Assembly: GCF_055900595.2 (NCBI RefSeq)
Contig: NZ_CM148325.1
Length of the DNA: 64,000 nt
Reading direction: 5' to 3' (one strand)
Of this stretch, positions 1 to 64,000 are shown one piece after another. The notes under the pieces are model-generated. The model searched no databases, had not been told where the DNA came from, and saw nothing but the letters and a program-made list of their open reading frames with translations. Both the position numbers and the translations under genes were made by a program. Position 1 is the stretch's first letter, and the number at the start of each line of letters is the position of its first letter.

Positions 1-718
1 AACCGATGACGAACGCGCACAGCTTTTATATGAGCGCGGAGTGTTGTATGATAGTCTCGGTCTGAGGGCATTAGCGCGTAACGATTTTTCGCAAGCGCTG
101 GCAATCCGACCGGATATGCCTGAAGTATTCAATTACTTAGGCATATATTTAACGCAGGCAGGCAATTTTGATGCTGCCTATGAAGCGTTTGATTCTGTAC
201 TTGAGCTTGATCCAACTTACAACTACGCGCACTTGAATCGCGGGATCGCATTATATTACGGCGGTCGTGACAAGTTAGCGCAAGATGATCTGCTGGCGTT
301 TTATCAAGACGATCCCAATGATCCTTTCCGTAGTCTGTGGCTTTATCTCGCCGAGCAGAAGCTCGATGAGAAGCAGGCTAAAGAAGTGTTAAAACAGCAC
401 TTCGAAAAATCGGATAAGGAGCAGTGGGGATGGAACATTGTCGAGTTCTACCTGGGCAACATTAGCGAACAAACGTTAATGGAAAGGCTCAAGGCGGACG
501 CAACGGATAACACCTCGCTCGCTGAGCATCTCAGTGAAACCAACTTCTATTTAGGTAAGTACTACCTAAGTCTGGGGGATTTGGACAGCGCCACGGCACT
601 GTTCAAACTGGCGGTTGCCAACAACGTTCATAACTTTGTTGAGCACCGATACGCATTGTTGGAATTATCGCTCCTGGGCCAGGACCAAGATGACCTGGCA
701 GAATCGGACCAGCAATAG
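1..718 (+). CDS. nlpI: Lipoprotein NlpI, TPR-repeat protein; 5' end lies upstream of the window
   Basis: Reading frame is open from base 2; translation (…[26 protein letters not shown]…ESDQQ*) matches NlpI C-terminal region as I recall it; stop at 716-718. Confidence 0.9.
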
Positions 719-824
719 CTGACGTACACATCAGCCCGTAATCTTTTTTGATTGCCATCACCTTAACGGGTGAGGGCGTTGTTGTTCGTTAATACACCTA
801 CTTTGAGCCGGTTCACACTTTTCA

Positions 825-905
825 ATGAAAATTGCTGATCAATTTCATGATGAGTTATGTAGACTGGCCGCCATTAATTTTGAGGCACACGTACTACATG
901 GCTGA
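825..905 (+). CDS. yrbN: Small 26-aa upstream ORF ([26 protein letters not shown]) ending on the deaD start codon
   Basis: ATG at 825; TGA at 903-905 overlaps deaD ATG (898-900) in the sequence ATGGCTGA. Not in the ORF track (under 60 aa). Matches my recollection of the small protein YrbN. Confidence 0.55.
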
Positions 906-2787
906 ATTCGAAACCACTTTTGCAGATCTGGGCCTGAAGGCTCCTATCCTTGAAGCCCTTAACGATCTGGGTTACGAAAAACCATCTCCAATTCAGGCAG
1001 AGTGTATTCCACATCTGCTGAATGGCCGCGACGTTCTGGGTATGGCCCAGACGGGGAGCGGAAAAACGGCAGCATTCTCTTTACCTCTGCTGCAAAATCT
1101 TGATCCTGAGCTGAAAGCACCACAGATTCTGGTGCTGGCACCGACCCGCGAACTGGCGGTACAGGTTGCTGAGGCAATGACGGATTTCTCTAAACACATG
1201 CGCGGCGTAAACGTGGTTGCCCTGTACGGCGGCCAGCGTTATGACGTGCAATTACGCGCCCTGCGTCAGGGGCCGCAGATCGTTGTCGGTACTCCAGGCC
1301 GTCTGCTGGACCACCTGAAACGTGGCACTCTGGACCTCTCTAAACTGAGCGGTCTGGTTCTGGATGAAGCTGACGAAATGCTGCGCATGGGCTTCATCGA
1401 AGACGTTGAAACCATTATGGCGCAGATCCCGGAAGGTCATCAGACCGCTCTGTTCTCTGCAACTATGCCGGAAGCGATTCGTCGCATTACCCGCCGCTTT
1501 ATGAAAGAGCCGCAGGAAGTACGCATTCAGTCCAGCGTGACTACCCGTCCTGACATCAGCCAGAGCTACTGGACTGTGTGGGGGATGCGTAAAAACGAAG
1601 CGCTGGTACGTTTCCTGGAAGCGGAAGATTTTGATGCGGCGATTATCTTCGTTCGTACTAAAAACGCGACTTTGGAAGTGGCAGAAGCTCTTGAGCGTAA
1701 CGGCTACAACAGCGCTGCACTGAACGGTGACATGAACCAGGCGCTGCGTGAGCAGACTCTGGAACGCCTGAAAGATGGTCGTCTGGATATCCTGATTGCG
1801 ACCGACGTTGCGGCCCGTGGCCTGGACGTTGAGCGTATCAGCCTGGTAGTTAACTACGATATCCCGATGGATTCCGAGTCTTACGTTCACCGTATTGGTC
1901 GTACAGGCCGTGCGGGGCGTGCTGGTCGTGCGCTGCTGTTCGTTGAGAACCGCGAGCGTCGTCTGCTGCGCAACATTGAACGCACTATGAAGCTGACCAT
2001 TCCGGAAGTAGAACTGCCGAACGCAGAGCTGCTGGGCAAACGCCGTCTGGAAAAATTCGCCGCTAAAGTACAGCAGCAGCTGGAAAGCAGCGATCTGGAT
2101 CAATACCGTGCACTGCTGAGCAAAATTCAGCCGACTGCAGAAGGTGAAGAGCTGGATCTCGAAACTCTGGCAGCCGCACTGCTGAAAATGGCACAGGGTG
2201 AACGTACTCTGATCGTGCCGCCAGATGCGCCGATGCGTCCGAAACGTGAATTCCGTGACCGTGATGACCGTGGTCCGCGCGATCGTAACGACCGTGGCCC
2301 GCGTGGCGACCGTGAAGATCGTCCACGTCGTGAACGTCGTGATGTTGGCGATATGCAGCTGTACCGTATTGAAGTGGGCCGCGATGATGGTGTTGAAGTT
2401 CGTCATATCGTTGGCGCGATTGCTAACGAAGGTGACATCAGCAGCCGTTACATCGGTAACATCAAGCTGTTTGCTTCTCACTCCACCATCGAACTGCCGA
2501 AAGGTATGCCGGGTGAAGTGCTGCAACACTTTACGCGTACTCGCATTCTCAACAAGCCGATGAACATGCAGTTACTGGGCGATGCACAGCCGCATACTGG
2601 CGGTGAGCGTCGTGGCGGTGGTCGTGGTTTCGGTGGCGAACGTCGTGAAGGCGGTCGTAACTTCAGCGGTGAACGCCGTGAAGGTGGTCGTGGTGATGGT
2701 CGTCGTTTCAGCGGCGAACGTCGTGAAGGCCGCGCGCCGCGTCGTGATGACTCTACTGGTCGTCGTCGTTTCGGTGGTGATGCGTAA
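898..2787 (+). CDS. deaD: ATP-dependent DEAD-box RNA helicase DeaD/CsdA (629 aa)
   Basis: Helicase motifs in translation: [30 protein letters not shown]; RG/RGG-rich C-terminal tail. Start placed at MAEFETTF (898) rather than the ORF-track ATG at 832. Confidence 0.95.
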
Positions 2788-2810
2788 TTCGCTGACCCGC
2801 AGAACTCTGC

Positions 2811-2828
2811 CGTAAAGTAAAATATACA
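2811..2828. promoter_or_regulatory. Candidate TyrR box (cGTAAA-N6-TaTACA) upstream of mtr
   Basis: Sequence cgtaaagtaaaatataca resembles the TGTAAA-N6-TTTACA TyrR box consensus; mtr is a known TyrR/TrpR-regulated gene. Manual pattern match only. Confidence 0.35.
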
Positions 2829-2858
2829 GCCCCGATTTTAACAATCGGGGCTTTTTTT
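2829..2858 (+). terminator. Rho-independent terminator downstream of deaD
   Basis: Stem gccccgatt / aatcggggc with 5-nt loop followed by TTTTTTT (2852-2858). Confidence 0.75.
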
Positions 2859-2867
2859 CTGTCTTTT

Positions 2868-2885
2868 GTACTCGTGTACTGGTAC
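2868..2885. promoter_or_regulatory. Candidate TrpR operator in the mtr promoter
   Basis: gtACTcGTgtACTgGTAC resembles the trp operator core (ACTAGT-TA-ACTAGT-AC); located about 55-70 bp upstream of the mtr ATG. Confidence 0.45.
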
Positions 2886-2938
2886 AGTGCAATGCATAAC
2901 AACGCAGTCGCACTATTTTTCACTGGAGAGAAGCCCTC

Positions 2939-4183
2939 ATGGCAACACTAACCACCACCCAAACGTCACCGTCGCTGCTTGGCGGCGTGGTGATTATCGG
3001 CGGCACCATTATTGGCGCAGGGATGTTTTCTCTGCCAGTGGTCATGTCCGGGGCGTGGTTCTTCTGGTCAATGGCGGCGCTGATCTTTACCTGGTTCTGT
3101 ATGCTGCATTCCGGCTTGATGATTCTGGAAGCTAACCTGAATTATCGAATCGGTTCGAGTTTTGACACCATAACCAAAGATTTGCTAGGCAAAGGCTGGA
3201 ACGTGGTCAACGGCATTTCCATTGCCTTTGTGCTCTACATCCTGACTTACGCCTATATTTCTGCCAGCGGTTCGATTCTGTATCACACCTTCGCGGAGAT
3301 GTCGCTGAATGTTCCGGCACGAGCTGCAGGTTTTGGTTTTGCGCTACTGGTGGCGTTTGTGGTGTGGTTGAGCACCAAAGCCGTCAGCCGGATGACGGCG
3401 ATTGTGCTTGGGGCGAAAGTTATTACCTTCTTCCTCACTTTCGGCAGTTTGCTGGGGCATGTGCAGCCTGCGACATTGTTTAACGTCGCGGAAAGCAATG
3501 CGTCTTATGCACCGTATCTGTTGATGACCCTACCGTTCTGTCTGGCCTCATTTGGTTATCACGGTAACGTGCCGAGCCTGATGAAGTATTACGGCAAAGA
3601 TCCGAAAACTATCGTGAAATGCCTGGTCTACGGTACGCTGATGGCGCTGGCGCTGTATACCATCTGGTTGCTGGCGACGATGGGCAACATCCCTCGTCCG
3701 GAGTTTATCGGCATCGCCGAGAAGGGCGGTAATATTGATGTGCTGGTACAGGCGTTAAGCGGCGTGCTGAACAGCCGTAGTCTGGATCTGCTGCTGGTCG
3801 TGTTCTCAAACTTTGCGGTAGCGAGTTCGTTCCTCGGTGTTACGCTGGGTTTGTTTGACTATCTGGCAGATCTGTTTGGTTTCGATGACTCGGCTATGGG
3901 CCGCTTGAAAACGGCACTGTTGACCTTCGCACCGCCTGTTGTGGGTGGTTTGCTGTTCCCGAACGGATTCCTGTACGCCATTGGTTATGCTGGCTTAGCG
4001 GCTACCATCTGGGCGGCAATCGTTCCGGCGCTGCTGGCCCGCGCATCGCGTAAACGCTTTGGCAGCCCTAAATTCCGTGTCTGGGGCGGCAAGCCGATGA
4101 TTGCACTGATTCTGGTGTTTGGTGTTGGCAACGCACTGGTGCATATTTTATCGAGCTTTAATTTGCTGCCGGTGTATCAGTAA
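2939..4183 (+). CDS. mtr: Tryptophan-specific permease Mtr (414 aa)
   Basis: Translation matches Mtr as I recall it (aromatic amino acid permease family; paralog of TnaB/TyrP); multi-pass hydrophobic membrane protein. Confidence 0.95.
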
Positions 4184-4184
4184 T

Positions 4185-4290
4185 TAGCGGTGCCTTATCC
4201 GACATTTCTGCTGCCTACACAATGCCTGATGTGCTTCGCTTATCAGGCCTACGTAGGACAGCGTTGCCAGCTCGGATAAGGCTTCCCACG
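4185..4290. repeat. REP/BIME-type palindromic repeat cluster in the mtr-yhbW gap
   Basis: gccttatccgaca…ctgcctaca…gcctgatg…cgcttatcaggcctacgtagg…ggataaggc: typical REP palindromic units in convergent intergenic space. Confidence 0.6.
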
Positions 4291-4300
4291 TTAAAACACA

Positions 4301-5308
4301 CTATCCCAGTAACTCTTCCTTAACATCCATCGCCAGCTCAAACGAATGCAGGCGCGCCTGGTGATCGAAAATCTGCCCGTTAACCATAATCTCATCCGCG
4401 TCGGTTTCGCGCAGGATCGACTGCAAACCATGACGCACTTTCGCTTTATCACCCACCAGCGACATACTCAGCGCCTGCTGCACGCCATACTGCTCAGACG
4501 GTGACCAGAACTGATCCATATTTTGAATCGGTGGCGGCAGTTGCCCGGTTTCACCGCGGCGCAGCTTCACAAAGGCTTGCTGCATCGAGGTAAACAGGAA
4601 TTCGGCGTCGCGGTTGCTGTCGGCGGCGATAATATTGATGCACACCATCGCGTACGGTTTCTCCAGCCGCGCCGACGGTTTGAAGTTACTGCGATAAAGA
4701 TGCAGTGCCTGGAATAGCATATCCGGTGCGAAGTGTGAGGCAAACGCGAACGGCAGACCAAGCTGCGCCGCCAGTTGTGCACTGTAAAGGCTGGAGCCTA
4801 ATAACCACACGGGGATTTTCTCGCCATAGCCCGGTACAGGGCGCACATGCGGATTGGGATCACGGGCGTCAAACCAGTCCACCAGCTCCGCGACATCGCG
4901 GGGGAAATTATCAATATCGCCGCTCATATGGCGACGTAGTGCCATCATGGTTCGCTGGTCACTACCCGGAGCACGGCCCAGCCCCAAATCGATTCGCCCC
5001 GGATAGAGCGTATTGAGCGTACCGAACTGTTCGGCAATCACCAACGGTGAGTGGTTTGGTAACATCACGCCGCCAGACCCCAGATGCAGCGTGGTGGTAT
5101 TTGCCGCCAGATAGCCAATCAATACTGATGTTGCAGCACTGGCAATGCCGGTCATATTGTGGTGTTCCGCCAGCCAGTAGCGATGATAGCCGCGCTTTTC
5201 AGCCAGACGGGCGAGATCGAGAGAGTGGGAGAACGCTTCTCGCGCTGAAGAGCCTTCGGGGATGGGGGCCAGATCGAGTAGCGAAAACGCAATGGTTTTA
5301 TCAGTCAT
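4301..5308 (-). CDS. yhbW: Luciferase-like (LLM class) flavin-dependent monooxygenase, uncharacterised (335 aa)
   Basis: Translation recognised as YhbW; length matches. Confidence 0.9.
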
Positions 5309-5311
5309 AAC

Positions 5312-5382
5312 AGCTCACTTTGTTACCGATTAATCTTTAATACTGCATTAAAGAGTAGTTAAAGTTGTTAACAAAGTGAGCT
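5312..5382. repeat. Nested palindrome occupying the ubiV-yhbW gap
   Basis: Perfect 14-bp inverted repeat agctcactttgtta (5312-5325) / taacaaagtgagct (5369-5382) separated by 43 bp; inner 8-bp inverted repeat tctttaat / attaaaga (5334-5354) with 5-nt loop. Outer arm ends 4 bp from the yhbW start codon. Confidence 0.6.
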
Positions 5383-5388
5383 ATTTGC

Positions 5389-6267
5389 TTAGGCTTGCAG
5401 TTCCAGCCCAGCCAGCCGTCTCCAGTAGCCGTTACAGTCGCTGTTTGCCGTCAACGGGAGTGGTGCAGCGCCATTTTCATTAGCGCGGAAGGCGTCGAGC
5501 ATAGCGAAAGTGTCAGTACCCTGCGGTGACAGGCGGACCACATCAACCAGCCCCTGCATGGATGCCAGCTCGTTACCGAGGTTGTACACGTAGCCGCTCA
5601 TGGTCTGAATGCCATTGAGCACAAACACTTGTTGGTTTTCCTGCGACAGCACGTTGCGCCCGTTCGGATACTTAATGCAGCAGGTTTCACACTCATCTTT
5701 TGGGCGGTCTTCCGAACGCGCGGTAAAGCAGCGGGCGGAGTAGGCCAGCGGCAGATGACCGTAGCTCAAGACTTCCACTTCAAACTGGTTGCGAATGCCC
5801 AGCTCATCGCACTGATTAAGCAGATTCACCAGCCAGTCGCGGGAAAGTTCCACCGGCATACACCAGCGCATCATGCCCTGTTTGAGTAATATTTTCAGCG
5901 TCACCGCGTTGTAGCAGTTCAGCGCGTGTCCGGCGACGAACGGCAGTTTGCGCTCAGCGCACATATTCACCACGCCAAGATCGCTGGCTTCAATCAGAAA
6001 CTCACCGTTCTCAACATAGCGTTTCAGTTCGCCCAGTTCGGAGGATGCCTGCACCAGCGCCAGCGTGGAGAGCACAATCTGCTTGCCACTTCCGGCGAGC
6101 GATTTTGCCATCTCCAGCCAGTCGCCAACTTTGGTTGCCCGGCGTTTGCTACAGACCGCTTCACCGAGATAAATCACGTCTGCGCTGCTGGCGGCGGCCT
6201 GCTGATAAAAATCTTCCAGCGTCTCTTTTGGCCAGTACCACAGCACCGGCCCTAAGGAATATTTCAT
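5389..6267 (-). CDS. ubiV: U32-family protein UbiV (O2-independent ubiquinone biosynthesis; 292 aa)
   Basis: Translation recognised as YhbV/UbiV; start placed at MKYSLGPVLWYW (6267), overlapping the ubiU 3' end by a few nt. Confidence 0.85.
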   Translation of the reverse strand: MKYSLGPVLWYWPKETLEDFYQQAAASSADVIYLGEAVCSKRRATKVGDWLEMAKSLAGSGKQIVLSTLALVQASSELGELKRYVENGEFLIEASDLGVVNMCAERKLPFVAGHALNCYNAVTLKILLKQGMMRWCMPVELSRDWLVNLLNQCDELGIRNQFEVEVLSYGHLPLAYSARCFTARSEDRPKDECETCCIKYPNGRNVLSQENQQVFVLNGIQTMSGYVYNLGNELASMQGLVDVVRLSPQGTDTFAMLDAFRANENGAAPLPLTANSDCNGYWRRLAGLELQA

Positions 6268-6275
6268 TGCTCTTC

Positions 6276-7271
6276 TCACTGCCATTTACGGTGATACGCG
6301 CCAAGAGTGGTTTGCGTGCCTTCGGACATCGACCCGAGCGTCTCCATCCACGCGCTTTGTGGTACGAAGTTTTGCGGATCGGCCTTACAACGGTCGATAG
6401 CCTGACGCCAGACTTTTGCCACCTGGCTGACATACGCCGGGCTACGCTGGCGGCCTTCAATTTTCACCGAAGCGATATTCGCCGCCATTAACTCCGGCAG
6501 TAGCTCAAGGGTATTGAGACTGGTTGGTTCTTCCAGCGCGTGATAGCGCTCGCCGTCCACCAGATAACGCCCTTTACACAGTGTCGGATAACCTGCGTTT
6601 TCGCCGTCCTGATAACGGTCGATCAGCACTTCGTTCAGGCGAGATTCCAGCCCCTGCGGCGTTTGCTGCCAGCGCACGAAACGGGCCGGAGAACATGCCC
6701 CCACGGTGTTGGGCGACTCACCCGTCAGATACGACGACAGATAGCAACGACCTTCCGACATAATGCACAGACTGCCGAAAGCGAACACTTCCAGCGGTAC
6801 AGGCGTGACCCGCGCCAGTTGTTTCACCTGATGAATCGACAACACGCGCGGCAGCACCACGCGGGCAACGTCAAAATGGCGATGATAAAAGTGAATCGCC
6901 TCTTCATTGGTTGCTGAAGCCTGCACTGACACATGACGTTCAATATGCGGGTATCGCTGGGCGGCGTACTCCAGCATGGCGAGGTCGGCGAGAATCAGCG
7001 CATCGGCACCCAACTGCGCCGCCATATCCACGGCGCGCTGCCAGCGGGCGTAACCGTCCGGATGCGCAAAAGTGTTAATCGCGATGTGAAGTTTGCGGCG
7101 ATGTTGATGGACAAAACTCACCGCTTCCTGCAATTTTTTCTCGGTAAAGTTAAGGCCGGCGAAGTGACGGGCATTGGTATCATCTTTTAGCCCGATATAA
7201 ACAGCATCTGCGCCGTTTTCGATGGCCGCCTTAAGCGCCGGGAGATTTCCGGCAGGGCAGAGCAGCTCCAT
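6276..7271 (-). CDS. ubiU: U32-family protein UbiU (O2-independent ubiquinone biosynthesis; 331 aa)
   Basis: Translation recognised as YhbU/UbiU; start placed at MELLCPAGNL (7271) rather than the ORF-track ATG at 7298. Confidence 0.85.
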   Translation of the reverse strand: MELLCPAGNLPALKAAIENGADAVYIGLKDDTNARHFAGLNFTEKKLQEAVSFVHQHRRKLHIAINTFAHPDGYARWQRAVDMAAQLGADALILADLAMLEYAAQRYPHIERHVSVQASATNEEAIHFYHRHFDVARVVLPRVLSIHQVKQLARVTPVPLEVFAFGSLCIMSEGRCYLSSYLTGESPNTVGACSPARFVRWQQTPQGLESRLNEVLIDRYQDGENAGYPTLCKGRYLVDGERYHALEEPTSLNTLELLPELMAANIASVKIEGRQRSPAYVSQVAKVWRQAIDRCKADPQNFVPQSAWMETLGSMSEGTQTTLGAYHRKWQ

Positions 7272-7479
7272 AATTTTTCCTGAAGGGTGCGCTATCAAAA
7301 CGCAAAAATGTTAACGAACTGGGATTTTAGTTAACCTTGCAGCGACAATTTTTGATTTAAGGCAGTTAAAGTTGTATTGGTGGTAGCAGCAATTTCATAT
7401 GGAATTGTTGATTTATACCGCTATGTTATTTTTCTGATATGGCAAAATAGGATGATTGTTGAAACAGGGAGTAAAACTC

Positions 7480-8004
7480 GTGTTGGATAAACTGCGTTCC
7501 CGTATTGTGCATTTGGGGCCATCTCTGTTGAGTGTACCGGTAAAACTGACGCCATTTGCGCTAAAACGCCAGGTTCTTGAGCAGGTCTTAAGCTGGCAAT
7601 TCCGCCAGGCGCTGGATGATGGCGAGCTGGAGTTTCTTGAAGGGCGCCGGTTAAGTATTCATGTGCGTGATATTGACCTGCAATGGTTTACCTCGGTGGT
7701 GAATGGCAAACTGGTCGTTAGCCAGAACGCGCAAGCTGATGTGAGTTTTAGTGCCGACGCCAGCGATCTGCTGATGATTGCGGCGCGTAAACAAGATCCG
7801 GACACGCTCTTCTTCCAGCGTCGGCTGGTGATTGAAGGCGATACGGAGCTGGGGCTGTATGTGAAAAACCTGATGGACGCCATTGAACTGGAGCAAATGC
7901 CGAAAGCCTTACGCATGATGCTGCTGCAACTGGCGGATTTTGTTGAGGCGGGAATGAAAACCGCGCCTGAAACCAAACAGACATCGGTAGGTGAACCATG
8001 CTAA
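7480..8004 (+). CDS. ubiT: SCP2-domain protein UbiT (174 aa)
   Basis: Translation recognised as YhbT/UbiT; GTG start at 7480 preceded by GGGAG; divergent from ubiUV. Confidence 0.8.
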   Translation: MLDKLRSRIVHLGPSLLSVPVKLTPFALKRQVLEQVLSWQFRQALDDGELEFLEGRRLSIHVRDIDLQWFTSVVNGKLVVSQNAQADVSFSADASDLLMIAARKQDPDTLFFQRRLVIEGDTELGLYVKNLMDAIELEQMPKALRMMLLQLADFVEAGMKTAPETKQTSVGEPC

Positions 8005-8501
8005 TTCGAGTAGAAATTCCCATTGATGCGCCGGGTATTGATGCCCTGCTGCGTCGTTCATTCGAAAGTGATGCGGAAGCGAAGCTGGTTCACGATCTGC
8101 GTGAAGATGGCTTTCTGACGCTGGGGCTGGTGGCGACAGATGACGAAGGTCAGGTCATTGGCTATGTGGCATTCAGTCCGGTTGATGTGCAGGGCGAAGA
8201 CCTGCAATGGGTCGGCATGGCACCGCTGGCGGTAGATGAAAAATACCGTGGACAGGGGCTGGCACGCCAACTGGTCTATGAAGGACTCGATTCGCTTAAT
8301 GAGTTCGGCTATGCCGCAGTGGTGACGCTGGGCGATCCGGCGCTGTACAGTCGTTTCGGCTTTGAGCTGGCGGCGCATCACGATCTGCGTTGCCGCTGGC
8401 CGGGCACTGAAAGCGCCTTCCAGGTACATCGTTTAGCGGATGACGCGCTGAACGGCGTAACCGGTCTGGTTGAGTATCACGAGCACTTCAATCGCTTTTA
8501 A
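7998..8501 (+). CDS. yhbS: GNAT-family N-acetyltransferase (167 aa)
   Basis: Translation recognised as YhbS; start overlaps ubiT stop by 7 nt; 3' end overlaps yhbQ 3' end (convergent). Confidence 0.85.
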
Positions 8502-8790
8502 TCTTTGGGGTTTGCAGGCTGCTTATCAGCTCTGCAAACCCTGAGCCTTCCGCTACCAGACGTTCTTTTTGCCGTTTGGTCAGTTGTTTAACGCGATATT
8601 CCGCCCGTAGTGCCAGCGAACGGTCGCCCACTGGCGCGGAAAATGCCAGCGTCAGTTCACCTTTCCCACGCAGTGCTTTTGCGCCTTTGCCGCTTTGATG
8701 TTGCTGATAGCGGCGTTCGACATCCGTGGTGATCCCGGTATAAAGCTTATTGTCGGCGGTACGGATCAAGTAAAGAAACCAGGGTGTCAT
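8488..8790 (-). CDS. yhbQ: GIY-YIG domain protein (100 aa)
   Basis: GIY-YIG signature [23 protein letters not shown] in translation; start placed at MTPWFLY (8790); ORF track also allows 8802. Confidence 0.8.
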
Positions 8791-8840
8791 CGTCTGCGTC
8801 ACATGTTAAGGTCAGGCCCACAGTATAAAAGAGAACAGCT

Positions 8841-9263
8841 ATGGAAACACTCACCGCCATCAGCCGTTGGCTGGCAAAACAACATGTTGTCACTTGGTGT
8901 GTGCAGCAGGAAGGGGAATTGTGGTGCGCCAATGCCTTTTATCTTTTTGATGCACAGAAAGTTGCCTTCTACATTTTGACGGAGGAAAAAACGCGTCACG
9001 CGCAGATGAGTGGGCCGCAGGCGGCAGTTGCTGGAACGGTAAACGGTCAGCCGAAAACGGTAGCGTTAATTCGCGGCGTGCAGTTTAAAGGTGAGATCCG
9101 CAGACTGGAAGGTGAGGAAAGCGACTTTGCGCGCAAGGCGTATAATCGTCGCTTTCCGGTTGCCAGAATGCTGTCGGCGCCGGTGTGGGAAATCCGGCTT
9201 GATGAAATCAAATTCACTGACAACACGCTGGGCTTTGGTAAAAAAATGATTTGGCTACGTAGC

Positions 9264-9284
<21 letters not shown>
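8841..9284 (+). CDS. yhbP: Uncharacterised protein YhbP, pyridoxamine-5'-phosphate-oxidase-like fold (147 aa)
   Basis: Translation recognised as YhbP. Confidence 0.85.
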
Positions 9285-9820
<536 letters not shown>

Positions 9821-9821
9821 T

Positions 9822-9872
<51 letters not shown>

Positions 9873-9899
9873 GGGAGCGCAAGGCAGACAATTCTGTAA

Positions 9900-10545
<646 letters not shown>

Positions 10546-10617
10546 TTATTCCCAAGAATTGATAGTGAGCGTAATATTCACGCGCTTAATTATCATAATT
10601 TATTCCTGGGGAATGCT

Positions 10618-11658
10618 ATGACTGGTCAGTCTTCATCTCAGGCGGCAACGCCCATTCAGTGGTGGAAACCCGCGCTTTTCTTTCTCGTTGTCATTGCCGG
10701 ACTTTGGTATGTGAAATGGCAACCTTACTACGGTAAAGCCTTTACTGCCGCCGAAACTCACAGTATCGGTAAATCTATCCTTGCGCAGGCGGATGCTAAT
10801 CCGTGGCAAGCTGCGTGGGACTACGCGATGGTCTATTTCCTCGCGGTATGGAAAGCGGCGGTACTGGGGGTGATCCTCGGGTCGTTGATTCAGGTGCTGA
10901 TCCCTCGTGACTGGCTGCTACGCACGCTGGGGCAATCGCGCTTTCGCGGCACGCTGCTGGGAACGCTGTTTTCGCTGCCGGGCATGATGTGTACTTGCTG
11001 TGCGGCACCGGTCGCGGCGGGGATGCGTCGCCAACAGGTGTCGATGGGCGGGGCGCTGGCATTCTGGATGGGCAATCCGTTGTTAAACCCGGCGACGCTG
11101 GTGTTTATGGGTTTTGTCCTCGGCTGGGGCTTTGCGGCGATTCGTCTGGTGGCGGGACTGGTGATGGTGTTGCTGATTGCGACCCTGGTGCAAAAATGGG
11201 TGCGTGAAACACCGCAAACACAGGCACCGGTCGAAATTGACATGCCGGAAGTGCAGGGCGGATTCTTTAGCCGCTGGGGTAGGGCGCTATGGACGCTTTT
11301 CTGGAGTACGATCCCGGTATATATCCTTGCCGTACTGGCGTTGGGTGCCGCTCGCGTCTGGTTATTCCCCCATGCCGATGGTGCTGTCGATAACAGCCTG
11401 ATGTGGGTGATTGCGATGGCGGTAGCGGGATGCTTGTTTGTCATTCCCACGGCAGCAGAAATTCCGATTGTACAAACGATGATGCTGGCAGGTATGGGAA
11501 CCGCTCCGGCGCTGGCATTGTTGATGACGCTTCCTGCTGTAAGTTTGCCGTCGCTGATAATGTTGCGTAAAGCGTTCCCGGCGAAAGCCTTATGGCTGAC
11601 GGGTGCGATGGTGGCGGTGTCTGGTGTGATTGTCGGCGGGCTGGCGCTGTTGTTCTGA
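10618..11658 (+). CDS. yraQ: Inner-membrane permease YraQ (346 aa)
   Basis: Hydrophobic multi-pass protein; translation recognised as YraQ. Confidence 0.9.
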   Translation: MTGQSSSQAATPIQWWKPALFFLVVIAGLWYVKWQPYYGKAFTAAETHSIGKSILAQADANPWQAAWDYAMVYFLAVWKAAVLGVILGSLIQVLIPRDWLLRTLGQSRFRGTLLGTLFSLPGMMCTCCAAPVAAGMRRQQVSMGGALAFWMGNPLLNPATLVFMGFVLGWGFAAIRLVAGLVMVLLIATLVQKWVRETPQTQAPVEIDMPEVQGGFFSRWGRALWTLFWSTIPVYILAVLALGAARVWLFPHADGAVDNSLMWVIAMAVAGCLFVIPTAAEIPIVQTMMLAGMGTAPALALLMTLPAVSLPSLIMLRKAFPAKALWLTGAMVAVSGVIVGGLALLF

Positions 11659-11675
11659 TTTGAGGGAAAACATGT

Positions 11676-11858
11676 CGGATGCGGCGTAAACGCCTTATCC
11701 GACCTACGGTTTGCATCGTTGTAGGCCTGATAAGACGCGGCAAGCGTCGCATCAGGCAACGGCAGTCGGATGCGGCGCAGGCGCCTTATCCGACCTACGG
11801 TTTGCATCGTTGCAGGCCTGATAAGACGCGGCAAGCGTCGCATCAGGCATTACAAGGC
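11676..11858. repeat. Tandem pair of about 91-bp REP/BIME units
   Basis: gatgcggcg…cttatccgacctacggtttgcatcgttg[t/c]aggcctgataagacgcggcaagcgtcgcatcaggca occurs twice head-to-tail; ORF-track artefacts on both strands repeat the same peptides (MRRKRLIRPTVCIV…, MRRLPRLIRP…). Confidence 0.8.
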
Positions 11859-11862
11859 GTTG

Positions 11863-12438
11863 TTATTTAATGAACGTAAACGCCGTGGTTACCCGCTTCA
11901 CGCCGCTTACCCGGCTGGCAATATCTGCCGCCGCTTTCGCTTCACGTTCAGTCACCAGCCCCATCAGGAACACTTCACCGTTTTCGGTGGTCACTTTCAC
12001 GTTGGACGATTTCACCAGGTCGCTGGTTAAGAGCTGCGAACGCACTTTGGTGGTGATCCACGTATCGTTAGACGCTTCGCCCAGACCAATCGGCTGGCCC
12101 TGACGAATCTCGTTATACACTTCGTTGGCACCGTCTACGCCCATAGCAATCTGTTTGGCGCGAGCCGAAAGTTCAGCGTTTGGTGACTGCCCAACCAGCA
12201 GCACTTTGCCCTGATAGGCCGTTACATTAATGCGAGCTTCTTTCTTGATTTGTTCGTCTTTCGACAATGCGCTGTTCACGCGCACTTCCAGGGTTCCATC
12301 ATCCACCTGGGTGCCGACACTGCGTGGGTCAGTTGCGGCTTTTGTACCCACAGCCGCGGTGCCCACTACGGCGGCAGCAACGCAACCTTGCAACAGCAGT
12401 GCGGAAATAAGGACTGCGATTGGCGATAATGCCTTCAT
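11863..12438 (-). CDS. dolP: Outer-membrane lipoprotein DolP (YraP), dual BON domain (191 aa)
   Basis: Signal peptide with lipobox LLQGC; translation recognised as YraP. Confidence 0.9.
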   Translation of the reverse strand: MKALSPIAVLISALLLQGCVAAAVVGTAAVGTKAATDPRSVGTQVDDGTLEVRVNSALSKDEQIKKEARINVTAYQGKVLLVGQSPNAELSARAKQIAMGVDGANEVYNEIRQGQPIGLGEASNDTWITTKVRSQLLTSDLVKSSNVKVTTENGEVFLMGLVTEREAKAAADIASRVSGVKRVTTAFTFIK

Positions 12439-12447
12439 GTATTCTCC

Positions 12448-13038
12448 TTAAACATCCTGGTGAGGGAAAAGCGTGTTATCGATCAGATCGCACAAGCAAT
12501 TTACCGTCAGCATATGCATTTCCTGAATGCGAGCACTACGATGCGAAGGAATGCGGATCTCCACATCCTGTGGCCCTAACAACCCTGCAAGTTCACCGCC
12601 GTCATAGCCAGTCAATGCCACAATGGTCATATCACGCGTAACAGCAGCTTCTACTGCTTTTACGATATCGCGGCTGTTGCCACGGGTGGAAATGGCTAAC
12701 AACACATCTCCCGCATGCCCCAGCGCCCGCACCTGTTTTGCATACACTTCATCATGTAAGCGATCGTTGGCAATCGCCGTTAAGACAACATTATCAGTAT
12801 TTAGTGCAATGGCAGGTAAGCTGGGCCGCTCCGTTTCGAAACGGTTGATCATGCTGGCAGCAAAATGCTGTGCATTGGCAGCGGAAGTTCCATTACCACA
12901 ACAGAGGATTTTGTTGCCATTGAGCAGAGACTGAACCAGCGTCATGGCTGCACGGGAGATGGCATCCGGAAGCGCCTCTGCTGCCGCAATTTGAGTTTGA
13001 ATGCTTTCAGTGAAGCAAGCTTTAATTCGTTCTTGCAC
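12448..13038 (-). CDS. diaA: DnaA initiator-associating protein DiaA (SIS domain; 196 aa)
   Basis: Translation recognised as DiaA/YraO. Confidence 0.9.
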
Positions 13039-13057
13039 GCTAATCCTTAAACCTTAA

Positions 13058-13453
13058 TTATGAGTGGTCATTAAAGGCATCCTTAATCCACTCAACTTCA
13101 TTCCCGGTGAAGGCTACCACATCGAACCGGCAATCCACAGTATCAAAACTCCCATTATGACGCGCGAGCCACAAGCGGGCAGTCTGTAATAATTTGTGTT
13201 GTTTGCTGCGGGTCACACTGGCTGCCGCACCACCGTAAAGGGCTGAGCGGCGGTAACGCACCTCGACAAAAACGGTGGTCCTGCCTTCACGCATTATCAG
13301 ATCGATCTCGCCGCCACGCTCGTTCACGTTAGCGGCGACAAACCGCAGTCCTTTGCTCTCCAGCCAGCGACGCGCTTGTGCTTCCCACGCATCGCCGGTC
13401 TGTTTAGTGGTTAACTGGCGGGGACTACCTGACCTTGTTGGTACTGTAGCCAT
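13058..13453 (-). CDS. yraN: UPF0102 family protein YraN (131 aa)
   Basis: Translation recognised as YraN; annotated start overlaps the lpoA 3' end by 43 nt. Confidence 0.8.
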
Positions 13454-15447
13454 GATAACTTCCTGTTAATTACGCAATCCGGGTTAGCCGTCAGACTTCC
13501 GGTATTACCGTTGATTTCGAAACCCTGAACCTGGCGCATCTGTGAGAAATGATTTGCCAACGACCAGGCATCAACGCCCATCGCATACATGCGAGCCAGC
13601 GAATAATCGTTATTCACCGCACTGAGCGCCTGCTGCATTAATGGCAGATTACCGCCTGCCAGCATCGGGATTTCGCTATATTGCAAACCTTCCATTTCCA
13701 GACGGAAATCCGGACCCGCGGTGCCTTGTGCGCTGCGGGAACTGGCGTACAGCGTTGCACCACTCTGGCTACCGTTACGCATGGCGATCATCGGTTTGAT
13801 AAAAGCGATTTCACCCGGCGTTGCCACAATGTACACCGCATCGACACGACCGCCATTATTGGTGAACTGGTCATCGGTTGGCGTGGTTTGCAGCATTGGA
13901 TTGTTGGTCGTTATGCCTGAATCGGTTGTCGCTCTGGGAGTAATCGGGCTACCGGTTAAAGCGATACCAGAACCACCGTTAACTCCCGCGCGTAATTCGC
14001 TGGTGGAACCAAATTTTTGTTGCAAAACGGTGCCGCCGCCCAGCTTCTGCCACTCTTGCGCAAACGCATTGGCTACGCGATCGCCCAGCGAACTGCGAGG
14101 GATCAGCACCAGTGGCGCTTGTTTACCCTGGTCACGAATATGACGCGCTGCATCGCGCGCTTCGTCTTCCGGTGAAAGCGCGAAGTAACAAATATTGACG
14201 CGGTTTTCGATATTTTCCGGCTGGTTCAGTGCCAGCACGTTCAGCGGGGTGTTGCTTTTCAGTAACTCTTCAACGTTATTTTTCAGCAACGGACCGACCA
14301 CAATACTCGCGCCATCCTGCTGAACCTGGCTTAATATCTGGCTAAGCGGTTGTGATGAGGTATCATAAATTTTCAGCTCTGCGGATGGATTCGCGGGGGC
14401 GCTTACCGCCGCAGTGCTTGCCGCCGGGGCGCTTACAGGCACTGGTTGAGCCGCGGTTTCTTCGCCTGTCAGATCGCTAACCGAGGCTTGTGCCGGGCTG
14501 GCAACGCCGTCAACAGTTTGCTGCAGGGGTTGTTCTGCAACGTCTGCGATTGGTGCGGCAGTTGCCTGTGCCGCCACTGGCTGAGTGCCGATATTTTTCG
14601 CCGCTTCAAAGCCTTGCTGAATAGTGCGACCAAATACCGCTGCCTGGCCATTCAGTGGCAACAGCAGGGCGATTTTGTTGGTTGACGCTGGTTTAAATGC
14701 TTTTACGTTTACCAACTGCGTAGGCAGCATTTTCGCGCCCGGGTTGTTCGGATAACGTTTCTGCCAGTCGGCGATCCCAGCTTTCATCATGCCGGGATCG
14801 TTACGGTTATCAAACCAGACGCGCTGCAGATCAAGCCAGCCTTGCAGAATATTTTCGTCGGCGTTGATCACCAGCGTATTCGCCTGGTCCTGAGTCATGG
14901 AGGAGAGTGCCTGCCATGTAGCATCAATATTCTGTTGCTTTTCTTTCGCGCCGAGCAGGGGTTCCTGAGCAATTAAGGCGCGCAGTAAATCAATGGAAGG
15001 ACGCCCCTGACTGGCATCGATTTTTGCCTGCCAGTAACGCGCCTGCTGGTTTTGATCTAAATCGGCAGGTGTGATTTTCGCCAGCAGGGTTTGTGCGCCA
15101 GCAAAATCTTTCTGCGCCAGCTTAATTTCTACTGCCAGAAGAGTTTTCTCGCGACGCTGGTAATCGTTCAGTTCCTGCGGCAGTTGGTTAAACAGCTCCA
15201 CCGCCTGCCCGGTTTTACCTTCTTTCACCAGTGCACGAATGGCGAGTAATTGCCAGTTGATCCTGGTATCATCAGCGCTTTGCTGCATCTGCTGAAGATA
15301 AAAGGCAGAATCAGCCTGCGCCGTGCCCTGCATATAGGCAGTGGACTGATCGGGAGTATGGGTGCCACAACCGGCGAAAATCAGGGCTGCCAGAACAACA
15401 GGCAGACAACGCGCGGCTTTCAAACGAGAAAATGTTGAGGGTACCAT
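13411..15447 (-). CDS. lpoA: Penicillin-binding protein activator LpoA (678 aa)
   Basis: Lipoprotein signal (LIFAGC) plus TPR-like N-domain; start placed at MVPSTFSRL (15447) rather than the ORF-track ATG at 15477. Confidence 0.9.
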
Positions 15448-15511
15448 AATGTATCCAGTGATATTTTTTTTACGCAATGCTCAATATTAAATCGGCAATA
15501 CGGACGACACA

Positions 15512-16375
15512 ATGAAACAACACCAATCGGCGGATAATTCTCAGGGCCAGCTTTACATTGTACCGACGCCAATCGGCAATCTGGCAGATATCACCCAGCG
15601 TGCGTTGGAGGTTTTACAGGCCGTTGATCTGATTGCCGCCGAGGATACGCGTCATACCGGTTTACTGCTGCAACATTTTGGAATTAACGCCAGGTTGTTC
15701 GCCTTGCACGACCATAACGAACAACAGAAAGCCGAAACGTTACTGGCGAAGCTGCAGGAAGGGCAAAACATTGCGCTGGTGTCCGATGCCGGAACGCCAC
15801 TGATTAACGATCCCGGCTATCATCTGGTGCGTACCTGCCGAGAAGCGGGGATTCGCGTGGTGCCACTACCGGGGCCGTGTGCTGCTATCACTGCATTAAG
15901 TGCTGCGGGTTTACCATCCGATCGTTTTTGTTATGAAGGTTTCCTGCCTGCCAAATCAAAAGGCCGTCGTGATGCGCTAAAAGCCATTGAAGCGGAGCCG
16001 CGTACGCTGATTTTTTATGAATCCACCCACCGTCTGTTAGATAGCCTGGAAGATATCGTTGCTGTGCTGGGTGAGTCCCGTTACGTGGTGCTGGCGCGTG
16101 AGCTCACCAAAACCTGGGAAACCATTCACGGCGCGCCCGTTGGCGAGCTGCTGGCGTGGGTCAAAGAAGATGAAAACCGTCGCAAAGGTGAAATGGTGCT
16201 GATTGTTGAAGGCCATAAAGCACAGGAAGAAGACTTACCTGCCGATGCCCTGCGCACGCTGGCGTTGTTACAGGCTGAGCTTCCGCTGAAGAAAGCGGCG
16301 GCGCTGGCAGCAGAGATTCACGGCGTGAAAAAAAACGCGCTGTATAAGTATGCGCTGGAACAGCAGGGGGAGTGA
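15512..16375 (+). CDS. rsmI: 16S rRNA (cytidine1402-2'-O)-methyltransferase RsmI
   Basis: Translation recognised as YraL/RsmI; divergent from lpoA. Confidence 0.9.
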
Positions 16376-16380
16376 TTACA

Positions 16381-16411
16381 GGCGTCGCAGCAAGAATAGA
16401 GCTGCAACGCC
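16381..16411. other. Imperfect hairpin between convergent rsmI and agaI
   Basis: ggcgtcgcagc (16381-16391) / gctgcaacgcc (16401-16411), one mismatch; no flanking U-run, so not a canonical intrinsic terminator. Confidence 0.4.
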
Positions 16412-16424
16412 TACACCGGGCGAT

Positions 16425-17192
16425 TTAACGACGACACATCTCATCAATCATGCATGTGAAATAGTTATGCAGCCATAAAAACGAAGCCGGGATAGCGGTA
16501 GAGACTTTAGCCGTGAGAAAACGTTCTGTCGCATCCTGCTTTCCTTCGCCAGTTATCAGTAACAAAACTTCGCGGGCATTGAGAATATCCTTCAGGCCTA
16601 AAGTGATCCCACGAGTCACGGGGCGACCCGCGGTTTTTAACATCTCATGTTGTTGCGTTCTGGTATCAAGCTGGCTGATATGGCTTGCTGGTTGCAGACT
16701 TTCTCCCGGTTCGTTCAGCCCAAGATGGCCGTTTTTTCCCAATCCGAGAACGCATAAATCCAGACCGCCTTTGCGCGCAATCAGGTTCGTTACCCGTTCG
16801 CACTCTGTCTCATTTATCTCTTCAGAGCGAAAGCTGATGAGCTGGTCTTCACGTAGCCCCAGCGGCTGCACGATATGCTGTTGAAGGAAAGTTTCGCAGG
16901 TGCCAGGCATCGTTAATGGCAGATCCACCCATTCGTCGAGCTTCACGAAGGTCAGTTGGCTGACATCAACCTGCTGCTGGTGGATTTTTTCTACCAGATA
17001 ATGATACGTCAGTAATGGCGTGGCTCCGGTCGCCAGGCAAATCACGGCATCCGGTTTGCTACGGATCACGGCCAATAAATATTCGCTGGCACGTTCACTT
17101 AACGCCGTATAGTTTTCAACTTGTTGAAGGGTTTGCACAGGATGAAATTCCTTTAGTAAAGAGGCACCACCAGACGCAGTGCCTCGTTCCAT
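16425..17192 (-). CDS. agaI: Putative galactosamine-6-phosphate deaminase/isomerase AgaI (NagB family)
   Basis: Translation recognised as AgaI; start codon uncertain (ORF-track start used). Confidence 0.85.
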   Translation of the reverse strand: MERGTASGGASLLKEFHPVQTLQQVENYTALSERASEYLLAVIRSKPDAVICLATGATPLLTYHYLVEKIHQQQVDVSQLTFVKLDEWVDLPLTMPGTCETFLQQHIVQPLGLREDQLISFRSEEINETECERVTNLIARKGGLDLCVLGLGKNGHLGLNEPGESLQPASHISQLDTRTQQHEMLKTAGRPVTRGITLGLKDILNAREVLLLITGEGKQDATERFLTAKVSTAIPASFLWLHNYFTCMIDEMCRR

Positions 17193-17984
17193 TTACAAAA
17201 TGCCGAATGCGGAACAAACAATAGAGAGCACAAAAGTCACGCCGATTAACAGCACCGGATGCGCTTTTTTCACCCGCAGGAAGTAATACATCAGCAGGGT
17301 GTAGGCCATCGGTAAAATGTTCGGGAAGACTTTATCGAAGAAATCCTGCTGCAGCGCGACGCTGTGGGTACTGTCGATGGCAAACGATGTCACCACGTTA
17401 ATATGCACATACGAAGCGATCAGCCCGCCGATTACCGTGATCCCGAGGATGGTTGCCGAACGAGCAATCATCTGCGAGTTCTCTCGCACTTTATCGATCG
17501 CCTTCACGCCGACTGAATAACCGACGTGGGTCCAGCCGACGCGCAGGAAGAAGATAAGCAGGTAAACGGCGAAAAATAGAATCGGCCCCAGCAAGTTTCC
17601 CTGGCTGGCAAATGATGAGCAAATTCCCGCCATAATCGGCAATAAGGTAAACCAGAAAATCGCATCGCCAATCCCGGCGATTGGGCCAAACAGTGCCACT
17701 TTGAGGCCTTTAATGGTGTCGCGGTTTTCTCCTTTTTCTTCCATCGAAATTAATAACCCCATCAGGAATCCGACCAGATTCGGGTGGGTATTAATAAATT
17801 CGAGATTATCTTTCATCGCCGCGCTTAGGCCCGGTTTGTCGTCCTTATAAATCTTTTTCAGGATCGGCAACATCGCCCAGGTAAAACCTCCCGCCTGCAT
17901 CCTTTCGTAGTTAAAGCTCGCTTGCAGGAGTGACGAACGAAAGCCCAGACGGGTGATATCTTTTTTACTGATTTCAGATCCCAT
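17193..17984 (-). CDS. agaD: PTS mannose-family EIID component for N-acetylgalactosamine (263 aa)
   Basis: Translation recognised as AgaD; start at MGSEISKK (17984). Confidence 0.9.
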   Translation of the reverse strand: MGSEISKKDITRLGFRSSLLQASFNYERMQAGGFTWAMLPILKKIYKDDKPGLSAAMKDNLEFINTHPNLVGFLMGLLISMEEKGENRDTIKGLKVALFGPIAGIGDAIFWFTLLPIMAGICSSFASQGNLLGPILFFAVYLLIFFLRVGWTHVGYSVGVKAIDKVRENSQMIARSATILGITVIGGLIASYVHINVVTSFAIDSTHSVALQQDFFDKVFPNILPMAYTLLMYYFLRVKKAHPVLLIGVTFVLSIVCSAFGIL

Positions 17985-18777
17985 TGCTGTAGTCCTCTTC
18001 TTCATTTTTACTGGCAACGGGCTGCGGTTGCGCTTGCTGCCGGGATTTCGCATTGAAAAACTCATACACCGCAAAGCCTGCACCCAGTACGGCAACTGGC
18101 AACAGGTTGCTGACCTGGATGTAGCAAACAAACAAGAAACCGGCGATCAGGTAAGGGATATATTGCGCTTTGAACATCACGCGCAGCAGCAGGCCAAAAC
18201 CAACGGCAGGCAGAATGCCGCCAGCCACTTCAAAGCCGTGGGTCAGCCAGGCGGGCATCGCTTTCACCAGCGCCTGCATCGCCCCTTGCGCCAGGTAAGT
18301 ACAGAGGAAAGCAATCACCGCATACGCTGAAGCGACGATGAGCATCGTTGTCCAGTTAAGTCGGGAAAACGCTGCTGTATCCGCCTCTTTCGCACATTTA
18401 TCGGCTTTGGTCATAAATAATGAGAATGCCGAATAGAAGAACAGAATGACGTACTGCATTAACAAACTAAACGGCAGACCAAGGCCAATTGCCGTTTTGG
18501 CATCGACGCCAGTAGACCACGCAATGACGGTAGTCATCAGACCCGCCATAATTGGGTTGGGCGGCTGTACACCACCTGCGGGGGTTAATCCGGCGAAAGC
18601 CAGTTCTGTTAGGCCACCGGTAATTAAGCCAGTCTGAATATCACCGAGAATAGCACCTGTAAGGGTACAAACGATTATCGGGCGGAATAAAAATAAGGCT
18701 TCCAGCCAAAAATCAATCCCCAGAACGAAAACTAACGCCGCCAGGGATAATCCCTGAATTAGGGTTATTTCATGCAT
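17974..18777 (-). CDS. agaC: PTS mannose-family EIIC component for N-acetylgalactosamine (267 aa)
   Basis: Translation recognised as AgaC; overlaps agaD start by 11 nt. Confidence 0.9.
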   Translation of the reverse strand: MHEITLIQGLSLAALVFVLGIDFWLEALFLFRPIIVCTLTGAILGDIQTGLITGGLTELAFAGLTPAGGVQPPNPIMAGLMTTVIAWSTGVDAKTAIGLGLPFSLLMQYVILFFYSAFSLFMTKADKCAKEADTAAFSRLNWTTMLIVASAYAVIAFLCTYLAQGAMQALVKAMPAWLTHGFEVAGGILPAVGFGLLLRVMFKAQYIPYLIAGFLFVCYIQVSNLLPVAVLGAGFAVYEFFNAKSRQQAQPQPVASKNEEEDYSNGI

Positions 18778-18816
18778 TTTTATTACCTCAAACCAGTATT
18801 AAGGCGATTTTTGAAT

Positions 18817-19293
18817 TTAGTCAGGGATTTGTTCTTTTTGATCGCCGGGGACGTCCTGAATAAAAATATTCACACCGCGTTGTTTAATAAAGCGTAAGTC
18901 CGCGAGATCTTGATCGTCGATATAAACTTTACTGCTGATTTGCTTTTTACCTTCCGAGAAATGCATATTGCCGACGTTGACATCTTTCAGGTCAATGCCA
19001 CCTTCTATCAATTTACGTACCGTTTGCGGCGTACGGCAAATCAAGAAGATTTTCTGATGCGGTGCAGCTTTGCCGATGACGTTAATGGTTTTTTCGATAG
19101 TAAAGAAACGAATGCCAAAGCCGTAGGTTTCCGCGGTAATACCCATTAATTTTTGTTGAATATCATCGTTAGCGACAACATCATCCACGACTACCAGCAG
19201 ATTTGCACCGATGGTAGATGTCCAGGTCACACCAACCTGACCGTGAACCAGACGGTTATCAATACGGGTTAAGAGAATATTTGGACTGCTCAT
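18817..19293 (-). CDS. agaB: PTS mannose-family EIIB component (158 aa)
   Basis: Phosphorylatable His context RIDNRLVHGQV in translation. Confidence 0.9.
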   Translation of the reverse strand: MSSPNILLTRIDNRLVHGQVGVTWTSTIGANLLVVVDDVVANDDIQQKLMGITAETYGFGIRFFTIEKTINVIGKAAPHQKIFLICRTPQTVRKLIEGGIDLKDVNVGNMHFSEGKKQISSKVYIDDQDLADLRFIKQRGVNIFIQDVPGDQKEQIPD

Positions 19294-19459
19294 TGTGTAA
19301 TCCTCACCATAAAGTTGAATAATATAATTTTTTTAAATATATTATTGTTGCGATATTTTACTGATGTATTTATTAAGGTTTAGTTATCTCCTTTACCATT
19401 AAGGCACTCCCCGATATTAATCGGGAAGTACATTGGGATAAATCATAAAAAACTAATGA

Positions 19460-20332
<873 letters not shown>

Positions 20333-21487
20333 TTATGCCTGCCACGGATGAATGATTACGCCTTGCACCACACGGTTAACGGTGCCGCTGGCTGATGGGG
20401 TATCCGGCGTATTGCCCATGTGCAGCGACTGCATCAGTGCAAACGTCTGGGCGTACATCAGGAAGCAAAATGCCTGCTCAACGTCGATAAAGTGACGTGA
20501 CGGCGGCAGGATGATATGTGGACCGGCGGTAATAACGTCGTTGCCTTCCGCGGCGATGGCGATTACGCGCATTGCCTGGTTGTCACGGCGGAGTTCTGCC
20601 AGCAGATCAAGATCATACTGACGCGTATAGGGGTGGCTGGAGACAAACACCACCACCAGCGTTTCGTCATCGACCAGTGATTTAGGCCCATGACGGAATC
20701 CGGTCGGGGAATCATAAAAGGCCGCCAGTTTACCCGCCGTCAGTTCCAGTACTTTCAGCGCCGACTCGCGTGCTGCGCCCTGTAAGCCACCGCTGCCGAG
20801 ATAAACGATCCGTTTCCACGGTGCGTAACCAAACACACCTTCGCTGAAATCGCCCAGTGAGGTCAGGATCGCCTGGCAACGATCCGCTACGTCGCGGAAG
20901 GTCTGGCTATTGATTGTCTCAGGTGCGAAAACCGCGAGGCAGCTGGCCATCATAGTGGTAATGCTGCTTGTCATCGCAAAGCCGCGATCGTGCGTTTCTG
21001 CGGGCATCAGCAGGGCAAACGCGTTGTCGCTGTTGATCGCGTTTTGGTAAAGAGCGCCCGCTTCGTTGCAGGTGATCGGCAGGTGATAGCATTCCGGTAC
21101 AAACTGATTCGCCAGTTCCACGGCGGCGACGCTTTCCGGGCTGTTGCCAGATCGACCGAAGGAGATCAACAGCAGTGGATGCGCTGGGTTCAGGTATTCC
21201 ATTGGATTGGTGACCAGATCGGTGGTCGGTACGGCGCTGACGTTTTTGCCGGTATGGCTGGCAAGCCACGGCGCGATGATGTCACCGATAAATGCCGAGG
21301 TTCCGGCTCCGGTCAGAATGATCCGCAGATTCTCTTTGCGCAGTAACGGTTCAAGGAAGTTATTGAGAGCTGTACGTAACGCGTCGATGTTGGTGAGTGA
21401 ACGGATCCATGCGCGAGGCTGATGGCGGATCTCTTCTTCAGTCCATGTGCCGGTGGTGGCGGCCGCTGGGGTGTAATTTTCTGGCAT
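20333..21487 (-). CDS. agaS: SIS-domain sugar isomerase/deaminase AgaS (384 aa)
   Basis: Translation recognised as AgaS. Confidence 0.9.
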   Translation of the reverse strand: MPENYTPAAATTGTWTEEEIRHQPRAWIRSLTNIDALRTALNNFLEPLLRKENLRIILTGAGTSAFIGDIIAPWLASHTGKNVSAVPTTDLVTNPMEYLNPAHPLLLISFGRSGNSPESVAAVELANQFVPECYHLPITCNEAGALYQNAINSDNAFALLMPAETHDRGFAMTSSITTMMASCLAVFAPETINSQTFRDVADRCQAILTSLGDFSEGVFGYAPWKRIVYLGSGGLQGAARESALKVLELTAGKLAAFYDSPTGFRHGPKSLVDDETLVVVFVSSHPYTRQYDLDLLAELRRDNQAMRVIAIAAEGNDVITAGPHIILPPSRHFIDVEQAFCFLMYAQTFALMQSLHMGNTPDTPSASGTVNRVVQGVIIHPWQA

Positions 21488-21837
21488 AACTCAATCCTTA
21501 GTCTGATGAACTTGACTTCCGGCATTGCAGGTTTCGCTTGCCTTTCGTTTCATTTCACTTGGTGATTCGTTTCGTTGATTAAAATCTATAGAAAAGAAAT
21601 CGAAAGTTCAATGGAGAAAAAAGAAATAAAACGAAATTTGTGATCGTTGAAAGAAAAGACAAGGGAAGATTAAAGGATTGCGTGATGACGTCGCTATGTG
21701 TACCGATTGCTGGAAGCGGCGTACCGTAGAGCGGATAAGACGCGCCAGCGTCGCATTCGACACCACTGCACAGATTAAAACGAAAGAAAAAGAAAGGCCT
21801 TACGGGGGAAGTGAAGGCCCAATAAAGGAGCAAACCA
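21488..21837. promoter_or_regulatory. agaS promoter region with AgaR-type operator repeats and a REP remnant
   Basis: Multiple CTTTCGTTTC / AACGAAA motifs (cctttcgtttcatttcac; gaaatcgaaagttc; aaataaaacgaaattt) consistent with DeoR-type AgaR operators; REP-like ggataagacgcgccagcgtcgcat near 21733-21760. Confidence 0.5.
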
Positions 21838-22971
21838 TCAAAACGAAGCTAATTGACCCTGAATCCAGATTTGTTGCACATACAGTCCGCTATTCAGCGC
21901 AACGACGCTGGCGCGTTTGCCCGGTTTAAGTGATCCCAGAACACCATCAACACCCAGCATTCGCGCCGGATGCAGCGATGCCATATGGATGGCTTCCGCA
22001 GGCGTTACGCCCGTCAACTCGACCATGTTGCGCACTGCCGCATCGACAGACAGCGTACTGCCCGCCAGCCCACCGGACGCGGTACGGACAACGCCACCGC
22101 GCATCTGCACTTCTTCACCACATAACGTATATTGACCATCCGGCATCCCGGCTGCCTGCATCGCATCAGTTATCAGCACTATTCTCTCTTTCGCACAGCA
22201 ACAACACAGCGACATCGCCGCCGGATGTACATGATGCCCATCGGCTATCAATTCCAGCCAGGCGCGCTTGTCCGTTAAACCCGCGCCAACCATTCCCGGT
22301 TCGCGGTGATGTAATCCTGTCATCCCGTTATAGCAATGCACCAGGCCGTCTGCGCCAGCATCAAATACGGCGCGGGTTTGTTGCCAGGTTGCTGCGCTAT
22401 GTCCCAGCATTACCCGCACGTTCTGCTGTTTAAGATGACGAATGGCTTGTAACGCGCCCGTTTTTTCCGGTGCCAGCGCCACCACGCGCAAGGTATGCCG
22501 TGAAACAGCAATCAATTGATCCAGCTCGGCAATTTCCAGCTCGCGAAACAGCTCCGGCGGATGTGCGCCTTTATTCTGCGGCGTGAAGTACGGTCCTTCG
22601 AGATAACTCCCCAGCACTTGCGCACCAGGTCCACCGCGCTGGCAGCGTAGAGCAATACGTTCCAGCGCCGCATGAATGGTATTAAGCGGCGCGGTTACGG
22701 TAGTCGGCAACCAACTGCCGACACCTTCCCGTGCCTTGTGCATTGCCAGCTTGTCGAGCACATCCGGCGCGTCATCCATAACATCAACGCCCGCACCACC
22801 GTGTACATGGGTATCGATATAAGCGGGGCAGAGCAGTTCCGCATCGCGTTCAGTCACGCCCACTGGAATCGGTTCGATTGCTGCAATTACACCGTCAGCA
22901 ATATGCAACTGATGATCATCAAGCCAGCCCTCCTCAGTCAGCAGTCTTCTGGCGCGCAGAACGTGTGTCAT
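21838..22971 (-). CDS. agaA: N-acetylgalactosamine-6-phosphate deacetylase AgaA, full length (377 aa)
   Basis: NagA-family metal-binding motif (YIDTHVHGGAG) in translation; start at MTHVLRARR (22971). Confidence 0.85.
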   Translation of the reverse strand: MTHVLRARRLLTEEGWLDDHQLHIADGVIAAIEPIPVGVTERDAELLCPAYIDTHVHGGAGVDVMDDAPDVLDKLAMHKAREGVGSWLPTTVTAPLNTIHAALERIALRCQRGGPGAQVLGSYLEGPYFTPQNKGAHPPELFRELEIAELDQLIAVSRHTLRVVALAPEKTGALQAIRHLKQQNVRVMLGHSAATWQQTRAVFDAGADGLVHCYNGMTGLHHREPGMVGAGLTDKRAWLELIADGHHVHPAAMSLCCCCAKERIVLITDAMQAAGMPDGQYTLCGEEVQMRGGVVRTASGGLAGSTLSVDAAVRNMVELTGVTPAEAIHMASLHPARMLGVDGVLGSLKPGKRASVVALNSGLYVQQIWIQGQLASF

Positions 22972-23402
22972 ATTCCTTCCTCGACCGGACATTCTTCATG
23001 GCAGCGGCCTAACTCGTCTACCAGACTGGTCAGCCCACGGTGTCCACACTCCAGCGCCTGCACACGGAATTCTTCACCGCTTAACCCTTCGCGCTCCAGC
23101 ACCATTTCCAGTAACAGTTGCAAATTGGTGCCGGTGATCACTTCATAGCCCGGTTTTTGCATCGCCAGCGTTGAAGCCACGCGAAACGGTGTGCCGCCCA
23201 GCAAATCTGTCAGAAAAACAATGCCGTCTTCACAATCCAGTTGGGCGATGGCTTCTTCAAGCTGCGATGTAAGCAGCGCAGTGCTTGAGGTTTCCGGAAA
23301 ATCAATGGCGATAAACTGCGACTGCTCGCCGAGGATTTGCTTCATTGCTTTTTCCATGCCGCTGGCAAATCCGCCATGCCCTGTCAAAATAATACTTAAC
23401 AT
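22968..23402 (-). CDS. agaF: PTS mannose-family EIIA component (144 aa)
   Basis: Translation recognised as AgaF; overlaps agaA start. Confidence 0.85.
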   Translation of the reverse strand: MLSIILTGHGGFASGMEKAMKQILGEQSQFIAIDFPETSSTALLTSQLEEAIAQLDCEDGIVFLTDLLGGTPFRVASTLAMQKPGYEVITGTNLQLLLEMVLEREGLSGEEFRVQALECGHRGLTSLVDELGRCHEECPVEEGI

Positions 23403-23419
23403 CTAATACCTCATTGTAT

Positions 23420-24304
23420 TTAAAGGAAATGACAGAATTTACCGACGATGCCAAGAACCACGGTAACCGCAATCAGGCGCAGCGGACTCCAGCCGCGGCG
23501 TACCAGCCAGAACATGGTCAGGGTGTAGACCAGCGGTAAGAAGGCAGGCATCAGTTTGTCGATAACGTCAGCCTGCAGCTTAACCACTGCGTCGCCCGCC
23601 GTGATTTCCAGCGTGGTGCTTAAACGAACATAGGTTGCCACCAGCGCGCCGATTACCGTCATCCCAACGATTGACGCAGCATGGCCGACTTTTTTGGTAT
23701 TCGCTTTAATGAGTGGAATCGCCGCCACGCCCATGCGGTAAGCATAATGCGCCAGACCAAAACGCAGCCCCAGGTGTACCACGTTGAACAGCACAATAAA
23801 GACGACTGCGCCAAGAATAGAGCCTTGCAATGCCAGACTGGCTCCAATCCCGCCACAAATCGGCAGTAACGTTAGCCAGAACATGGCATCGCCAATCCCG
23901 CCGAGCGGCGCACCGACGGCAATTTTGGTGCTCTGAATACTGTTAACGTCCTGCTTAGAACGCTCCATCGCAAGGATAATGCCGATAACAAACGTCACCA
24001 GAAACGGATGGGTATTGAAGAAACCCATATGTCCCTTCATGGCGCGCGCCAGGTCGCGTTTATTAGTGTGGATCTTTTTCAGAGCAGGCAGCAGACCGTA
24101 CAACCAGCCGGAAGCCTGCATACGTTCGTAGTTAAAAGACGCTTGTAACAGCATGGAACGCCAGGCGACGCGGTTGATATCTTTTTTCGTCAGCTCTGCG
24201 CCAATGCTCTGATCTTCATACACGTTTTCATTGACGCCTGTCAGCAGTGTCTCTTCATTTTCGCTGACGTTCGGCAGGGTGGTTTGATTAGATGCCATCT
24301 TCAA
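23420..24304 (-). CDS. agaE: PTS mannose-family EIID component (galactosamine)
   Basis: Paralog of AgaD in translation. Confidence 0.85.
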   Translation of the reverse strand: MKMASNQTTLPNVSENEETLLTGVNENVYEDQSIGAELTKKDINRVAWRSMLLQASFNYERMQASGWLYGLLPALKKIHTNKRDLARAMKGHMGFFNTHPFLVTFVIGIILAMERSKQDVNSIQSTKIAVGAPLGGIGDAMFWLTLLPICGGIGASLALQGSILGAVVFIVLFNVVHLGLRFGLAHYAYRMGVAAIPLIKANTKKVGHAASIVGMTVIGALVATYVRLSTTLEITAGDAVVKLQADVIDKLMPAFLPLVYTLTMFWLVRRGWSPLRLIAVTVVLGIVGKFCHFL

Positions 24305-25067
24305 ATTCCTCTTTCTGTGCCGCAGGTTGAGTCGGTTCAGGAGATTTACGCAGCAAGTCGATCAGCGCCATCGCCAGCGCGGCGGCAGCAATAGCCAGCA
24401 CCGGTAACTTGAGCCAGGCTGCGGCAACAAAGCCCAGGATGAAGTAGGGGATGTAGACGTTTTTCATCATGATTTTCAGCAGCACGGCAAAACCGATTGC
24501 TGGCATGATGCCACCCGCGACGCCGAGGCCGTCGATTAATCGTTGCGGCAGGACATCAATGATGGTTTTGGCATGTTCTGCGCCGAAGTAGATAGGCAGG
24601 AAAGCGCAGAGAAAATAGAACGTGCCGAGTGCCAACAGTGCCAGATAGTTCACGCGTTCAATGCCGCGTGTATCGGCGTTCTCCGCCATCCGGTCGCAGC
24701 GGGACATTACGCCAGACATCACCGAGAACAGGAAGGTAATCCCCATCTGTACTGCGACAGCGAAAGGTACGGCGACACCGACCGCGACATCCGGTTTCAC
24801 GCCAGTAGTAATGGCAAACGCCGTGCCGACGATAGTTCCGATAATCACGTTAGGCGGCTGTGCGCCCGCCAGTGGTGCCAGCCCCATCCACACCAGTTCC
24901 AGCGTACCGCCGGTTAAAATACCGGTATGCAGATCGCCAAGCACCAACCCAACTAACGGGCCGAGGACCACCGGGCGGTGCATATGGGTCAAGCCGTTAA
25001 ACATATCCAGGCCAGCGATAAAGGCGATAATGCCCAACGCAAATGCCTGCAACAGACTGATTTCCAT
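24288..25067 (-). CDS. agaW: PTS mannose-family EIIC component, full length (259 aa)
   Basis: Paralog of AgaC in translation; overlaps agaE start by 17 nt. Confidence 0.85.
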   Translation of the reverse strand: MEISLLQAFALGIIAFIAGLDMFNGLTHMHRPVVLGPLVGLVLGDLHTGILTGGTLELVWMGLAPLAGAQPPNVIIGTIVGTAFAITTGVKPDVAVGVAVPFAVAVQMGITFLFSVMSGVMSRCDRMAENADTRGIERVNYLALLALGTFYFLCAFLPIYFGAEHAKTIIDVLPQRLIDGLGVAGGIMPAIGFAVLLKIMMKNVYIPYFILGFVAAAWLKLPVLAIAAAALAMALIDLLRKSPEPTQPAAQKEEFEDGI

Positions 25068-25077
25068 AATGAATCCC

Positions 25078-25551
25078 TCAAAGTAATTTAAAGAGGTCCA
25101 CAGCAGGTTCTGTCGGAACGCCCTGAACGAAGCATTCCACCCCAGCGGCTTTCAGGTCGTTAAATGCCGCGATATCGCTCGCATCCACAGAAACCGTTTT
25201 GGCAATTTGCTGCTTGCCATTGGCATAGTGCATGTTGCCAACGTTAATGCGACTCACCGGGACCCCACCTTTAACCAGCATCAGGAAATCGGCAGGTGTT
25301 TTACAAACCAGCAGAATTTTCTGCCGATCGGCGGCGCGGTGGATGTTGTCGATCACTTTTTGCAGCGTCCAGAAACGTACGGCGATCCCTTCAGCCAGTA
25401 CCATTTCCATCAGGTTTTGTTGTACCGGATCTTCGGCAACCTCATCATTGGCTACCAGCACCAGATTTGCCCCCGCAAATCCGACCCACTGAACGCCGAC
25501 CTGACCGTGAATCAAGCGTTCATCAATCCGGCTTAAAACAATATTTGGCAT
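25078..25551 (-). CDS. agaV: PTS mannose-family EIIB component (157 aa)
   Basis: Paralog of AgaB; start at MPNIVLSRIDER (25551) with AGAGGA SD. Confidence 0.85.
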   Translation of the reverse strand: MPNIVLSRIDERLIHGQVGVQWVGFAGANLVLVANDEVAEDPVQQNLMEMVLAEGIAVRFWTLQKVIDNIHRAADRQKILLVCKTPADFLMLVKGGVPVSRINVGNMHYANGKQQIAKTVSVDASDIAAFNDLKAAGVECFVQGVPTEPAVDLFKLL

Positions 25552-25573
25552 AGCGTGTTCCTCTTTGTTTTGC

Positions 25574-26854
25574 TTATTGGCCTTCACAGGCTGTGTGGTA
25601 CTGCGCCAGGATGTCCTGAATATGGTTGATAATGAGTTCCCGTGGCGTTGGCTGCAGCTCGCCGGAGCGAACTTTCACGTATTGCAGCGGCAGGTACTGA
25701 CTGATGAGCGGCAGCGGAATTGGTGCATCCGCCAGGTTACGAACCAGATGGGCGAAAGCGTCATCAATCTGGCTGTCCGGCCAGTAATAGCGCACGCGAT
25801 CCGAGTAGCTATAACCACGCGCCAGACGACGCGCGTTGCCATCACCGTGGTAGTGGCTTTGCCAGTATTCCGGGCGGTCGAGCATCACGTTTTCCAGCAC
25901 CTGACGCAGACCGGAACAGGCTTTTGCTGGCACCAGTTCTTCTTCAATCGCCGCCAGAGAGAACAGAGCTTCACGCAGGGCGAAGGTGAGCGCCGGACCA
26001 ACTTTCAGAATGGCAAAGTGGTCAATCACCAGCTGGCGCAGCGATTGCGGCGTTTGGTAATCGGTAGAGTGCGCTTCGAAAATCAGCGTTTCGTAGTTTT
26101 CGACCATCTGGCTTAAGGCGGTCGCTTTAGCTGGCTGATAATCAATAACGTTGGTGTGATCGAATTCGACGCCGGGTTGTACCACCAGAGCAATGATGCG
26201 TGGCCAGATGGCATTCAGACCTTGCTTTTCAAAGGCGTGACGATGGGCTTCCAGCGTGGCGCGGGCGGCATCCGGCGTAGTGACCGCCAGCTCGCTTAAG
26301 GTTTCATGCGCGCCGCCAGGTACCGGCACTTCGGTACCAATGACATACACCAGATCGGCTTCGCCAAAGTGTTCACGGCAGGTTTCTTCCGCGACTTTAG
26401 CCAGTCGGGCGGCGCGTTCAGCCACGATGTCATCGGTTAAGGGAACCGGATCGTCCTGACAGGACATGCTGCAATCAAGGTGAATTTTTTTGAATCCTGC
26501 CGCCACGTAGCTTTTAATCAAATCATCGGCATTTGCCATCGCCTGAGCTGCAGGCAGGTTTTGCCAGCGGTTTGGCCCCAGATGATCGCCACCCAGAATC
26601 AACGCGTCTTGTGGGAAATTCAATGAGTCGGCGAGCTGACAAACAAAGCCGCGAAAATCGGCGGGTGTCATTCCGGTATAACCACCGAACTGGTCCACCT
26701 GATTGGATGTCGCTTCAATCAGTAACGGTGTTTGGTTTACACTGGCGTAGCGGATTGCAGCTTCCAGCACCAGCGGGTGTGCGGAACAAACGGCATAAAT
26801 CCCATTTGTTTTGCCCTCTTTGTGCTGCCTCACCATTTCTGTCAGATGTTTCAC
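25574..26854 (-). CDS. kbaZ: Tagatose-bisphosphate aldolase non-catalytic subunit KbaZ (426 aa)
   Basis: Translation recognised as KbaZ/AgaZ; GTG start at 26854 preceded by GGAGAGG; ORF track extends further upstream. Confidence 0.8.
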
Positions 26855-27102
26855 TTTCCTCTCCAGTTCAGATTGCTGCGATATTAATCTTTCGTTTTGT
26901 TTCAGTTGATACTGCGTCATGGTGAGATAAAAATAAAACGAAAGATAATAGTTTTCTGATCTGATTCACAAAAGAAACATAATGAAAGTCACTGAAACGA
27001 GAGTAGCTTGCGTCAATGGGCAAGGTGGGCTTGCATTTGCTCAATAGAAAGGCGTTAATAGGCAAAACGAAATGAAACGAAAGTTTTACGAAAGGACTTA
27101 CT
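26855..27102. promoter_or_regulatory. Divergent kbaZ / agaR promoter region with AgaR-type operator repeats
   Basis: Repeated AACGAAA / CGAAAG motifs (aaacgaaagataatag; gcaaaacgaaatgaaacgaaagttttacgaaagg). Confidence 0.5.
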
Positions 27103-27912
27103 ATGAGTAATACCGACGCTTCAGGCGAGAAGCGAGTGACAGGCACCAGCGAGCGACGAGAACAAATCATTCAGCGCCTGCGACAGCAAGGGAGTGTGCA
27201 GGTTAACGATCTGTCGGCATTGTATGGCGTATCTACTGTGACGATCCGCAACGATCTGGCGTTTCTGGAAAAGCAGGGGATCGCTGTGCGGGCCTATGGC
27301 GGCGCGTTGATCTGCGATAGCACGACGCCGTCAGTCGAGCCATCAGTGGAAGATAAAAGCGCGCTGAACACTGCGATGAAACGCAGCGTTGCGAAAGCTG
27401 CCGTTGAGTTGATTCAGCCAGGTCATCGGGTGATCCTCGATTCCGGGACCACCACGTTTGAGATTGCTCGTCTGATGCGCAAGCACACTGACGTAATTGC
27501 GATGACCAATGGTATGAACGTAGCCAATGCACTGCTGGAAGCAGAAGGCGTTGAACTTCTTATGACCGGCGGGCATCTGCGGCGTCAGTCGCAATCTTTT
27601 TACGGCGATCAGGCTGAACAATCGCTACAAAATTACCACTTCGATATGCTGTTTCTTGGCGTAGATGCTATTGATCTGGAGCGCGGCGTCAGCACGCATA
27701 ATGAAGATGAAGCCCGTTTAAACCGTCGGATGTGCGAAGTTGCGGAACGGATCATCGTGGTCACCGATTCCAGTAAGTTCAACCGTTCCAGTTTACATAA
27801 GATCATTGATACTCAACGTATCGACATGATCATTGTTGATGAAGGCATTCCTGCGGATAGTCTGGAAGGACTGCGAAAGGCTGGGGTTGAAGTGATTCTG
27901 GTCGGGGAGTGA
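27103..27912 (+). CDS. agaR: DeoR-family transcriptional repressor AgaR (269 aa)
   Basis: Translation recognised as AgaR. Confidence 0.9.
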
Positions 27913-27966
27913 GAAATGGTGCCCGCTGGTCAACACCAATGCGTTCGGCGGGCATTGTGAACACCA

Positions 27967-28431
27967 TCAATGGTTTTCTTCTGTCTCTTGGGTGAGGCTT
28001 TCCCAGTCGGCAGGAGGATGTCCTCTTTTTAACATTTTACTGAATACGGTATAGGCATCTGTTTTTTTACCGTAGGTGCGCAGCGTGTTTTCATCGTTCA
28101 TCCATCCCAGAATGATGACTTTCTCTTTTTCACTGTAACGAAAGAAGAGACGATAGCGACCAGCACCAAATTTTACCCGTGACCAGTCTTTATTTTTCCC
28201 AGAGCCTAACGACTTGCCATGACGGAATGCCGGTGATGATGGATTGACCGTGATATGCTCCTCAATCACTTTATGGACCACCGCCAATAACTTTGTGGCA
28301 GCTTTTCTCTGATAATTTTCAGGATCTTTTCCCTTTAATGCCTCGACTTCGGCAACTAAAGCATCGTAGGTTTCCTGAAAACAGGGATGAGCATATAGCG
28401 CCCAACCATTAACCCTTTGTGGAAAATCCAT
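27967..28431 (-). CDS. yhaV: Toxin YhaV, ribosome-dependent mRNA interferase (154 aa)
   Basis: Translation recognised as YhaV; ATG overlaps the prlF stop (TAATG). Confidence 0.9.
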   Translation of the reverse strand: MDFPQRVNGWALYAHPCFQETYDALVAEVEALKGKDPENYQRKAATKLLAVVHKVIEEHITVNPSSPAFRHGKSLGSGKNKDWSRVKFGAGRYRLFFRYSEKEKVIILGWMNDENTLRTYGKKTDAYTVFSKMLKRGHPPADWESLTQETEENH

Positions 28432-28766
28432 TATTCGTCGTCGCCAATCTCATCGTCAATGTTGACGTCCATGCCAGCGACAAGTTTCTTTCCTTGTTGA
28501 ATGTCGAATGGACGAGTTTTTTGCGGGTTGTTCTGGATATCTGCATCCAGAAAACGCAAAAATGCATTCATAGTATGATCCTCCTGTTCATCTCCCAGTC
28601 GGCACATAAATACTTGCCCACCAGGCAGAATTTCGTAATGAATGCTGTCCAGGCCTGGCTTCAGTTTTAAGGCCTCACGCACTGGCGCGGGGATAGTTGT
28701 TTGTCCGCGTATCGTGACCTTTGATTCAGTGGTCAGTACAGCGTTAGAGCGAGCATTAGCGGGCAT
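28431..28766 (-). CDS. prlF: Antitoxin PrlF/SohA (AbrB-fold; 111 aa)
   Basis: Translation recognised as PrlF; acidic C-terminus (DDEIGDDE). Confidence 0.9.
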   Translation of the reverse strand: MPANARSNAVLTTESKVTIRGQTTIPAPVREALKLKPGLDSIHYEILPGGQVFMCRLGDEQEDHTMNAFLRFLDADIQNNPQKTRPFDIQQGKKLVAGMDVNIDDEIGDDE

Positions 28767-28821
28767 TATTTACTGTCCTTTTACAGCCTGTTTTCTGCTC
28801 AAATTATAAGCTTGAACTAAG

Positions 28822-28837
28822 GTAATGCAAATGCATT
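28822..28837. promoter_or_regulatory. Candidate prlF-yhaV operator palindrome
   Basis: Perfect inverted repeat TAATGCA-AA-TGCATTA about 55-70 bp upstream of the prlF ATG; TA modules are typically autoregulated at such palindromes. Confidence 0.4.
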
Positions 28838-28914
28838 ATTAATGGATGTGTGGACTTTAAACAATAAAAACATGGCACTAAGGCCATGTTTTGCGAGGGA
28901 CGTTCCAAAAGAAA

Positions 28915-30486
28915 TCAGGTCACCGGTGCCGGGTTAAACACCGCCAGCTGGTTATGCAGTCCCCATTGATCTGAGAAGGTTTTCTTCTTCCCGCTGGCGA
29001 CGTCGAGAATAAAGTGGAACAGCTTCCAGCCCACTTCTTCTATGGTTTCTTCGCCGGTGGCGATGGTGCCTGCGTTGATATCCATTAAGTCAAACCAACG
29101 GTTTGCCAGTTCGGTGCGGGTCGCCATTTTAATGACGGGTACTACCATCAGGCCATATGGCGTGCCGCGACCGGTCGTAAACACTTGCACGGTAATCCCT
29201 GATGCCACCTGTTGCGTGCCACAGACAAAATCGCTGGCTGGCGTCGCGGCGTAAATTAATCCGCGTTTAGTCGGGCGTTGACCGGGCGATAGCACTTCAA
29301 CAATTGCGCTTTTACCCGATTTAGCAATGGAGCCGAGAGCCTTCTCCACTACGTTTGCCAGACCGCCTTTCTTGTTGCCCGGAGAAGGGTTGGCGCTGCG
29401 GTCGGTTTTTCCCATATTCAGATAGTTATCGTACCACTCCATCTCTTCCAGCAGACGCTTGCCGACCTCTTCGTTCACTGCGCGCGGCGTCAGCAGATGG
29501 ATCGCGTCACGCACTTCTGTGACTTCCGAGAACATCACTGTTGCACCGCAGCGCACCAGTAGATCAGACGCATACCCAACCGCTGGATTTGCCGTTACGC
29601 CAGAAAACGCATCGCTGCCACCGCACTGCATGCCGACAACCAGTTCTGAAGCCGGACAGGTTTCTCGCTGACGTTGATTCAGTTTTTGTATATGGCGTTC
29701 GGCGACCTGCAAAATATCCTCGACCATGGACTGAAAACCGACATGCTTTTCATCCTGCAAACTGACAATGCTGGCGCTTTCTACTGGAATAGCTTGCACA
29801 TCATCCGTTCCAGTCAGCAGGCGCTCAGGCTGCAACTTTTCACAACCCAGACCAATCACCATTACTTCGCCGCCAAAGTTAGGGTTCAGCGAAATATTGT
29901 GAATGGTACGGATAGGCACAACTGCCGCCGGTGCGTTAATCGCCACGCCACAACCGTACAAATGATTCAGCCCCACCACGCCATCGACGTTCGGGTATTT
30001 CGGTAGCAGATCGCGTTCAATGATTTTTACTACGTAGTCCACCACGCCTGCCACACAGTGGACGCTGGTGGTGATGCCGAGCAGGTTTTTGGTGCCCACG
30101 CTGCCATCAGCATTGCGATAGCCCTCAAAGGTGTATCCTTCCAGCGGCGGTAAGGGTTCCGGGACTTTGGTTGCCAGTGGCAGTGTGTGTAACGGCGGCG
30201 CTTCCGGTAGTACAACCATTGATTCGTCGATCCAGCTTCCGCGTGGGATTGCGCGCACGGCGTAACCAATCACTTCACCATAACGAATAATTTCACCATT
30301 AGCCGGAATGTCCAGCAATGCGACTTTATGCCCCTGGGGAATATGTTCAATTAATTCCAGCCCATCCGGAAAACGCGTTCCTGCTTTCAGGCCATTATCA
30401 TTAACAATAATTGCCACATTATCTGTGTCATGAACTTTTATATAAAACGCAGTTGGCGTTTCTTGTCTGATTTCGATGTTGGCCAT
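28915..30486 (-). CDS. garD: Galactarate dehydratase GarD (523 aa)
   Basis: Translation recognised as GarD. Confidence 0.95.
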
Positions 30487-30861
30487 TGTGCAATATTCTC
30501 CAGCCAGGGGTTATTAAAATGAGGATCTGGTCTCATTTAAAAAATAAATGACTTCATTGGGTGAAATAAGAATGTCAGGAGTTTAAACGCAGAAATGTGA
30601 TCAATGTCAATCATTTCAGGGATTGCAGTGCCGCCCGGCAGGGTAAAGCGCAAATCTGTGCTTTAGCGCGCAACCTTATGTGCATATGCTCAAAATAATA
30701 TTTAAATAGTAATAATAAAATTAGCATTTGCACAATGATTATTATTCTCTCGCTGCTTATACTAATTCCTGAGTTCATTGTCGTAACGGCATAAATAAAA
30801 CTCATAAATAACACATTCCCCATAATAATAAAAATCAGCATAAGTACCCGAGGTAAATAAA

Positions 30862-32196
30862 ATGATTCTGGACACCGTTGACGTAAAAAAGAAAGGCGTG
30901 CATACCCGCTATTTAATATTACTGATTATTTTTATTGTTACCGCCGTTAACTACGCCGATCGTGCAACGCTGTCTATTGCTGGTACCGAAGTGGCAAAAG
31001 AGTTGCAGTTAAGTGCGGTTTCGATGGGTTACATCTTTTCTGCTTTTGGCTGGGCCTACTTGCTGATGCAAATCCCCGGCGGCTGGCTGCTTGATAAGTT
31101 TGGCTCGAAAAAAGTTTACACCTACAGCCTCTTTTTCTGGTCGCTATTCACCTTCCTGCAAGGCTTTGTTGATATGTTCCCGCTGGCCTGGGCAGGGATC
31201 TCCATGTTCTTTATGCGCTTTATGCTCGGCTTCTCGGAAGCGCCATCATTCCCGGCGAACGCCCGTATTGTCGCCGCCTGGTTCCCGACGAAAGAACGTG
31301 GTACTGCCTCCGCCATCTTTAACTCGGCGCAATATTTCTCGCTGGCGCTCTTTTCGCCTCTGCTTGGCTGGCTGACTTTCGCCTGGGGATGGGAGCACGT
31401 CTTTACCGTTATGGGGGTGATTGGTTTTGTGCTGACGGCGCTGTGGATCAAGTTGATTCATAACCCGACAGATCACCCACGTATGTCTGCGGAAGAGCTG
31501 AAGTTTATATCTGAAAATGGCGCGGTGGTCGATATGGACCACAAAAAGCCGGGCAGCGCGGCAGCAAGCGGTCCCAAACTGCATTACATCAAGCAATTGC
31601 TCTCTAACCGCATGATGCTGGGTGTATTTTTCGGGCAATATTTTATCAACACCATCACCTGGTTCTTCCTTACCTGGTTCCCGATTTATCTGGTGCAGGA
31701 AAAAGGCATGTCGATTCTGAAAGTGGGTCTGGTCGCCTCGATTCCGGCACTGTGTGGTTTTGCGGGCGGCGTGCTCGGTGGTGTCTTCTCGGATTATCTG
31801 ATCAAACGCGGTTTGTCCCTGACCCTGGCACGTAAGTTACCGATTGTGCTGGGAATGTTGCTGGCTTCCACCATCATCTTATGTAACTACACCAACAACA
31901 CCACGCTGGTGGTCACGCTGATGGCGCTGGCTTTTTTTGGCAAAGGATTTGGTGCTCTGGGCTGGCCGGTGATTTCTGACACCGCGCCGAAAGAGATTGT
32001 TGGCCTCTGCGGCGGCGTCTTTAACGTCTTTGGAAATGTTGCCTCCATTGTCACTCCACTGGTGATTGGCTACCTGGTAAGTGAACTGCACTCCTTCAAT
32101 GCAGCACTGGTTTTCGTGGGATGTTCAGCGCTGATGGCGATGGTCTGCTACCTCTTCGTAGTTGGCGACATTAAACGTATGGAATTGCAGAAATAA
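30862..32196 (+). CDS. garP: MFS galactarate/glucarate/glycerate transporter GarP (444 aa)
   Basis: Translation recognised as GarP. Confidence 0.9.
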   Translation: MILDTVDVKKKGVHTRYLILLIIFIVTAVNYADRATLSIAGTEVAKELQLSAVSMGYIFSAFGWAYLLMQIPGGWLLDKFGSKKVYTYSLFFWSLFTFLQGFVDMFPLAWAGISMFFMRFMLGFSEAPSFPANARIVAAWFPTKERGTASAIFNSAQYFSLALFSPLLGWLTFAWGWEHVFTVMGVIGFVLTALWIKLIHNPTDHPRMSAEELKFISENGAVVDMDHKKPGSAAASGPKLHYIKQLLSNRMMLGVFFGQYFINTITWFFLTWFPIYLVQEKGMSILKVGLVASIPALCGFAGGVLGGVFSDYLIKRGLSLTLARKLPIVLGMLLASTIILCNYTNNTTLVVTLMALAFFGKGFGALGWPVISDTAPKEIVGLCGGVFNVFGNVASIVTPLVIGYLVSELHSFNAALVFVGCSALMAMVCYLFVVGDIKRMELQK

Positions 32197-32211
32197 GCAA
32201 AGGTATAAGCG

Positions 32212-32982
32212 ATGAATAACGATGTTTTCCCGAATAAATTCAAAGCCGCACTGGCTGCGAAACAGGTACAAATTGGTTGCTGGTCAGCACTCTCTAACCC
32301 GATTAGCACTGAAGTTCTTGGTTTGGCTGGGTTTGACTGGCTGGTGCTGGATGGCGAACATGCGCCAAACGATATCTCCACGTTTATTCCGCAGTTAATG
32401 GCCCTGAAAGGCAGCGCCAGCGCGCCAGTAGTGCGAGTGCCGACCAACGAGCCGGTAATTATAAAGCGTCTTCTGGATATCGGTTTCTATAACTTCCTGA
32501 TTCCTTTTGTAGAAACAAAAGAGGAAGCAGAGCAGGCGGTGGCATCAACCCGTTACCCACCGGAAGGCATTCGCGGCGTCTCCGTTTCTCACCGCGCCAA
32601 TATGTTTGGCACCGTGGCGGATTATTTCGCTCAGTCGAACAAGAACATCACCATTCTGGTCCAGATAGAAAGTCAGCAGGGCGTAGATAACGTCGATGCC
32701 ATTGCCGCTACCGAAGGTGTAGACGGTATCTTTGTCGGCCCCAGCGATCTGGCTGCGGCATTAGGCCATCTCGGCAATGCCTCGCACCCGGATGTACAAA
32801 AAGCAATCCAGCATATTTTTAACCGTGCCAGTGCGCACGGCAAACCCAGCGGTATCCTCGCGCCGGTCGAAGCCGATGCGCGTCGTTATCTGGAATGGGG
32901 CGCGACGTTTGTGGCTGTCGGCAGCGATCTCGGCGTCTTCCGCTCTGCCACTCAGAAACTGGCTGATACCTTTAAAAAATAA
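32212..32982 (+). CDS. garL: 5-keto-4-deoxy-D-glucarate aldolase GarL (256 aa)
   Basis: Translation recognised as GarL (HpcH/HpaI aldolase family). Confidence 0.9.
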
Positions 32983-33011
32983 CCACCACCGCAACAAGAG
33001 AGATGATTGAT

Positions 33012-33902
33012 ATGACTATGAAAGTTGGTTTTATTGGCCTGGGGATTATGGGTAAACCAATGAGTAAAAACCTTCTGAAAGCAGGTTACTCGCTGGTGGT
33101 TGCTGACCGTAACCCAGAAGCTATTGCTGACGTGATTGCTGCAGGTGCAGAAACAGCTTCTACGGCTAAAGCGATCGCTGAACAGTGCGACGTCATCATA
33201 ACCATGCTGCCAAACTCCCCTCATGTGAAAGAGGTGGCGCTGGGTGAGAATGGCATTATTGAAGGCGCGAAGCCAGGTACAGTATTGATCGATATGAGTT
33301 CTATTGCACCGCTGGCAAGCCGTGAAATAAGCGAAGCGCTGAAAGCGAAAGGCATTGATATGCTGGACGCCCCGGTGAGCGGCGGTGAACCGAAAGCCAT
33401 CGACGGTACGCTGTCAGTGATGGTGGGCGGCGACAAGGCTATTTTCGACAAATACTATGATTTGATGAAAGCGATGGCGGGTTCCGTGGTGCATACCGGG
33501 GAAATCGGTGCAGGTAACGTCACCAAACTGGCAAATCAGGTCATTGTGGCGCTGAATATTGCCGCGATGTCAGAAGCGTTAACGCTGGCAACCAAAGCGG
33601 GCGTTAACCCGGATCTGGTGTATCAGGCAATTCGCGGTGGACTGGCGGGCAGTACCGTGCTGGATGCCAAAGCGCCGATGGTGATGGACCGCAACTTCAA
33701 GCCGGGCTTCCGTATTGATCTGCATATTAAGGATCTGGCAAATGCGCTGGATACTTCCCACGGCGTCGGCGCGCAACTGCCGCTCACAGCTGCGGTTATG
33801 GAGATGATGCAGGCACTGCGAGCAGATGGTTTAGGAACGGCGGATCATAGCGCCCTGGCGTGCTACTACGAAAAACTGGCGAAAGTCGAAGTTACTCGCT
33901 AA
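33012..33902 (+). CDS. garR: Tartronate semialdehyde reductase GarR
   Basis: NAD-binding GFIGLGIMG motif; start placed at MTMKVGF (33012); 33003 and 33018 are alternatives. Confidence 0.85.
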   Translation: MTMKVGFIGLGIMGKPMSKNLLKAGYSLVVADRNPEAIADVIAAGAETASTAKAIAEQCDVIITMLPNSPHVKEVALGENGIIEGAKPGTVLIDMSSIAPLASREISEALKAKGIDMLDAPVSGGEPKAIDGTLSVMVGGDKAIFDKYYDLMKAMAGSVVHTGEIGAGNVTKLANQVIVALNIAAMSEALTLATKAGVNPDLVYQAIRGGLAGSTVLDAKAPMVMDRNFKPGFRIDLHIKDLANALDTSHGVGAQLPLTAAVMEMMQALRADGLGTADHSALACYYEKLAKVEVTR

Positions 33903-33998
33903 TGACGTCGTGCCCGGATGGCGTATTGCAATCCGGGCCTGGAATCCAGGCCGAATAAGAGAAACGCCCTCCGGCGTCATGTGGTAACAGGCATAGGT

Positions 33999-35144
33999 AT
34001 GAAAATCGTAATCGCCCCAGACTCTTATAAAGAAAGTTTATCTGCCAGCGAGGTTGCGCAGGCGATAGAAAAAGGATTTCGGGAAATTTTTCCTGATGCA
34101 CAGTATGTTTCCGTTCCGGTTGCCGACGGTGGTGAAGGAACGGTGGAAGCCATGATTGCAGCCACCCAGGGGGCTGAACGTCACGCCTGGGTTACAGGGC
34201 CGCTGGGCGAGAAAGTGAATGCCAGTTGGGGGATCTCCGGCGATGGCAAAACCGCGTTTATCGAAATGGCGGCGGCCAGTGGGCTGGAACTGGTACCTGC
34301 GGAAAAACGCGATCCACTTGTGACCACTTCACGCGGTACTGGCGAGTTAATCCTGCAGGCGCTGGAGAGCGGCGCGACAAACATTATTATCGGCATTGGC
34401 GGCAGCGCCACCAACGACGGCGGCGCAGGCATGGTGCAGGCGCTGGGGGCGAAATTATGCGATGCCAACGGCAATGAAATTGGTTTTGGCGGCGGTAGCC
34501 TTAATACTCTGAATGATATTGATATTTCCGGCCTCGATCCGCGCTTAAAAGATTGTGCTATTCGCGTCGCTTGTGATGTCACCAATCCGCTGGTGGGCGA
34601 TAACGGCGCATCGCGCATCTTTGGCCCACAAAAGGGAGCCAGTGAAGCGATGATTGTCGAGCTGGACAATAACCTCTCTCACTATGCCGATGTCATTAAA
34701 AAAGCGCTGCATGTTGATGTGAAAGATGTCCCCGGCGCAGGAGCTGCGGGCGGTATGGGCGCGGCGCTGATGGCGTTTCTTGGTGCGGAACTGAAAAGTG
34801 GTATTGAAATCGTCACGACGGCGCTGAATCTGGAGGAACATATTCACGATTGTACGCTGGTGATCACCGGTGAAGGGCGTATTGACAGCCAGAGTATACA
34901 CGGCAAGGTTCCGATTGGCGTCGCAAACGTGGCGAAAAAGTACCATAAACCGGTGATTGGCATTGCGGGTAGCCTGACCAATGATGTTGGCGTTGTACAT
35001 CAGCATGGCATTGATGCGGTCTTCAGCGTATTGACCAGTATTGGTACGTTGGACGAAGCATTCCGCGGGGCTTATGACAATATTTACCGTGCTTCACGTA
35101 ATATCGCCGCGACACTGGCGATTGGAATGCGCAACGCGGGGTGA
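33999..35144 (+). CDS. garK: Glycerate 2-kinase GarK (381 aa)
   Basis: Translation recognised as GarK; start at MKIVIAPDSYK (33999) rather than the ORF-track ATG at 33918. Confidence 0.9.
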   Translation: MKIVIAPDSYKESLSASEVAQAIEKGFREIFPDAQYVSVPVADGGEGTVEAMIAATQGAERHAWVTGPLGEKVNASWGISGDGKTAFIEMAAASGLELVPAEKRDPLVTTSRGTGELILQALESGATNIIIGIGGSATNDGGAGMVQALGAKLCDANGNEIGFGGGSLNTLNDIDISGLDPRLKDCAIRVACDVTNPLVGDNGASRIFGPQKGASEAMIVELDNNLSHYADVIKKALHVDVKDVPGAGAAGGMGAALMAFLGAELKSGIEIVTTALNLEEHIHDCTLVITGEGRIDSQSIHGKVPIGVANVAKKYHKPVIGIAGSLTNDVGVVHQHGIDAVFSVLTSIGTLDEAFRGAYDNIYRASRNIAATLAIGMRNAG

Positions 35145-35176
35145 CAAGGGCGCGCAAACCCTCTATACTGCGCGCC
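35145..35176 (+). promoter_or_regulatory. rnpB promoter (-10 TATACT with GC-rich discriminator)
   Basis: ggtgacaagggcgcgcaaaccctctatactgcgcgcc immediately 5' of the mature M1 RNA; the -35 region overlaps the garK stop codon. Confidence 0.5.
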
Positions 35177-35553
<377 letters not shown>

Positions 35554-35564
35554 ATTTTAACGAA

Positions 35565-35596
35565 AACCCGCCAGCGTAAACTGGCGGGTTTTTGCT
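35565..35596 (+). terminator. Rho-independent terminator of rnpB
   Basis: cccgccag-cgtaaa-ctggcggg hairpin followed by TTTTT. Confidence 0.7.
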
Positions 35597-35825
35597 TTTG
35601 AGGAGGGTGGTCGGAAAGATGAACGTCTTATCTGGCCTACAAAACAACGAAAATTCAATATATTGCACAGAGGCAATGTAGGCCTGATAAGCGTAGCGCC
35701 TCAGGCAATTTTGTGTTTATCATCAGTCTCGAATCTGCTTCGGCAAGCTTTTACTTTTGGTGCAGACGGAAAGATGAACGAATATCTAAGCTATTAATAA
35801 TAGACTTTGCAAGAAATCATTACAT

Positions 35826-36995
35826 TTATATTTCATTTAAAAGATCGTAATCATACGTATATTCTTTGCTAATAAAACGACACTCGTTGAAGCTAAATTC
35901 ATCGTCTGAAAAGGAATTGTCAACAGAATCTCTTTCTTCCTCCAGGCTATTATCTGAAAGCAAGTCGTTTGAGTTAGTATAATCTAGGTTGTAATCGACA
36001 GTATAATTAATTTCTGGATTGGTTTGGTAATCATTTTTTTTGACGCAATCATATTCCTCAATAATTTTGTCGATATAATCATATGCTTTTTCTAATGAGA
36101 AGTTTTTCATCTCTGGTAATTTAACTTTGCTCAAATAATTATTAATTTTTGAGGAGTTTTTATATATGCTTTTTGTTAATTCTTTTTCTAATTTGTCTGT
36201 TATATTTGCTGTTGGTATGGATTTTATAATCGCATATCTCATGATTTTTAATTGATCTTCGGTTAAATCTCCAAGCTCATTTAAACAACTTTCGACAAAG
36301 TTGATTTTTTCTCTGGAATAATCATCGCTGATACTTGTTAACGCTGGGGTGATTTTTAATAAAGAATTCCATGAGATAGTACCATTGTGTGTCGAACGCA
36401 TAAAATTTATATTGTACATATTGGTTTTAGTAAACTTTGTTGCAAACAATGTAAAGGGATCTAAAGTCGCGTAAGCCATATGTTTATTTGAAAAATCATA
36501 ACCAGTTAAATCGACGTTATGCAAGTCCAGATAGGATAAATCTATTACGTCGCCTGCTCCAGAGCTAAAGATTACATTTAATCTTCTGATTTCATTGTAA
36601 ATTCCCTCTAATGAACAATTTGTGTTCATGATGTCTGCTGAAATTTTTATGTTATTTAACGGTTCACAAATTATAAGCTTGCAGGTATTGTCTGATCGTT
36701 GCGTTATTTGGGCATTATAACCTAAAAAGTCTATGCGAAGAGACGAGTTATTATAAAGTATTACATTTTTTAAGTATGCTAATTCTTGTTGAAAATCACC
36801 ATCGATAATACATGTTCCACCAGGTTGCAACGCGCAGATTAACGTGAGCATTTGATTAGAAGTCTGTTTTAGTTTTACTACACCTGGTGCTAGTGCTTTG
36901 AGGTCATTTATTATGGGGGTTTCAGGAATGTCATTCATTTTTATACGTACTAAATCATTACCTAAGTCATTACCTATTGATGAAACCGGGAACAT
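35826..36995 (-). CDS. yhaC: Uncharacterised protein YhaC, AT-rich gene (389 aa here)
   Basis: Long ORF with Asn/Ile/Tyr/Lys/Asp-rich composition and low GC; pentapeptide-repeat-like stretch (DLSYLDLHNVDLTGYDFS); acidic Ser/Asp/Glu-rich C-terminus. Confidence 0.8.
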   Translation of the reverse strand: MFPVSSIGNDLGNDLVRIKMNDIPETPIINDLKALAPGVVKLKQTSNQMLTLICALQPGGTCIIDGDFQQELAYLKNVILYNNSSLRIDFLGYNAQITQRSDNTCKLIICEPLNNIKISADIMNTNCSLEGIYNEIRRLNVIFSSGAGDVIDLSYLDLHNVDLTGYDFSNKHMAYATLDPFTLFATKFTKTNMYNINFMRSTHNGTISWNSLLKITPALTSISDDYSREKINFVESCLNELGDLTEDQLKIMRYAIIKSIPTANITDKLEKELTKSIYKNSSKINNYLSKVKLPEMKNFSLEKAYDYIDKIIEEYDCVKKNDYQTNPEINYTVDYNLDYTNSNDLLSDNSLEEERDSVDNSFSDDEFSFNECRFISKEYTYDYDLLNEI

Positions 36996-37016
36996 TATTT
37001 TATCCTTTTTAAATAA

Positions 37017-37556
37017 TCAATGAGAATCATGATTAAAATGATCTGGTGAAAAAAAGAGAATTTGCCAACAATCTGAAACATTGTCAGTTTTATTAAAATG
37101 ATTAAATTCCGTTAAGATAACTTCTTTTTGCGTGAACTTTGCGCAAAACTTAAAAATTGTCTCCTTGATACACTCCAGATCTTTTCTATTGATGGCTGAA
37201 CAAGTACATTTTTCGCCAAAAGGTGAAAATGTGCCTACATCTAAAGTTTGTATTATATAATCATCATTTACTCCTGTAGAAATATCTATGATGAATGGAC
37301 TTCTATTTTCCGGTTGGATTCGGATCATTACAGAAGAAACATCACCTTTATAGACATTCAATGCAGTAATCGCAGATAATATTCTCCGCAATTCATTGCT
37401 TATGCTGTAAATTTCATTAACGTCATTTGTCGATATAATCTCGGCAAATTTTATTTTTACCTTCCAATAATCAATGTTTCTATTATAAGTGTTAACAGTT
37501 TCGTACATTGGTGGTATCGAAGGGGGTAAAAAATGTGAAACCGAATAACCTTTCAT
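37017..37556 (-). CDS. yhaB: Uncharacterised protein YhaB (179 aa)
   Basis: AT-rich ORF 21 bp downstream of yhaC on the same strand; start placed at MKGYSVSHF (37556); ORF track extends to 37586. Confidence 0.75.
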   Translation of the reverse strand: MKGYSVSHFLPPSIPPMYETVNTYNRNIDYWKVKIKFAEIISTNDVNEIYSISNELRRILSAITALNVYKGDVSSVMIRIQPENRSPFIIDISTGVNDDYIIQTLDVGTFSPFGEKCTCSAINRKDLECIKETIFKFCAKFTQKEVILTEFNHFNKTDNVSDCWQILFFSPDHFNHDSH

Positions 37557-37794
37557 TGATGCCTGCCTTGTCATCATGACAAACAATAATCAATGCTTAT
37601 TTTCCTTGCACGGTTCGCTCACAACTATCAAAAAACGCTCAATTACCTGGCATTACAGTCAACGAAGCAAAATTCTGTGGTCTACAACGATGTAAAGCAC
37701 AACGAAAATCCTCCTTGTTCTCTTATTCTGATCGTATAGCGATGAACATCAATTATTCGTTTTGTGATCATCAACACAAAATGCTATTTAGTAA

Positions 37795-38169
37795 CTATGG
37801 TGACAGTAGAAACGAGGGGAAACGATTGCATTCACAAAATGACGTCCTGTAAGAAGGGTGAAAGTTGATGTTAATCAATTGTTCGAGATGATCAATATCT
37901 GTATTCGAAATTTTAAAACATTGATAAAATAAATGTTTGCCCTCCAACAAATAGCGAGAAAAAATGTGACGTGCCGCATTATTTATCGCTGAAAATGATT
38001 TATTTATAATAAAATTTGATAACTTGCTCATAAAATTTAACTCAAAATTTGCCTGGTAATTATCCGCTAATTGCTTGAAATATGGTCGCAGCTGCTTTTT
38101 TTTATTAACCACATAACGAATGATGTTATCGCCATAAAATATGGTTATCCCTGTCATTTTTTTTGACAA
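37795..38169 (-). CDS. tdcR: Putative threonine dehydratase operon activator TdcR; start codon uncertain
   Basis: AT-rich ORF divergent from tdcA at the position where tdcR lies; in-frame alternative starts at MTGITIFYG and MSKLSNF; the annotated protein may be shorter than the 124-aa ORF. Confidence 0.55.
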   Translation of the reverse strand: MSKKMTGITIFYGDNIIRYVVNKKKQLRPYFKQLADNYQANFELNFMSKLSNFIINKSFSAINNAARHIFSRYLLEGKHLFYQCFKISNTDIDHLEQLININFHPSYRTSFCECNRFPSFLLSP

Positions 38170-38266
38170 AAATCAGGGTTTATGCTGATTTATATACTTT
38201 AACTTATTGATATATAAAAGCATTTAATTGATACAGTGATATCCAGAAAAGTATTGAAAGTTAATT

Positions 38267-38282
38267 TGTGAGTGGTCGCACA
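38267..38282. promoter_or_regulatory. Candidate CRP site in the tdc promoter
   Basis: TGTGA-gtggtc-gCACA (one mismatch from TGTGA-N6-TCACA), about 70 bp upstream of the tdcA ATG; tdc is known to be cAMP-CRP dependent. Confidence 0.5.
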
Positions 38283-38345
38283 TATCCTGTTCATTTCATT
38301 TTGATACACTTCATGCCGTCAATGAGGTTATTAACGTAGGTAGTT

Positions 38346-39284
38346 ATGAGCACTATTCTTCTTCCGAAAACGCAGCATCTGGTAGTCTTTCAGGAAGTCA
38401 TTAGAAGTGGCTCTATCGGCTCGGCTGCAAAAGAATTAGGGTTAACTCAACCCGCCGTCAGTAAAATCATTAACGATATTGAAGACTATTTTGGTGTGGA
38501 ATTAGTGGTGCGGAAAAATACCGGTGTAACATTAACACCTGCCGGTCAATTGTTACTCTCCCGTTCCGAATCCATTACCCGTGAAATGAAAAATATGGTG
38601 AATGAGATAAGCGGTATGTCTTCTGAGGCGGTGGTGGAAGTCTCGTTTGGTTTTCCTTCATTGATTGGTTTTACTTTTATGTCCGGGATGATCAACAAGT
38701 TCAAAGAGGTGTTCCCGAAAGCGCAGGTTTCTATGTATGAAGCGCAACTGTCTTCGTTCCTACCGGCAATCCGCGACGGTCGCCTGGATTTTGCGATTGG
38801 TACGTTAAGCGCAGAAATGAAGCTTCAGGATTTACATGTTGAGCCACTGTTCGAGTCCGAGTTTGTGCTGGTAGCCAGTAAGTCCCGAACATGCACCGGC
38901 ACCACCACGCTGGAGTCGTTGAAGAACGAACAGTGGGTGTTGCCACAAACCAATATGGGGTACTACAGCGAGCTGCTCACCACGTTACAAAGAAATGGCA
39001 TCAGTATTGAAAACATCGTTAAAACCGACTCAGTCGTGACAATTTATAATCTTGTTCTCAATGCTGATTTCTTAACTGTAATTCCTTGTGATATGACTTC
39101 ACCTTTTGGTTCTAATCAATTTATTACTATTCCGGTTGAAGAAACATTACCTGTGGCACAATATGCCGCGGTATGGTCGAAAAATTATCGTATTAAAAAA
39201 GCAGCATCGGTTTTGGTGGAATTAGCCAAAGAGTATTCATCTTATAATGGGTGTAGACGAAGGCAATTAATTGAAGTTGGTTAG
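38346..39284 (+). CDS. tdcA: LysR-family transcriptional activator TdcA (312 aa)
   Basis: Translation recognised as TdcA; N-terminal HTH. Confidence 0.95.
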   Translation: MSTILLPKTQHLVVFQEVIRSGSIGSAAKELGLTQPAVSKIINDIEDYFGVELVVRKNTGVTLTPAGQLLLSRSESITREMKNMVNEISGMSSEAVVEVSFGFPSLIGFTFMSGMINKFKEVFPKAQVSMYEAQLSSFLPAIRDGRLDFAIGTLSAEMKLQDLHVEPLFESEFVLVASKSRTCTGTTTLESLKNEQWVLPQTNMGYYSELLTTLQRNGISIENIVKTDSVVTIYNLVLNADFLTVIPCDMTSPFGSNQFITIPVEETLPVAQYAAVWSKNYRIKKAASVLVELAKEYSSYNGCRRRQLIEVG

Positions 39285-39382
39285 TTATTTGTTTTTATTT
39301 AAACATAAATAATCCACCTGTCTGTTTTGCAGGTGTCGGTTACGGTTACCTACATATTTAATTCAGGCTAAGAGGTTTTATA

Positions 39383-40372
39383 ATGCATATTACATACGAT
39401 CTCCCGGTTGCTATTGATGACATCATTGAAGCAAAACAACGACTGGCTGGGCGAATTTATAAAACAGGCATGCCTCGCTCCAACTATTTTAGTGAACGTT
39501 GCAAAGGTGAAATATTCCTCAAATTCGAAAACATGCAGCGTACCGGTTCATTTAAAATTCGTGGCGCATTTAATAAATTAAGTTCACTGACCGATGCGGA
39601 AAAACGTAAAGGTGTAGTGGCCTGCTCTGCGGGCAACCATGCGCAAGGGGTTTCGCTCTCCTGCGCGATGCTGGGTATCGACGGTAAAGTGGTGATGCCA
39701 AAAGGCGCGCCGAAATCCAAAGTAGCGGCAACGTGCGACTACTCCGCTGAAGTTGTTTTGCATGGTGATAACTTCAACGACACTATCGCTAAAGTGAGCG
39801 AAATTGTCGAAATGGAAGGCCGTATTTTTATCCCACCTTATGATGATCCGAAAGTGATTGCCGGTCAGGGAACGATTGGTCTGGAAATTATGGAAGATCT
39901 CTATGATGTCGATAACGTGATTGTGCCAATTGGCGGTGGCGGTTTAATTGCTGGTATTGCGGTAGCGATTAAATCAATTAACCCGACTATTCGTGTTATT
40001 GGTGTACAGTCAGAAAACGTTCACGGCATGGCGGCTTCTTTCCACTCCGGAGAAATAACCACGCACCGAACTACCGGCACCCTGGCGGATGGTTGTGATG
40101 TCGCCCGCCCGGGTAATTTAACTTACGAAATCGTTCGTGAATTAGTCGATGACATCGTGCTGGTCAGCGAAGACGAAATCAGAAACAGTATGATTGCCTT
40201 AATTCAGCGCAATAAAGTCGTCACCGAAGGCGCAGGCGCTCTGGCATGTGCTGCATTATTAAGCGGTAAATTAGACCAATATATTCAAAACAGAAAAACC
40301 GTCAGTATTATTTCCGGCGGCAATATCGATCTTTCTCGCGTCTCTCAAATCACCGGTTTCGTTGACGCTTAA
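39383..40372 (+). CDS. tdcB: Catabolic threonine dehydratase TdcB (PLP-dependent; 329 aa)
   Basis: PLP-lysine context SFKIRGA in translation. Confidence 0.95.
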
Positions 40373-40390
40373 TTAATTCGTTGAGGATAG

Positions 40391-41725
<1,335 letters not shown>

Positions 41726-41750
41726 TCCGTAACTCAGGATGAGAAAAGAG

Positions 41751-42959
41751 ATGAATGAATTTCCGGTTGTTTTGGTTATTAACTGTGGTTCGTCTTCGAT
41801 TAAGTTTTCCGTGCTCGATGCCAGCGACTGTGAAGTATTAATGTCAGGTATTGCCGACGGTATTAACTCGGAAAATGCATTCTTATCCGTAAATGGGGGA
41901 GAGCCAGCACCGCTGGCTCACCACAGCTACGAAGGTGCATTGAAGGCAATTGCATTTGAACTGGAAAAACGGAATTTAAATGACAGCGTGGCCTTAATTG
42001 GCCACCGCATCGCTCACGGCGGCAGTATTTTTACCGAGTCCGCCATTATTACCGATGAAGTCATTGATAATATCCGTCGCGTTTCTCCACTGGCACCCCT
42101 GCATAATTACGCCAATTTAAGTGGTATTGAATCGGCGCAGCAATTATTCCCGGGCGTAACTCAGGTGGCGGTATTTGATACCAGTTTCCACCAGACGATG
42201 GCTCCGGAAGCTTATTTATACGGCCTGCCGTGGAAATATTATGAAGAGTTAGGTGTACGCCGTTATGGTTTCCACGGCACGTCGCACCGCTACGTTTCCC
42301 AGCGCGCGCATTCTTTGCTGAATCTGGCGGAAGATGACTCCGGCCTGGTCGTGGCGCATCTTGGCAATGGCGCGTCAATCTGCGCAGTTAGCAACGGTCA
42401 GAGTGTTGACACCTCAATGGGAATGACGCCGCTGGAAGGCTTGATGATGGGTACCCGCAGTGGCGATGTCGACTTTGGGGCGATGTCTTGGGTCGCCAGT
42501 CAAACCAACCAGAGCCTGAGTGACCTGGAACGCGTAGTGAATAAAGAGTCGGGATTATTAGGTATTTCCGGTCTTTCTTCGGATTTACGTGTTCTGGAAA
42601 AAGCGTGGCATGAAGGACACGAACGCGCGCAACTGGCAATTAAAACCTTTGTTCACCGAATTGCCCGTCATATTGCCGGACACGCAGCCTCATTACGTCG
42701 CCTGGATGGAATTATATTCACCGGCGGAATAGGAGAGAACTCAAGTTTAATTCGTCGTTTGGTCATGGAGCATTTGGCTGTATTAGGCGTAGAGATTGAT
42801 ACAGAAATGAATAACCGCTCTAACTCCTTTGGTGAGCGAATTGTTTCTAGTGAAAATGCGCGTGTCATTTGCGCCGTTATTCCGACTAACGAAGAAAAAA
42901 TGATTGCTTTGGATGCCATTCATTTAGGCAAAGTTAACGCGCCCGCAGAATTTGCATAA
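41751..42959 (+). CDS. tdcD: Propionate/acetate kinase TdcD (402 aa)
   Basis: Acetate-kinase family; start at [16 protein letters not shown] (41751). Confidence 0.9.
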
Positions 42960-42992
42960 TTTAGTTGAAGTATTGTAGAGAGATTATTTTTC

Positions 42993-45287
42993 ATGAAGGT
43001 AGATATTGATACCAGCGATAAGCTGTACGCCGACGCATGGCTTGGCTTTAAAGGTACGGACTGGAAAAACGAAATTAATGTCCGCGATTTTATTCAACAT
43101 AACTATACACCGTATGAAGGCGATGAATCTTTTCTCGCCGAAGCGACGCCAGCCACCACGGAATTGTGGGAAAAAGTAATGGAAGGCATCCGTATCGAAA
43201 ACGCGACTCACGCGCCATTGGATTTCGATACTAATATTGCCACCACTATTACCGCTCATGATGCGGGATATATTGACCAGCCGCTGGAAAAAATTGTTGG
43301 CCTGCAAACGGATGCACCATTAAAGCGCGCGCTGCATCCGTTCGGCGGTATTAATATGATTAAAAGTTCATTCCACGCATATGGCCGTGAAATGGACAGT
43401 GAATTTGAGTACATCTTTACCGATCTGCGTAAAACCCATAATCAGGGCGTATTTGATGCGTACTCACCGGATATGCTGCGCTGCCGTAAATCGGGTGTAC
43501 TGACTGGTTTGCCAGACGGTTATGGTCGTGGGCGTATTATCGGTGACTACCGCCGCGTGGCGCTTTACGGCATCAGTTATCTGGTACGTGAACGCGAACT
43601 GCAATTTGCCGATCTCCAGTCTCGTCTGGAAAAAGGCGAAGATCTCGAAGCCACTATCCGTCTGCGTGAGGAGCTGGCGGAACATCGTCGTGCGCTGTTG
43701 CAGATTCAGGAAATGGCGGCGAAATACGGTTTTGATATCTCCCGTCCGGCGCAGAATGCGCAGGAAGCGGTGCAGTGGCTTTACTTCGCTTACCTAGCGG
43801 CAGTGAAATCACAGAACGGCGGCGCAATGTCTCTTGGCCGTACGGCATCGTTCCTCGATATCTACATTGAGCGCGACTTTAAAGCTGGCGTGCTCAATGA
43901 GCAGCAGGCACAAGAACTGATCGACCACTTCATTATGAAGATCCGTATGGTGCGCTTCCTGCGTACGCCGGAATTTGATTCGCTGTTCTCTGGCGACCCG
44001 ATCTGGGCGACGGAAGTGATCGGTGGGATGGGGCTGGACGGTCGTACGCTGGTGACCAAAAACTCTTTCCGTTATCTGCACACCCTGCACACTATGGGGC
44101 CAGCACCGGAACCAAACCTGACCATTCTGTGGTCGGAAGAATTACCGATCGCCTTCAAAAAATATGCCGCGCAGGTGTCTATCGTCACCTCTTCCTTGCA
44201 GTATGAAAACGACGATCTGATGCGTACTGACTTCAACAGCGACGATTACGCGATTGCCTGCTGCGTTAGCCCGATGGTGATTGGTAAGCAAATGCAGTTC
44301 TTTGGTGCACGCGCTAACCTGGCGAAAACGCTGCTCTACGCAATTAACGGCGGGGTGGACGAGAAGCTGAAGATTCAGGTCGGCCCAAAAACAGCACCGC
44401 TGATGGACGACGTGTTGGACTACGACAAAGTGATGGACAGCCTCGACCACTTTATGGACTGGCTGGCGGTGCAGTACATCAGCGCGCTGAACATCATCCA
44501 CTACATGCACGACAAGTACAGCTACGAAGCCTCGCTGATGGCGCTGCATGATCGTGATGTCTATCGCACTATGGCGTGTGGCATCGCGGGCCTGTCAGTG
44601 GCGACGGACTCCCTGTCTGCCATCAAATATGCCCGCGTGAAACCAATCCGTGACGAAAACGGCCTGGCGGTGGACTTTGAAATCGATGGCGAATATCCGC
44701 AGTACGGCAACAATGATGAGCGTGTAGACAGTATTGCCTGCGACCTCGTTGAACGTTTTATGAAGAAAATTAAAGCGCTGCCGACCTATCGCAACGCCGT
44801 CCCTACCCAGTCGATTCTGACTATCACTTCTAACGTGGTGTACGGGCAGAAAACCGGTAACACGCCGGACGGTCGTCGCGCCGGAACACCGTTCGCACCG
44901 GGCGCTAACCCGATGCACGGTCGTGACCGTAAAGGTGCCGTGGCCTCGCTGACGTCGGTGGCGAAACTGCCGTTCACTTACGCCAAAGACGGTATCTCGT
45001 ACACCTTCTCAATTGTCCCGGCGGCGTTGGGCAAAGAAGATCCAGTACGTAAAACCAACCTTGTCGGCCTGCTGGATGGGTATTTCCACCACGAAGCGGA
45101 TGTCGAAGGCGGTCAACACCTCAACGTCAACGTAATGAATCGGGAAATGCTGCTGGATGCCATCGAGCACCCGGAAAAATATCCTAACCTGACAATCCGT
45201 GTCTCTGGCTACGCCGTGCGCTTCAACGCACTGACCCGTGAACAGCAACAAGATGTTATTTCACGTACTTTTACCCAGGCGCTCTGA
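42993..45287 (+). CDS. tdcE: 2-ketobutyrate/pyruvate formate-lyase TdcE (glycyl radical enzyme; 764 aa)
   Basis: C-terminal glycyl-radical motif RVSGYAVRF. Confidence 0.95.
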
Positions 45288-45300
45288 CGCCGGAGGATGT

Positions 45301-45690
45301 ATGAAAAAGATTATCGAAACGCAACGTGCCCCAGGCGCAATCGGCCCTTATGTTCAGGGTGTTGATTTAGGCAGCATGGTCTTCACCTCCGGGCAAATTC
45401 CGGTTTGCCCGCAGACAGGTGAGATCCCGGCTGATGTGCAAGATCAGGCGCGTTTAAGCCTCGAAAACGTCAAAGCGATCGTGGTTGCTGCCGGGCTGAG
45501 CGTGGGTGATATCATCAAGATGACCGTGTTCATCACCGATCTGAATGATTTTGCCACCATCAATGAAGTCTATAAGCAGTTCTTCGATGAGCATCAGGCG
45601 ACCTACCCGACCCGGAGCTGTGTGCAGGTCGCGCGTTTGCCGAAAGATGTGAAGCTGGAAATTGAAGCCATCGCAGTACGTAGTGCGTAA
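45301..45690 (+). CDS. tdcF: RidA-family enamine/imine deaminase TdcF (129 aa)
   Basis: Translation recognised as TdcF; start at MKKIIETQ (45301). Confidence 0.9.
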   Translation: MKKIIETQRAPGAIGPYVQGVDLGSMVFTSGQIPVCPQTGEIPADVQDQARLSLENVKAIVVAAGLSVGDIIKMTVFITDLNDFATINEVYKQFFDEHQATYPTRSCVQVARLPKDVKLEIEAIAVRSA

Positions 45691-45761
45691 AGCCTCGTGA
45701 GCGGGACGGTCGCAAGGTCGTTCCGCTCCACTTCACTGAACGGCAATCCGAGGGTGTGGAT

Positions 45762-47126
45762 ATGATTAGTGCATTCGATATTTTCAAAATTGGGATTGGA
45801 CCCTCCAGTTCGCATACCGTGGGGCCGATGAATGCCGGAAAAAGTTTTATTGATCGGCTGGAAAATAGCGGCTTATTAACCGCGACGAGCCATATTATGG
45901 TCGATCTGTACGGGTCGTTGTCACTGACGGGCAAAGGCCATGCCACGGATGTCGCCATCATCATGGGACTAGCAGGAAACAGTCCGCAGGATGTTGTTAT
46001 TGATGAGATCCCTGCATTTATTGAGTTAGTGACGCGCAGCGGGCGGTTGCCGGTGGCTTCTGGGGCGCATGTTGTTGATTTTCCTGTAGCAAAGAACATT
46101 GTTTTCCATCCTGAAATGTTGCCTCGTCATGAGAACGGGATGCGGATTACTGCCTGGAATGGGCAGAAAGAGCTATTAAGCAAAACTTACTACTCAGTCG
46201 GTGGCGGATTTATCGTTGAAGAAGAACACTTCGGTCTGTCGCACGATGTCGAAACCCTCGTACCTTACGATTTTCACTCAGCAGGTGAACTGCTGAAAAT
46301 GTGTGATTACAACGGCCTGTCTATTTCTGGCCTAATGATGCACAACGAGCTGGCGCTGCGCAGCAAAGCGGAAATTGATGCCGGGTTTGCCCGTATCTGG
46401 CAAGTGATGCACGACGGCATTGAACGCGGGATGAATACCGAAGGCGTGCTGCCAGGACCGCTTAATGTGCCTCGTCGTGCCGTTGCGTTGCGTCGCCAGC
46501 TGGTTTCCAGCGATAACATCTCTAACGATCCGATGAACGTCATCGACTGGATCAACATGTACGCGCTGGCAGTGAGTGAAGAAAACGCAGCCGGTGGGCG
46601 CGTAGTAACAGCGCCGACCAATGGGGCGTGCGGCATTATTCCGGCTGTGTTGGCTTATTATGATAAGTTCCGTCGCCCAGTAAATGAGCGGTCGATTGCC
46701 CGCTATCTACTGGCAGCGGGGGCTATTGGCGCGCTGTATAAAATGAACGCTTCCATCTCTGGCGCGGAAGTCGGCTGTCAGGGGGAAATTGGCGTGGCCT
46801 GTTCAATGGCGGCGGCAGGGTTAACTGAACTACTGGGCGGCAGTCCTGCGCAGGTATGCAATGCGGCGGAAATTGCGATGGAGCATAACCTTGGTCTGAC
46901 CTGCGATCCGGTTGCCGGACAGGTGCAAATCCCATGTATTGAACGTAATGCCATTAATGCCGTGAAAGCAGTAAACGCTGCGCGGATGGCGATGCGCCGC
47001 ACCTCGGCACCGCGTGTTTCACTCGATAAAGTGATCGAGACGATGTATGAAACCGGCAAAGATATGAACGATAAATACCGCGAAACATCACGCGGAGGAC
47101 TGGCCATTAAAGTGGTCTGCGGTTGA
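45762..47126 (+). CDS. tdcG: L-serine dehydratase TdcG, intact (454 aa)
   Basis: Fe-S L-serine dehydratase (SdaA/SdaB paralog); single uninterrupted frame. Confidence 0.9.
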   Translation: MISAFDIFKIGIGPSSSHTVGPMNAGKSFIDRLENSGLLTATSHIMVDLYGSLSLTGKGHATDVAIIMGLAGNSPQDVVIDEIPAFIELVTRSGRLPVASGAHVVDFPVAKNIVFHPEMLPRHENGMRITAWNGQKELLSKTYYSVGGGFIVEEEHFGLSHDVETLVPYDFHSAGELLKMCDYNGLSISGLMMHNELALRSKAEIDAGFARIWQVMHDGIERGMNTEGVLPGPLNVPRRAVALRRQLVSSDNISNDPMNVIDWINMYALAVSEENAAGGRVVTAPTNGACGIIPAVLAYYDKFRRPVNERSIARYLLAAGAIGALYKMNASISGAEVGCQGEIGVACSMAAAGLTELLGGSPAQVCNAAEIAMEHNLGLTCDPVAGQVQIPCIERNAINAVKAVNAARMAMRRTSAPRVSLDKVIETMYETGKDMNDKYRETSRGGLAIKVVCG

Positions 47127-47150
47127 CATTGCTGTCAGCTTTCATCCTTG

Positions 47151-47176
47151 GGTGCACAAATGTGCACCTTTTTTTT
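47151..47176 (+). terminator. Rho-independent terminator after tdcG
   Basis: ggtgcaca-aa-tgtgcacc perfect hairpin followed by TTTTTTTT. Confidence 0.8.
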
Positions 47177-47400
47177 GTGATCTGCCGCAAATAGAGAATG
47201 AATATTCTCTTGCGGTTAATTTAGTAGAAAATTCTTATCCATCTCCGTTATTTCAAAGTCTTGATTGTGAAGATTTTCTCTGACCTCGCGCGTATCATTT
47301 CCTTATTCTAATAACTCGCCTGCAAAAATGTAGACCGCATATCGCCTTGATGCGGCTCGGAAAAAAATAATAAGCCCTACAAAATATTGAGCGAGAAATT

Positions 47401-48732
47401 ATGGAAATTGCATCGAATAAAGGCGTCATTGCAGACGCTTCGACCCCGGCAGGTCGTGCTGGAATGAGTGAGAGCGAGTGGCGAGAAGCGATCAAATTCG
47501 ACAGTACTGACACCGGCTGGGTGATTATGAGTATCGGGATGGCGATTGGCGCGGGGATTGTTTTTCTCCCGGTGCAGGTCGGTTTGATGGGATTGTGGGT
47601 ATTTTTGCTCTCATCGGTGATTGGTTACCCGGCAATGTATCTGTTTCAGCGGTTGTTTATTAATACGCTGGCAGAATCACCAGAGTGTAAAGATTACCCC
47701 AGCGTCATCAGCGGTTATTTAGGTAAAAACTGGGGCATCCTGTTAGGTGCGCTCTATTTCGTGATGTTGGTGATCTGGATGTTCGTCTATTCCACCGCCA
47801 TCACCAACGATAGTGCTTCCTACCTGCATACCTTCGGTGTGACGGAAGGGTTGCTGTCAGACAGTCCCTTTTATGGTCTGGTACTGATTTGCATTCTGGT
47901 GGCGATCTCCTCACGCGGCGAGAAATTGTTATTCAAAATTTCGACTGGCATGGTGCTGACTAAGCTGCTGGTGGTTGCGGCGCTGGGCGTGTCGATGGTG
48001 GGAATGTGGCATCTGTATAACGTCGGTTCGCTACCGCCGCTGGGGCTACTGGTGAAAAACGCCATTATTACTCTGCCGTTTACCCTGACGTCGATTCTGT
48101 TTATCCAGACGTTAAGCCCGATGGTGATCTCTTATCGCTCGCGGGAAAAATCAATTGAAGTGGCGCGGCATAAAGCATTGCGGGCAATGAATATCGCGTT
48201 TGGCATTTTGTTTGTCACCGTCTTTTTCTACGCCGTGTCGTTCACGCTGGCGATGGGACATGACGAAGCGGTAAAAGCCTACGAGCAGAATATTTCCGCG
48301 CTGGCAATTGCGGCGCAGTTTATTAGCGGTGACGGCGCAGCGTGGGTGAAAGTGGTCAGCGTCATTCTTAATATTTTTGCCGTAATGACTGCATTCTTTG
48401 GTGTCTATTTAGGTTTTCGCGAAGCAACGCAAGGGATCGTAATGAACATCCTGCGTCGTAAGATGCCCGCCGAGAAGATTAACGAAAATCTCGTTCAGCG
48501 CGGCATCATGATTTTCGCCATTTTGCTGGCCTGGAGCGCCATCGTACTGAACGCACCGGTGTTGAGCTTCACCTCTATCTGTAGCCCGATTTTCGGCATG
48601 GTAGGGTGCTTGATCCCGGCGTGGCTGGTTTACAAAGTACCGGCATTGCACAAATACAAAGGGATGTCTCTGTACCTGATTATCGTCACTGGTTTGTTGC
48701 TTTGTGTATCTCCGTTCCTGGCATTTTCTTGA
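47401..48732 (+). CDS. cyuP: Cysteine/serine transporter CyuP (YhaO; 443 aa)
   Basis: Translation recognised as YhaO; paralogous to TdcC/SdaC. Confidence 0.9.
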   Translation: MEIASNKGVIADASTPAGRAGMSESEWREAIKFDSTDTGWVIMSIGMAIGAGIVFLPVQVGLMGLWVFLLSSVIGYPAMYLFQRLFINTLAESPECKDYPSVISGYLGKNWGILLGALYFVMLVIWMFVYSTAITNDSASYLHTFGVTEGLLSDSPFYGLVLICILVAISSRGEKLLFKISTGMVLTKLLVVAALGVSMVGMWHLYNVGSLPPLGLLVKNAIITLPFTLTSILFIQTLSPMVISYRSREKSIEVARHKALRAMNIAFGILFVTVFFYAVSFTLAMGHDEAVKAYEQNISALAIAAQFISGDGAAWVKVVSVILNIFAVMTAFFGVYLGFREATQGIVMNILRRKMPAEKINENLVQRGIMIFAILLAWSAIVLNAPVLSFTSICSPIFGMVGCLIPAWLVYKVPALHKYKGMSLYLIIVTGLLLCVSPFLAFS

Positions 48733-48759
48733 TTTACCTGAAATTTTAAGGTTTTTATT

Positions 48760-50070
48760 ATGTTTGATTCGACTTTAAATCCGTTATGGCAGCGTTACAT
48801 CCTCGCCGTTCAGGAGGAAGTAAAACCGGCGCTGGGATGTACTGAACCAATTTCACTGGCGCTGGCGGCGGCGGTTGCTGCGGCAAAACTGGAAGGTCCG
48901 GTTGAACGTGTAGAAGCCTGGGTTTCGCCAAATCTGATGAAGAACGGTCTGGGCGTCACCGTTCCCGGCACGGGAATGGTGGGGCTGCCGATTGCGGCGG
49001 CGCTGGGCGCGTTAGGTGGTAATGCCAATGCCGGGCTGGAGGTGCTGAAAGACGCAACGGCGCAGGCAATTGCCGATGCCAAAGCACTGCTGGCGGCGGG
49101 GAAAGTCTCGGTTAAGATCCAGGAACCTTGCGATGAAATCCTCTTCTCACGCGCCAAAGTCTGGAGCGGTGAGAAGTGGGCGTGTGTCACCATCGTTGGC
49201 GGGCATACCAACATTGTGCATATTGAGACGCACAATGGCGTGGTGTTTACCCAGCAGGCCAGTGTGGCAGAGGGCGAGCAAGAGTCGCCACTGACGGTGC
49301 TCTCCAGAACGACGCTGGCTGAGATCCTGAAGTTCGTCAATGAAGTGCCGTTTTCGGCGATCCGCTTTATTCTCGATTCCGCGAAGTTAAATTGCGCGTT
49401 ATCGCAGGAAGGTTTGAGTGGTAACTGGGGGCTACATATTGGCGCGACGCTGGAGAAACAGTGTGCACGCGGTTTGCTGGCGAAAGATCTCTCTTCATCC
49501 ATTGTGATTCGTACCAGCGCGGCATCCGATGCGCGTATGGGCGGTGCTACGCTTCCGGCAATGAGTAACTCCGGCTCGGGTAACCAGGGGATCACTGCAA
49601 CAATGCCTGTGGTGGTGGTAGCAGAACACTTCGGGGCCGATGATGAACGGCTGGCGCGTGCGCTGATGCTTTCGCATTTGAGCGCGATTTACATCCATAA
49701 CCAGTTACCGCGTTTGTCTGCGCTTTGTGCCGCAACGACCGCAGCAATGGGGGCCGCCGCCGGGATGGCATGGCTGGTGGATGGGCGTTATGAAACCATC
49801 TCGATGGCGATCAGTAGTATGATCGGCGATGTCAGCGGCATGATTTGCGATGGTGCGTCCAACAGCTGCGCGATGAAGGTTTCGACCAGTGCTTCGGCTG
49901 CGTGGAAAGCAGTGTTAATGGCGCTGGATGATACCGCTGTGACCGGTAATGAAGGTATTGTGGCGCATGATGTTGAGCAGTCGATTGCCAACCTGTGTGC
50001 GCTGGCAAGCCATTCGATGCAGCAAACGGATCGGCAGATTATCGAGATTATGGCGAGCAAGGCCAGATAA
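48760..50070 (+). CDS. cyuA: L-cysteine desulfidase CyuA (YhaM; 436 aa)
   Basis: Translation recognised as YhaM. Confidence 0.9.
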
Positions 50071-50084
50071 ACGCCTGGTTTTGG

Positions 50085-50195
<111 letters not shown>

Positions 50196-50202
50196 CTTGT
50201 CT

Positions 50203-50367
50203 TTACGCGGTAGCTTCATCCTCGGCTAAACGCGTTTCAGCATCCGCGACAATGGCTTCCAGTTCGCTCAACATCTCTTCATAGCCAAAATTATTGGCGG
50301 TGCGAGCCGGTTCCTTCGCCACCACGGGCTTCACCGGCTGACGCTTTTTGGCCGATTTTTTACTCAT
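50203..50367 (-). CDS. yhaL: Small protein YhaL (54 aa; MSKKSAKKRQPVKPVVAKEPARTANNFGYEEMLSELEAIVADAETRLAEDEATA)
   Basis: Not in the ORF track (under 60 aa); ATG at 50367 with AGGGAG SD; 22 bp upstream of yhaK on the same strand. Confidence 0.6.
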   Translation of the reverse strand: MSKKSAKKRQPVKPVVAKEPARTANNFGYEEMLSELEAIVADAETRLAEDEATA

Positions 50368-50389
50368 CTTCATCTCCCTGTAAAAACAA

Positions 50390-51091
50390 CTAGACAGGCA
50401 AATCTATCAGCAAAGCGCGCAGTGGGGAATCGGCAACCAGCGTAATGTTAGCCTCGTCACGAATAAACGCCCCATCACCGCAGGTCAGCGCCGCTTTCTC
50501 TTCATGATGCGTAAGCGCATGAAATTGCCCGTGAATCGATTGCAAATACGCGCGTGGTCCATGCAACTGGAAATTCGCACTTTCGCCTTTGTCGAGCACA
50601 ATATGATGCAGCCATACTTGCTGGCGCAACTGCAGGCTTCCCATCGCCCCCTCTGGCGAGGCGATTAATTGCTGCTTGTCCATATTAAGCGCCAGCTTTT
50701 GAATCAGCGGATTCTCTCGCTGCGGGCAGGCATCCAGCCAAAGCTGCATTCGCGTTAACGGTTTGTCTTTGCTGAGATTGTGTTCGCTATAGCTGACACC
50801 CGGCTGGGTAGAGAGCAGCAACGCTTCACCTGCGTAGGCCTGAATATGATTGCCTTCGCTGTCGCGATACTCAGCTTCTCCATCCAGAATCACATTTAAA
50901 ATATCGACTTTGGGATAGGTTCGTGGCTGAAAGGCGGCACCTGGGGCCAGAACTTCCTGGTTAAGCACACGCAGGGAGGCATAACCTAACAATTTCGGGT
51001 CGAAGTAGTGTCCAAAGGAAAAAGTATACCGGGCCTGCAACCATCCGTAGTCTGCTTGTCCACACTGCCTGGCAGTTCGGGTAGTAATCAT
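50390..51091 (-). CDS. yhaK: Pirin-like cupin protein YhaK (233 aa)
   Basis: Translation recognised as YhaK. Confidence 0.9.
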   Translation of the reverse strand: MITTRTARQCGQADYGWLQARYTFSFGHYFDPKLLGYASLRVLNQEVLAPGAAFQPRTYPKVDILNVILDGEAEYRDSEGNHIQAYAGEALLLSTQPGVSYSEHNLSKDKPLTRMQLWLDACPQRENPLIQKLALNMDKQQLIASPEGAMGSLQLRQQVWLHHIVLDKGESANFQLHGPRAYLQSIHGQFHALTHHEEKAALTCGDGAFIRDEANITLVADSPLRALLIDLPV

Positions 51092-51195
51092 AATTCTTGA
51101 CCTCTCTTTACTTCCTTTTATGGTAAGGGGCTGGACGCTACATTGTTAGCCAGATATTCTGCCCGGTATGTTCAAATTTCCTGAATGAGAACGAA

Positions 51196-52092
51196 ATGGC
51201 CAAAGAAAGGGTATTAACGCTGGAAGCACTACGGGTTATGGATGCGATCGATCGCCGGGGCAGTTTTGCGGCGGCGGCGGATGAGCTGGGACGCGTGCCT
51301 TCCGCACTTAGCTACACCATGCAAAAACTAGAAGAAGAGCTGGATGTGGTGTTGTTTGACCGCTCGGGCCATCGCACCAAATTCACCAATGTCGGGCGAA
51401 TGTTGCTGGAGCGAGGGCGCGTTTTGCTGGAAGCCGCAGATAAACTGACTACCGATGCGGAAGCTCTCGCGCGCGGTTGGGAAACGCATCTCACCATTGT
51501 GACCGAAGCGCTGGTACCGACACCTGCCTTTTTCCCGTTAATTGACAAACTGGCGGTAAAAGCCAATACCCAACTGGCAATCATCACTGAAGTGCTGGCA
51601 GGGGCGTGGGAACGGCTGGAGCAGGGGCGGGCGGATATTGTTATCGCGCCGGATATGCATTTTCGCTCCTCGTCGGAGATCAACTCGCGCAAACTCTATA
51701 CCTTAATGAACGTCTATGTTGCCGCGCCTGATCACCCGATTCATCAGGAGCCGGAACCGTTATCTGAAGTGACGCGCGTGAAATATCGTGGAATTGCGGT
51801 GGCGGATACCGCTCGTGAGCGCCCGGTGTTGACCGTACAGCTGCTGGACAAACAGCCGCGCTTAACGGTGAGCACGATTGAAGATAAACGTCAGGCATTA
51901 CTGGCGGGGCTTGGCGTGGCGACGATGCCGTATCCGATGGTCGAAAAAGATATTGCGGAAGGGCGGTTGCGTGTCGTCAGCCCGGAATCGACCAGCGAGA
52001 TCGATATTATTATGGCCTGGCGTCGTGACAGTATGGGGGAAGCGAAATCCTGGTGTCTGCGGGAAATTCCCAAACTTTTTAGCGGAAAATAA
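51196..52092 (+). CDS. yhaJ: LysR-family transcriptional regulator YhaJ (298 aa)
   Basis: Translation recognised as YhaJ; N-terminal HTH. Confidence 0.9.
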   Translation: MAKERVLTLEALRVMDAIDRRGSFAAAADELGRVPSALSYTMQKLEEELDVVLFDRSGHRTKFTNVGRMLLERGRVLLEAADKLTTDAEALARGWETHLTIVTEALVPTPAFFPLIDKLAVKANTQLAIITEVLAGAWERLEQGRADIVIAPDMHFRSSSEINSRKLYTLMNVYVAAPDHPIHQEPEPLSEVTRVKYRGIAVADTARERPVLTVQLLDKQPRLTVSTIEDKRQALLAGLGVATMPYPMVEKDIAEGRLRVVSPESTSEIDIIMAWRRDSMGEAKSWCLREIPKLFSGK

Positions 52093-52109
52093 TATTTGTT
52101 ATTTTTAAT

Positions 52110-52132
52110 AAAAAGGGGCGAAATATCGCCCC
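52110..52132 (-). terminator. Hairpin terminator downstream of yhaI (also 3' of yhaJ)
   Basis: ggggcg-aaatat-cgcccc; on the minus-strand transcript the hairpin is followed by UUUUU. Confidence 0.55.
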
Positions 52133-52142
52133 AATTCTAAGA

Positions 52143-52499
52143 TTAATTTGAACCAAACTTCGGATCGTTTCCGTAACGATTGCTGCCAGAATTGCCTTCT
52201 AAACAGGCAAATACAAACAGAACTAACCAGCCAATGACCGGTACCAGATAGAGAAGCGCCCACGCACCTGAACGGTCAGTATCGTGCAGACGACGAACGC
52301 ACAGAGCAATGACCGGAATGATTGTTGCTGCCAGGTAAATGAGAGAAAGGAATGGAAACTCTAAACCTAAAATCAATTGAATGACATTGATAATAGTGCC
52401 GACGATGGCGTTAATCAGAGTAAACATCCAGTACTCTTTACGACGTGCACGACCAGAGAAACCAACATAATTTTTTAATACGGCTAAATACAACTGCAT
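52143..52499 (-). CDS. yhaI: DUF805 inner-membrane protein YhaI (118 aa)
   Basis: Paralog of YhaH (shared LKNYVGF-GRARRKEYWMF…RRLHDTDRS motifs). Confidence 0.85.
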   Translation of the reverse strand: MQLYLAVLKNYVGFSGRARRKEYWMFTLINAIVGTIINVIQLILGLEFPFLSLIYLAATIIPVIALCVRRLHDTDRSGAWALLYLVPVIGWLVLFVFACLEGNSGSNRYGNDPKFGSN

Positions 52500-52740
52500 A
52501 AAAACATCCCTTTAATTAAAAGTTGCGAAAGTCTATTCCGGAGATGGAGTAAATGCTATTCGTATCTTTCTTTTTCGGATGTTATAAAGGTTTTGATATT
52601 TAAGATAAATACATGGCCGTTTTTTATATGTAATTTATATAACGACATTGAAATAATTTAAATAAACATTAGTAGATTATTTATTCATCAACATGATGAT
52701 AAAAGCCGGATGAGTCAGACATCCGGCGAGGAGATTTGTT

Positions 52741-53106
52741 TTAAGGTTCCAGTTTCGGATCTGGTCCAAAGCGGTTTTCGCCTGGCGTACCTGCCTGGCA
52801 GTTAAAGACGATGATAATCAGCCAGCCGATAAACGGAATTAAGAACAGCAGTGCCCACCACGCCGAGCGGTCGGTGTCGTGCAGGCGGCGGAACTGAACT
52901 GCCCACCATGGTAAAAACACCAGAATACCGTAGATTGTCGTCAGGATGCCTTCGCCACCGGCGCGTTGCCAGCCTAACATTTTATCCAGCAGCCCCAGCA
53001 CGAACGTAAAGATGATGTTGACCAGAATAAACATCCAGTACTCTTTGCGCCGCGCACGGCCCCGGAAACCGACATAATTTTTTAGTACTTTCAGATACCA
53101 GTCCAT
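52741..53106 (-). CDS. yhaH: DUF805 inner-membrane protein YhaH (121 aa)
   Basis: Start at MDWYLKVLKNYV (53106); paralog of YhaI. Confidence 0.85.
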   Translation of the reverse strand: MDWYLKVLKNYVGFRGRARRKEYWMFILVNIIFTFVLGLLDKMLGWQRAGGEGILTTIYGILVFLPWWAVQFRRLHDTDRSAWWALLFLIPFIGWLIIIVFNCQAGTPGENRFGPDPKLEP

Positions 53107-53229
53107 TTTTGCCTCAATTTTGCTCAATCACTTGTTTTTAAAGCAGCAAATTAAGAATAGACGTGAATGAAATGGCAGTAAATATTATCTCGATGAATTA
53201 ATAAGGCGCTGTGAAGGATAAGGGCAAGC

Positions 53230-53352
53230 GCAAAATTGCCAGATGCGCTACGCTTATCTGGACTGCGCGGTCATTGCAACATATTGAATATAAATGTTTT
53301 GTAGGTTTGATAAGGCGTTTACGCCGCATCCGACATGAACAACACGCACTTA
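53230..53352. repeat. Diverged copy of the REP module found upstream of yqjG
   Basis: gcaaaattgccagatgcgctacgcttatctgg…attgaatataaatgttttgtaggtttgataaggcgtttacgccgcatccgacatgaacaacacgcactt aligns by eye with the 54397-54780 repeat units. Confidence 0.55.
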
Positions 53353-53388
53353 GCTAATTATCAGAGGCACCTCGTAAGGTGCCTTTTT

Positions 53389-54375
53389 TTAACCGAAGCG
53401 AACATCTCGTCCATGCGGTTCATCGAGATCCTGCCACGGACCAATTGAAATAATCCCCGTAGGGTTGATGGTCTTATGGCTGCGGAAGTAATGATTACGG
53501 ATGTGATCGAAATTGACGGTTTCGGCAATTCCCGGCATCTGGTAGATATCGCGCAGGAAGCCATACAGATTCAGGTAATCGCTGATGCGGTGCTTATCAC
53601 ACTTGAAGTGGGTCACATACACTGGATCAAAACGCACCAGCGTGGTCCACAGGCGAATATCGGCTTCGGTTAGCTGGTTGCCGGTCAGGTAACGGTGCTG
53701 ACCTAAAATCTGTTCCAGTCGCGCCAGCGATTCAAACACTTTCGCCACCGCCTCGTCGTAGGCTTGCTGGCTGGTGGCAAAACCGGCTTTATACACGCCA
53801 TTGTTAACGGTGTCGTAAATCCAGCCATTAAGTTCGTCAATTTTCGTTTGCAGGGCTGAAGGGTAGTAATCTCCAGCTTTCGCACCCAGCGCATCAAACG
53901 CGGTATTAAACATGCGGATGATTTCCGCTGATTCGTTGCTGACAATGGTGTGGTTCTTCTTGTCCCAGAGTACGGGAACAGTAACTCGTCCGCTGTAGTG
54001 TGGATCGGCGTGGAGATAAAGCTGATACAGAAATTCATGTTGATAGAGCGTATCGCCGGTTGCTCCCGGAAAACTGTCATCAAAGGTCCAGCCGTTTTCC
54101 AGCATTAACGGGTTCACTACGGAAACGGAAATAAACGGTTCCAGCCCTTTGAGTTTACGCATGATCAGCGTGCGGTGCGCCCACGGGCAGGCGAGTGAAA
54201 CATAGAGATGATAACGATCTTTCTCTGCGGCAAAACCGCCTTTGCCAGTGGGGCCTGGCGCGCCATCGGCAGTGAGCCAGTTACGAAATGCGGAAGCTGA
54301 ACGTTGAAATTTACCGCCGGTGGATTTGGTGTCGTACCAGGTGTCATGCCAGACGCCGTCAATCAGTTGACCCAT
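53389..54375 (-). CDS. yqjG: Glutathionyl-hydroquinone reductase YqjG (Xi-class GST; 328 aa)
   Basis: Start at MGQLIDGVWHD (54375) with GGAGGAGAG SD; the ORF-track 448-aa version is an artefactual upstream extension through the tandem repeats. Confidence 0.9.
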   Translation of the reverse strand: MGQLIDGVWHDTWYDTKSTGGKFQRSASAFRNWLTADGAPGPTGKGGFAAEKDRYHLYVSLACPWAHRTLIMRKLKGLEPFISVSVVNPLMLENGWTFDDSFPGATGDTLYQHEFLYQLYLHADPHYSGRVTVPVLWDKKNHTIVSNESAEIIRMFNTAFDALGAKAGDYYPSALQTKIDELNGWIYDTVNNGVYKAGFATSQQAYDEAVAKVFESLARLEQILGQHRYLTGNQLTEADIRLWTTLVRFDPVYVTHFKCDKHRISDYLNLYGFLRDIYQMPGIAETVNFDHIRNHYFRSHKTINPTGIISIGPWQDLDEPHGRDVRFG

Positions 54376-54396
54376 TTTTCTCTCCTCCAATAGCAA

Positions 54397-54780
54397 AAAC
54401 GAGGAGCGTTTCTCCTCGTTTGAGACTGATGGCAAACGCAAAACTGCCTGATGCGCTATGCTTATCAGGCCTACGAGGTTTCTGCAATGTATTGAATTTG
54501 CATGTTTTTGTAGGCCGGATAAGGCGTTCACGCCGCATCCGGCATGAACAACGTGCACTTTGTCAACAATCTGAAACGAGGAGCGTTTCTCCTCGTTTGA
54601 GACTGATGGCAAACGCAAAACTGCCTGATGCGCTATGCTTATCAGGCCTACGAGGTTTCTGCAACGTATTGAATTTGCATGTTTTTGTAGGCCGGACAAG
54701 GCGTTCACGCCGCATCCGGCATGAACAACGCGCACTTTGTCAACAATCTGAAACGAGGAGTGTTCCCCCTCGTTTTTTAT
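54397..54780. repeat. Tandem array (about 2.2 copies) of a 177-bp composite unit: perfect hairpin plus REP pair
   Basis: Units begin at 54397, 54574 and 54751 (partial); each carries aaacgaggagcgtttctcctcgttt followed by REP units (gcctgatgcgctatgcttatcaggcctac…gtaggccggataaggcgttcacgccgcatccggca); the two full copies differ at 3 positions. Confidence 0.8.
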
Positions 54781-54799
54781 CGTTAAGTATAGCGCGTAC

Positions 54800-55192
54800 T
54801 TACCACTTTTTATTCAACAGACGGTCGATGCTATACGCGCCCGGACCGGTAATCGCCAGCAGCAGGAATCCGCCAGAAATAGTCAGGTTTTTCATAAACA
54901 TCAGCGAGTTCATGCCTTCTGCAAAATTGCTGTGAAATAAAAATGCCGTCAGCAGCGTAAAGCCCGCAGTAAACAGGGCAGTGGTACGTGTCAGGAAACC
55001 AAACAGGATTGCCAGACCACCACCAAACTCAAGCAGAATCACCAGTGGCAGCATAAAGCCTGGGACACCCATCGCTTCCATATATTGTTGCGTACCCGCG
55101 TAGCCAGTAATTTTTCCCCAACCTGCCGTAATAAACAGAATCGGCATTAAAATGCGTGCGACCAGTACCCCAACATCTTCTAATTTTTTCAT
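54800..55192 (-). CDS. yqjF: DoxX-family inner-membrane protein YqjF (130 aa)
   Basis: Start at MKKLEDVGVL (55192); ORF track extends to 55282. Confidence 0.85.
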   Translation of the reverse strand: MKKLEDVGVLVARILMPILFITAGWGKITGYAGTQQYMEAMGVPGFMLPLVILLEFGGGLAILFGFLTRTTALFTAGFTLLTAFLFHSNFAEGMNSLMFMKNLTISGGFLLLAITGPGAYSIDRLLNKKW

Positions 55193-55378
55193 CTTACTCT
55201 CCACTGCGCCGCTCAGGCTGCTGATTGTTTTTTTGTGCAAGGGCGCGGTATTAGCGTCGTTGCTTTCGATGGAGAGAATCATAAACGTGGCGAAGCGTGA
55301 TTGTTAGCAAGGAAAACTGTCAAATATTTTCAAAAAATTTGAGGAATAAGGCCGGAATGTCTCCGGCCAGAGAGGAAG

Positions 55379-55678
55379 TTAACCGCGAAGCTGTTGTTGC
55401 TTGAGGGTTGTTTTCACCAGACGCCAGGCGCTCCATACACCAAAACCGCGTCTGGCCCAGCGGACCAGCATATTGGGATGACGAATCGTCCAGATAGCCA
55501 TCACACTACTGCCAACCAGCGCCCAGGAGCGCAGACTCAGCAGCATATTCCAGCGACGATCATAAGCGCCTGTCGCCTCCAGCCATTCACGACGACTGGC
55601 GGAAAGATCCAGCCGTTGTTGCTGGATCTGGCTAAGCAGTTGCGCCTTACGTCGTTCACGTTCGACTTTACTGCTCAC
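55379..55678 (-). CDS. yqjK: Small uncharacterised protein YqjK (99 aa)
   Basis: GTG start at 55678 (VSSKVERERRK), overlapping the yqjE 3' end by 11 nt. Confidence 0.7.
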   Translation of the reverse strand: MSSKVERERRKAQLLSQIQQQRLDLSASRREWLEATGAYDRRWNMLLSLRSWALVGSSVMAIWTIRHPNMLVRWARRGFGVWSAWRLVKTTLKQQQLRG

Positions 55679-56072
55679 GGGACTCCTCCTCGAGCAGTTG
55701 CCGATCGTTTGCCAGCTCATGGCGCGTATGGCGCAGTAAGGTGGATTTACGCGATTTACGTAACGTCCAGATACCGCCAATGAGTGCCAGTAGCAGCAAC
55801 ACCACGGTGGTGGCAATCATCGCATTCAGGCGATATTGCGGATCAACCGCCCAGATAATCAGCACCATCAGGCTCATAAGACCAAATGCAGCGAAAAGCA
55901 TCGTCAGGCCCAGCATCAGTAAAAGCTGAAAGAGATTGGCTTTTTCCTCTTCCAGCTCCACCACCGCCAGCCGCAGACGTGTCTCCACCATTTCAACCAT
56001 GATGGAAACAATTCGCTGCCCGATGCCCAGAACGCTTTTACCGGGCCCTTGCGCGTGATGAGTGTCCGCCAT
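55668..56072 (-). CDS. yqjE: Inner-membrane protein YqjE (134 aa)
   Basis: Start at MADTHHAQGPG (56072). Confidence 0.85.
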   Translation of the reverse strand: MADTHHAQGPGKSVLGIGQRIVSIMVEMVETRLRLAVVELEEEKANLFQLLLMLGLTMLFAAFGLMSLMVLIIWAVDPQYRLNAMIATTVVLLLLALIGGIWTLRKSRKSTLLRHTRHELANDRQLLEEESREQ

Positions 56073-56074
56073 AA

Positions 56075-56380
56075 TTAACGACGCGACAGCAGAACGCCGA
56101 GCACTACACCGATTGCAGCGCCAATGCCCACGCCCGTCCACGGATTTTCACGCACATACTCATCGGCACGCGCCGCCGCGACACGGGTTTGTTTGGCAAT
56201 GGCATCACCGGTTTCACCCAGGCGATAACGGCTCTGTTTCAGTGCCTGCTCCGCTTTGCTACGAATCTTACTCAACTCTTCTTTCGACTTCTCGCCAGAT
56301 GAGCTAAGCACCTCTTCCAGCGTATCGGAAAGGGATTTCAACTCAGCACGCAGATGTTCCGTAGTGTGTTCTTTCGACAT
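56075..56380 (-). CDS. yqjD: Ribosome-associated membrane-anchored protein YqjD (ElaB/YgaM family; 101 aa)
   Basis: Translation recognised as YqjD; C-terminal transmembrane anchor. Confidence 0.9.
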   Translation of the reverse strand: MSKEHTTEHLRAELKSLSDTLEEVLSSSGEKSKEELSKIRSKAEQALKQSRYRLGETGDAIAKQTRVAAARADEYVRENPWTGVGIGAAIGVVLGVLLSRR

Positions 56381-56417
56381 AGTTTTCTCCAGGTGAGTAA
56401 GTAGTGACTATTGTGAG

Positions 56418-56786
56418 TTAGTAGTCGCGCGCTTCCAGCTTTTTCAGCTCTTCCTGCGCTTCTGCCAGTTTCCGTTCGCGTTTGGCAATCTTATCGGCAT
56501 CGCCTTTTTGCTTCGCCTCGGCTAAATCTTGCTGGCGTTCCGCCACCTCATCTTTCTGCTTTGCGATTTTCTTCTGATGATCGGCACGCAGCTGGCTATC
56601 TGAACAGTTGGCCCGGACTTCACTCAGGGCTTTATTCAGACCGTCAATACGATTCTGGTTTTGGTGTTTTTCGGCATAGCTGATCTCCTTAAGGATATTT
56701 TGCTCCTTTTCCTGACACAGGGTAGTGGCATAACTACCGGTACTAAGAGCAAAAAGAGAAACAGCTAAAGCGATGCGGTATTTCAT
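56418..56786 (-). CDS. yqjC: Periplasmic DUF1090 protein YqjC (122 aa)
   Basis: Signal peptide followed by a coiled-coil-like K/E-rich region; start at MKYRIALAV (56786). Confidence 0.85.
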   Translation of the reverse strand: MKYRIALAVSLFALSTGSYATTLCQEKEQNILKEISYAEKHQNQNRIDGLNKALSEVRANCSDSQLRADHQKKIAKQKDEVAERQQDLAEAKQKGDADKIAKRERKLAEAQEELKKLEARDY

Positions 56787-56932
56787 TCTTGAACCTTCCA
56801 TTGTGATTCGGACCTATTACAAAGGAACGATTGTCCAGACAACGAAGCGGTAGTGTTAACCACCGCCTCATTAATCATAGACAGTTACGGTGAAATCACC
56901 AAAGTGAGTGATCTGTTTCGGATAACAGGAAG

Positions 56933-57316
56933 TTATCCGAAGCGATGAGAGTTATCCCGCAATCGGGTTAGCCACTGCATAGCCTGACTATTATTGTCCT
57001 GCTGCGCAATGATGTAGCCATGGGGCAATGTTCTGTCGAGAACCGCTTTTGCTGCGGCACTCTGGTCGCTGGAGTCAAACGTAATTAACAGAGTGTCGTT
57101 TTTAGGGGTGATGCTTTTGAAAGGGATGCCGTGAGCGTCAAGGTGATGCCAGATTGAAAAACCGTCTGGCATCGTTGTGCCTTGATGAACGGCACGAATC
57201 GCCAGCGTAGACTCTTGCTGGCGAACCGCGGACCAGGCCAGCAACAGCGTGCCGACCAGAAGTAAAACAGCGCCGGACCAGGTTAGCTGGCGAAGCGACA
57301 TGCGAGGTATTAGCAT
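56933..57316 (-). CDS. mzrA: Modulator of EnvZ/OmpR MzrA (YqjB; 127 aa)
   Basis: Translation recognised as MzrA. Confidence 0.85.
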   Translation of the reverse strand: MLIPRMSLRQLTWSGAVLLLVGTLLLAWSAVRQQESTLAIRAVHQGTTMPDGFSIWHHLDAHGIPFKSITPKNDTLLITFDSSDQSAAAKAVLDRTLPHGYIIAQQDNNSQAMQWLTRLRDNSHRFG

Positions 57317-57319
57317 CCC

Positions 57320-57982
57320 TTACCCCCGATTTCCATATTTCTTTTTCCATAACACGACCAGAGAACCTGCCAGGCCAAACACCAGCAGCACCACCGGGAG
57401 CAGCATCAGGCATGACATCAGCTGGTCCTCGTACTTTAAAAATACCGGCGTTTTGCCGAGCATGTAACCCAGAGTTGTCAGGATTAATACCCACAGCAGA
57501 CCGCTCATCCAGTTGAAGAACTGAAAGCGCGCGTTATTCAGCCCTGATAACCCGGCAATCGTCGGCAGCAGTGTTCTGACAAACGCAATAAAGCGACCAA
57601 TTAACAGCGCCGATAAACCGTGTTTATGAAAAAGATGGTGTGCGCGTTGATGATAATGCGCGGGTAAATGAGATAGCCAGTTTTGTACGGTGCGGGTATT
57701 GCCCAGCCATCGCCCCTGAATATAGCTGACCCAGCAGCCGAGGCTGGCGGCAACGGTCAGTAGCAGAATCGTTTGCGGATAGCCCATCGCGCCTTTCGCA
57801 ATCAATACGCCGACCAACACCAGTAAACTGTCGCCCGGTAAAAAGGCCGCCGGAAGCAAGCCGTTTTCAAGGAACAAAATTACAAATAAAACAAAATAGA
57901 GCATGCCAATCATCGACGGATTGGCCAGGGTTTCAAAATCCTGCGCCCACAGGGCTTGCAGCAATTGGGTCAAAAGTTCCAT
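57320..57982 (-). CDS. yqjA: DedA-family inner-membrane protein YqjA (220 aa)
   Basis: Translation recognised as YqjA. Confidence 0.9.
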
Positions 57983-58326
57983 TCATTATTCCTGGTGAAT
58001 CGGTTAACGCCACGCTGGTTTTAAAAGATGCACTACCGCAATGTTATTGCTGTTTTGGTATGTTCTGCGGGTTTGATACATCAACACAGCCTGAACTATT
58101 CCCTGTTAAATCGTGAGATAAGAAAGCATTCAAAAGCATAAATTCAAATTGAATCTAATTGTAACAAAGGTCAACGTTGTTCGTTATCAAAATTACATGT
58201 CCGTGGTGTCTGATTTTGCTGAATGCAGGGGAGGGTGGCGAGAGGATTTACACAGGCTGACACTTTATACTTTTCGCTTACCGACGAGGCAAACAGGCGC
58301 GTCGTTGCGCCTGCCGAATGGGGATT

Positions 58327-59103
58327 TCATTTGCTGCCGCTGGTGGCCGTATCAAGATGCACAACGGGATTTTCGGCGAACAGATAGCGGTCGGCATTGA
58401 ACTCGAAATCGTCGCTGGTTTCGTTAAATAACATGATCTTGGTGTTTTCCAGATGCTGCCACATTGCCAGCTTCGCGGCATGGGGATCTTTACGAATTAA
58501 CGCTTTGAGGATCTGATCGTGGTCATCGCACCAGTTATCGACAGTACGGGCATCAATATGCTCGTGCAGTTTTTTCCAGTATGGGTTATGGCTACGTTGG
58601 GTCCACATTTTTTCAACGATGGCTGCCAGGGCGGAGTTCTGCGTCGCCAGGGCAACCTGAATATGGAACTGCAAATCCCATTCGGAATCACGGAAGCATT
58701 GTTCGCCGCGCGCCTGCTCCTGGATGGCCATCAGTTTCATGATGTCCTGTTTGGTTACCTGGGTCGCTGCGAACTCGGCAATATTACTTTCGATGAGCTG
58801 ACGTGCCTGAAGCAGCTCAAACGGACCGTAATTGGCGAATTCCATATTAGTGTCAGCCGACTGCTGATGGCGCGGCTGGTTGGAAACCACATGAATACCC
58901 GAGCCTTTACGCACCTCTACATAGCCTTCAACTTCAAGCATGATGATGGCTTCACGAACCACGGTGCGACTGACGTTTTTTTCATCGGCAATAAAGCGCT
59001 CAGCAGGCAGTTTATCACCCACCAGATAGACGCCCTGTTCGATGCGCTCTTTCAGATCAGCGGCAAGTTGTTGATACAAACGGCGTGGTTCAGTGATTTC
59101 CAT
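58327..59103 (-). CDS. exuR: GntR-family hexuronate regulon repressor ExuR (258 aa)
   Basis: Start at [12 protein letters not shown] (59103). Confidence 0.9.
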
Positions 59104-59232
59104 ATGCGCTCCAGGCATGATACGGCAGACTATATTTGTTATACCACTTTTGCGAGTTTAGCTCTACTCGCAGTGATGAAAAAGCCGCCTGAGAAGGCGG
59201 CTTTGAAGGGAAACTAAAACTTACACGAAGCC

Positions 59233-60531
59233 TTAATGTTGCGGTGCGGGATCGTTATGTGATTCCTGCGCCACCTCAATCGCCGGTTTGTTCTGCAACA
59301 CGGTCCAGATAACCAGCGCACCCAGCAGGTCGAATACTGCCAGAACTGCGAACAGCGGGCTGAAGCCGATGGTGTCAGCCAGTGCACCGACTACCAGTGC
59401 AAACAGCGTACTTGCCAGCCATGCGGACATCCCGGTTAAACCGTTCGCCGTCGCCACTTCGTTACGACCGAACACGTCAGAAGAGAGCGTAATCAGTGCG
59501 CCAGACAGGGCCTGGTGAGCAAAACCACCGATACACAGCAGCATAATCGCGACATACGGGTTAGTGAACAGACCGATCATACCTGGGCCAATCATCAGCA
59601 CCGCACCCAGCGTTACTACCATCTTACGGGAAACGATCAGGTTCACGCCAAACCAACGCTGGAACAGCGGCGGCAGGTAACCACCGAGGATACAACCAAG
59701 GTCAGCAAACAGCATTGGCATCCAGGCGAACATCGCGATCTCTTTCAGGTTAAAGCCGTAAACTTTAAACATGAACAGCGGGATCCACGCGTTAAAAGTA
59801 CCCCAGGCAGGTTCAGCCAGGAAACGCGGTAGCGCGATACCCCAGAACTGACGGTTACGCAGGATCTGACCAACGGACATTTTCTTCGCTGTGTCAACCT
59901 GGTGCTGGGCTTCCTGACCATTAATAATGTAGTCACGTTCTTCATCGGTCAGATGTTTTTGGTCGCGCGGATGCTTGTAGAAAATCAGCCATGCCATCGC
60001 CCAGATAAAGCTCAACGCACCGGAGATGATAAATGCCATCTGCCAGCTGTGCATCACGATTGCCCATACCACCAGCGGCGGCGCAATCATCGCACCAATC
60101 GAAGAACCTACGTTAAAGTAGCCGACCGCGATGGAACGCTCTTTTGCCGGGAACCATTCGGAACTGGCTTTCAGACCCGCCGGGATCATCGCCGCCTCTG
60201 CAGCACCTACCGCACCACGAGCAACCGCCAGGCCACCCCAGCTACCTGCCAGCGCGGTTGCGCCACAGAACACAGCCCACAGTACAGCAAACATTGCGTA
60301 ACCGATTTTCGTACCCAGCACATCCAGTACATAACCTGCTACCGGTTGCATGACCGTATAAGCAGCAGAATAGGCTGCGATGATATAGGAATACTGTTGG
60401 GTGGAGATGTTTAACTCTTCCATCAGAGTTGGCGCAGCTGCCGCCACAGTGTTACGCGTCAGGTAACCAAGCACGGTGCCGAGCGTCACCAGTGCGATCA
60501 TATACCAACGTAACCCTTTAATTTTACGCAT
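59233..60531 (-). CDS. exuT: Hexuronate (glucuronate/galacturonate) MFS transporter ExuT (432 aa)
   Basis: Start at MRKIKGLRWYM (60531); the ORF-track 472-aa version is an upstream extension. Confidence 0.9.
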   Translation of the reverse strand: MRKIKGLRWYMIALVTLGTVLGYLTRNTVAAAAPTLMEELNISTQQYSYIIAAYSAAYTVMQPVAGYVLDVLGTKIGYAMFAVLWAVFCGATALAGSWGGLAVARGAVGAAEAAMIPAGLKASSEWFPAKERSIAVGYFNVGSSIGAMIAPPLVVWAIVMHSWQMAFIISGALSFIWAMAWLIFYKHPRDQKHLTDEERDYIINGQEAQHQVDTAKKMSVGQILRNRQFWGIALPRFLAEPAWGTFNAWIPLFMFKVYGFNLKEIAMFAWMPMLFADLGCILGGYLPPLFQRWFGVNLIVSRKMVVTLGAVLMIGPGMIGLFTNPYVAIMLLCIGGFAHQALSGALITLSSDVFGRNEVATANGLTGMSAWLASTLFALVVGALADTIGFSPLFAVLAVFDLLGALVIWTVLQNKPAIEVAQESHNDPAPQH

Positions 60532-60784
60532 GTAAAACCTCATCGTTTTGTTATATCCGCAGGAAGCGCGGCCATCATCCCGCCAGAGGCTGAAGATGTT
60601 AGTTACGACCGGGTAACCGAAAAAAAACCGGCACGCCCCGAACGTTGCCATGAAAGTTTCGTGCTAATTCGGCTTCCGTACCGGTTAACCCGATTCATCT
60701 AACAAATGAATGAATCGGCAATTTGCATTCCGTCGACTTATGATTTGCGACGGCAGAAAGATAACTTGTCATACAACTTTAAAA

Positions 60785-60800
60785 GGTGAGAGCCATCACA
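60785..60800. promoter_or_regulatory. Candidate CRP site in the divergent exuT / uxaCA control region
   Basis: gGTGA-gagcca-TCACA (one mismatch from TGTGA-N6-TCACA); hexuronate genes are known to be CRP-activated. Confidence 0.3.
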
Positions 60801-60911
60801 AATGTGGGAATATTTGTAGGGACATTACCTGATGACAGCGAGGCCAGTACTGGCGCGGCTTGCAGCGAGATTTACCACTTTGAGAGTAATTTTTTTAACT
60901 ACGTTTATTGA

Positions 60912-62426
<1,515 letters not shown>

Positions 62427-62440
62427 GGTCTGGGGTTGAT

Positions 62441-63928
62441 ATGCAATACATCAAGATCCATGCGCTGGATAACGTCGCGGTTGCTTTAGCAGATTTGGCG
62501 GAAGGCATAGAAGTCAGTGTCGATAACCAGACTGTTACGCTGCGCCAGGATGTTGCTCGTGGACATAAATTTGCGTTAACGGATATCGCAAAAGGGGCCA
62601 ACGTCATTAAATATGGCCTGCCGATTGGTTATGCATTGGCGGATATTGCGGCGGGGGAACACGTTCACGCCCACAATACGCGCACGAATCTGAGCGATCT
62701 GGATCAGTATCGCTATCAACCTGATTTTCAGGATCTGCCTGCGCAAGCGGCAGATCGTGAAGTGCAGATCTATCGTCGCGCGAACGGCGATGTCGGGGTG
62801 CGTAATGAGCTGTGGATCCTGCCAACCGTGGGCTGTGTCAACGGCATCGCGCGGCAGATCCAGAACCGTTTCCTGAAAGAGACCAACAACGCCGAAGGTA
62901 CTGACGGCGTGTTCCTCTTCAGCCACACCTACGGCTGCTCACAGCTGGGCGACGATCACATCAATACCCGCACCATGCTGCAAAATATGGTGCGCCACCC
63001 GAACGCGGGCGCAGTGCTGGTGATTGGTCTGGGCTGTGAAAACAACCAGGTTGCCGCATTCCGTGAAACGTTGGGCGATATCGATCCTGAACGCGTTCAT
63101 TTCATGATCTGCCAACAGCAGGATGATGAGATCGAAGCCGGGATCGAGCATTTGCATCAGCTGTATAACGTGATGCGCAACGACAAGCGTGAGCCAGGCA
63201 AACTCAGCGAACTGAAGTTTGGTCTGGAGTGCGGTGGTTCTGACGGTCTTTCTGGTATTACTGCTAACCCGATGCTGGGGCGTTTCTCTGACTACGTGAT
63301 TGCTAACGGCGGTACTACCGTACTGACCGAAGTGCCGGAGATGTTTGGCGCAGAGCAGTTGCTGATGGACCATTGCCGCGACGAAGCAACGTTTGAAAAA
63401 CTGGTCACTATGGTCAACGACTTCAAACAGTACTTTATTGCCCATGACCAGCCGATCTATGAAAACCCATCGCCGGGGAACAAAGCGGGCGGTATCACCA
63501 CGCTGGAAGACAAATCACTTGGCTGTACCCAGAAAGCGGGTTCCAGCGTCGTGGTTGACGTGCTGCGTTACGGCGAGCGTCTGAAAACGCCGGGGCTGAA
63601 CTTGTTAAGTGCGCCGGGTAACGATGCCGTAGCGACCAGCGCCCTGGCGGGTGCGGGCTGCCATATGGTGCTGTTCAGTACTGGTCGTGGCACGCCGTAT
63701 GGTGGATTTGTGCCGACGGTGAAAATCGCCACCAACAGTGAACTGGCGGCGAAGAAAAAACACTGGATCGACTTTGACGCGGGTCAGCTGATCCACGGTA
63801 AAGCGATGCCGCAGTTGCTGGAAGAATTTATCGACACCATCGTTGAGTTTGCCAACGGTAAGCAAACCTGCAACGAGCGTAACGACTTCCGCGAACTGGC
63901 GATCTTTAAAAGCGGCGTAACGCTATAA
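62441..63928 (+). CDS. uxaA: Altronate dehydratase UxaA (495 aa)
   Basis: Translation recognised as UxaA. Confidence 0.95.
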   Translation: MQYIKIHALDNVAVALADLAEGIEVSVDNQTVTLRQDVARGHKFALTDIAKGANVIKYGLPIGYALADIAAGEHVHAHNTRTNLSDLDQYRYQPDFQDLPAQAADREVQIYRRANGDVGVRNELWILPTVGCVNGIARQIQNRFLKETNNAEGTDGVFLFSHTYGCSQLGDDHINTRTMLQNMVRHPNAGAVLVIGLGCENNQVAAFRETLGDIDPERVHFMICQQQDDEIEAGIEHLHQLYNVMRNDKREPGKLSELKFGLECGGSDGLSGITANPMLGRFSDYVIANGGTTVLTEVPEMFGAEQLLMDHCRDEATFEKLVTMVNDFKQYFIAHDQPIYENPSPGNKAGGITTLEDKSLGCTQKAGSSVVVDVLRYGERLKTPGLNLLSAPGNDAVATSALAGAGCHMVLFSTGRGTPYGGFVPTVKIATNSELAAKKKHWIDFDAGQLIHGKAMPQLLEEFIDTIVEFANGKQTCNERNDFRELAIFKSGVTL

Positions 63929-63950
63929 AGTCGAAATGAGTTGTTAATAA

Positions 63951-63990
63951 AAAACGGCGTTTCATAATGTGAAGCGCCGTTTGCTTTTCC
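63951..63990 (+). terminator. Probable rho-independent terminator of uxaCA
   Basis: aaacggcg…(ttca/tgaa inner pairing)…cgccgttt hairpin followed by a T-rich tract (gcttttcc). Confidence 0.55.
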
Positions 63991-64000
63991 ATACCTGCTA

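Follow-up and report, generated by a model that had tools for sequence, protein, structure and literature searches.

The 26-codon open reading frame (ORF) immediately upstream of deaD (csdA) in the 64,000-nt stretch of DNA analysed here (the window) is the annotated Escherichia coli gene yrbN, and a cross-species comparison suggests that translating yrbN matters, rather than the peptide that it encodes. Here we establish the identity of this gene, the geometry of its junction with deaD, and the conservation of both its reading frame and the arms of the RNA helices predicted to form around it. The interpretation that we favour, to which we give about even chances, is that yrbN is a cis-acting leader ORF whose translation would open the deaD start site and whose termination near the deaD AUG would couple the translation of the two genes. 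DeaD (CsdA) is a major cold-shock helicase whose regulation is only partly understood, and yrbN is the only translated element known in the deaD leader.

Identity and geometry of the ORF upstream of deaD

The 3′ part of nlpI (ending at 718) is followed in the window by a 179-nt intergenic region, deaD (898-2787) and mtr. The original prediction had described a 26-codon ORF running from ATG to TGA at 825-905, and it is present exactly so in the sequence, the ORF list and the RefSeq annotation. The features of the junction are:

825..905, + strand: yrbN coding sequence (ATG 825-827, 26 sense codons, TGA 903-905; ORF list and RefSeq WP_010723222.1)
898..2787, + strand: deaD (csdA) coding sequence (629 amino acids; RefSeq annotation), directly downstream of the leader ORF
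898..905, + strand: yrbN/deaD overlap ATGGCTGA (8 nt; deaD ATG 898-900, yrbN TGA 903-905)

In the RefSeq record, yrbN occupies positions 1626-1706 of the locus, corresponding to 825-905 of the window, and deaD starts at 1699, corresponding to 898. A 301-nt query around the ORF found a match of at least 99% identity in 5425 of 5426 complete E. coli genomes, with the RefSeq label 'yrbN: protein YrbN'. The peptide matches the NCBIfam equivalog family NF033440 (small_YrbN) over residues 1-26 of 26 with a score of 76.3 bits (cutoff 33), and its UniProt accession is given as C1P618 in a transcriptome paper. Neither the gene nor its 8-nt overlap is new, as a 2021 bioRxiv preprint (10.1101/2021.03.08.434349) had already described yrbN as a 26-amino acid gene inside the csdA 5′ untranslated region (UTR) with 8 nucleotides overlapping.

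The junction had been given as ATGGCTGA, which is correct, and the TGA had been said to share two nucleotides with the deaD ATG, which it does not. The bases read A898 T899 G900 G901 C902 T903 G904 A905; the two codons have zero bases in common, G901 and C902 separate the ATG from the TGA, the yrbN stop spans deaD codons 2-3, and it is the two reading frames that overlap, by 8 nt (898-905). Judged from this single sequence, the ORF is no more than chance expectation, with 54 ORFs of at least 20 codons listed in the same 3.5 kb, and no Shine-Dalgarno (SD) sequence is present within the 20 nt upstream of its ATG (GAGCCGGTTCACACTTTTCA). We accept the ORF as real because of comparative evidence: its frame is the only stop-free one, the loci are intact and in-frame stops are absent.

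Position of yrbN in the deaD leader

A promoter scan identified a deaD promoter within nlpI:

25..60, + strand: deaD promoter inside nlpI (TTTATA-16-TATGAT, −10 element at 47-52; promoter scan)

Ojha & Jain mapped the deaD transcription start at −838 (window ~60) and mutated the TATGAT −10 element. Since transcription starts 838 nt upstream of the deaD ATG, yrbN lies within the deaD 5′ UTR and falls in its last 73 nt, in line with the original prediction, which had placed the ORF inside a long, cold-regulated leader. DeaD autoregulation is 25-fold, acting through mRNA stability and Rho-dependent termination (Ojha & Jain), and is Rho- and RNase-E-dependent via the 838-nt leader, while a 2025 review (PMC12360218) lists DeaD as a cold-responsive case of Rho antitermination with 'exact mechanism undetermined', beside uORF-mediated examples. 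Ojha & Jain do not mention yrbN. The preprint suggested that the leader represses expression (10.1101/2021.03.08.434349); its GFP fusions gave no fluorescence whether or not they included the yrbN segment, and are therefore uninformative on whether deaD depends on yrbN.

These reports bear on a different role for the ORF, in which translating yrbN would act negatively on deaD or would tie it to Rho or RNase control. In a repressive variant, terminating ribosomes would sit over the deaD AUG and block fresh initiation there; in a Rho/RNase variant, ribosomes on yrbN would affect how often Rho terminates, or how readily RNase E gains access, towards the leader's 3′ end, in the manner of tnaC or mgtL. 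Such a role would fit the repression suggested in the preprint, the listing of deaD beside uORF examples of cold-responsive antitermination, and the range of Rho termination in vitro, 400-900 nt from the deaD transcription start (Ojha & Jain), which includes yrbN (765-845 nt). However, deletion of the leader from −820 to −101 abolished both autoregulation and Rho dependence (Ojha & Jain), and because the last 100 nt, including yrbN, are retained in this Δ(101-820) construct, the mapped determinants of both lie upstream of yrbN. There is also no intrinsic terminator after yrbN, and the peptide has no conserved arrest-type C-terminus that can be separated from the constraint on the deaD start site. 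We consider this role improbable.

Conservation of the yrbN reading frame across Enterobacterales

The comparison set consisted of 80 Enterobacterales loci, one genome per species, drawn from the Enterobacteriaceae, Hafniaceae (Edwardsiella, Hafnia) and Yersiniaceae (Serratia, Ewingella, Chimaeribacter). Loci were chosen by their DeaD N-terminus, without reference to yrbN, which keeps the sample free of bias toward the ORF; 78 of the 80 had enough upstream DNA to be informative. Conservation across the Enterobacteriaceae had been named by the original prediction as a check on the ORF, and yrbN proved to be intact in all 78 informative loci, including those of the Hafniaceae and Yersiniaceae, with an ATG start, an open frame of 24-26 codons and 42 distinct peptides in total. 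Its stop falls inside deaD, at 8 nt in 71 loci and at 11 nt in the remaining seven (the Serratia/Ewingella/Chimaeribacter group). Wherever the end of nlpI was located (72 of 75 informative loci), the order is nlpI-yrbN-deaD and the intergenic region measures 171-187 nt.

Three further properties distinguish this frame. It is the sole stop-free frame of the three in 72 of 72 distinct sequences. Length changes within yrbN are only 0 or ±3 nt, against every value from −6 to +11 nt in the adjacent intergenic stretch. When only the variable positions were shuffled, an in-frame stop arose 46% of the time, compared with none in the 46 distinct ORF bodies observed.

The deaD frame is itself open from 829 in E. 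coli, and many database entries for DeaD have 646 or 651 amino acids, as would be expected if the region encoded an N-terminal extension of DeaD starting at ATG 847 (646 amino acids) or TTG 832 (651 amino acids). This candidate (829-897, deaD frame) was rejected because the extension is not conserved between species: seven sequences interrupt the deaD frame with stops 2-5 codons before its ATG, and many lack the in-frame ATG further upstream. The RefSeq start, moreover, gives 629 amino acids, and we attach almost no weight to an extension. The public entries of 646 and 651 amino acids are over-extended through yrbN; one Salmonella DeaD entry carries the name 'cysteine sulfinate desulfinase', presumably through confusion over the name csdA. 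Together with this non-conserved extension, the frame, indel and stop evidence argues that selection keeps the yrbN frame open and its end tied to the deaD start.

A search with full-length DeaD returned only near-identical E. coli and Salmonella clusters. Six more distant DeaD loci (72-51% identity) were obtained from a search of 50%-identity representatives, and the upstream sequence was read in four of them (L083, L085, L086 and L087). The closest of these out-group loci, whose DeaD is 72% identical, keeps the pnp-nlpI-deaD synteny and has a 28-codon uORF that ends 12 nt before the deaD ATG with no overlap; it aligns poorly with yrbN, and its sequence is again predicted to fold onto the deaD start site. 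The upstream sequences of the three other loci have no clear counterpart of yrbN, and the gene tables of L088 and L089 show different neighbours. On these data the yrbN element appears restricted to Enterobacterales, and the conservation across 'gammaproteobacteria' described in the preprint is unsupported by this small sample of four distant upstream sequences.

Predicted RNA structures at the junction

The most stable structure predicted at the junction is a hairpin, here called hairpin B, in which the middle of yrbN pairs with the deaD start site:

853..873, + strand: hairpin B 5′ arm GAGTTATGTAGACTGGCCGCCAT (yrbN codons 10-17; near-invariant; minimum-energy pairs)
881..903, + strand: hairpin B 3′ arm (deaD SD GAGG 882-885 with a 12-nt spacer, AUG 898-900 and the first base of the yrbN stop)

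Hairpin B has 19 pairs between 853-873 and 881-903, to which the printed fold adds a closing pair, U851-A905. The local fold has a predicted energy of −19.5 kcal/mol (z = −3.54), and 1 of 200 shuffled sequences was equally stable. The deaD AUG (898-900, with 858-856) and the GG of the SD are paired in the predicted structure. For each of the 36 distinct junction sequences, folding gives hairpin B as the structure of lowest energy (−14.6 to −21.1 kcal/mol, mean −18.1 kcal/mol), and the prediction persists in species with 3-nt deletions in the 3′ arm. Across the alignment, 91.6% of the cells of hairpin B are paired compared with 17-42% in slid controls, a control that is biased by taking the structure from the E. 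coli fold. A covariation test found no compensatory substitutions in hairpin B, but is uninformative because both arms are nearly invariant, and the case for a real hairpin is thus made by predicted thermodynamics and conservation. An Rfam 15 scan of positions 1-1200 returned only chance-level matches (E ≥ 0.88, far below gathering scores). Within the 5′ arm, ATGTAG at 857-862 places a start codon directly before a stop in the third frame; it is conserved in most species, lost where TGT is replaced by CGT, and is probably a by-product of the helix sequence.

Analysis of 72 sequences with RNAalifold predicted a second pairing for the same part of yrbN, involving a conserved block upstream of the ATG, and a small hairpin at the yrbN start:

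802..822, + strand: near-invariant 21-nt block TTTGAGCCGGTTCACACTTTT (20 of 21 columns invariant; no SD), just upstream of the yrbN ATG
827..846, + strand: small A/U hairpin at the yrbN start (GAAA 827-830 with UUUC 843-846; loop formed by codons 3-6; RNAalifold consensus)

In this second pairing, helix A, positions 807-813 (GCCGGUU) pair with 862-868 (GACUGGC), and helix A and hairpin B compete for 862-868. When the nascent transcript is folded, helix A gives the predicted minimum-energy structure for each of the 54 distinct sequences (mean −17.9 kcal/mol); with the full junction present, the helix A fold averages 1.75 kcal/mol above the global minimum. The four pairs of the 827-846 hairpin are unchanged in 72 of 72 sequences, and its loop varies at all codon positions.

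Constraint on the RNA and on the peptide

The pattern of variation in yrbN differs from that of an ordinary coding sequence. Column entropies at codon positions 1, 2 and 3 of yrbN are 0.36, 0.42 and 0.53, compared with 0.10 at positions 1 and 2 and 0.90 at position 3 for deaD codons 16-144 in the same species, and codon periodicity is therefore absent in yrbN by this comparison. Three blocks are invariant at all three codon positions: 802-822, which is non-coding, 852-873 (codons 10-17) and 882-888, which contains the deaD SD (GAGGCAC), where GAGGCA is invariant in 72 of 72 sequences and the next C in 71 of 72. Codons 3-6 and 17-19 are variable at all three positions, about as much as intergenic DNA. 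Within yrbN, the mean entropy is 0.18 at positions paired in the predicted helices and 0.77 at unpaired positions (p = 6e-7), whereas codon position has no explanatory power for the variability (p = 0.50). The 802-822 block has a mean column entropy of 0.014, compared with 0.65 in the remaining intergenic region (72 sequences); it occurs once in E. coli genomes, and the window has no further meaningful match to it.

If yrbN acts in cis, its peptide sequence would largely be a by-product of these RNA-level constraints. The C-termini of YrbN (VLHG, RLHG, ALHG, VLHD and VHDY), where an arrest motif of the SecM, TnaC or ErmCL type would be expected, vary and are encoded by the deaD start site itself. 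In the core DEL[C/R/S]RLAA, RNA- and peptide-level constraint are inseparable, and its conservation could equally reflect a function of the peptide. YrbN might be a trans-acting small protein, such as a cold partner of DeaD, the ribosome or the degradosome, transcribed and translated together with deaD, with the overlap ensuring matched expression. The curated equivalog family NF033440 is in keeping with this, as is the motif F-x-[D/V]-E-L-[C/R/S]-R-L-A-A, which is conserved in the 42 distinct peptides. Hemm et al., who are said to have named yrbN in 2008, reportedly detected its chromosomally SPA-tagged product. In Erwinia amylovora, yrbN is annotated and is up-regulated about as much as a DEAD/DEAH family helicase gene. 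The conserved residues, however, exactly match the RNA helix arms and the deaD SD, and the residues encoded in the loops vary like intergenic DNA. A protein function is also at odds with the missing codon periodicity, with a length that varies from 24 to 26 residues, with the replacement of Cys by Arg or Ser, and with a Pfam search of the peptide that found no domain. A trans-acting role therefore seems to us unlikely, if worth keeping in mind.

The opposite view, that the ORF is incidental, would have the region conserved only as RNA or DNA (hairpins, or protein- or sRNA-binding sites), with any ribosomes there functionless. It can draw on the invariance of the conserved blocks at every codon position, the non-coding nature of the 21-nt block before the ATG and the lack of an SD for yrbN. 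RNA constraints alone, though, do not predict that indels are all multiples of three, that the variable loop positions are free of stops, or that the distance of the stop into deaD is 8 or 11 nt in every one of the 78 loci, and we regard an incidental ORF as very unlikely.

A proposed role for yrbN translation in opening the deaD start site

The cis-acting reading that we favour brings together the conserved frame and hairpin B. The deaD ribosome-binding site (GAGG 882-885 and AUG 898-900) would be buried in the hairpin by pairing with yrbN codons 10-17. A ribosome would initiate at the SD-less, A/U-rich yrbN AUG, melt hairpin B as it translates yrbN, and terminate at UGA 903-905, 5 nt past the deaD AUG, at which point the deaD start site would be exposed or reused through translational coupling. 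Here we infer that hairpin B forms in vivo, that yrbN is translated efficiently enough to open it, and that deaD translation depends on yrbN. Initiation on yrbN may be inefficient, as it has no SD and its AUG lies within a weak hairpin. Translational coupling or uORF-mediated control of deaD by yrbN, as the original prediction proposed, is plausible from the comparative data.

Neither the pattern of a frame that is kept while its peptide is not, nor the hairpin between codons 10-17 and the deaD start, was found in the searchable literature. This comparative and structural pattern is what the present analysis adds; it sharpens the coupling hypothesis and leaves the category of the feature unchanged. 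If yrbN translation does gate the deaD start, it would add a translational layer to the Rho/RNase-E circuit and provide another clean bacterial case of a conserved uORF that is selected for being translated and not for its product. If yrbN does nothing, it is one more small annotated ORF without an assigned function.

A more elaborate possibility is that the last ~100 nt of the deaD leader act jointly with the leader ORF as a conserved RNA switch between two states. Helix A and the yrbN-AUG hairpin would form first and compete with the deaD-masking hairpin B, the two states lying ~2 kcal/mol apart in the models; which of them prevails, and hence how much DeaD is made, would depend on temperature, on how fast ribosomes move along yrbN or on the helicase activity of DeaD. 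A search of both alternative folds for a clear difference between an open and a closed deaD start site was unsuccessful: with helix A enforced, the deaD AUG is predicted to be still largely paired, now with GCCAU at 870-874. We hold this two-state reading to be doubtful. If it were true, yrbN would serve to read out a sensor of cold or of translation rate, and would be linked to the unexplained cold-dependent regulation of deaD.

Comparison with known leader ORFs and cold-shock leaders

In the attenuation systems of ermC and cat, the downstream ribosome-binding site is hidden by a hairpin, one arm of which contains the short leader ORF, and a ribosome on the leader opens the hairpin. These systems depend on a drug to stall the ribosome at a particular nascent peptide, and their leaders finish well before the start of the regulated gene. 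A leader positioned in a hairpin arm is common to ermC, cat and (as predicted) yrbN, but yrbN has no identifiable stalling signal and ends on the deaD start.

The closest demonstrated E. coli case, by analogy, is the leader ORF of iraD (Park et al. 2017, PMC5574718), which is likewise short and has a stop overlapping the start of the gene that it regulates. There the SD of iraD is sequestered by RNA structure and iraD is translated via coupling (PMC5574718), arrangements whose counterparts at deaD are predicted. The two differ in that coupling and a regulator (CsrA, binding at the start of the leader ORF) were shown experimentally for iraD, whereas coupling of yrbN to deaD is put forward here from sequence comparison and folding, and in that yrbN has no SD. 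As in tnaC and mgtL (reviewed in PMC12360218), the deaD leader is a documented Rho target that contains a small ORF, although the determinants of deaD autoregulation and Rho dependence map upstream of yrbN. An amino acid-sensing attenuator of the trpL type was considered for yrbN and rejected, as no terminator-like site was found in 1-1100 and the peptide has no repeated codon runs.

The deaD leader resembles the cspA-type cold-shock 5′ UTR in being long, structured, attached to a cold-shock gene and possibly capable of two alternative folds, but no leader ORF precedes cspA. Another cold-shock gene, cspI, has a small ORF directly before it: ynfR, a 21-amino acid ORF between ynfN and cspI whose tagged product is strongly up after cold shock (VanOrsdel et al. 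2018, PMC6001520). YnfR does not resemble YrbN in sequence, and a comparison of the two, as small ORFs beside cold-shock genes, may be worthwhile. The 'yrbN_PAIR_0' of a figure legend in that paper was considered as a second ORF beside yrbN and rejected, since none of the detected proteins tabulated there maps near nlpI or deaD; it is most likely YnfR upstream of cspI.

Other elements in nlpI and the deaD leader

Directly after the nlpI stop, AGCTGACG (716-735) is invariant in 72 sequences and can form a GCUGA/UCAGC stem. An older primer-extension 5′ end at −173 (window ~725), as cited by Ojha & Jain, falls inside this segment. Within it, TGACGTACACA (720-730) matches the cspA 'cold box' TGACGTACAGA (E. 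coli cspA 5′ UTR, 108-118 of our cspA locus, L082) at 10 of 11 positions, a similarity that could be due to chance. The cspA leader also contains GCCGAAAGGCACACTT (L082 223-238), which we take to be the 'upstream box' of older literature. The block before the yrbN ATG (GCCGGTTCACACTT, 807-820) and the deaD SD region (GAGGCACAC, 882-890) both resemble GCCGAAAGGCACACTT, the likeness to the deaD leader including a GCCG...CACACTT motif, and these matches are short and could be chance.

Between nlpI and yrbN, positions 752-790 form a predicted hairpin with a UCACC (757-761)/GGUGA (769-773) stem and outer GCCC:GGGC pairs, in which an A-U pair covaries to G-C in 10 sequences. A run rich in U comes next, reading GUUGUUGUUCGUU here and UUUUUUGUUCGUU in other species. 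The arrangement resembles a leaky terminator or attenuator within the deaD leader, and was not picked up by a simple terminator scan.

Two patches of nlpI, codons 101-130 and 221-250 (~135-224 and ~495-584), show low synonymous variation, with third-position entropies of 0.13-0.22 compared with about 0.5-0.9 elsewhere, and contain invariant runs at 182-200 and 528-541. As this part of nlpI is also part of the deaD 5′ UTR, the patches are candidate RNA elements embedded in the coding sequence. Finally, the cspA gene used in these comparisons (L082 261-473; product MSGKMTGIVKWF...) carries the RefSeq pipeline label 'cspE' in E. coli NZ_CP025859.1.

Follow-up and report, generated by a model that had tools for sequence, protein, structure and literature searches.

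An in-frame peptide repeat in the C-terminal tail of Escherichia coli DeaD and its natural length alleles

The 3′ end of deaD (csdA), the gene of the well-studied cold-shock DEAD-box RNA helicase of E. coli, encodes runs of similar arginine-rich blocks. This raises the question of whether the periodicity belongs to the DNA or to the peptide, and of how far it makes the protein vary in length between strains. An earlier note, made from the letters of the window (the whole 64,000-nt stretch of DNA analysed here), had placed an RG/RGG-rich repetitive tail across 2200–2787 and called it a likely hotspot for in-frame length variation. Pfam, NCBIfam, the PDB and several papers already cover the gene, the arrangement of its domains and the disordered tail; coordinates are collected in Table 1.

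Table 1. Features of deaD and its repeat region, in window coordinates
Feature	Position	Strand	Basis or remark
deaD (csdA) coding sequence	898..2787	+	629 aa plus stop codon at 2785-2787
Arg/Asp-rich mixed-charge linker, aa 444-488	2227..2361	+	joins dimerisation and RNA-binding domains; predicted disordered
Two-copy 24-nt repeat in the linker	2257..2304	+	DRDDRGPR 2257-2280, DRNDRGPR 2281-2304; sequence, translation, repeat search
DbpA-type RNA-binding domain, aa 489-558	2362..2571	+	Pfam PF03880, 73.6 bits; folded, non-repetitive
C-terminal Arg/Gly-rich tail, aa 559-629	2572..2784	+	Pfam DeaD_C on aa 568-629 (2599-2784); predicted disordered
Imperfect tandem array, about four 33-nt units	2599..2742	+	TRF period 33; in-frame unit table
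33-nt units U1, U2, U3, U4	2599-2631, 2632-2664, 2665-2697, 2710-2742	+	11 residues each
12-nt insert (GRRF) between U3 and U4	2698-2709	+	
Exact 12-nt direct-repeat pair GGTGGTCGTGGT	2617-2628 and 2683-2694 (2617..2694)	+	flanks recurrent 66-nt deletion (607 aa)
8-nt direct-repeat pair GCGTCGTG	2607-2614 and 2739-2746 (2607..2746)	+	flanks 132-nt deletion (585 aa)
12-nt REGG units CGTGAAGGYGGT	2644..2688	+	2644-2655 duplicated in 633-aa allele; 2677-2688 deleted in 625-aa allele
Intrinsic terminator of deaD	2828..2859	+	10-bp GC-rich hairpin then T run; terminator scan

Layout of the DeaD C-terminal extension

The gene had been correctly named DeaD. Residues 1–629 aligned with positions 1–628 of the NCBIfam DeaD equivalog NF008642 at 1397.5 bits, against a cut-off of 989, and five Pfam domains, all above their cut-offs, followed one another in the order PF00270 (DEAD), PF00271 (Helicase_C), PF25399 (DeaD_dimer), PF03880 (DbpA) and PF12343 (DeaD_C). 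The gene context nlpI–yrbN–deaD–mtr is kept, with an NlpI-like open reading frame at 41–718 and an mtr-like one at 2939–4183 in the window, and with nlpI, yrbN and mtr as the RefSeq neighbours. Full-length match, domain architecture and chromosomal context all identify a DeaD/CsdA orthologue. The dimerisation and RNA-binding domains have structures in the PDB (5GI4 and 5B88), determined on fragments of identical sequence. This is the same protein, with no difference in kind, as the E. coli DeaD/CsdA whose C-terminal extension has been described (PF25399, PF03880, PF12343; 5GI4, 5B88; Xu et al. 2017, as summarised in PMC11850223). At the DNA level the window carries a rare deaD haplotype, 96–98% identical to most E. 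coli, and its tail peptide is canonical. The terminator ends the transcription unit and lies outside the repeat; its hairpin is kept in other strains, though the 35 nt 5′ of it have diverged. An Rfam scan of positions 1–4000 found no RNA family.

Three parts make up the extension after the dimerisation domain. The linker, which has no Pfam domain match, contains 15 Arg, 9 Asp and 3 Glu in 45 residues. It is missing from 5GI4 and 5B88, and in the AlphaFold2 model it is without secondary structure, with mean pLDDT over 10-residue blocks mostly 49–65. The RNA-binding domain that follows has a solved structure (5B88) and pLDDT values of 94–98. The low-complexity tail claimed by the earlier note corresponds to PF12343, the 'DeaD helicase C-terminal disordered region', which was matched over its full profile (residues 568–629 on positions 1–62 of 62) with 45.6 bits against a gathering threshold of 23.3. 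The tail has 19 Arg, 21 Gly, 7 Glu, 5 Asp and 4 Phe in 71 residues and a net charge of +7. It is present in no PDB chain, the solved structure stopping at about residue 564, and AlphaFold2 gave it no secondary structure and pLDDT values of 45–56, far below those of the RNA-binding domain in the same model. We conclude that the tail is net positive and predicted to be intrinsically disordered, low pLDDT being a proxy for disorder only. In the wider DeaD family set, what follows the RNA-binding domain is nearly always a basic tail of low complexity, often with lineage-specific repeats; the composition of these tails is kept and their sequence is not conserved.

An Arg/Gly-rich tail invites comparison with the RGG box of eukaryotic proteins, a module of clustered RGG triplets that binds RNA or G-quadruplexes specifically. 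RGG/RG motifs reportedly fall into tri-RGG, di-RGG, tri-RG and di-RG classes with spacers of 0–4 residues, a scheme said to come from Thandapani et al. in 2013. The tail contains one RGG and three GGR, with no di- or tri-RGG and no tri-RG, and the linker contains no RGG, so that neither holds an RGG pair within 0–4 residues. Each does contain a di-RG (in the tail RGGGRG alone, in the linker RGPRG), but no class is weaker, and Arg/Gly-rich sequence often yields such matches by chance. The description 'RGG-rich' is loose. The acidic residues lie between the arginines, which makes the tail a mixed-charge polyampholyte and not a purely basic segment. [quoted passage not shown] Despite the Arg/Gly-rich composition, we regard an RGG box in this sense as unlikely.

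Periodicity of peptide and DNA

Tandem Repeats Finder (TRF), the kind of check that had been suggested for this region, does find periodicity: an array of period 33 at 2600–2694 that comprises 2.9 copies at 72% matches and scores 106. Of 500 codon shuffles, just 0.2% reached this score (P = 0.002), and recurrence of 3- to 5-residue peptides in the tail exceeded that in all 5,000 residue shuffles (P < 2 × 10−4). A cruder test, global nucleotide autocorrelation of the tail against codon shuffles, was not significant (family-wise P = 0.11), whereas in the linker the lag-9 autocorrelation stood out (z = 4.4). TRF-score and peptide k-mer shuffles took over from global autocorrelation in our analysis, and the ranking of tail and linker reversed between the two approaches. 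Under the shuffles, the linker repeat, with two copies only, was not clearly above what its Arg/Asp-rich composition would give (TRF P = 0.19; k-mer P = 0.07–0.37). TRF found no repeat in the 210 nt of the RNA-binding domain (2362–2571). Of the repeat that had been extended over 2200–2787, the array at 2599–2742 is thus real, the linker copies are weak and the domain between them is non-repetitive, and the repeats span about 190 nt in total rather than 600. The motifs behind the original description are all present: DRDDRGPR and DRNDRGPR in the linker, a GERREGGR-type stretch in the tail, and the DNA unit ggtgaacgccgtgaaggtggtcgt, which occurs exactly at 2668–2691.

Codon usage in the tail is narrow, with CGT for 17 of 19 Arg and GGT for 14 of 21 Gly. 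When synonymous codons were permuted with the peptide held fixed, unit-to-unit identity was the same as in the real sequence or higher (P = 0.89 at lag 33; P = 0.45 at lag 45), so there is no sign of DNA homogenisation between units. We conclude that the DNA periodicity is wholly accounted for by the peptide repeat together with CGT/GGT codon bias. We do not take the alternative-frame open reading frames in the tail (2582–2815 on the plus strand and 2572–2913 on the minus strand) for genes; their Val- or Thr-rich translations are a by-product of the periodic CGT and GGT codons.

Length alleles and length constraint

Length variation was surveyed in 5,425 complete E. coli genomes, in all of which RefSeq annotates deaD. 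The most frequent variant, a +12-nt allele of 633 residues in which REGG is duplicated, was found in about 160 genomes with a 213-nt allele-specific query. A −12-nt allele (625 residues) occurs in two genomes. A −66-nt allele (607 residues) occurs in three, the only genomes that matched its junction in one piece; its two haplotype backgrounds are separated by 36 differences in 1,871 sites, a sign that the deletion has recurred. A −132-nt allele (585 residues) was found in strain FXCREC035 alone. The linker contributes a −24-nt allele, seen only in strain F1053 (NZ_OY757949.1), that has lost exactly one DRNDRGPR unit through an in-frame deletion equivalent to 2275–2298, flanked by GACCGTGGYCCGCG at 2266 and 2290. 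Each of the five alleles preserves the frame, falls within one of the two repeats and is flanked by direct repeats of 8–14 nt. In the tail search of the 5,425 genomes, coverage fell below 80% in nine, four of which are explained; the counts given here leave aside roughly 5–7 genomes whose tail matches are partial or of low identity. The idea of an in-frame hotspot is thus borne out in kind, and the proposed comparison of C-termini across E. coli did yield indel alleles, yet in about 3% of the genomes only; more than 96% keep the canonical length. Four +12 carriers from three countries, each a complete genome with its own assembly, share one sequence over 3,211 nt, and the deviation is essentially one clonal event. 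In a comparison of the tail with the rest of the gene that was limited to 60 sampled genomes and a bit-score-ranked protein list favouring longer tails, the other 1,693 nt of deaD showed no net length change in 59 of the 60, the exception being the linker deletion.

Database proteins extend the range. Salmonella has alleles of +21, +22, +26, +1 and +2 residues, E. coli has +34 and two distinct alleles of −5, and E. marmotae has −2; at the nucleotide level, Salmonella and other E. coli entries span −15 to about +100 nt. The +22-residue Salmonella allele (P0105, P0112, P0113) is, at +66 nt, the reciprocal of the E. coli deletion. None of these length variants falls inside the RNA-binding domain, in which no indel event was seen among 120 relatives. 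A 71-residue tail was present in 96 of 120 close relatives, Salmonella entries included, and this length is common to Escherichia and Salmonella. Because more than 96% of the E. coli genomes are canonical, the variants are mainly one clone and the 71-residue tail is common to E. coli and Salmonella, we conclude that the repeat region of deaD is indel-prone by mutation and constrained in length.

These data bear on a reading in which the periodicity is a feature of the DNA itself, a recent or concerted tandem repeat of the variable-number (VNTR) or contingency type, with units kept alike by gene conversion and with frequent changes in copy number. As in in-frame bacterial VNTR genes, the period is a multiple of three, TRF detects an array, and whole blocks flanked by direct repeats are gained or lost, in one case recurrently. 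However, such loci combine near-perfect units with frequent copy-number differences, and the DeaD units are imperfect (72% alike over 2.9 copies) and show no homogenisation under synonymous permutation. Variation is rare, one length prevails across genera (the canonical E. coli length being that of Salmonella), and the only common variant is a single clonal event. Every change also preserves the frame, and there is therefore no on/off switching. Nothing relevant came up when the literature was searched for use of deaD as a VNTR or in typing. We consider a hypervariable DNA repeat very improbable here.

It is hardly credible that errors of sequencing or assembly in a low-complexity region account for the length variants: metagenome and Logan assembly proteins are often frameshifted at this very place (P0027, P0029, P0086, P0122, P0124) and the −132 and −24 alleles are singletons that could be assembly errors, but the +12 allele is identical in the four independent genomes, the −66 allele is found on two haplotypes and the −12 allele in two genomes, and the complete-genome variants are all multiples of three with direct-repeat flanks, as random assembly error would not produce.

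Probable mutational route and possible role of the tail

The reading that we favour, at a probability of about 0.8 for the whole, is that the DeaD C-terminal extension consists of the mixed-charge Arg/Asp linker, the folded DbpA-type RNA-binding domain and the 71-residue Arg/Gly/Glu tail, that this tail most likely serves as a non-specific, multivalent appendage that contacts RNA and associates with itself, and that its length is altered by slippage and held by selection. The mutational part would follow from how the peptide repeat is written. As the tail is encoded almost wholly by CGT and GGT codons, its DNA has many direct repeats of 8–14 nt whose spacing is a multiple of three. Slippage during replication, or recombination between such repeats, probably deletes or duplicates whole blocks from time to time, a route suggested by the microhomology at the junctions, and because of this spacing the frame is always kept. 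Selection would then hold the canonical length in most lineages.

As to function, the tail would supplement the RNA-binding domain with further affinity for RNA and a tether to it, and may favour self-association and phase separation, both of which have been reported for the full-length protein. According to the account of Xu et al. 2017 given in PMC11850223, CsdA consists of a core, a dimerisation domain, an RNA-binding domain and a C-terminal tail, and the activity of a construct depends on whether it has the tail. Purified full-length DeaD undergoes salt-dependent phase separation (PMC12758526). Full-length CsdA tends to aggregate, and a fragment of residues 1–443 is more soluble (PMC3814787); that fragment, however, lacks the linker and RNA-binding domain as well as the tail.

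Basic, low-complexity tails on a DEAD-box core are also found in RhlE1 and RhlE2 of Pseudomonas and in type II RhlB, where they are fast-evolving and reported to modulate RNA binding and phase separation (PMC11260450; bioRxiv 10.64898/2026.03.23.713837). The DeaD tail differs in its position, after folded RNA-binding and dimerisation domains, and in its make-up, a repeat of Arg, Gly and Glu with mixed charge where the others have a Lys/Arg-rich tract. There is a further likeness to eukaryotic disordered appendages. LAF-1, to which PMC12758526 refers, and Ddx4 are eukaryotic DEAD-box proteins with RGG/RG and FG/RG disordered domains, and DeaD shares with them an Arg/Gly-rich disordered segment, regularly spaced Phe, charge patterning and, as the full-length protein, phase separation. 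The DeaD tail, however, fails the RGG-motif definitions and is much shorter at 71 residues, and we know of no evidence for arginine methylation in bacteria. The resemblance is best taken as one of function, by analogy and not by homology.

A further step would be to regard the tail-length alleles (585, 607, 625, 629, 633 and about 663 residues in E. coli; +21 to +26 residues in Salmonella) as non-neutral. The number of Arg and Phe 'stickers' would then tune RNA tethering and the threshold for condensates, and thus growth or persistence in the cold; the repeat would be an evolutionary tuning knob, and the +12 clone, like the recurrent −66 deletion, would be adaptive. We think this doubtful. The natural alleles are nevertheless ready reagents for relating repeat number to RNA binding, condensates and cold adaptation in a bacterial helicase tail.

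A repeat-built DeaD tail is real but ordinary and carries little weight on its own. What is added here is modest: a list of the in-frame alleles that occur naturally in tail and linker, together with the microhomologies at their junctions, and the finding that a tail prone to indels nevertheless keeps its 71 residues across Escherichia and Salmonella. For annotation there is a practical warning in that length differences and frameshifted database versions of DeaD cluster in this stretch. DeaD entries of 646 and 651 residues mostly reflect the choice of start codon and not variation in the tail.

Gene layout and repeat content

Positions 2200-2787 are the 3'-terminal 588 nt of a gene of 1,890 nt (898-2787, + strand) that lies between an upstream NlpI-like open reading frame (ORF) and a downstream mtr-like permease. 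The product of this gene matches the NCBIfam DeaD equivalog end to end (1397.5 bits; cut-off 989). The feature is the known C-terminal extension of DeaD, already modelled in Pfam and structurally dissected. The earlier note, which had described it as an RG/RGG-rich tail encoded by imperfect tandem repeats, was largely right.

Features of deaD and its length alleles
Feature	Residues or length	Window position	Strand	Source and remarks
DEAD	aa 30-196			Pfam
Helicase_C	aa 232-340			Pfam
DeaD_dimer (dimerisation domain)	aa 374-443	C-terminal end, to 2226, in 2200-2787	+	Pfam; AlphaFold2: helices, pLDDT mostly 80-89
Linker, Arg/Asp-rich, no Pfam domain	aa 444-488	2227-2361	+	AlphaFold2: no secondary structure, pLDDT mostly 49-65
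Linker repeat, DRDDRGPR + DRNDRGPR		2257-2280 + 2281-2304	+	two copies
DbpA RNA-binding domain	aa 489-558	2362-2571	+	Pfam; AlphaFold2: α/β fold, pLDDT 94-98
Tail	aa 559-629	2572-2784	+	AlphaFold2: no secondary structure, pLDDT 45-56
DeaD_C, "DeaD helicase C-terminal disordered region"	aa 568-629			Pfam
Tail unit U1	11 residues	2599-2631	+	in-frame reading
Tail unit U2	11 residues	2632-2664	+	in-frame reading
Tail unit U3	11 residues	2665-2697	+	in-frame reading
Insert GRRF between U3 and U4		2698-2709	+	in-frame reading
Tail unit U4	11 residues	2710-2742	+	in-frame reading
Allele +12 nt	633 aa	2644-2655		~160 genomes; unit CGTGAAGGYGGT (REGG) duplicated
Allele -12 nt	625 aa	2677-2688		2 genomes (Ec1120, N921); REGG unit lost
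Allele -66 nt	607 aa			3 genomes (14EC047, two O145:H28 strains); two units lost
Allele -132 nt	585 aa			1 genome (FXCREC035); deletion between GCGTCGTG at 2607 and 2739
Allele -24 nt, linker	621 aa			1 genome (F1053); exactly one DRNDRGPR unit lost

Tandem Repeats Finder (TRF) detected periodicity in the tail as an array of period 33 (2600-2694; 2.9 copies, 72% matches, score 106). This score was reached by 0.2% of 500 composition-keeping codon shuffles, and recurrence of 3- to 5-residue peptides in the tail exceeded that in all 5,000 residue shuffles; autocorrelation of the tail, a cruder statistic, was not significant. In the linker, TRF gave weak period-9 rows only, and the two-copy repeat was not clearly above the extreme composition in shuffles (TRF P=0.19; k-mer P=0.07-0.37), lag-9 autocorrelation being the sole statistic to stand out. 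TRF found no repeat in the RNA-binding domain. Since repeats are confined to the tail array and the linker pair, about 190 of the 588 nt are repetitive; the repeat attributed to 2200-2787 is real, but its extent had been overstated. The peptide motifs and the 24-nt DNA unit quoted for it are present, the latter exactly at 2668-2691.

TTG 832 opens the longest reading frame (651 aa), and the curated deaD start is ATG 898 (629 aa); in many database DeaD entries with 646 or 651 aa the choice of start codon is the sole difference, which can be mistaken for length polymorphism. The 26-aa small ORF yrbN (825-905), annotated by RefSeq in other strains, ends within the deaD start region, its stop TGA overlapping deaD codons 2-3 (ATGGCTGA). 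An antisense ORF inside deaD (1252-2529, - strand, 425 aa) is without supporting evidence and most likely spurious.

Length alleles in E. coli and its relatives

A tail query (2590-2790) matched in 5,425 of 5,426 complete E. coli genomes, with 165 genomes at 90-95% identity and 9 aligned over less than 80% of the query. From fetched example genomes we identified five non-canonical alleles, all multiples of three and each bounded by a direct repeat. Across 3,211 nt, four carriers of the +12 allele from three different countries show no difference and thus reflect one clonal event; the two -12 carriers share an identical haplotype. The -66 deletion is bounded by exact 12-nt repeats (GGTGGTCGTGGT, at 2617 and 2683), and its two backgrounds, differing at 36 of 1,871 sites, suggest that it arose independently more than once. 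The linker deletion is bounded by GACCGTGGYCCGCG at 2266 and 2290. The remaining 1,693 nt of deaD (898-2590) served as a control: in each of the 5,425 genomes at least 80% of this query aligned, and 59 of 60 evenly sampled genomes, on which the length comparison rests, showed zero net length change; the exception, lowest-ranked of the 60, was the linker deletion. Assembly artefacts are possible sources of the two singleton alleles and unlikely ones for alleles that recur in several independent genomes. The in-frame variation expected between strains is borne out by five alleles among 5,425 genomes, with the qualification that this hotspot is rare in its variants and constrained in length. A literature search found no paper describing deaD tail or linker alleles.

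We also examined the top 120 relatives from the protein collection by bit score; since this ranking favours duplications, the list locates events but is no guide to their frequency. Among these 120, in-frame tail events comprised +4, +34 and two different -5 aa changes in E. coli entries, -2 aa in E. marmotae, and +1, +1, +2, +21, +22 and +26 aa in Salmonella, the +22-aa allele being reciprocal to the -66-nt deletion of E. coli. In the 443-residue core there were four singletons, of which three are large duplications and most come from metagenome assemblies; the RNA-binding domain had no events. A 71-residue tail was found in 96 of the 120, Salmonella entries included, and tail length is conserved across genera despite mutational instability. 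Outside the tail, large tandem duplications that keep the frame occur in four single entries (P0002, P0003, P0004 and P0005); three lie in the helicase core (+113, +60 and +33 aa) and one, of +27 aa in a Shigella flexneri entry, crosses the boundary between linker and RNA-binding domain. These could be real or assembly artefacts.

The window's own deaD (898-2800) is 100% identical only to that of strain Z0117EC0005 (dog). Only 8-18 of the 5,425 complete genomes are at least 99% identical to it and the rest are at 96-98%, which suggests an uncommon lineage or a recombinant segment. Over the ~35 nt after the stop (2788-2822) the window differs strongly from other E. coli, showing many mismatches as well as a 2-nt gap directly after TAAT; the terminator hairpin 3' of this stretch (2828-2852) is conserved, and another strain carries 5 inserted nt farther downstream, near 2890.

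Repeat DNA and codon usage

The tail uses CGT for 17 of 19 Arg and GGT for 14 of 21 Gly codons. When synonymous codons were permuted with the peptide held fixed, unit-to-unit nucleotide identity was the same as or above that observed (P=0.89 at lag 33; P=0.45 at lag 45), and nothing pointed to recent duplication of tail units or to gene conversion among them. We conclude that the nucleotide repeat is a peptide repeat written in strongly biased codons and no separate DNA feature. This test, the imperfection of the units and the rarity of variants all speak against a VNTR or contingency locus at the DNA level; the alleles are unremarkable products of a repeat within coding DNA. Whole blocks would be gained and lost through slippage, or through short-homology recombination, between the many CGT/GGT-rich direct repeats that lie in phase, and selection would then remove most of these changes.

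Alternative-frame ORFs across the tail (2582-2815, + strand; 2572-2913, - strand) are Val-rich and Thr-rich by-products of the CGT/GGT periodicity. In several database 'DeaD' proteins (P0086, P0122, P0124 and P0128) a frameshift leads into exactly this Val-rich frame, through either sequencing errors or true frameshift mutations in the repeat.

Predicted disorder, composition and proposed function

Solved CsdA (DeaD) fragments cover the dimerisation domain (5GI4, ending at about residue 445) and the RNA-binding domain (5B88, residues ~481-564), and no solved fragment covers the linker or tail. An AlphaFold2 model of residues 371-629, built on a 60-sequence alignment with the folded RNA-binding domain as internal positive control, predicts that both segments are disordered. 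They are strongly charged, mixed-charge segments: the 71-residue tail has 19 R, 21 G, 7 E, 5 D and 4 F (net charge +7), and the 45-residue linker 15 R, 9 D and 3 E. A census of tail motifs gave one RGG, three GGR, RGGGRG as the only di-RG match, and no di-RGG or tri-RGG. The tail falls short of the definitions of a bona fide RGG box, and "RGG-rich" was a loose label that overstated its character.

As PMC11850223 summarises Xu et al. 2017, CsdA is a dimeric helicase consisting of core, dimerisation domain, RNA-binding domain and C-terminal tail; its main RNA anchor is the RNA-binding domain, and ATPase and unwinding activities differ between constructs with and without the tail. Full-length CsdA is prone to aggregate, and residues 1-443 are more soluble and keep ATP hydrolysis (PMC3814787). 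Phase separation of purified DeaD depends on protein and salt, and in cells DeaD assembles into dynamic foci (PMC12758526). Multivalent electrostatic and Arg-Phe contacts, most likely made by the tail and probably also by the linker, would raise RNA affinity non-specifically and drive self-association. Other DEAD-box helicases of bacteria, RhlE among them, have disordered tails that probably work like that of DeaD (PMC11260450); eukaryotic RG/FG-rich helicase appendages resemble it by analogy only. In more distant relatives, what follows the RNA-binding domain is not conserved in sequence, is almost always basic and of low complexity, and often carries its own lineage-specific repeats.

Follow-up and report, generated by a model that had tools for sequence, protein, structure and literature searches.

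A conserved inverted repeat between ubiV and yhbW in Enterobacteriaceae: a candidate marbox that may also mask the yhbW ribosome-binding site in read-through RNA

INTRODUCTION

Whether, and by what means, a gene responding to oxidative and xenobiotic stress could lie 80 bp behind an anaerobic operon and escape co-expression with it is the question raised by the ubiV–yhbW gap of Escherichia coli. In the window studied here (the whole 64-kb stretch of DNA analysed, which belongs to a less common lineage of E. coli), ubiU (7298→6276), ubiV (6285→5389) and yhbW (5308→4301) all lie on the minus strand, and an 80-nt gap separates the last two genes (positions from open reading frames; the ubiV annotation is taken from E. 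coli genomes). The minus-strand location of both ubiV and yhbW is a correction to the preliminary description of this locus. The site is widespread in the species, since the 401 nt around it match 5,424 of 5,426 complete genomes, with at least 99% identity in just 12 of them.

Fnr activates the ubiUV operon over the range from microaerobic to anaerobic conditions (PMC10470549). The product of yhbW is annotated as a luciferase-like (flavin-dependent) monooxygenase, and the earlier remark that no regulation had been described for this gene is mistaken, because yhbW is a published member of the MarA/SoxS/Rob/RamA regulon. For example, in Klebsiella pneumoniae yhbW is upregulated in a ramR mutant, and purified RamA has been shown to shift a fragment of its promoter and to activate it 6.9-fold in vitro (PMC4310594). 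In a ramA mutant of Salmonella, yhbW is downregulated 3-fold (PMC3139621). In E. coli treated with vanillin, YhbW was the most strongly induced protein (77-fold), with an increase of about 13-fold in its mRNA; the gene is included in the SoxS regulon list, yet its induction persists in a soxS mutant (PMC6561319). As for MarA, a ChIP-seq study of the ETEC strain H10407 reported a peak “within yhbV” and none at the ubiV–yhbW gap (PMC5684230). A search of published supplements, and by b-number, found no mapped transcription start site for yhbW.

The features of the gap are as follows, in the direction of transcription.

5389..5391, minus strand: ubiV stop codon TAA (open reading frame 5389..6285), with GCAAAT (6 nt) between the stop and the 14-bp distal arm.
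5369..5382 (to 5385 in RNA), minus strand: distal arm AGCUCACUUUGUUA, conserved in 20 taxa; an anti-RBS strand only if the transcript starts upstream.
5365..5384, minus strand, forward with respect to yhbW: marbox-like 20-mer ATAGCTCACTTTGTTAACAA identified with a position weight matrix (PWM), core 15-mer 5381→5367; proposed class II MarA/SoxS/Rob/RamA site.
5331..5357: inner A/T-rich inverted repeat (arms 5331-5341 and 5347-5357), a weak hairpin over the −10 region.
5340..5345, minus strand: predicted −10 hexamer CAGTAT, at a fixed distance of 21 nt from the 15-mer.
5333..5335, minus strand: predicted yhbW start zone, placed from the −10; the 5′ UTR would be about 25-27 nt and without the distal arm.
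5312..5325, extending to 5309, minus strand: proximal arm UAACAAAGUGAGCU, containing the Shine-Dalgarno (SD) sequence AAGUGAG (5320→5314); the part of the arm upstream of it includes UAACAAAG.
5306..5308, minus strand: yhbW start codon (open reading frame 4301..5308); orthologue matches start at residue 1.

THE INVERTED REPEAT AND ITS FOLD

A perfect inverted repeat of 14 bp with a spacing of 43 nt had been noticed in the gap, and this is borne out, the arms being AGCTCACTTTGTTA (5312-5325) and TAACAAAGTGAGCT (5369-5382). The arms extend to 17 nt with 94% complementarity (5309-5325 and 5369-5385), and the lone DNA mismatch becomes a U·G pair in RNA, which gives 17 RNA pairs. Such a structure is exceptional in its surroundings: no other perfect inverted repeat of at least 13 bp with a loop of up to 100 nt occurs in the 64-kb window, and the mean number in 100 dinucleotide shuffles was 0.02. 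The distance from the proximal arm to the ATG is 3 nt (GTT), and not the 4 nt first given. The distal arm includes, in addition, a local palindrome of its own, TTGTTAACAA. RNA folding, one of the checks that the preliminary description proposed, yielded −30.1 kcal/mol for the minus-strand RNA 5400→5290 (z = −4.9), and none of 200 shuffles was as good.

A second hairpin had been described as nested within the first. The inner repeat is indeed present (5331-5341 and 5347-5357), but the hairpin that it would form is weak and inconsistent between species. Its z score is −2.75 in E. coli, lies between −2.2 and −2.8 in five of eight species and is about 0 to −1.2 in the other three; moreover, the RNAalifold consensus of the short-spacer species retains the outer helix only, not the inner hairpin.

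Two familiar kinds of palindrome were considered for this position and rejected. The first is an intrinsic terminator: here an A/U-rich stem closes an interval of 43 nt and leads into GUUAUGACUG, with no U-tract, and a terminator scanner did not call it. The same scan gave no calls over 5100-5700 (in the gap, on neither strand), in the remainder of ubiV or in five orthologous loci. The second is a dispersed repeat or MITE (REP, ERIC), which is discarded because the palindrome is single-copy in E. coli genomes (median of one place per genome). An Rfam search of the gap returned just sub-threshold matches to eukaryotic miRNA precursors, as any hairpin gives, and six orthologous loci had no hits.

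CONSERVATION OF THE PAIRING

Upstream regions of yhbW were gathered in 26 sequences, and the pairing analysis comprised 21 sequences from 20 taxa of Enterobacteriaceae, including Escherichia, Salmonella, Citrobacter, Klebsiella, Kluyvera, Enterobacter, Cronobacter, Franconibacter, Atlantibacter, Buttiauxella, Pluralibacter, Superficieibacter, Mangrovibacter, and Entomohabitans. Both arms are kept in all 20 taxa, with spacers of 43-161 nt. The pairing potential is thus conserved in the orthologous gaps (20 of 20 Enterobacteriaceae taxa), a point on which the preliminary description had staked its case, and the long-range helix is the closing stem of the minimum free energy (MFE) fold in 20 of the 21 sequences. 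Within the 13-bp core, 246 of 260 cells are paired (sum of the per-pair counts), and the 28 variant cells consist of 13 G·U pairs, one compensatory change (GCUCGC/GCGAGC in Mangrovibacter) and 14 breaks. The outermost pair is A-U in five taxa and G-C in four. In the long-spacer species, the helix grows inward by ACAGC/GCUGU past a 1-nt bulge.

Covariation, which had also been suggested as a check, was not significant over the 20 taxa (78.6% of cells paired vs. 79.0% in column shuffles), because both arms are nearly invariant. As read from the alignment, the case for pairing rests on conserved complementarity and not on covariation; and near-invariance of this kind would sooner be expected of sequence-specific recognition than of a helix acting purely as RNA. 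Distal-arm positions that are weakly constrained in MarA sites (0.14-0.6 bits) are 80-100% identical over the 20 taxa, with adjacent spacer positions outside the helix being 35-75% identical; the T at position 3, which departs from the consensus, is frozen as well. Within E. coli, the gap (87 nt) is at least 99% identical, with its aligned length free of mismatches, in 4,428 of 5,423 genomes, unlike the surrounding coding sequence, which differs by 1-5% in nearly all genomes of the species. The freezing of weakly constrained arm positions, and a gap more conserved than its flanks, argue that the complementarity itself has been selected.

A repeat devoid of function, either the relic of an inverted duplication or a chance complementarity between a marbox and a ribosome-binding site (RBS), would agree with the non-significant covariation and with the absence of experimental evidence for an RNA-level role. 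Nevertheless, it is very improbable when only 0.02 such repeats are expected per window, when the repeat is kept over 20 Enterobacteriaceae taxa while neighbouring non-helix positions diverge, and when the gap is far more conserved within E. coli than the coding sequence that flanks it.

The position of the hairpin with respect to both genes bears on another possibility, namely that it is a 3′ end structure of the ubiUV mRNA, serving as a stabiliser or RNase III site and affecting yhbW only secondarily. In 18 of 21 taxa the hairpin starts 2-8 nt past the ubiV stop, and a helix of at least 17 bp plus inner pairs could in principle be a substrate of RNase III; this role would also be compatible with the main model presented below. 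However, with an A/U-rich stem, no U-tract and a silent scanner the structure does not qualify as an intrinsic terminator, the helix persists where REP or ERIC elements have inserted between it and the ubiV stop, and the 3′ arm is locked to the yhbW SD sequence in all 21 sequences, which a mere stabiliser would not need. As the main explanation of the repeat, a ubiUV 3′ structure is consequently held to be improbable.

THE DISTAL ARM AS A CANDIDATE MARBOX

In order to score the arms as binding sites, a marbox PWM was built from 32 published MarA ChIP-seq sites (which themselves score 3.6-20 bits, with a median of 13.2). The 15-mer GCTCACTTTGTTAAC of the distal arm (5381→5367, directed toward yhbW) reaches 8.6 bits, which is the best score in the gap and falls within the top 0.041% of window positions; this value is lower than the median of real sites (13.2), and the RE1 element reads GCTC, with the non-consensus T, instead of GCAC. 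The 15-mer is followed at exactly 21 nt, without indels in the 21 sequences from 20 taxa, by a hexamer CAnTAT (AATACT in two taxa), the first 13 nt or so of the interval being variable. The hexamer behaves like a −10, since its A at −11 and its T at −7 are invariant and its third position is free. The fixed marbox–21 nt–CAnTAT geometry therefore predicts a yhbW start inside the loop, near 5335-5333. An alternative −10 candidate, TTTAAT, is located 8 nt upstream; the start that it would direct is also inside the loop, and the conclusion reached below for the two kinds of transcript is the same.

The centre of the predicted marbox (5374) would stand at −39 to −41 from this predicted start, in forward orientation. 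In Salmonella, class II marboxes have been defined as forward sites located 30-42 bp upstream of the start, at promoters with no −35 element (PMC10268841). By direct reading, the canonical −35 position of yhbW is ACAACT (2/6 matches), in line with the lack of a −35 at class II promoters (PMC10268841). A consensus sigma-70 promoter scan of the gap, ubiV and five orthologous loci made no calls, and the predicted CAGTAT −10 was not called either.

The data available for Klebsiella help to place the promoter. The primers for EMSA and in vitro transcription (PMC4310594, supplement S4) were mapped onto a K. pneumoniae locus (L094), where the RamA-responsive fragment corresponds to L094:1023-1283 (261 bp). 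Only 41 bp of this fragment are upstream of the distal arm, and therefore the RamA-dependent promoter lies within the gap itself. The best marbox in the fragment is the distal arm (8.6 bits), followed by the inverted proximal arm (5.9 bits). Judging from its sequence and that of its orthologues, the distal arm is very probably a protein-binding site, namely a marbox.

A constitutive leader switch would require the promoter to be elsewhere. According to this explanation, transcription starts upstream of the distal arm, the helix is present in every yhbW mRNA and unmasking by an sRNA, a protein, temperature or an RNase is needed. The rpoS leader is a parallel for a switch of this unmasking type. 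The helix is in fact very stable and conserved, a further MarA site exists upstream, inside ubiV, and the induction by vanillin of the YhbW protein (77-fold) vs. that of its mRNA (about 13-fold) leaves room for a post-transcriptional part (PMC6561319). However, the 41 bp upstream of the distal arm in the Klebsiella fragment are too short for a marbox plus a core promoter with a start upstream of this arm, the conserved marbox–21 nt–CAnTAT arrangement places the start in the loop, and no promoter-like signal was found inside ubiV. The leader switch is accordingly regarded as decidedly unlikely.

The marbox inside ubiV deserves a separate description. The ChIP-seq marbox “in yhbV” was considered as a possible match to the palindrome and rejected, as it maps to 6072-6086, about 700 bp upstream of the gap feature and inside ubiV. 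At these positions (plus strand) the window carries GCACAATCTGCTTGC, one base off the ETEC ChIP-seq marbox (PMC5684230), about 760 bp upstream of the yhbW ATG. This site is oriented backward relative to both ubiV and yhbW, and the consensus scan found no promoter-like signal after it.

If the distal arm is a marbox, the proximal arm might be a protein-binding site too. The repeat would then be a DNA-level element in which both arms bind protein, as two inverted marboxes, each for one activator monomer, or as half-sites for a different regulator, and any pairing of the RNA would be incidental. The near-invariance of the arms, the statistical absence of covariation, the local palindrome TTGTTAACAA in the distal arm and the rank of the inverted proximal arm as second-best marbox of the Klebsiella fragment (5.9 bits) all speak for it. 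On the other hand, the arms are 43 to 161 bp apart depending on the taxon, with insertions of unrelated sequence between them; this variable distance also makes the previously suggested dedicated regulator acting on both arms unlikely. In E. coli the proximal arm (opposite strand) scores just 4.2 bits as a marbox, over the RBS and downstream of the predicted start. In addition, the proximal arm varies mostly by A→G or C→U substitutions facing U or G, which are acceptable in RNA and are mismatches in DNA, and the long-spacer species add the lineage-specific inward pairs ACAGC/GCUGU. For these reasons, an element acting purely on DNA through both arms seems unlikely.

THE RIBOSOME-BINDING SITE AND TWO KINDS OF TRANSCRIPT

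As first described, the only SD-like sequence available to yhbW is within the proximal arm (AAGUGAG, 5320→5314), and its pairing with the 3′ end of 16S rRNA amounts to about −5 kcal/mol. The RNA helix ends 1 nt before the AUG and covers this SD. The spacing between the proximal arm and the ATG is 3-4 nt in 20 of the 21 sequences, and 5 nt in Entomohabitans. Providencia and Brenneria retain the motif AACAAAGTGAG of this arm as well, and Erwinia has the near-variant AACAAGTGAG; these three genera are without the distal arm or a strong upstream complement. The preservation of the proximal motif in outgroups that have no distal arm points to a constraint of its own, presumably translation initiation.

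Taken together, these features can be accommodated in a model to which we assign about an even chance of being correct: the transcripts of yhbW itself would be open, and the read-through RNA of ubiUV would be folded and silenced. The palindrome would combine two functional elements, selected to be complementary to each other. In DNA, the distal arm would act as a forward class II marbox for MarA/SoxS/Rob (RamA in other genera), over the −35 position. We infer that yhbW transcription starts at about 5335-5333, between the arms, from the −10 CAGTAT (5345→5340), that read-through from ubiUV exists and that yhbW is translationally silenced in the resulting RNA. As the promoter would be inside the palindrome, the two kinds of transcript would differ in their distal-arm content. 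The own, stress-induced transcripts would carry the proximal arm only and be translatable. The read-through RNA of the Fnr-activated ubiUV operon would contain both arms, because the gap is without a terminator, and the 17-bp helix would then bury the SD and prevent translation of yhbW. In this way the palindrome would insulate a gene of the Mar/Sox/Rob regulon from the anaerobic operon upstream, and the untranslated read-through RNA would perhaps be ended by Rho or trimmed to the hairpin.

The difference between both RNAs was evaluated by modelling read-through RNAs from 40 nt upstream of the distal arm and own RNAs from the predicted start. The predicted own 5′ UTR is 25 nt in E. coli and 25-143 nt across taxa, and does not include the distal arm. 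In 18 of 20 taxa, opening of the window from −14 to +5 costs 12.9-24.4 kcal/mol in the read-through RNA vs. 3.4-9.1 kcal/mol in the own RNA; in Mangrovibacter and Klebsiella sp. BIGb0407 there is little accessibility difference between the two. The proposal that a read-through transcript would have the yhbW initiation region sequestered in a long-range helix is thus supported computationally, both by the closing of the MFE fold by the helix (20/21 sequences) and by the costlier opening of the RBS.

An extension of the model would see the masked read-through RNA as a poised reserve, accumulated under anaerobiosis and later unmasked by RNase III, an sRNA or a protein. We give this idea a small chance. 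If true, it would allow YhbW to be made quickly once oxygen returns or a xenobiotic stress sets in, ahead of the rise in MarA/SoxS/Rob-dependent transcription, and one DNA sequence would combine the roles of activator site, anti-RBS and processing signal.

The helix could alternatively serve translational coupling, by bringing together the ubiV stop and the yhbW start so that terminating ribosomes melt the outer pairs and reinitiate. The distances are suggestive, as only 2-8 nt separate the ubiV stop from the distal arm in 18 of 21 taxa, and 3 nt lie between the proximal arm and the start codon in E. coli. However, 50-130 nt (REP/ERIC) separate the stop from the arm in Salmonella, E. albertii and Klebsiella sp. 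BIGb0407, and such an insert is also present in about one in four E. coli genomes, with the helix kept in all these cases. To judge from known ribosome footprints, the SD-pairing nucleotides would be just past the reach of a ribosome at the ubiV stop. Besides, a luciferase-like monooxygenase presumably needs O2, and its anaerobic co-expression with ubiUV would make little sense. Coupling is, in our estimation, quite improbable.

SEQUENCE VARIATION AROUND THE PALINDROME

Several variations of the neighbouring sequence are described here in their own right. The long-spacer species share a conserved block of 65-100 nt in the predicted yhbW 5′ UTR (K. pneumoniae L094:1112-1190; also in L097, L096, L005, L010, L087, L092 and L093, and in a shorter form in L089). 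It consists, in this order, of CAGCTTT(T)CTGGC, a G+C-rich hairpin whose sequence varies by species while the stem is kept, and GCCAGGCTGGAAGAAGACCTTCAATCTGATGAC. The block is found as a single copy at each locus, nowhere but upstream of yhbW, and is absent from E. coli, Salmonella, Citrobacter, E. hormaechei and Pluralibacter. It had no Rfam hit and, in a check for dispersed repeats, no match in 5,426 E. coli genomes. This block may be an undescribed leader element that was lost in the lineages without it.

Small mobile sequences are frequent at this junction. Roughly a quarter of E. coli genomes carry a 125-bp repeat between the ubiV stop and the distal arm (L002:544-668, strain 2e), which is found at the same site in L003 and L009 (E. 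albertii) and is absent from the window; the adjoining palindrome is intact. The repeat is present at a median of five places per E. coli genome, and its core presumably corresponds to the ERIC/IRU consensus. In Salmonella enterica (L085, about 1020-1110), the stretch from the ubiV stop to the distal arm is taken up by palindromic REP-like units (GCCGGGTGGCGGC... and GCCTGATAAGCGTAGCGCCATCAGGC). The occurrence of small repeats here in several lineages makes the junction look like a preferred landing site. A different event is seen in E. coli strain M19 (L003, about 600-610), where an insertion of the IS110 family splits the proximal arm (...GGTAACAAAG/AGAATGAG..., the slash marking the junction) and replaces the yhbW start; among the sampled rows, M19 is the sole genome with a broken palindrome.

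Some outgroups have ubiV without the distal arm, namely Brenneria (L014, about 1850-1890), Erwinia (L013, about 1850-1885) and Acerihabitans (L015, about 1930-2000). Visual inspection of these outgroups shows a G+C-rich hairpin and then a T-rich stretch after ubiV (in Brenneria, ATGGGCAG–10 nt–CTGCCCAT TTATTTTTCT). The terminator scanner did not call these structures after ubiV in Brenneria and Erwinia, and therefore the replacement of the distal arm by a terminator is not used as evidence. In Acerihabitans, a different local hairpin masks the RBS (duplex of −20 kcal/mol). These structures suggest that the outgroups insulate yhbW by other means, in a sample too small to count as evidence.

COMPARISON WITH KNOWN SYSTEMS

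The predicted yhbW promoter resembles class II promoters such as that of micF in having a forward marbox over the −35 position, with its predicted centre 30-42 bp upstream of the start and no recognisable −35 (PMC10268841, PMC5684230). Unlike them, its RE1 is GCTC and not GCAC, its “n” positions are frozen across genera, and it has no peak in the ETEC MarA ChIP-seq. At the RNA level, a relevant case is the left end of IS200, where a bidirectional terminator acts against transcription from outside and a stem in the element's own mRNA sequesters the SD (PMC4513863). In the yhbW gap, by comparison, the terminator is absent and the stem is predicted in the read-through RNA only.

If the proposed model is correct, two differently regulated units would abut without a terminator, and the same 14-20 bases would be an activator site in DNA and an anti-RBS solely in the RNA of the neighbouring operon. 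The model would also explain how an oxidative and xenobiotic stress gene can be placed 80 bp behind an anaerobic operon without co-expression, and it would provide a concrete promoter model for yhbW.

Masking of a downstream RBS by distant upstream pairing in a polycistronic RNA is known from rpmI–rplT and from the coat–replicase junction of MS2. In these systems the masking strand is inside the translated upstream gene and is opened by ribosomes, whereas that of yhbW is wholly after the stop codon, and, unlike in them, insertions between the stop and the masking arm are tolerated. The logic of the model also matches that of the insertion sequences IS10 and IS50, for which fold-back inhibition of read-through transcripts was reportedly described by Davis, Simons and Kleckner in 1985, Krebs and Reznikoff in 1986, and Schulz and Reznikoff in 1991. 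As in the model for yhbW, one arm is said to lie over the RBS and the element's own promoter between the arms, so that its own mRNA is open and outside transcripts are silenced. The differences are that yhbW is a chromosomal stress gene and not a transposase, and that the model presented here is computational; furthermore, the incoming transcription would be that of a specific, conditional operon, ubiUV, and the upstream arm apparently doubles as an activator site. Were the model right, a principle of insertion sequences would be extended to ordinary chromosomal genes.

Follow-up and report, generated by a model that had tools for sequence, protein, structure and literature searches.

Between convergent genes, bidirectional intrinsic terminators were reportedly described by Ju and colleagues in 2019. 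Convergent overlaps of prokaryotic genes arise through the loss of a stop codon, after which the frame reads on into the neighbour (PMC2174442; PMC4161906). In E. coli, the number of such overlaps between coding sequences is given as 58 (PMC2174442) to 75 (PMC4161906), and a rho-independent terminator is predicted for only about 20% of the genes in them (PMC2174442). Excludons, a concept from Listeria and S. aureus that Sanmartin et al. (PMC12288877) applied to E. coli, are neighbours on opposite strands with overlapping 3' transcript ends. Finally, antisense read-through can be terminated by Rho (PMC7815308).

Here we describe two adjacent overlaps, yhbS/yhbQ and yhbP/yhbO, in a 64-kb window, by which we mean the whole stretch of DNA that was analysed. 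As in the convergent overlaps reported before (Lillo & Krakauer 2007; Huvet & Stumpf 2014), these are short, join one 3' end to another and place each stop in the last codons of the partner. A variant seen in three Citrobacter is the classic 4-nt TTAA form, and intrinsic terminators are present in a minority of such genes. In contrast, the 14 and 21 nt found here exceed the modal 4 nt, and the history of the overlaps can be read at this locus from the division into anchor and passenger genes, an either/or rare leucine codon and the repeated loss of yhbO.

The comparison with the other systems gives a mixed picture. Opposite-strand neighbours with overlapping 3' transcript ends are shared with excludons, but a spacer averaging 95 nt separates the genes in most catalogued E. 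coli excludons, whereas at this locus the overlap extends to the coding sequences. Excludons are further defined by reciprocal expression, through interference and RNase III decay, whereas these two pairs are known from transcript overlap. With Rho termination of antisense read-through (PMC7815308) the locus shares a BCM-sensitive drop in coverage antisense to yhbO and a 3' UTR with more C than G. Unlike a mapped rut site, the yhbP site is a genome-wide call with 800-nt resolution. In terms of bidirectional intrinsic terminators, the common features are convergent genes and a strong symmetric hairpin at the yhbS/yhbQ boundary, but this hairpin comes without A-tract/U-tract or mapped 3' ends, lies within coding sequence and is not conserved.

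Both the coding overlaps, in reference annotation, and the transcript overlaps, published in 2025 in a catalogue of convergent excludons, are already known, and beyond housekeeping they matter little. What is added here is a worked example of how an overlap persists, in which conserved codons at the C-terminal end of one gene keep the stop of the other, the passenger, where it is. We consider it likely that both overlaps are ancient tail-to-tail compaction, frozen by the coding constraint of one partner, with the read-through handled by Rho and RNase III.

Gene layout and the two coding overlaps

The genes and junctions of the locus are as follows.

7480..8004, plus strand: ubiT (yhbT), which opens the ubiT-yhbS transcription unit (RefSeq, list of open reading frames)
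7998..8501, plus strand: yhbS, GNAT acetyltransferase, 167 aa, stop TAA
8488..8501: yhbS/yhbQ coding overlap, 14 nt, TCAATCGCTTTTAA, with both stop codons inside
8488..8790, minus strand: yhbQ, GIY-YIG nuclease, 100 aa, stop TGA
8791..8840: divergent yhbQ-yhbP intergenic region, 50 nt
8841..9284, plus strand: yhbP, YhbP-family protein, 147 aa, stop TAA
9264..9284: yhbP/yhbO coding overlap, 21 nt, TCAGGCACCGAGCAGGCGTAA, antisense codon-on-codon, with both stops inside
9264..9782, minus strand: yhbO, DJ-1/PfpI deglycase, 172 aa from the annotated start, stop TGA
9910..10545, plus strand: yraR, on the same strand as yhbP

The 3.2-kb E. coli region around the overlaps matched 5424 of 5426 complete genomes, with the top matches at 99.9%. 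RefSeq gives identical coordinates for all four overlapping genes in the near-identical strain E200086. In K-12 MG1655 (RefSeq), the equivalent overlaps are those of yhbQ (3299966-3300268) with yhbS (3300255-3300758) and of yhbO (3298974-3299492) with yhbP (3299472-3299915). The lengths of 14 and 21 nt given in the preliminary description are confirmed by the list of open reading frames, the raw sequence and RefSeq.

As for the gene products, three of the four labels in that description are borne out by Pfam. The GNAT domain covers residues 19-124 of the 167 in YhbS, GIY-YIG covers residues 4-76 of the 100 in YhbQ, and DJ-1/PfpI covers residues 3-168 of the 172 in YhbO. The fourth label, an FMN-binding fold for YhbP, stands at annotation level only (the K-12 entry reads “putative FMN binding protein”). 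YhbP has no match in Pfam and its sole family match is the NCBIfam YhbP equivalog model; a weak PNPOx_N match was found in a Xenorhabdus YhbP homologue. With their domain or family matches and orthologues in 80 species, both open reading frames of each pair are real genes.

Some details of the surrounding layout are also of use. The ubiT 3' end overlaps the yhbS start by 7 nt. The yhbQ and yhbP promoters must overlap or sit within a neighbouring gene, because the divergent spacer is just 50 nt, and an AT-rich motif in this spacer is kept across genera. For yhbQ, the mechanical reading frame begins with a GTG at 8802 and the annotated ATG is at 8790. Rare E. coli alleles of yhbQ are frameshifted and have longer tails.

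Conservation of the overlaps and coding constraint

We compared 80 Enterobacteriaceae loci, one genome per species, which were found with YhbP as query. The four orthologues of each locus were placed by tblastn and each was extended to its stop codon; a few odd overlap values reflect a broken yhbO or an alignment running past a stop. Both overlaps are kept across the family, a point that the preliminary description had left for checking. About 76 of the 80 species have a yhbS/yhbQ overlap of 14 nt, a count that, like the 56 of 56 given below, does not consist of independent observations because the species are phylogenetically related. This overlap is 4 nt in three Citrobacter, and a gap never occurs. 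For yhbP/yhbO, the overlap is 21 or 15 nt in every species of the set with an intact yhbO, the 15-nt form being that of Kosakonia, Silvania, Pseudescherichia and some Leclercia.

At the first junction, the yhbQ stop TGA lies opposite a TCA that spans the yhbS codons for Phe-Asn (TTC AAT), and the yhbS stop TAA faces the yhbQ codons for Ile-Lys. Across species the yhbQ stop (TGA/TAA) remains the complement of TCA/TTA over this Phe-Asn pair (TTY-AAY), and its position is therefore fixed by YhbS. All 74 complete YhbS orthologues have 167 aa, and the residues of the C-terminus (...EYHxHFNRF*) are 74-100% conserved. YhbQ residues 77-100 are beyond the GIY-YIG domain and form a tail of variable length that is 24-88% conserved. 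Among orthologues YhbQ ranges from 83 to 100 aa, and distant homologues align over approximately residues 2-90 only. In-frame indels in the yhbQ tail (-3, -12, -15 and -24 nt) all retain the 14-nt overlap. The lone out-of-frame class, found in the three Citrobacter, stops at a palindromic TTAA shared with the yhbS stop, which gives 4 nt.

At the second junction, the yhbP stop TAA pairs with TTA, the yhbO codon for Leu167, and the yhbO stop TGA faces a yhbP Ser codon, TCA. Across species the yhbP stop (TAA/TAG) is the complement of a rare yhbO leucine codon, TTA/CTA. Exactly one of Leu167 and Leu169 is encoded by TTA/CTA in 56 of 56 species (Leu167 in 42, Leu169 in 14), with none or both never found; the background is 12% of 591 other yhbO leucine codons. 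By a reading of the window sequence, the yhbP frame would stay open for about 280 nt more if this codon were absent. Judged from the codons, this looks like purifying selection on a synonymous yhbO site that keeps YhbP short. YhbO has 172 aa in 55 of the 56 species, its C-terminal residues are 86-98% conserved, and the terminal REALRLLGA* sits within the DJ-1/PfpI domain. The last 6 or so residues of YhbP are variable, its tail is 21-64% conserved, and its length is 142-147 aa where yhbO is intact (140-147 overall).

These data show the same division of roles in each pair. One gene is the anchor, with a constrained C-terminus of fixed length (YhbS, YhbO), and the other the passenger, with a variable and apparently dispensable tail (YhbQ, YhbP). 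The passenger tail runs to the first in-frame stop antisense to the conserved codons of the anchor. Overlap lengths are constant across the Enterobacteriaceae (14 nt; 21 or 15 nt) because the protein sequence of the partner freezes the bases. Conservation is fully explained by protein-coding constraint and is therefore not evidence for regulation.

The yhbO gene is missing beside yhbP in E. albertii, E. whittamii, the Citrobacter freundii complex, Trabulsiella and Kluyvera. Where it is absent or degraded, YhbP mostly has 140-142 aa, with 145-147 aa at a few loci (146 in three Citrobacter). The species lacking yhbO have the co-directional yraR 3-40 nt downstream of yhbP. Kluyvera is the exception, with another convergent gene after yhbP.

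For more distant orthologues, a word-indexed protein search returned close relatives only, and a representative search with contig look-ups gave four useful outgroups. Two further look-ups led to another gene context, with yhbS not adjacent. One outgroup is an Erwiniaceae-like locus, from a cluster named Pantoea sp. IMH, where yhbS and yhbQ likewise share 14 nt and yhbO and yhbP stand 144 nt apart. The spacer between the latter two has a canonical hairpin terminator, GAGCCGGGttcgCCCGGCTT followed by a T-rich tail, directly after the yhbO stop. Sodalis praecaptivus has a yhbQ/yhbS overlap of 4 nt (TTAA) and no yhbP, Xenorhabdus has a yhbS/yhbQ overlap of 47 nt per gene calls, and in Vibrio cholerae the yhbQ homologue is found in an unrelated gene context. 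Three Enterobacterales lineages outside the family thus have the yhbS/yhbQ overlap, at 14, 4 and 47 nt, and this junction is accordingly old in the order. On the sequences compared, the yhbP/yhbO overlap is at least Enterobacteriaceae-wide. A word of caution follows for other loci: the deep conservation of an overlap alone is no evidence for antisense regulation, and the lineage with the spacer has a normal terminator.

Terminators and transcripts at the junctions

In a pattern scan, neither overlap had a convincing intrinsic terminator within it or close by, and the 3 sites that matched were fewer than the 4.3 expected from shuffles. One terminator-like site on the minus strand, at 9003..8991, consists of GCGCGTGACGCGT and a T-run, lies in yhbP and was a candidate terminator for yhbO, the sole one downstream of a stop. 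In other genera neither its stem nor its T-run is preserved at synonymous positions, it is alike in species with and without yhbO, and it was rejected as a chance match. An Rfam scan of 7300-10700 gave nothing but a sub-threshold CRISPR-DR22 (E = 0.27) at 7412-7448.

The preliminary description had stated that there is no room for terminators and that the antisense overlap is obligatory. The first statement describes what is seen here, where none is evident, but it is too strong in general, because terminators can sit in the coding sequence of the partner. The second holds, since no mRNA can include its own stop without being antisense to the 3' end of the partner, and the published read-through agrees. 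With an intrinsic terminator absent at either junction, each mRNA is therefore expected to extend into the partner gene, where it would be antisense, C-rich and untranslated. Past the yhbP stop, C outnumbers G 1.4-2.3-fold in the first ~160 nt, so that a C-rich, G-poor RNA, as described upstream of the termination zone of Rho terminators, is present there. The 3' regions of yhbQ and yhbO likewise have more C than G; in yhbS this is weaker.

Two regions of the window correspond to published RNA data.

9285..9700, plus strand: yhbP 3' read-through region, antisense to yhbO, with the published Rho peak inside
8500..8523: RNase III-generated sense/antisense duplex, 22 bp, K-12 UCUCCGGGGUUUGCAGACUGCU and its complement, mapped by sequence

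All transcript evidence considered here is published data from K-12, which is a different strain from that of the window. Adams et al. (2021) report a Rho termination region at K-12 3299102 on the minus strand, antisense to yhbO (PMC7815308 Supp. file 2). The peak maps to approximately position 9654 of the window, ~370 nt past the yhbP stop. Reads upstream and downstream number 77/20 without BCM and 115/143 with BCM (PMC7815308). The score is 4.79 (p = 2.7e-9) and concerns the yhbP strand only (PMC7815308); it is computed over 800-nt windows, and the BCM effect could partly be yraR induction instead of read-through, because the downstream window takes in yraR on the same strand. The curated Term-seq data list no 3' ends within K-12 3298900-3300999 (PMC7815308 Supp. 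files 1 and 3), which low expression could explain. The SMRT-Cappable-seq supplements hold no entries for these genes.

The duplex at the first junction was captured with p19 by Huang et al. (2020) and is named “yhbQ yhbS”. It is perfectly paired, with 2-nt overhangs, and has read counts of 274 and 584 (PMC7373196 Table S3). It begins at the yhbS stop codon, and both abuts and enters the coding overlap. The signal is modest, at 3-7 RPM when 87% of all genes yield some dsRNA in these data (PMC7373196), and a separate promoter, not the partner mRNA, could be the source of the antisense strand. No yhbP/yhbO duplex is found among the rows listed in the tables of PMC7373196.

Transcript overlap of both pairs was reported with ExcludonFinder, where yhbO-yhbP and yhbQ-yhbS are among the 165 convergent excludons of MG1655 (Table 1; NAR 2025, PMC12288877). 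To qualify, transcripts had to overlap in 50% or more of the 58 RNA-seq samples (PMC12288877). Since their transcripts overlap, both pairs are convergent excludons by the operational definition, and are already catalogued as such. In a paper on YhbS as a suppressor of sRNA signalling, yhbQ and yhbP appear as deletion controls only and the overlaps are unmentioned.

Under the compaction reading, the read-through RNAs would be ended by Rho, as the published data indicate for the yhbP side and as we infer for the others. When both strands are expressed, the resulting duplex would be cut by RNase III, which is suggested by the one published duplex at the yhbS/yhbQ junction.

The same RNA data can be read in a regulatory sense. 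The overlaps would then be kept for the mutual exclusion of the partners that convergent transcription brings about, with RNA polymerases colliding or occluding one another and RNase III cutting the 3' duplex. On this view yhbQ would fall when ubiT-yhbS is transcribed under anaerobiosis, for instance, and yhbP would fall when stress induces yhbO. The presence of both pairs in the E. coli excludome and the RNase III product at the yhbS/yhbQ junction are consistent with this, as are the arrangement kept in several Enterobacterales families and the synteny of excludon pairs, which as a class is above that of other neighbouring pairs (PMC12288877). However, p19 data failed to validate the convergent excludons of ExcludonFinder (PMC12288877), and reciprocal expression of either pair was not found in the literature examined. 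Coding constraint accounts in full for the conservation, yhbO was repeatedly lost with no visible compensation at yhbP, and in one lineage yhbO and yhbP are separated by the 144-nt spacer and its terminator. We therefore find it unlikely that the overlaps are retained for this function.

Reciprocal regulation of the partners is possible, and is needless for explaining the conservation. If true, it would join a deglycase, a damage-response nuclease and an anaerobic ubiquinone accessory operon; nothing here indicates so.

The yhbS/yhbQ hairpin and other alternatives

One RNA structure stands out at the first junction.

8504..8545: hairpin, which starts 3 nt past the yhbS stop, within the yhbQ tail codons

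This hairpin is very stable on both strands, at -26 kcal/mol (z = -4.4, with 0 of 200 shuffles equal). Given its stability and its start so close to the yhbS stop, it might act as a non-canonical bidirectional terminator, or as an element that positions polymerase collisions, and so set the 3' ends of both mRNAs. Wang et al. (10.1101/2022.10.23.513370) report that a stem-loop in nascent RNA positions head-on polymerase collisions at convergent gene boundaries, and the p19 duplex covers part of the 5' arm. We regard such a role as improbable. No U-tract follows the stem on either strand, the T-rich run being on the wrong side, and no Term-seq 3' end is reported at the site. A hairpin with a U-tract on both strands and discrete mapped 3' ends, which together mark bidirectional terminators, are not what these junctions present.

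The hairpin is also specific to the Escherichia/Citrobacter/Salmonella lineage, and not conserved in the family. Using 39 tail-length-matched sequences, RNAalifold gave 0 pairs at the yhbS/yhbQ junction, and a 50-nt profile over 78 loci found no exceptional folding energy at either junction. In close Escherichia relatives (L004, L005) the stem has uncompensated mismatches, and its bases also encode the YhbQ tail. At the yhbP/yhbO junction no hairpin above background was found.

In a broader reading, the two overlaps and the divergent yhbQ-yhbP promoter region of 50 nt would act jointly, linking ubiT-yhbS, yhbQ, yhbP, yhbO and yraR in a chain of conserved reciprocal switches. Transcription from one end (anaerobic ubiT-yhbS or stress-induced yhbO) would pass alternating repression and derepression along the cluster, with colliding polymerases, RNase III and Rho as the relay. 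It is for this relay that the overlaps would be retained, and not as a by-product of compaction. We give very little credence to this chain.

Lastly, the idea that the overlaps are unreal, with stops miscalled through a frame or sequencing error and the true ones further upstream, as the preliminary description had allowed for, can practically be dismissed: identical stops occur in K-12 and in the separately assembled genomes of 80 species, the reading frames persist through in-frame indels, and homology reaches the last residue of YhbS and YhbO.

As for how unusual two adjacent overlaps are, 2 of the 9 convergent junctions in the window overlap, and these are just the two described here; the other gaps measure 49-272 nt. 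Extrapolating from the window, we infer ~650 convergent junctions per genome, of which approximately one in ten would overlap. At this rate, p is therefore ~0.1 for an overlap at the next junction, and ~6 successive pairs are expected per genome. The single overlaps are real and conserved, and finding two of them adjacent is statistically unremarkable.

Variation at the yhbO end of the cluster

Where the Enterobacteriaceae have an overlap between yhbO and yhbP, a Pantoea sp. IMH-like genome carries a spacer of 144 nt (L092, the orthologous locus from this Erwiniaceae-like outgroup, positions 1819-1962), with a canonical intrinsic terminator immediately past the yhbO stop. In other lineages the partner gene itself is missing. 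We found yhbO gone from the locus in E. albertii, E. whittamii, the C. freundii complex, Kluyvera and Trabulsiella; the orthologous loci without yhbO downstream of yhbP include L007, L009, L008/L013/L015 and others, L057-L081 and L070-L071. Most of these lineages have yhbP directly upstream of the co-directional yraR. A REP-like sequence (GCCGGATAAGGCG...) takes the place of most of yhbO in Escherichia sp. MOD1-EC7003, located as follows:

L005:4445-4640, REP-like replacement of most of yhbO

In E. coli SCPM-O-B-8794 (L004), homology to yhbO ends at residue 155 and the frame continues, as would be expected after a frameshift or a truncation.

As for the YhbQ tail, it is frameshifted in the rare E. 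coli alleles P0007, P0040 and P0069, giving proteins of 104-117 aa that extend further antisense into yhbS. These rare longer alleles are consistent with a dispensable tail.

Transcription units around the overlaps

Two further features concern the 5' side of the overlapping genes:

7998-8004, plus strand, co-directional ubiT/yhbS overlap, 7 nt
8791-8840, divergent yhbQ-yhbP intergenic region, 50 nt only

The first arrangement is also present in Sodalis, Pantoea-like and Xenorhabdus loci. Gene order and overlap suggest a single ubiT-yhbS transcription unit with translational coupling, in which case the end of the ubiT operon would be the yhbS 3' end. Further upstream, between ubiU and ubiT, a match to the Rfam family CRISPR-DR22 (7412-7448, minus strand) is sub-threshold, scoring 21.9 bits (E = 0.27) where the gathering score is 50, and is probably due to chance.

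The divergent region contains an AT-rich element, which reads cagTATAAAag in Escherichia; most other genera carry a conserved ...ATGTTAAGGTGAACGCACCATAGCAT... instead. Since the spacer is so short, the predicted promoters must overlap or sit within the neighbouring gene, and the 5' ends of yhbQ and yhbP may therefore overlap too.

Lineage of the window and its other junctions

The region 7400-10600 has at least 99% identity to only 12 of the 5424 matching E. coli genomes, the remainder being at 95-99%, which places the window in one of the less common E. coli lineages. It is matched best by isolates from human stool, E200086 (Mali) among them.

Three other junctions were noted:

27912-27967, convergent agaR/yhaV junction, 54-nt gap
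about 50070-50203, convergent cyuA/yhaL junction, 132-nt gap
13411-13453, co-directional lpoA/yraN overlap, 43 nt (RefSeq annotation)

The ExcludonFinder list of convergent excludons in E. coli MG1655 (PMC12288877) includes the agaR/yhaV and cyuA/yhaL pairs as well. The lpoA/yraN overlap, as annotated, is unusually long for genes on the same strand.

Follow-up and report, generated by a model that had tools for sequence, protein, structure and literature searches.

A two-unit BIME-2 array of alternating Y and Z2 REPs in the convergent yraQ-dolP gap of Escherichia coli

Repeated DNA nearly fills the gap between the convergent genes yraQ and dolP in the window analyzed here, a stretch of 64,000 nucleotides from contig NZ_CM148325.1 (RefSeq assembly GCF_055900595.2), and raises the question of what exactly is repeated, how the repeat came about and what it might do for the two genes that end on either side of it. 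The original prediction, made from the sequence alone, was a tandem duplication of a 91-bp REP unit at positions 11676 to 11858. The gene context was taken from the list of open reading frames and from the annotation of the RefSeq E. coli chromosome of strain Z0117EC0005, which shows 100% identity to window 11300-12200, the 901 bases that were compared. The permease gene yraQ occupies positions 10618-11658 on the plus strand, with its TGA at 11656-11658, and dolP (yraP) occupies positions 11863-12438 on the minus strand, with its stop codon at 11865-11863. The two genes converge on the gap, as had been predicted; it measures 204 bp from stop to stop, and the array lies wholly outside the genes.

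Tandem Repeats Finder reported a period-91 array at 11674-11849 with 1.9 copies, 95% matches, no indels and a score of 324, and a repeat search resolved two 85-nt direct repeats, 11674-11758 and 11765-11849, that are identical at 81 of 85 positions (95%). The chance of at least 81 matches in 85 in random sequence is about 5e-41, which confirmed that two near-identical, homologous copies lie head to tail. The homologous portion amounts to 85 + 6 + 85 = 176 nt rather than 2 x 91; the array had been placed at the right location, with a left edge 2 nt too late and a right edge that took in nine unrepeated nucleotides (11850-11858). A base-by-base comparison of the two units located the four mismatches at 11687, 11689, 11690 and 11722, the first three in the loop of the first palindrome (TAAA versus CAGG) and the fourth in a tetranucleotide (GTAG versus GCAG). 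The open reading frames across the array repeat the same peptides on both strands, as was also foreseen, namely MRRKRLIRPTVCIV... and MRRRRLIRPTVCIV... on the plus strand and MRRLPRLIRP(T/A)TMQTVGRIRRLRRIR twice on the minus strand; these frames are spurious, and annotation should ignore them. The two-unit array itself is genuine and no assembly artefact, since an identical junction between the units is found in 14 independent complete genomes and a variant junction in 306 more.

The repeated unit is not a single REP but a BIME-2 unit, in which 13 nt of linker separate a Y-type REP from an inverted Z2-type REP. The predicted "91-bp REP unit" was thus correct as to family and period, and needs revision in that the unit consists of a Y and an inverted Z2 REP with their linkers, homologous over 85 nt. 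The array as a whole contains four REPs of alternating orientation, in the order Y, Z2, Y, Z2. The Y-type REP of unit 1 (11674-11707, minus strand), delimited by the inverted repeat, the fold and the naRNA4 alignment, is an imperfect palindrome (11674-11687/11690-11703) that takes the iREP form ending in CTAC on the plus strand and the GTAG-first form on the minus strand. Between this CTAC and the next GTAG lies the 13-nt intra-unit linker GGTTTGCATCGTT (11708-11720), and the Z2-type REP (11721-11758, plus strand) consists of GTAG and a palindrome (11725-11738/11744-11757) with a 2-nt AA/GC mismatch in its stem. The 6-nt inter-unit linker ACGGCA (11759-11764) leads to unit 2, which comprises a Y-type REP (11765-11798, minus strand) with the loop CAGG instead of TAAA, a 13-nt linker identical to that of unit 1 (11799-11811), and a Z2-type REP (11812-11849, plus strand) that begins with GCAG instead of GTAG. 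In both units the Y-type REP reads GTCGGATGCGGCG-loop-CGCCTTATCCGAC plus CTAC, and the Z2-type REP reads GTAG (GCAG in unit 2) plus GCCTGATAAGACGC-loop-GCGTCGCATCAGGC plus A. The inverted-repeat search gave 14-nt arms with 86% complementarity for all four palindromes, and the DNA folds place a 2-nt internal mismatch in each of the four stems. CTAC is present at 11704-11707 and 11795-11798 and GTAG at 11721-11724, so that GCAG at 11812-11815 is the sole deviation; by the rules established in vitro (PMC3333891), it would make the last Z2 REP a predicted poor binding site for TnpA(REP). The first REP stem starts 15 nt after the yraQ stop codon, the last one 14 nt after the dolP stop codon as read on the minus strand, and one-unit alleles have the same outer distances.

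The RNA of both strands folds far better than shuffled sequences (z = -6.3 and -6.1), and the minus-strand RNA forms four separate hairpins. A single long REPIN hairpin per unit was considered and rejected, as the Y and Z2 REPs fold separately. No promoter-like site was detected by the scan in or adjoining the array, and the terminator scan returned no intrinsic terminator within 11659-11862 on either strand. A short TGTTTT alone follows the last hairpin on the minus strand. Reading the array as an intrinsic (Rho-independent) terminator was also rejected; with no U-tract directly after any hairpin and an empty terminator scan, intrinsic termination is not expected here.

The assignment to a family follows from several properties of the element. 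It has the features of REPs, being made of imperfect palindromes with a stem mismatch that carry GTAG/CTAC, lying outside genes and occurring in dispersed copies; the conserved GTAG on the 5' side of the palindrome foot is a REP hallmark (PMC3333891). Related REPs were located by blastn-short elsewhere in the window, at about 35.6, 50.2, 53.3 and 54.5 kb, and megablast with the locus as the query gave a median of nine match places per E. coli genome. BIME-2 elements are defined by z2 and y REPs in inverse orientation, with short linkers and in tandem copies, and their unit number at one locus varies between strains, the units of one locus being well conserved (PMC3333891). The present element combines y and z2 REPs in inverted arrangement, short linkers of 13 and 6 nt, tandem organization and a strain-variable number of units. 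The Y and Z2 types themselves were assigned with cmscan, which matched the Rfam family naRNA4 (RF02564) at 11724-11795 on the minus strand with 70.7 bits against a gathering score of 59.5. This match spans the Y REP of unit 2, the 6-nt linker and the Z2 REP of unit 1 and therefore needs two units; the Y hairpin of the REP325-derived model corresponds to 11765-11795 and its Z2 hairpin to 11725-11757 in the alignment, where GCCG is common to the 6-nt linker and the REP325 linker. Because naRNA4 represents a single stretch of Y, linker and Z2 from REP325, in which 12 palindromes of the Y and Z2 types alternate (PMC4550694; Harris et al. 2026 preprint), the palindromes could be typed accordingly. 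Membership in BIME-1 (z1 and y REPs, a long L linker, often an IHF site, single copy) was rejected, given the Z2-like REP with a 5-nt loop, the 13-nt linker and the lack of an IHF consensus, WATCAANNNNTTR having no match on either strand of 11659-11862.

The window contains further repeats. A second REP-containing tandem array, with a period of 177, 2.1 copies and 97% identity, is located at 54397-54775; its unit consists of a short Z1-like REP (GCCTGATGCGCTATGCTTATCAGGCCTAC), a long linker, a Y REP and a small terminator-like hairpin and resembles BIME-1, and the Rfam family ES036 (RF02751) matches at 54467-54507 on the minus strand, just over its gathering score. A coding repeat of 33 bp at 2600-2694 (2.9 copies, 72% matches) encodes an arginine/glycine-rich motif; the RNA helicase DeaD probably has its C-terminal tail here.

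The unit number at the locus differs between strains, as had been expected of REP arrays. One unit is the state of about 86% of 5,426 complete E. coli genomes, K-12 among them; 320 (5.9%) carry two, as counted with a junction-centred 94-nt query at E <= 1e-20, the position between yraQ and dolP being confirmed directly in a few of these strains; and about 8% have unrelated sequence. By identity to the junction query, the 320 genomes fall into nine at 99% or more, five at 95-99% and 306 at about 92%. Three or more units were found in no genome among the 5,426, the junction query always matching one place per genome. With a 36-nt query, the exact ACGGCA junction was detected in 14 of the 5,426 genomes, once in each, and the two-unit allele of the 306 others has diverged, its linker reading ACAGCA and its unit 2 bearing three private substitutions. 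These full counts agreed with a sample of 59 chromosomes taken at even spacing, which contained 50 one-unit alleles, four two-unit alleles, four cases of an unrelated 121-bp sequence and one interrupted locus. At least 80% of the locus query is covered in 4,971 of the 5,426 genomes, a measure that cannot count units because BLAST aligns a lone unit to both units of the query and gives 99%. A donor of the linker at another E. coli BIME-2 locus was considered and found unsupported: the junction occurs once per genome and in two-unit strains only, and a search needing a 28-base exact word revealed neither ACGGCA nor ACAGCA linkers at another BIME-2 locus in the 5,426 genomes.

Other alleles of the locus were also encountered. 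The approximately 8% of complete E. coli genomes with no REP in the gap (for example KGu016 and E69) have in its place an unrelated 121-bp sequence that contains the palindrome CCCCTCTCCCCTTTGGGGAGAGGGTTAGGGTGAGGGG and looks like a boxC-type repeat; the last few yraQ codons of these alleles are different as well. The REP element is thus dispensable at this locus. The insertion sequence IS1397 prefers REP loops, and its presence in E. coli FHI_NMBU_03, where this IS3-family element interrupts the Z2 REP of a one-unit allele within its loop, fits that preference. As for the genome studied here, a 9.6-kb part of the window (6756-16369) shows about 95-96% identity to K-12, about 93% to E69, which represents a species of its own in GTDB, and 88-93.5% to E. 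albertii, and the locus is matched at 99% or more in only nine of the 5,426 complete genomes. From these sequence comparisons, the window derives from a rare, divergent E. coli lineage, perhaps a cryptic clade.

A pattern scan for outgroups, limited to a single genome for each species, gave hits in E. albertii and Citrobacter; E. fergusonii, E. marmotae and E. ruysiae were not among its results. In the sister species E. albertii (NBRC 107761), the orthologous locus holds 3.9-4 units with the same 91-bp period, and the linker ACGGCA is present at all three inter-unit junctions; its left flank is near-identical (AAAAACAT|G) and its right flank similar (GGCA|TGACAAGG) to that of the window. The 13-nt intra-unit linker is specific to locus and species, reading GGTTGGCGCCGTT in E. 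albertii versus the sequence given above in the window, and within each species all units have such linker variants in common, which implies either concerted evolution or else independent expansions that reused one linker. Units 2 and 4 of E. albertii differ at five positions, units 1 and 3 at three and units 3 and 4 at five, most other pairs at six to nine; the likeness within the pairs 2/4 and 1/3 suggests that the four-unit state may have arisen by duplication of a two-unit block. Unit 2 of E. albertii has GCAG, as does unit 2 of the window. Several Citrobacter species and "Escherichia sp. ESNIH1" carry one pair of REPs in the gap, both of the local type, and in Lelliottia, Kosakonia and Enterobacter EA-1 a bidirectional intrinsic terminator (AAAAAACCCGGCAATCGCCGGGTTTTTT) stands there instead of REPs. 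Some hairpin element is hence present in the gap of all relatives examined, which suggests that a structure at the transcript ends may be needed between yraQ and dolP.

Published work on related elements indicates what such an array could do. The REP325 array both stabilises the upstream mRNA and terminates transcription in a partly Rho-dependent manner; about 30% of E. coli convergent gene gaps contain REPs, the expression of both genes being higher in such pairs, and the effects of REPs depend on context (bioRxiv 10.64898/2026.03.23.713779). That preprint makes no mention of yraQ, dolP or yraP. In BIME-2 elements, which gyrase binds and cleaves in vivo, its cleavage sites are enriched, for the most part in y REPs (PMC6379681), and translation is down-regulated where a REP lies within fewer than 16 nt of a stop codon, according to the summary of Liang et al. 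2015 given in PMC12306157. By analogy with these elements, the array is likely to serve as an mRNA stabiliser and a partial terminator at both 3' ends, and also as a gyrase site.

The term "tandem duplication" in the original prediction describes the structure well, and the question is whether it also describes the history. A recent de novo duplication of a one-unit, K-12-like allele in the lineage of this strain would account for the 95% identity of adjacent copies and the identical 13-nt non-REP linkers, for the predominance of one unit in E. coli, by far the commonest state, and for the C at 11700/11791 and 11714/11805 that both units have and K-12 lacks. Such an event, however, as a simple duplication of a segment, would leave AAACAT and/or TTACAA, the flanks of the one-unit allele, at the junction, whereas the junction found is ACGGCA, which is absent from both flanks and also joins the units of E. 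albertii. In addition, the distance between the two units (4/85) is twice that between unit 1 and the K-12 unit (2/85), and a second, diverged two-unit allele with ACAGCA exists in 306 genomes, so that we consider a fresh duplication quite improbable. The K-12 unit is identical at 85 of 85 positions to unit 1 of that common two-unit allele, whose unit 2 differs at three sites, and K-12 is 99.2% identical to the two-unit strain fEC.1 across the compared locus, a 91-bp indel aside; one clean 91-bp indel, with substitutions of its own in the extra part, is better explained by a deletion than by a fresh duplication. Since ACGGCA is absent from the one-unit allele yet identical at the E. albertii junctions, the multi-unit array is probably old and the one-unit state of K-12 probably a 91-bp contraction, a polarity that rests mainly on one outgroup genome and the 6-nt linker. 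"Duplication" would therefore refer probably to the structure and not to the history.

With respect to function, two further readings were weighed against a role at the 3' ends of both genes. The array might be a purely selfish, REPIN-like non-autonomous element whose copy number is set by a REP-associated transposase and which serves no host function there. What TnpA(REP) requires (a 5' GTAG, a stem mismatch and a pair of REP and iREP) is present in three of the four REPs, recombination catalyzed by TnpA(REP) can add REPs in vitro (PMC3333891), and the locus is both dispensable in about 8% of strains and a target of IS1397. We regard this reading as possible but doubtful, in view of the hairpin elements that occupy the gap in all relatives examined, from the terminator of Lelliottia and Kosakonia to the REP pair of Citrobacter, and of the published local effects of REPs on flanking genes (bioRxiv 10.64898/2026.03.23.713779); moreover, a change by whole periods between 85-nt direct repeats requires no transposase. 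Alternatively, the second unit could have given rise to an RNA gene whose naRNA4-like product would bind HU and associate with the nucleoid. At the gathering score, naRNA4 has no match at the one-unit locus of K-12, the match recurs in the common two-unit allele and in the E. albertii array, and naRNA4 function is reported to require two hairpins, Y and Z2 (PMC4550694). Yet the Rfam family in effect models one Y-linker-Z2 stretch of BIME-2, and a match to it signifies membership in the repeat family; the linker has 6 nt here and 13 in the model, no promoter-like site was detected in or beside the array, and REP325/naRNA4 caused no measurable nucleoid compaction, REP-REP contacts not being seen (Harris et al. 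2026 preprint). A role of naRNA4 in condensing the nucleoid is itself under dispute. The match is mainly a family label for the BIME-2 repeat and not evidence for an RNA gene, and we give the creation of such a gene a very low probability.

The reading that we favor, with a probability of roughly 85%, is that of an old two-unit BIME-2 array whose unit number drifts, the one-unit allele having contracted from it, and which works as a bidirectional 3'-end module. The unit number would drift through the loss or gain of whole 91-bp periods, for which the candidate mechanism is slippage during replication or unequal recombination, in each case involving the two 85-nt direct repeats, with TnpA(REP), the REP-associated transposase, as a possible helper. 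The common one-unit allele of E. coli would represent such a contraction, and the window would retain a rare two-unit allele. Transcripts arriving from either the yraQ or the dolP side are predicted to fold into stable REP hairpins, which could block 3'-to-5' exonucleases and partly stop RNA polymerase and would in this way form a 3'-end module for both genes. The outer REPs, at 15 and 14 nt from the stop codons, would fall within the class reported to dampen translation termination, and the BIME-2 DNA at the locus is a candidate for a preferred gyrase site. Two units in place of one should alter these effects in degree only. A bolder proposal is that the array, its exact 6-nt junction included, was already multi-unit in the common ancestor of E. 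coli and E. albertii and has been kept here, its units becoming homogeneous within either species, and that the unit number (0, 1, 2 or 4) acts as a heritable dial for the mRNA stability of the permease gene yraQ and the envelope-stress gene dolP and for the insulation of each from the convergent transcription of the other; we hold this to be unlikely.

The import of the element hardly goes beyond annotation, where the label should be that of a BIME-2 array with four REPs. The locus does offer a natural allelic series at a single convergent gene pair, made up of REP-free alleles, one-unit alleles, two diverged kinds of two-unit allele, the four-unit array of E. albertii and a copy disrupted by IS1397. 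With this series one could test the recent claim that REPs serve as bidirectional terminator/stabiliser modules whose effect depends on dose. The ACGGCA junction, being rare (14 of 5,426 genomes), can also be used as a lineage marker.

Among known systems, one close counterpart is the yraQ-dolP element of K-12 MG1655, which has the same position and otherwise collinear flanks and a unit identical to unit 1 of the window at 83 of 85 positions; it differs in having neither the 6-nt inter-unit linker nor a second unit, and its gap measures 113 bp versus 204 bp. REPINs, the hairpin-forming REP doublets of Bertels and Rainey that RAYT transposases mobilise, resemble the present array in having an inverted pair of REPs as the unit, the GTAG and the stem bulge needed by TnpA(REP); the paired REPs of this array, by contrast, differ in type (Y and Z2) and fold as two hairpins, and no RAYT gene is present in the window. 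The palindrome types are identical to those of REP325 with naRNA1-6 (yjdM-yjdN; RF02564; PMC4550694), and a two-hairpin stretch of the array scores above the Rfam threshold. REP325 comprises six units (12 palindromes) of 77 bp plus spacers between tandem genes of one operon, whereas the array described here has two units with a period of 91 bp, a Y-Z2 linker of 6 instead of 13 nt, and a location between convergent genes. With the BIME-2 arrays of the Gilson/Bachellier nomenclature (Ton-Hoang et al. 2012, PMC3333891), it has in common the alternating Y and Z2 REPs, the short linkers, the tandem pairs, the extragenic 3' position, the strain-variable unit number and a greater likeness of units within a locus than between loci. 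There is no essential difference from these arrays, the GCAG in its second Z2 REP standing against the GTAG conserved elsewhere; the element belongs to a long-known class, and its polymorphism is of a kind already described.

Follow-up and report, generated by a model that had tools for sequence, protein, structure and literature searches.

The 43-nt overlap of lpoA and yraN in Escherichia coli and the conserved Shine-Dalgarno sequence ahead of the yraN start

The annotated yraN gene of Escherichia coli begins inside the 3´ end of lpoA, which raises the question of where its translation truly starts and how ribosomes reach that start. A preliminary description of this DNA had offered two answers: either the two genes are translationally coupled through a long overlap, or yraN in fact begins further downstream, at a codon other than ATG. 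We addressed the question by examining the geometry of the overlap, its conservation across species, the proteins encoded on either side, and the corresponding junction in other lineages. The stretch analysed (hereafter the window) comprises 64,000 nt of contig NZ_CM148325.1 from RefSeq assembly GCF_055900595.2, and the source region is E. coli chromosome; of 5426 complete E. coli genomes, 5424 contain a match to an 801-nt query (window 12900-13700). Our analysis leads us to conclude, with good confidence, that the ATG at 13453 is the true yraN start, that the 43-nt overlap is real, and that yraN initiation is most likely directed by a Shine-Dalgarno sequence within a ribosome-binding site embedded in lpoA.

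Genes and geometry of the overlap

Exactly this lpoA/yraN overlap is found in the RefSeq/PGAP annotation of an E. coli genome with a 100% match to the 801-nt query. That the E. coli overlap is genuine is therefore already implied by the reference annotation, and comparative support is what we add here. LpoA matches the Pfam LppC family (PF04348; 451 bits, E=7.6e-135), well over the cut-off, and has homologues of known structure (PDB 3CKM/5KCN). YraN matches UPF0102 (PF02021; 89.8 bits, E=1.5e-25), over the curated cut-off, as well as TIGR00252 (202 bits), and likewise has a homologue in the PDB (3FOV). The features discussed below are collected in Table 1.

Table 1. Positions of genes and signals at the lpoA-yraN junction, in window coordinates
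Feature	Position	Strand	Description
lpoA CDS	15447..13411	minus	678 aa, activator of penicillin-binding protein 1A; RefSeq annotation
yraN CDS	13453..13058	minus	131 aa, UPF0102/YraN PD-(D/E)XK endonuclease
diaA	13038..12448	minus	start codon GTG
dolP	12438..11863	minus	
lpoA/yraN overlap	13411..13453	minus	43 nt, out of frame; LpoA residues 665-678, YraN residues 1-14
yraN initiation region in lpoA	13441..13467	minus	lpoA codons -18 to -10: AAC AGG AAG TTA TCA TGG CTA CAG TAC
In-frame TAA opening the yraN frame	13468-13466	minus	4 codons 5´ of the ATG; read from sequence
Shine-Dalgarno AGGA	13464-13461	minus	7 nt 5´ of the yraN ATG; built from LpoA Arg662 (AGG) and Lys663 (AAG)
yraN start ATG	13453-13451	minus	no earlier start codon in the ORF; the A of the ATG doubles as wobble base of LpoA Ser665 (TCA)
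lpoA stop TAA	13413-13411	minus	sequence and RefSeq

The preliminary description had placed the overlap at 13411-13453, coordinates that agree with both the sequence and the RefSeq annotation, and its statement that yraN is read in a different frame from lpoA was confirmed from the sequence. The first position of each yraN codon is the third position of an lpoA codon; on the minus strand the lpoA frame reads ...ATT AAC AGG AAG TTA TCA TGG CTA CAG... and the yraN frame reads TAA CAG GAA GTT ATC ATG GCT ACA GTA... Given the in-frame TAA four codons upstream, the ATG is the first possible start, and a longer YraN N-terminus is impossible. The predicted yraN ribosome-binding site consists of the AGGA, a 7-nt spacer and the ATG, all within the last 18 lpoA codons, and the initiation region in Table 1 spans the Shine-Dalgarno sequence, the spacer, the start codon and the next four yraN codons.

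The remainder of the operon is tightly packed too: the spacer from the yraN stop (13058) to the diaA start, a GTG (13038), is 19 nt long, and 9 nt follow the diaA stop (12448) before dolP begins (12438). A simple consensus scan of positions 12900-14400 returned no sigma-70-like site, a weak test with 1.1 sites expected by chance; the result points, if only weakly, to yraN probably being read from the lpoA transcript. At its other end, the lpoA frame holds an in-frame TTG 10 codons 5´ of the annotated ATG (window 15447-15477), which gives a mechanical ORF of 688 aa as against 678 aa; RefSeq uses the ATG, not the upstream TTG. On the plus strand, a 64-aa ORF (13275-13469) lies antisense to the overlap. 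It falls wholly within two well-supported minus-strand genes and was taken as mechanical. An Rfam search of positions 11500-15700 at E<=1 yielded only REP/naRNA4 elements, near 11664-11893. This cluster of REP-type repeats is located between yraQ and dolP, and consists of one copy that matches naRNA4 (RF02564) at 70.7 bits, above the gathering score, and four weaker copies, with both strands represented. The repeats also give rise to mirrored mechanical ORFs starting MRRLPRLIRP and MRRKRLIRP.

Conservation of the shared sequence

The junction was compared across at least 80 loci from a scan of one genome per species, to which nine more were added by exact-protein look-ups. No named Yersiniaceae, Hafniaceae, Pasteurellaceae, Vibrionaceae or Pseudomonadaceae were in the scan, a gap filled in part by L085-L088. 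The yraN start lies 43 nt before the end of lpoA in at least 37 loci, and the length of the overlap is identical in all 37. This set covers Escherichia, Citrobacter, Enterobacter, Klebsiella, Raoultella, Kluyvera, Lelliottia, Atlantibacter, Siccibacter, Superficieibacter and others, and also takes in Erwinia, Acerihabitans and one further genome.

Among the 37 loci listed, the start codon is ATG in 32, GTG in three and TTG in two, and is never CTG. The first base of this codon falls on the wobble position of an LpoA Ser or Thr codon, which is four-fold degenerate and, as far as LpoA is concerned, free to vary. What is found at this base in the listed loci is A (32), G (3) or T (2) and no C, that is, only substitutions that preserve a start. 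The AGGA is present at 7-nt spacing in 37/37 of these loci. For AGGA to be invariant, the rare Arg codon AGG is needed at the position of LpoA Arg662, and this codon is AGG in all 34 of the non-redundant loci listed, as compared to 6 of the 857 other Arg codons (0.7%) in the same lpoA genes. Despite the kinship of the loci, this difference is hard to explain other than by selection on the DNA sequence.

Synonymous diversity was measured along the final 70 codons of lpoA, over which the alignment is free of gaps. Codons -18 to -10, which in most species read AAC AGG AAG TTA TCA TGG CTC AAA TAC, showed the lowest diversity of all sliding windows, with a mean synonymous pair difference of 0.11 versus 0.45 in the other 58 degenerate codons (Mann-Whitney p=3e-5, a value that is indicative only and overstates independence, since the 34-37 loci are phylogenetically related). 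Some of the low synonymous variation 3´ of the ATG may be due to constraint on YraN residues 2-5 and not on initiation. Judged from these comparisons, the conservation of the ATG and the Shine-Dalgarno sequence clearly exceeds chance and indicates nucleotide-level selection at the site; selection on otherwise silent lpoA positions holds the yraN ribosome-binding site in place. Such conservation marks the site as selected, and is silent on how ribosomes reach it.

The two proteins differ in how strongly the shared stretch is conserved. For LpoA, the last 14 aa, which belong to its C-terminal domain, have a mean pairwise identity of 0.83 among the 35 loci listed, and the C-terminal fragment aligns to the Haemophilus influenzae LpoA structures 3CKM/5KCN up to residue 328/329 (the second-last). 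As the C-terminus is conserved and is present in solved homologues, the lpoA stop is correctly called, and a 3´ extension of lpoA, or a mis-called stop, is ruled out as the cause of the overlap. For YraN, residues 2-14 have a mean pairwise identity of 0.61 versus 0.76 for the core. Matches to family models and structures begin at residue 10 (TIGR00252), 14 (PDB 3FOV), 15 (NF009150) or 24 (Pfam), and the family core starts at about residue 16-20. An alignment of 85 sequences identified G20, E24, E49, D51, E64, R68 and K84 as invariant, with a stretch of approximately 0 to 25 residues before G20/E24. The comparison of YraN N-termini across species, which the preliminary description had proposed as a check, thus gives a start position that is constant in the 37 loci listed, followed by a variable tail and a core from about residue 16-20.

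An AlphaFold2 model of YraN (mean pLDDT 89.9) is consistent with this division. Residues 1-15 are predicted to be coil, with a mean pLDDT of approximately 63 for residues 1-10, and the first helix begins at residue 16. The order of elements in the model is helix 16-33, in which G20 and E24 sit, strands 37-68, helix 82-98 and strands 107-127. The residues encoded by the overlap (1-14) thus form a variable and probably disordered N-terminal tail outside the nuclease fold, ahead of the PD-(D/E)XK core. Because the tail precedes the nuclease core, the overlap should cost YraN little, while LpoA keeps its conserved C-terminus. A permissive YraN tail placed over a constrained LpoA C-terminus is a cheap form of sequence sharing.

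One E. coli protein entry (P0004, a 160-aa "YraN family protein") has the LpoA C-terminus joined to YraN from RQLTT. This is the expected result of a +1 C insertion in the CCCC run at window 13420-13423, within the overlap. The frame fusion could represent either genuine variation or an error in the sequencing.

Routes to YraN and the junction in other lineages

How do ribosomes arrive at the ATG? With a conserved AGGA at optimal spacing and no conserved inhibitory RNA structure, Shine-Dalgarno-directed initiation is most likely, and we infer that it occurs de novo rather than depending on translation of lpoA. A 30S subunit would bind the Shine-Dalgarno sequence directly on the lpoA-yraN-diaA-dolP mRNA and initiate in the other frame. 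Coupling of yraN to lpoA translation is possible, and nothing in the sequence data would require it. A search of the text supplements of TRAINSPOTTER N-terminomics, INRI-seq, Salmonella riboproteogenomics, TetRP and Giess et al. 2017 for yraN, lpoA, yraM and b3148 gave no mapping of the yraN start or N-terminus; as we found no published mapping of the E. coli yraN start, our conclusion rests on comparative sequence evidence.

The alternative that survives best uses the same start codon and differs in mechanism only. Under this model, termination-reinitiation is the main route: ribosomes that end at the lpoA stop move back about 40 nt to the ATG, such that YraN depends on LpoA synthesis. Tight lpoA-yraN junctions are found in many other Gamma- and Betaproteobacteria, the coat-lysis pairs of phages fr and MS2 are coupled at spacings of -38 and -50 nt (PMC12548453), and the simple scan for sigma-70-like promoters in the 3´ part of lpoA, by finding none, probably places yraN on the lpoA transcript. 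However, coupling is most efficient at spacings of -4 to +3 nt and falls off faster with a larger overlap than with a larger gap (PMC12548453), and about 20 nt nearly abolishes coupling in E. coli (PMC10666635). The lpoA/yraN spacing of -43 nt lies far outside this range, and a strongly conserved, optimally spaced Shine-Dalgarno sequence is the signal required for initiation de novo. We therefore consider reinitiation unlikely to be the main route.

The arrangement of the junction in other lineages, with start choice in distant loci deduced from ORF structure, bears on a broader version of coupling. Among the loci listed, a 4-nt NTGA overlap is present in L050, L053, L058, L059, L062, L077 and L079, and a 1-nt TAATG overlap in L085. 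Other overlaps in this list are 14, 17, 23, 38, 47 and 62 nt long, and L087 has an annotated 80-nt overlap, with alternative in-frame starts downstream. Elsewhere in the list the genes are separated by gaps of 3-26 nt, or by longer ones in Thalassolituus (42 nt), Providencia (39 nt) and Morganella (78-79 nt). In the Morganellaceae (L036/L037 from Morganella and L083 from Providencia), there is no overlap; following the spacer of 39-79 nt, yraN has its own ATG and encodes 120-126 aa. The -43 arrangement is thus not universal within Enterobacterales.

Three Pectobacteriaceae loci differ again. In Brenneria goodwinii, Brenneria tiliae and Lonsdalea, the homologous start codon is CTG and the Arg codon is CGG or CGC in place of AGG. 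As both changes occur in the same three loci, the start and the Shine-Dalgarno sequence have been lost together, which provides a natural control. yraN itself is intact in these loci, with the catalytic residues conserved (L082:2144-2570 for B. goodwinii, L089:2438-2570 for Lonsdalea and L090:2450-2570 for B. tiliae), and hence the -43 site is dispensable in some lineages. Neither Brenneria species has an in-frame ATG, GTG or TTG anywhere before the YraN core, and the sole canonical in-frame option in Lonsdalea is a TTG 63 nt 5´ of the CTGA. Public annotations of yraN in these loci conflict, giving either 131 aa (CTG at -43) or 118 aa (CTG on the lpoA stop, CTGA). The yraN start in these loci may be a non-canonical reinitiation site.

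Taken across these lineages, the forms of the junction suggest that joint translation with the upstream LppC-family gene is the ancestral state, to which enterobacteria added a strong Shine-Dalgarno sequence of their own. In a more far-reaching model, the junction would be an evolutionarily mobile initiation site that is kept within reach of lpoA-translating ribosomes, whether as NTGA, TAATG, an overlap of 14-62 nt, or -43 plus a Shine-Dalgarno sequence; in Brenneria and Lonsdalea, reinitiation on a CUG (or AUC) at the lpoA stop would be the sole source of YraN, and E. coli would keep a partial dependence. In that case, the YraN recombination nuclease could not be made without translating an activator of cell wall synthesis. 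We regard this model as speculative and rather improbable.

A third possibility is that a hairpin sequesters the yraN ribosome-binding site until lpoA is translated or terminated, as in MS2. With a spacing of -43 nt, a ribosome that pauses on the lpoA stop codon would indeed leave the yraN ribosome-binding site unoccluded (the argument made for MS2, PMC12548453). We detected no stable or conserved inhibitory RNA structure over the site, neither in a shuffle test of the E. coli sequence (-33.3 versus -33.6 kcal/mol for shuffled sequence, z=0.07) nor in a 17-species alifold consensus (-1.43 kcal/mol, 0 compensatory pairs). Based on the z-score and the negligible consensus structure, a sequestering hairpin was rejected and this type of regulation is very unlikely.

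The least tenable reading, which we give almost no credence, is that yraN starts at a non-ATG codon 3´ of the lpoA stop and the ATG at 13453 is a gene-caller artefact: although most members of the YraN family start only about 3-10 residues ahead of the conserved G, PGAP puts the start on the lpoA stop in Brenneria and Lonsdalea, and Morganella and Providencia use an ATG 3´ of lpoA, the yraN codon that overlaps the lpoA stop in E. coli is TTA, codons 15-30 (ACC ACT AAA CAG ACC GGC GAT GCG TGG GAA GCA CAA GCG CGT CGC TGG) include no ATG, GTG, TTG, CTG or ATH, and a start at any of the next candidates, CTG31, GTG43 or ATG54, would leave YraN without the helix that bears the invariant G20 and E24. 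The conservation of both the start codon and the Shine-Dalgarno sequence would also lack an explanation. The preliminary description was right that there is no early in-frame ATG, the next canonical starts being the GTG at codon 43 and the ATG at codon 54, both within the conserved fold. Of its two alternatives, the long overlap stands, given the conserved start and Shine-Dalgarno sequence, and the downstream non-ATG start is rejected for E. coli, as neither a start codon nor a near-cognate codon occurs between the lpoA stop and the YraN core.

Significance and comparison with known systems

A start inside lpoA, as we favor, means that the 131-aa YraN and the 43-nt overlap in annotations of E. 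coli and its close relatives can be trusted. It also means that the yraN ribosome-binding site and the first 14 codons of yraN lie within the last ~18 codons of lpoA. Removing lpoA in a "clean" deletion, or recoding it by codon optimisation, would therefore shut yraN off or change it. This point has become more relevant with the recent proposal, from work on Legionella, Acinetobacter and Vibrio, that YraN is an ssDNA endonuclease that partners ComM and resolves the D-loop during natural transformation (preprint 10.1101/2024.02.06.579203); the overlap with lpoA is not discussed in that preprint.

Among known systems, coupling over negative spacings of this length has precedents only in the coat-lysis pairs of phages fr and MS2. 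They resemble lpoA/yraN in their stop-start spacing (-38/-50 nt) and in the use of a different frame. However, the lysis start in these phages is activated by termination at the coat stop, via back-scanning or hairpin unfolding, whereas no inhibitory structure is predicted or conserved at lpoA/yraN, which, unlike the phage pair, has a strong and conserved Shine-Dalgarno sequence. The NTGA and TAATG motifs of termination-reinitiation pairs are used by the LppC-family gene and yraN in the eight loci named above, in contrast to E. coli, where the spacing is -43, not -4 or -1, and lies outside the efficient range of that mechanism.

With respect to the UPF0102 family (PF02021), E. coli YraN is recognised by the family models and has the invariant acidic and basic residues in place, and its approximately 10-14 extra N-terminal residues relative to those models are exactly the part encoded inside lpoA.

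The closest likeness is to ordinary co-directional overlapping gene pairs. The lpoA/yraN overlap is longer than usual for these, as more than 80% of gene overlaps are <30 bp, and -4 and -1 dominate (PMC12548453, PMC10666635). In other respects lpoA/yraN reveals no new mechanism and is an annotated case of a known kind: as in other such pairs, two real and conserved genes lie on one strand in different frames, the upstream ORF contains the ribosome-binding site of the downstream gene, and the embedded signals constrain silent sites of the upstream gene.
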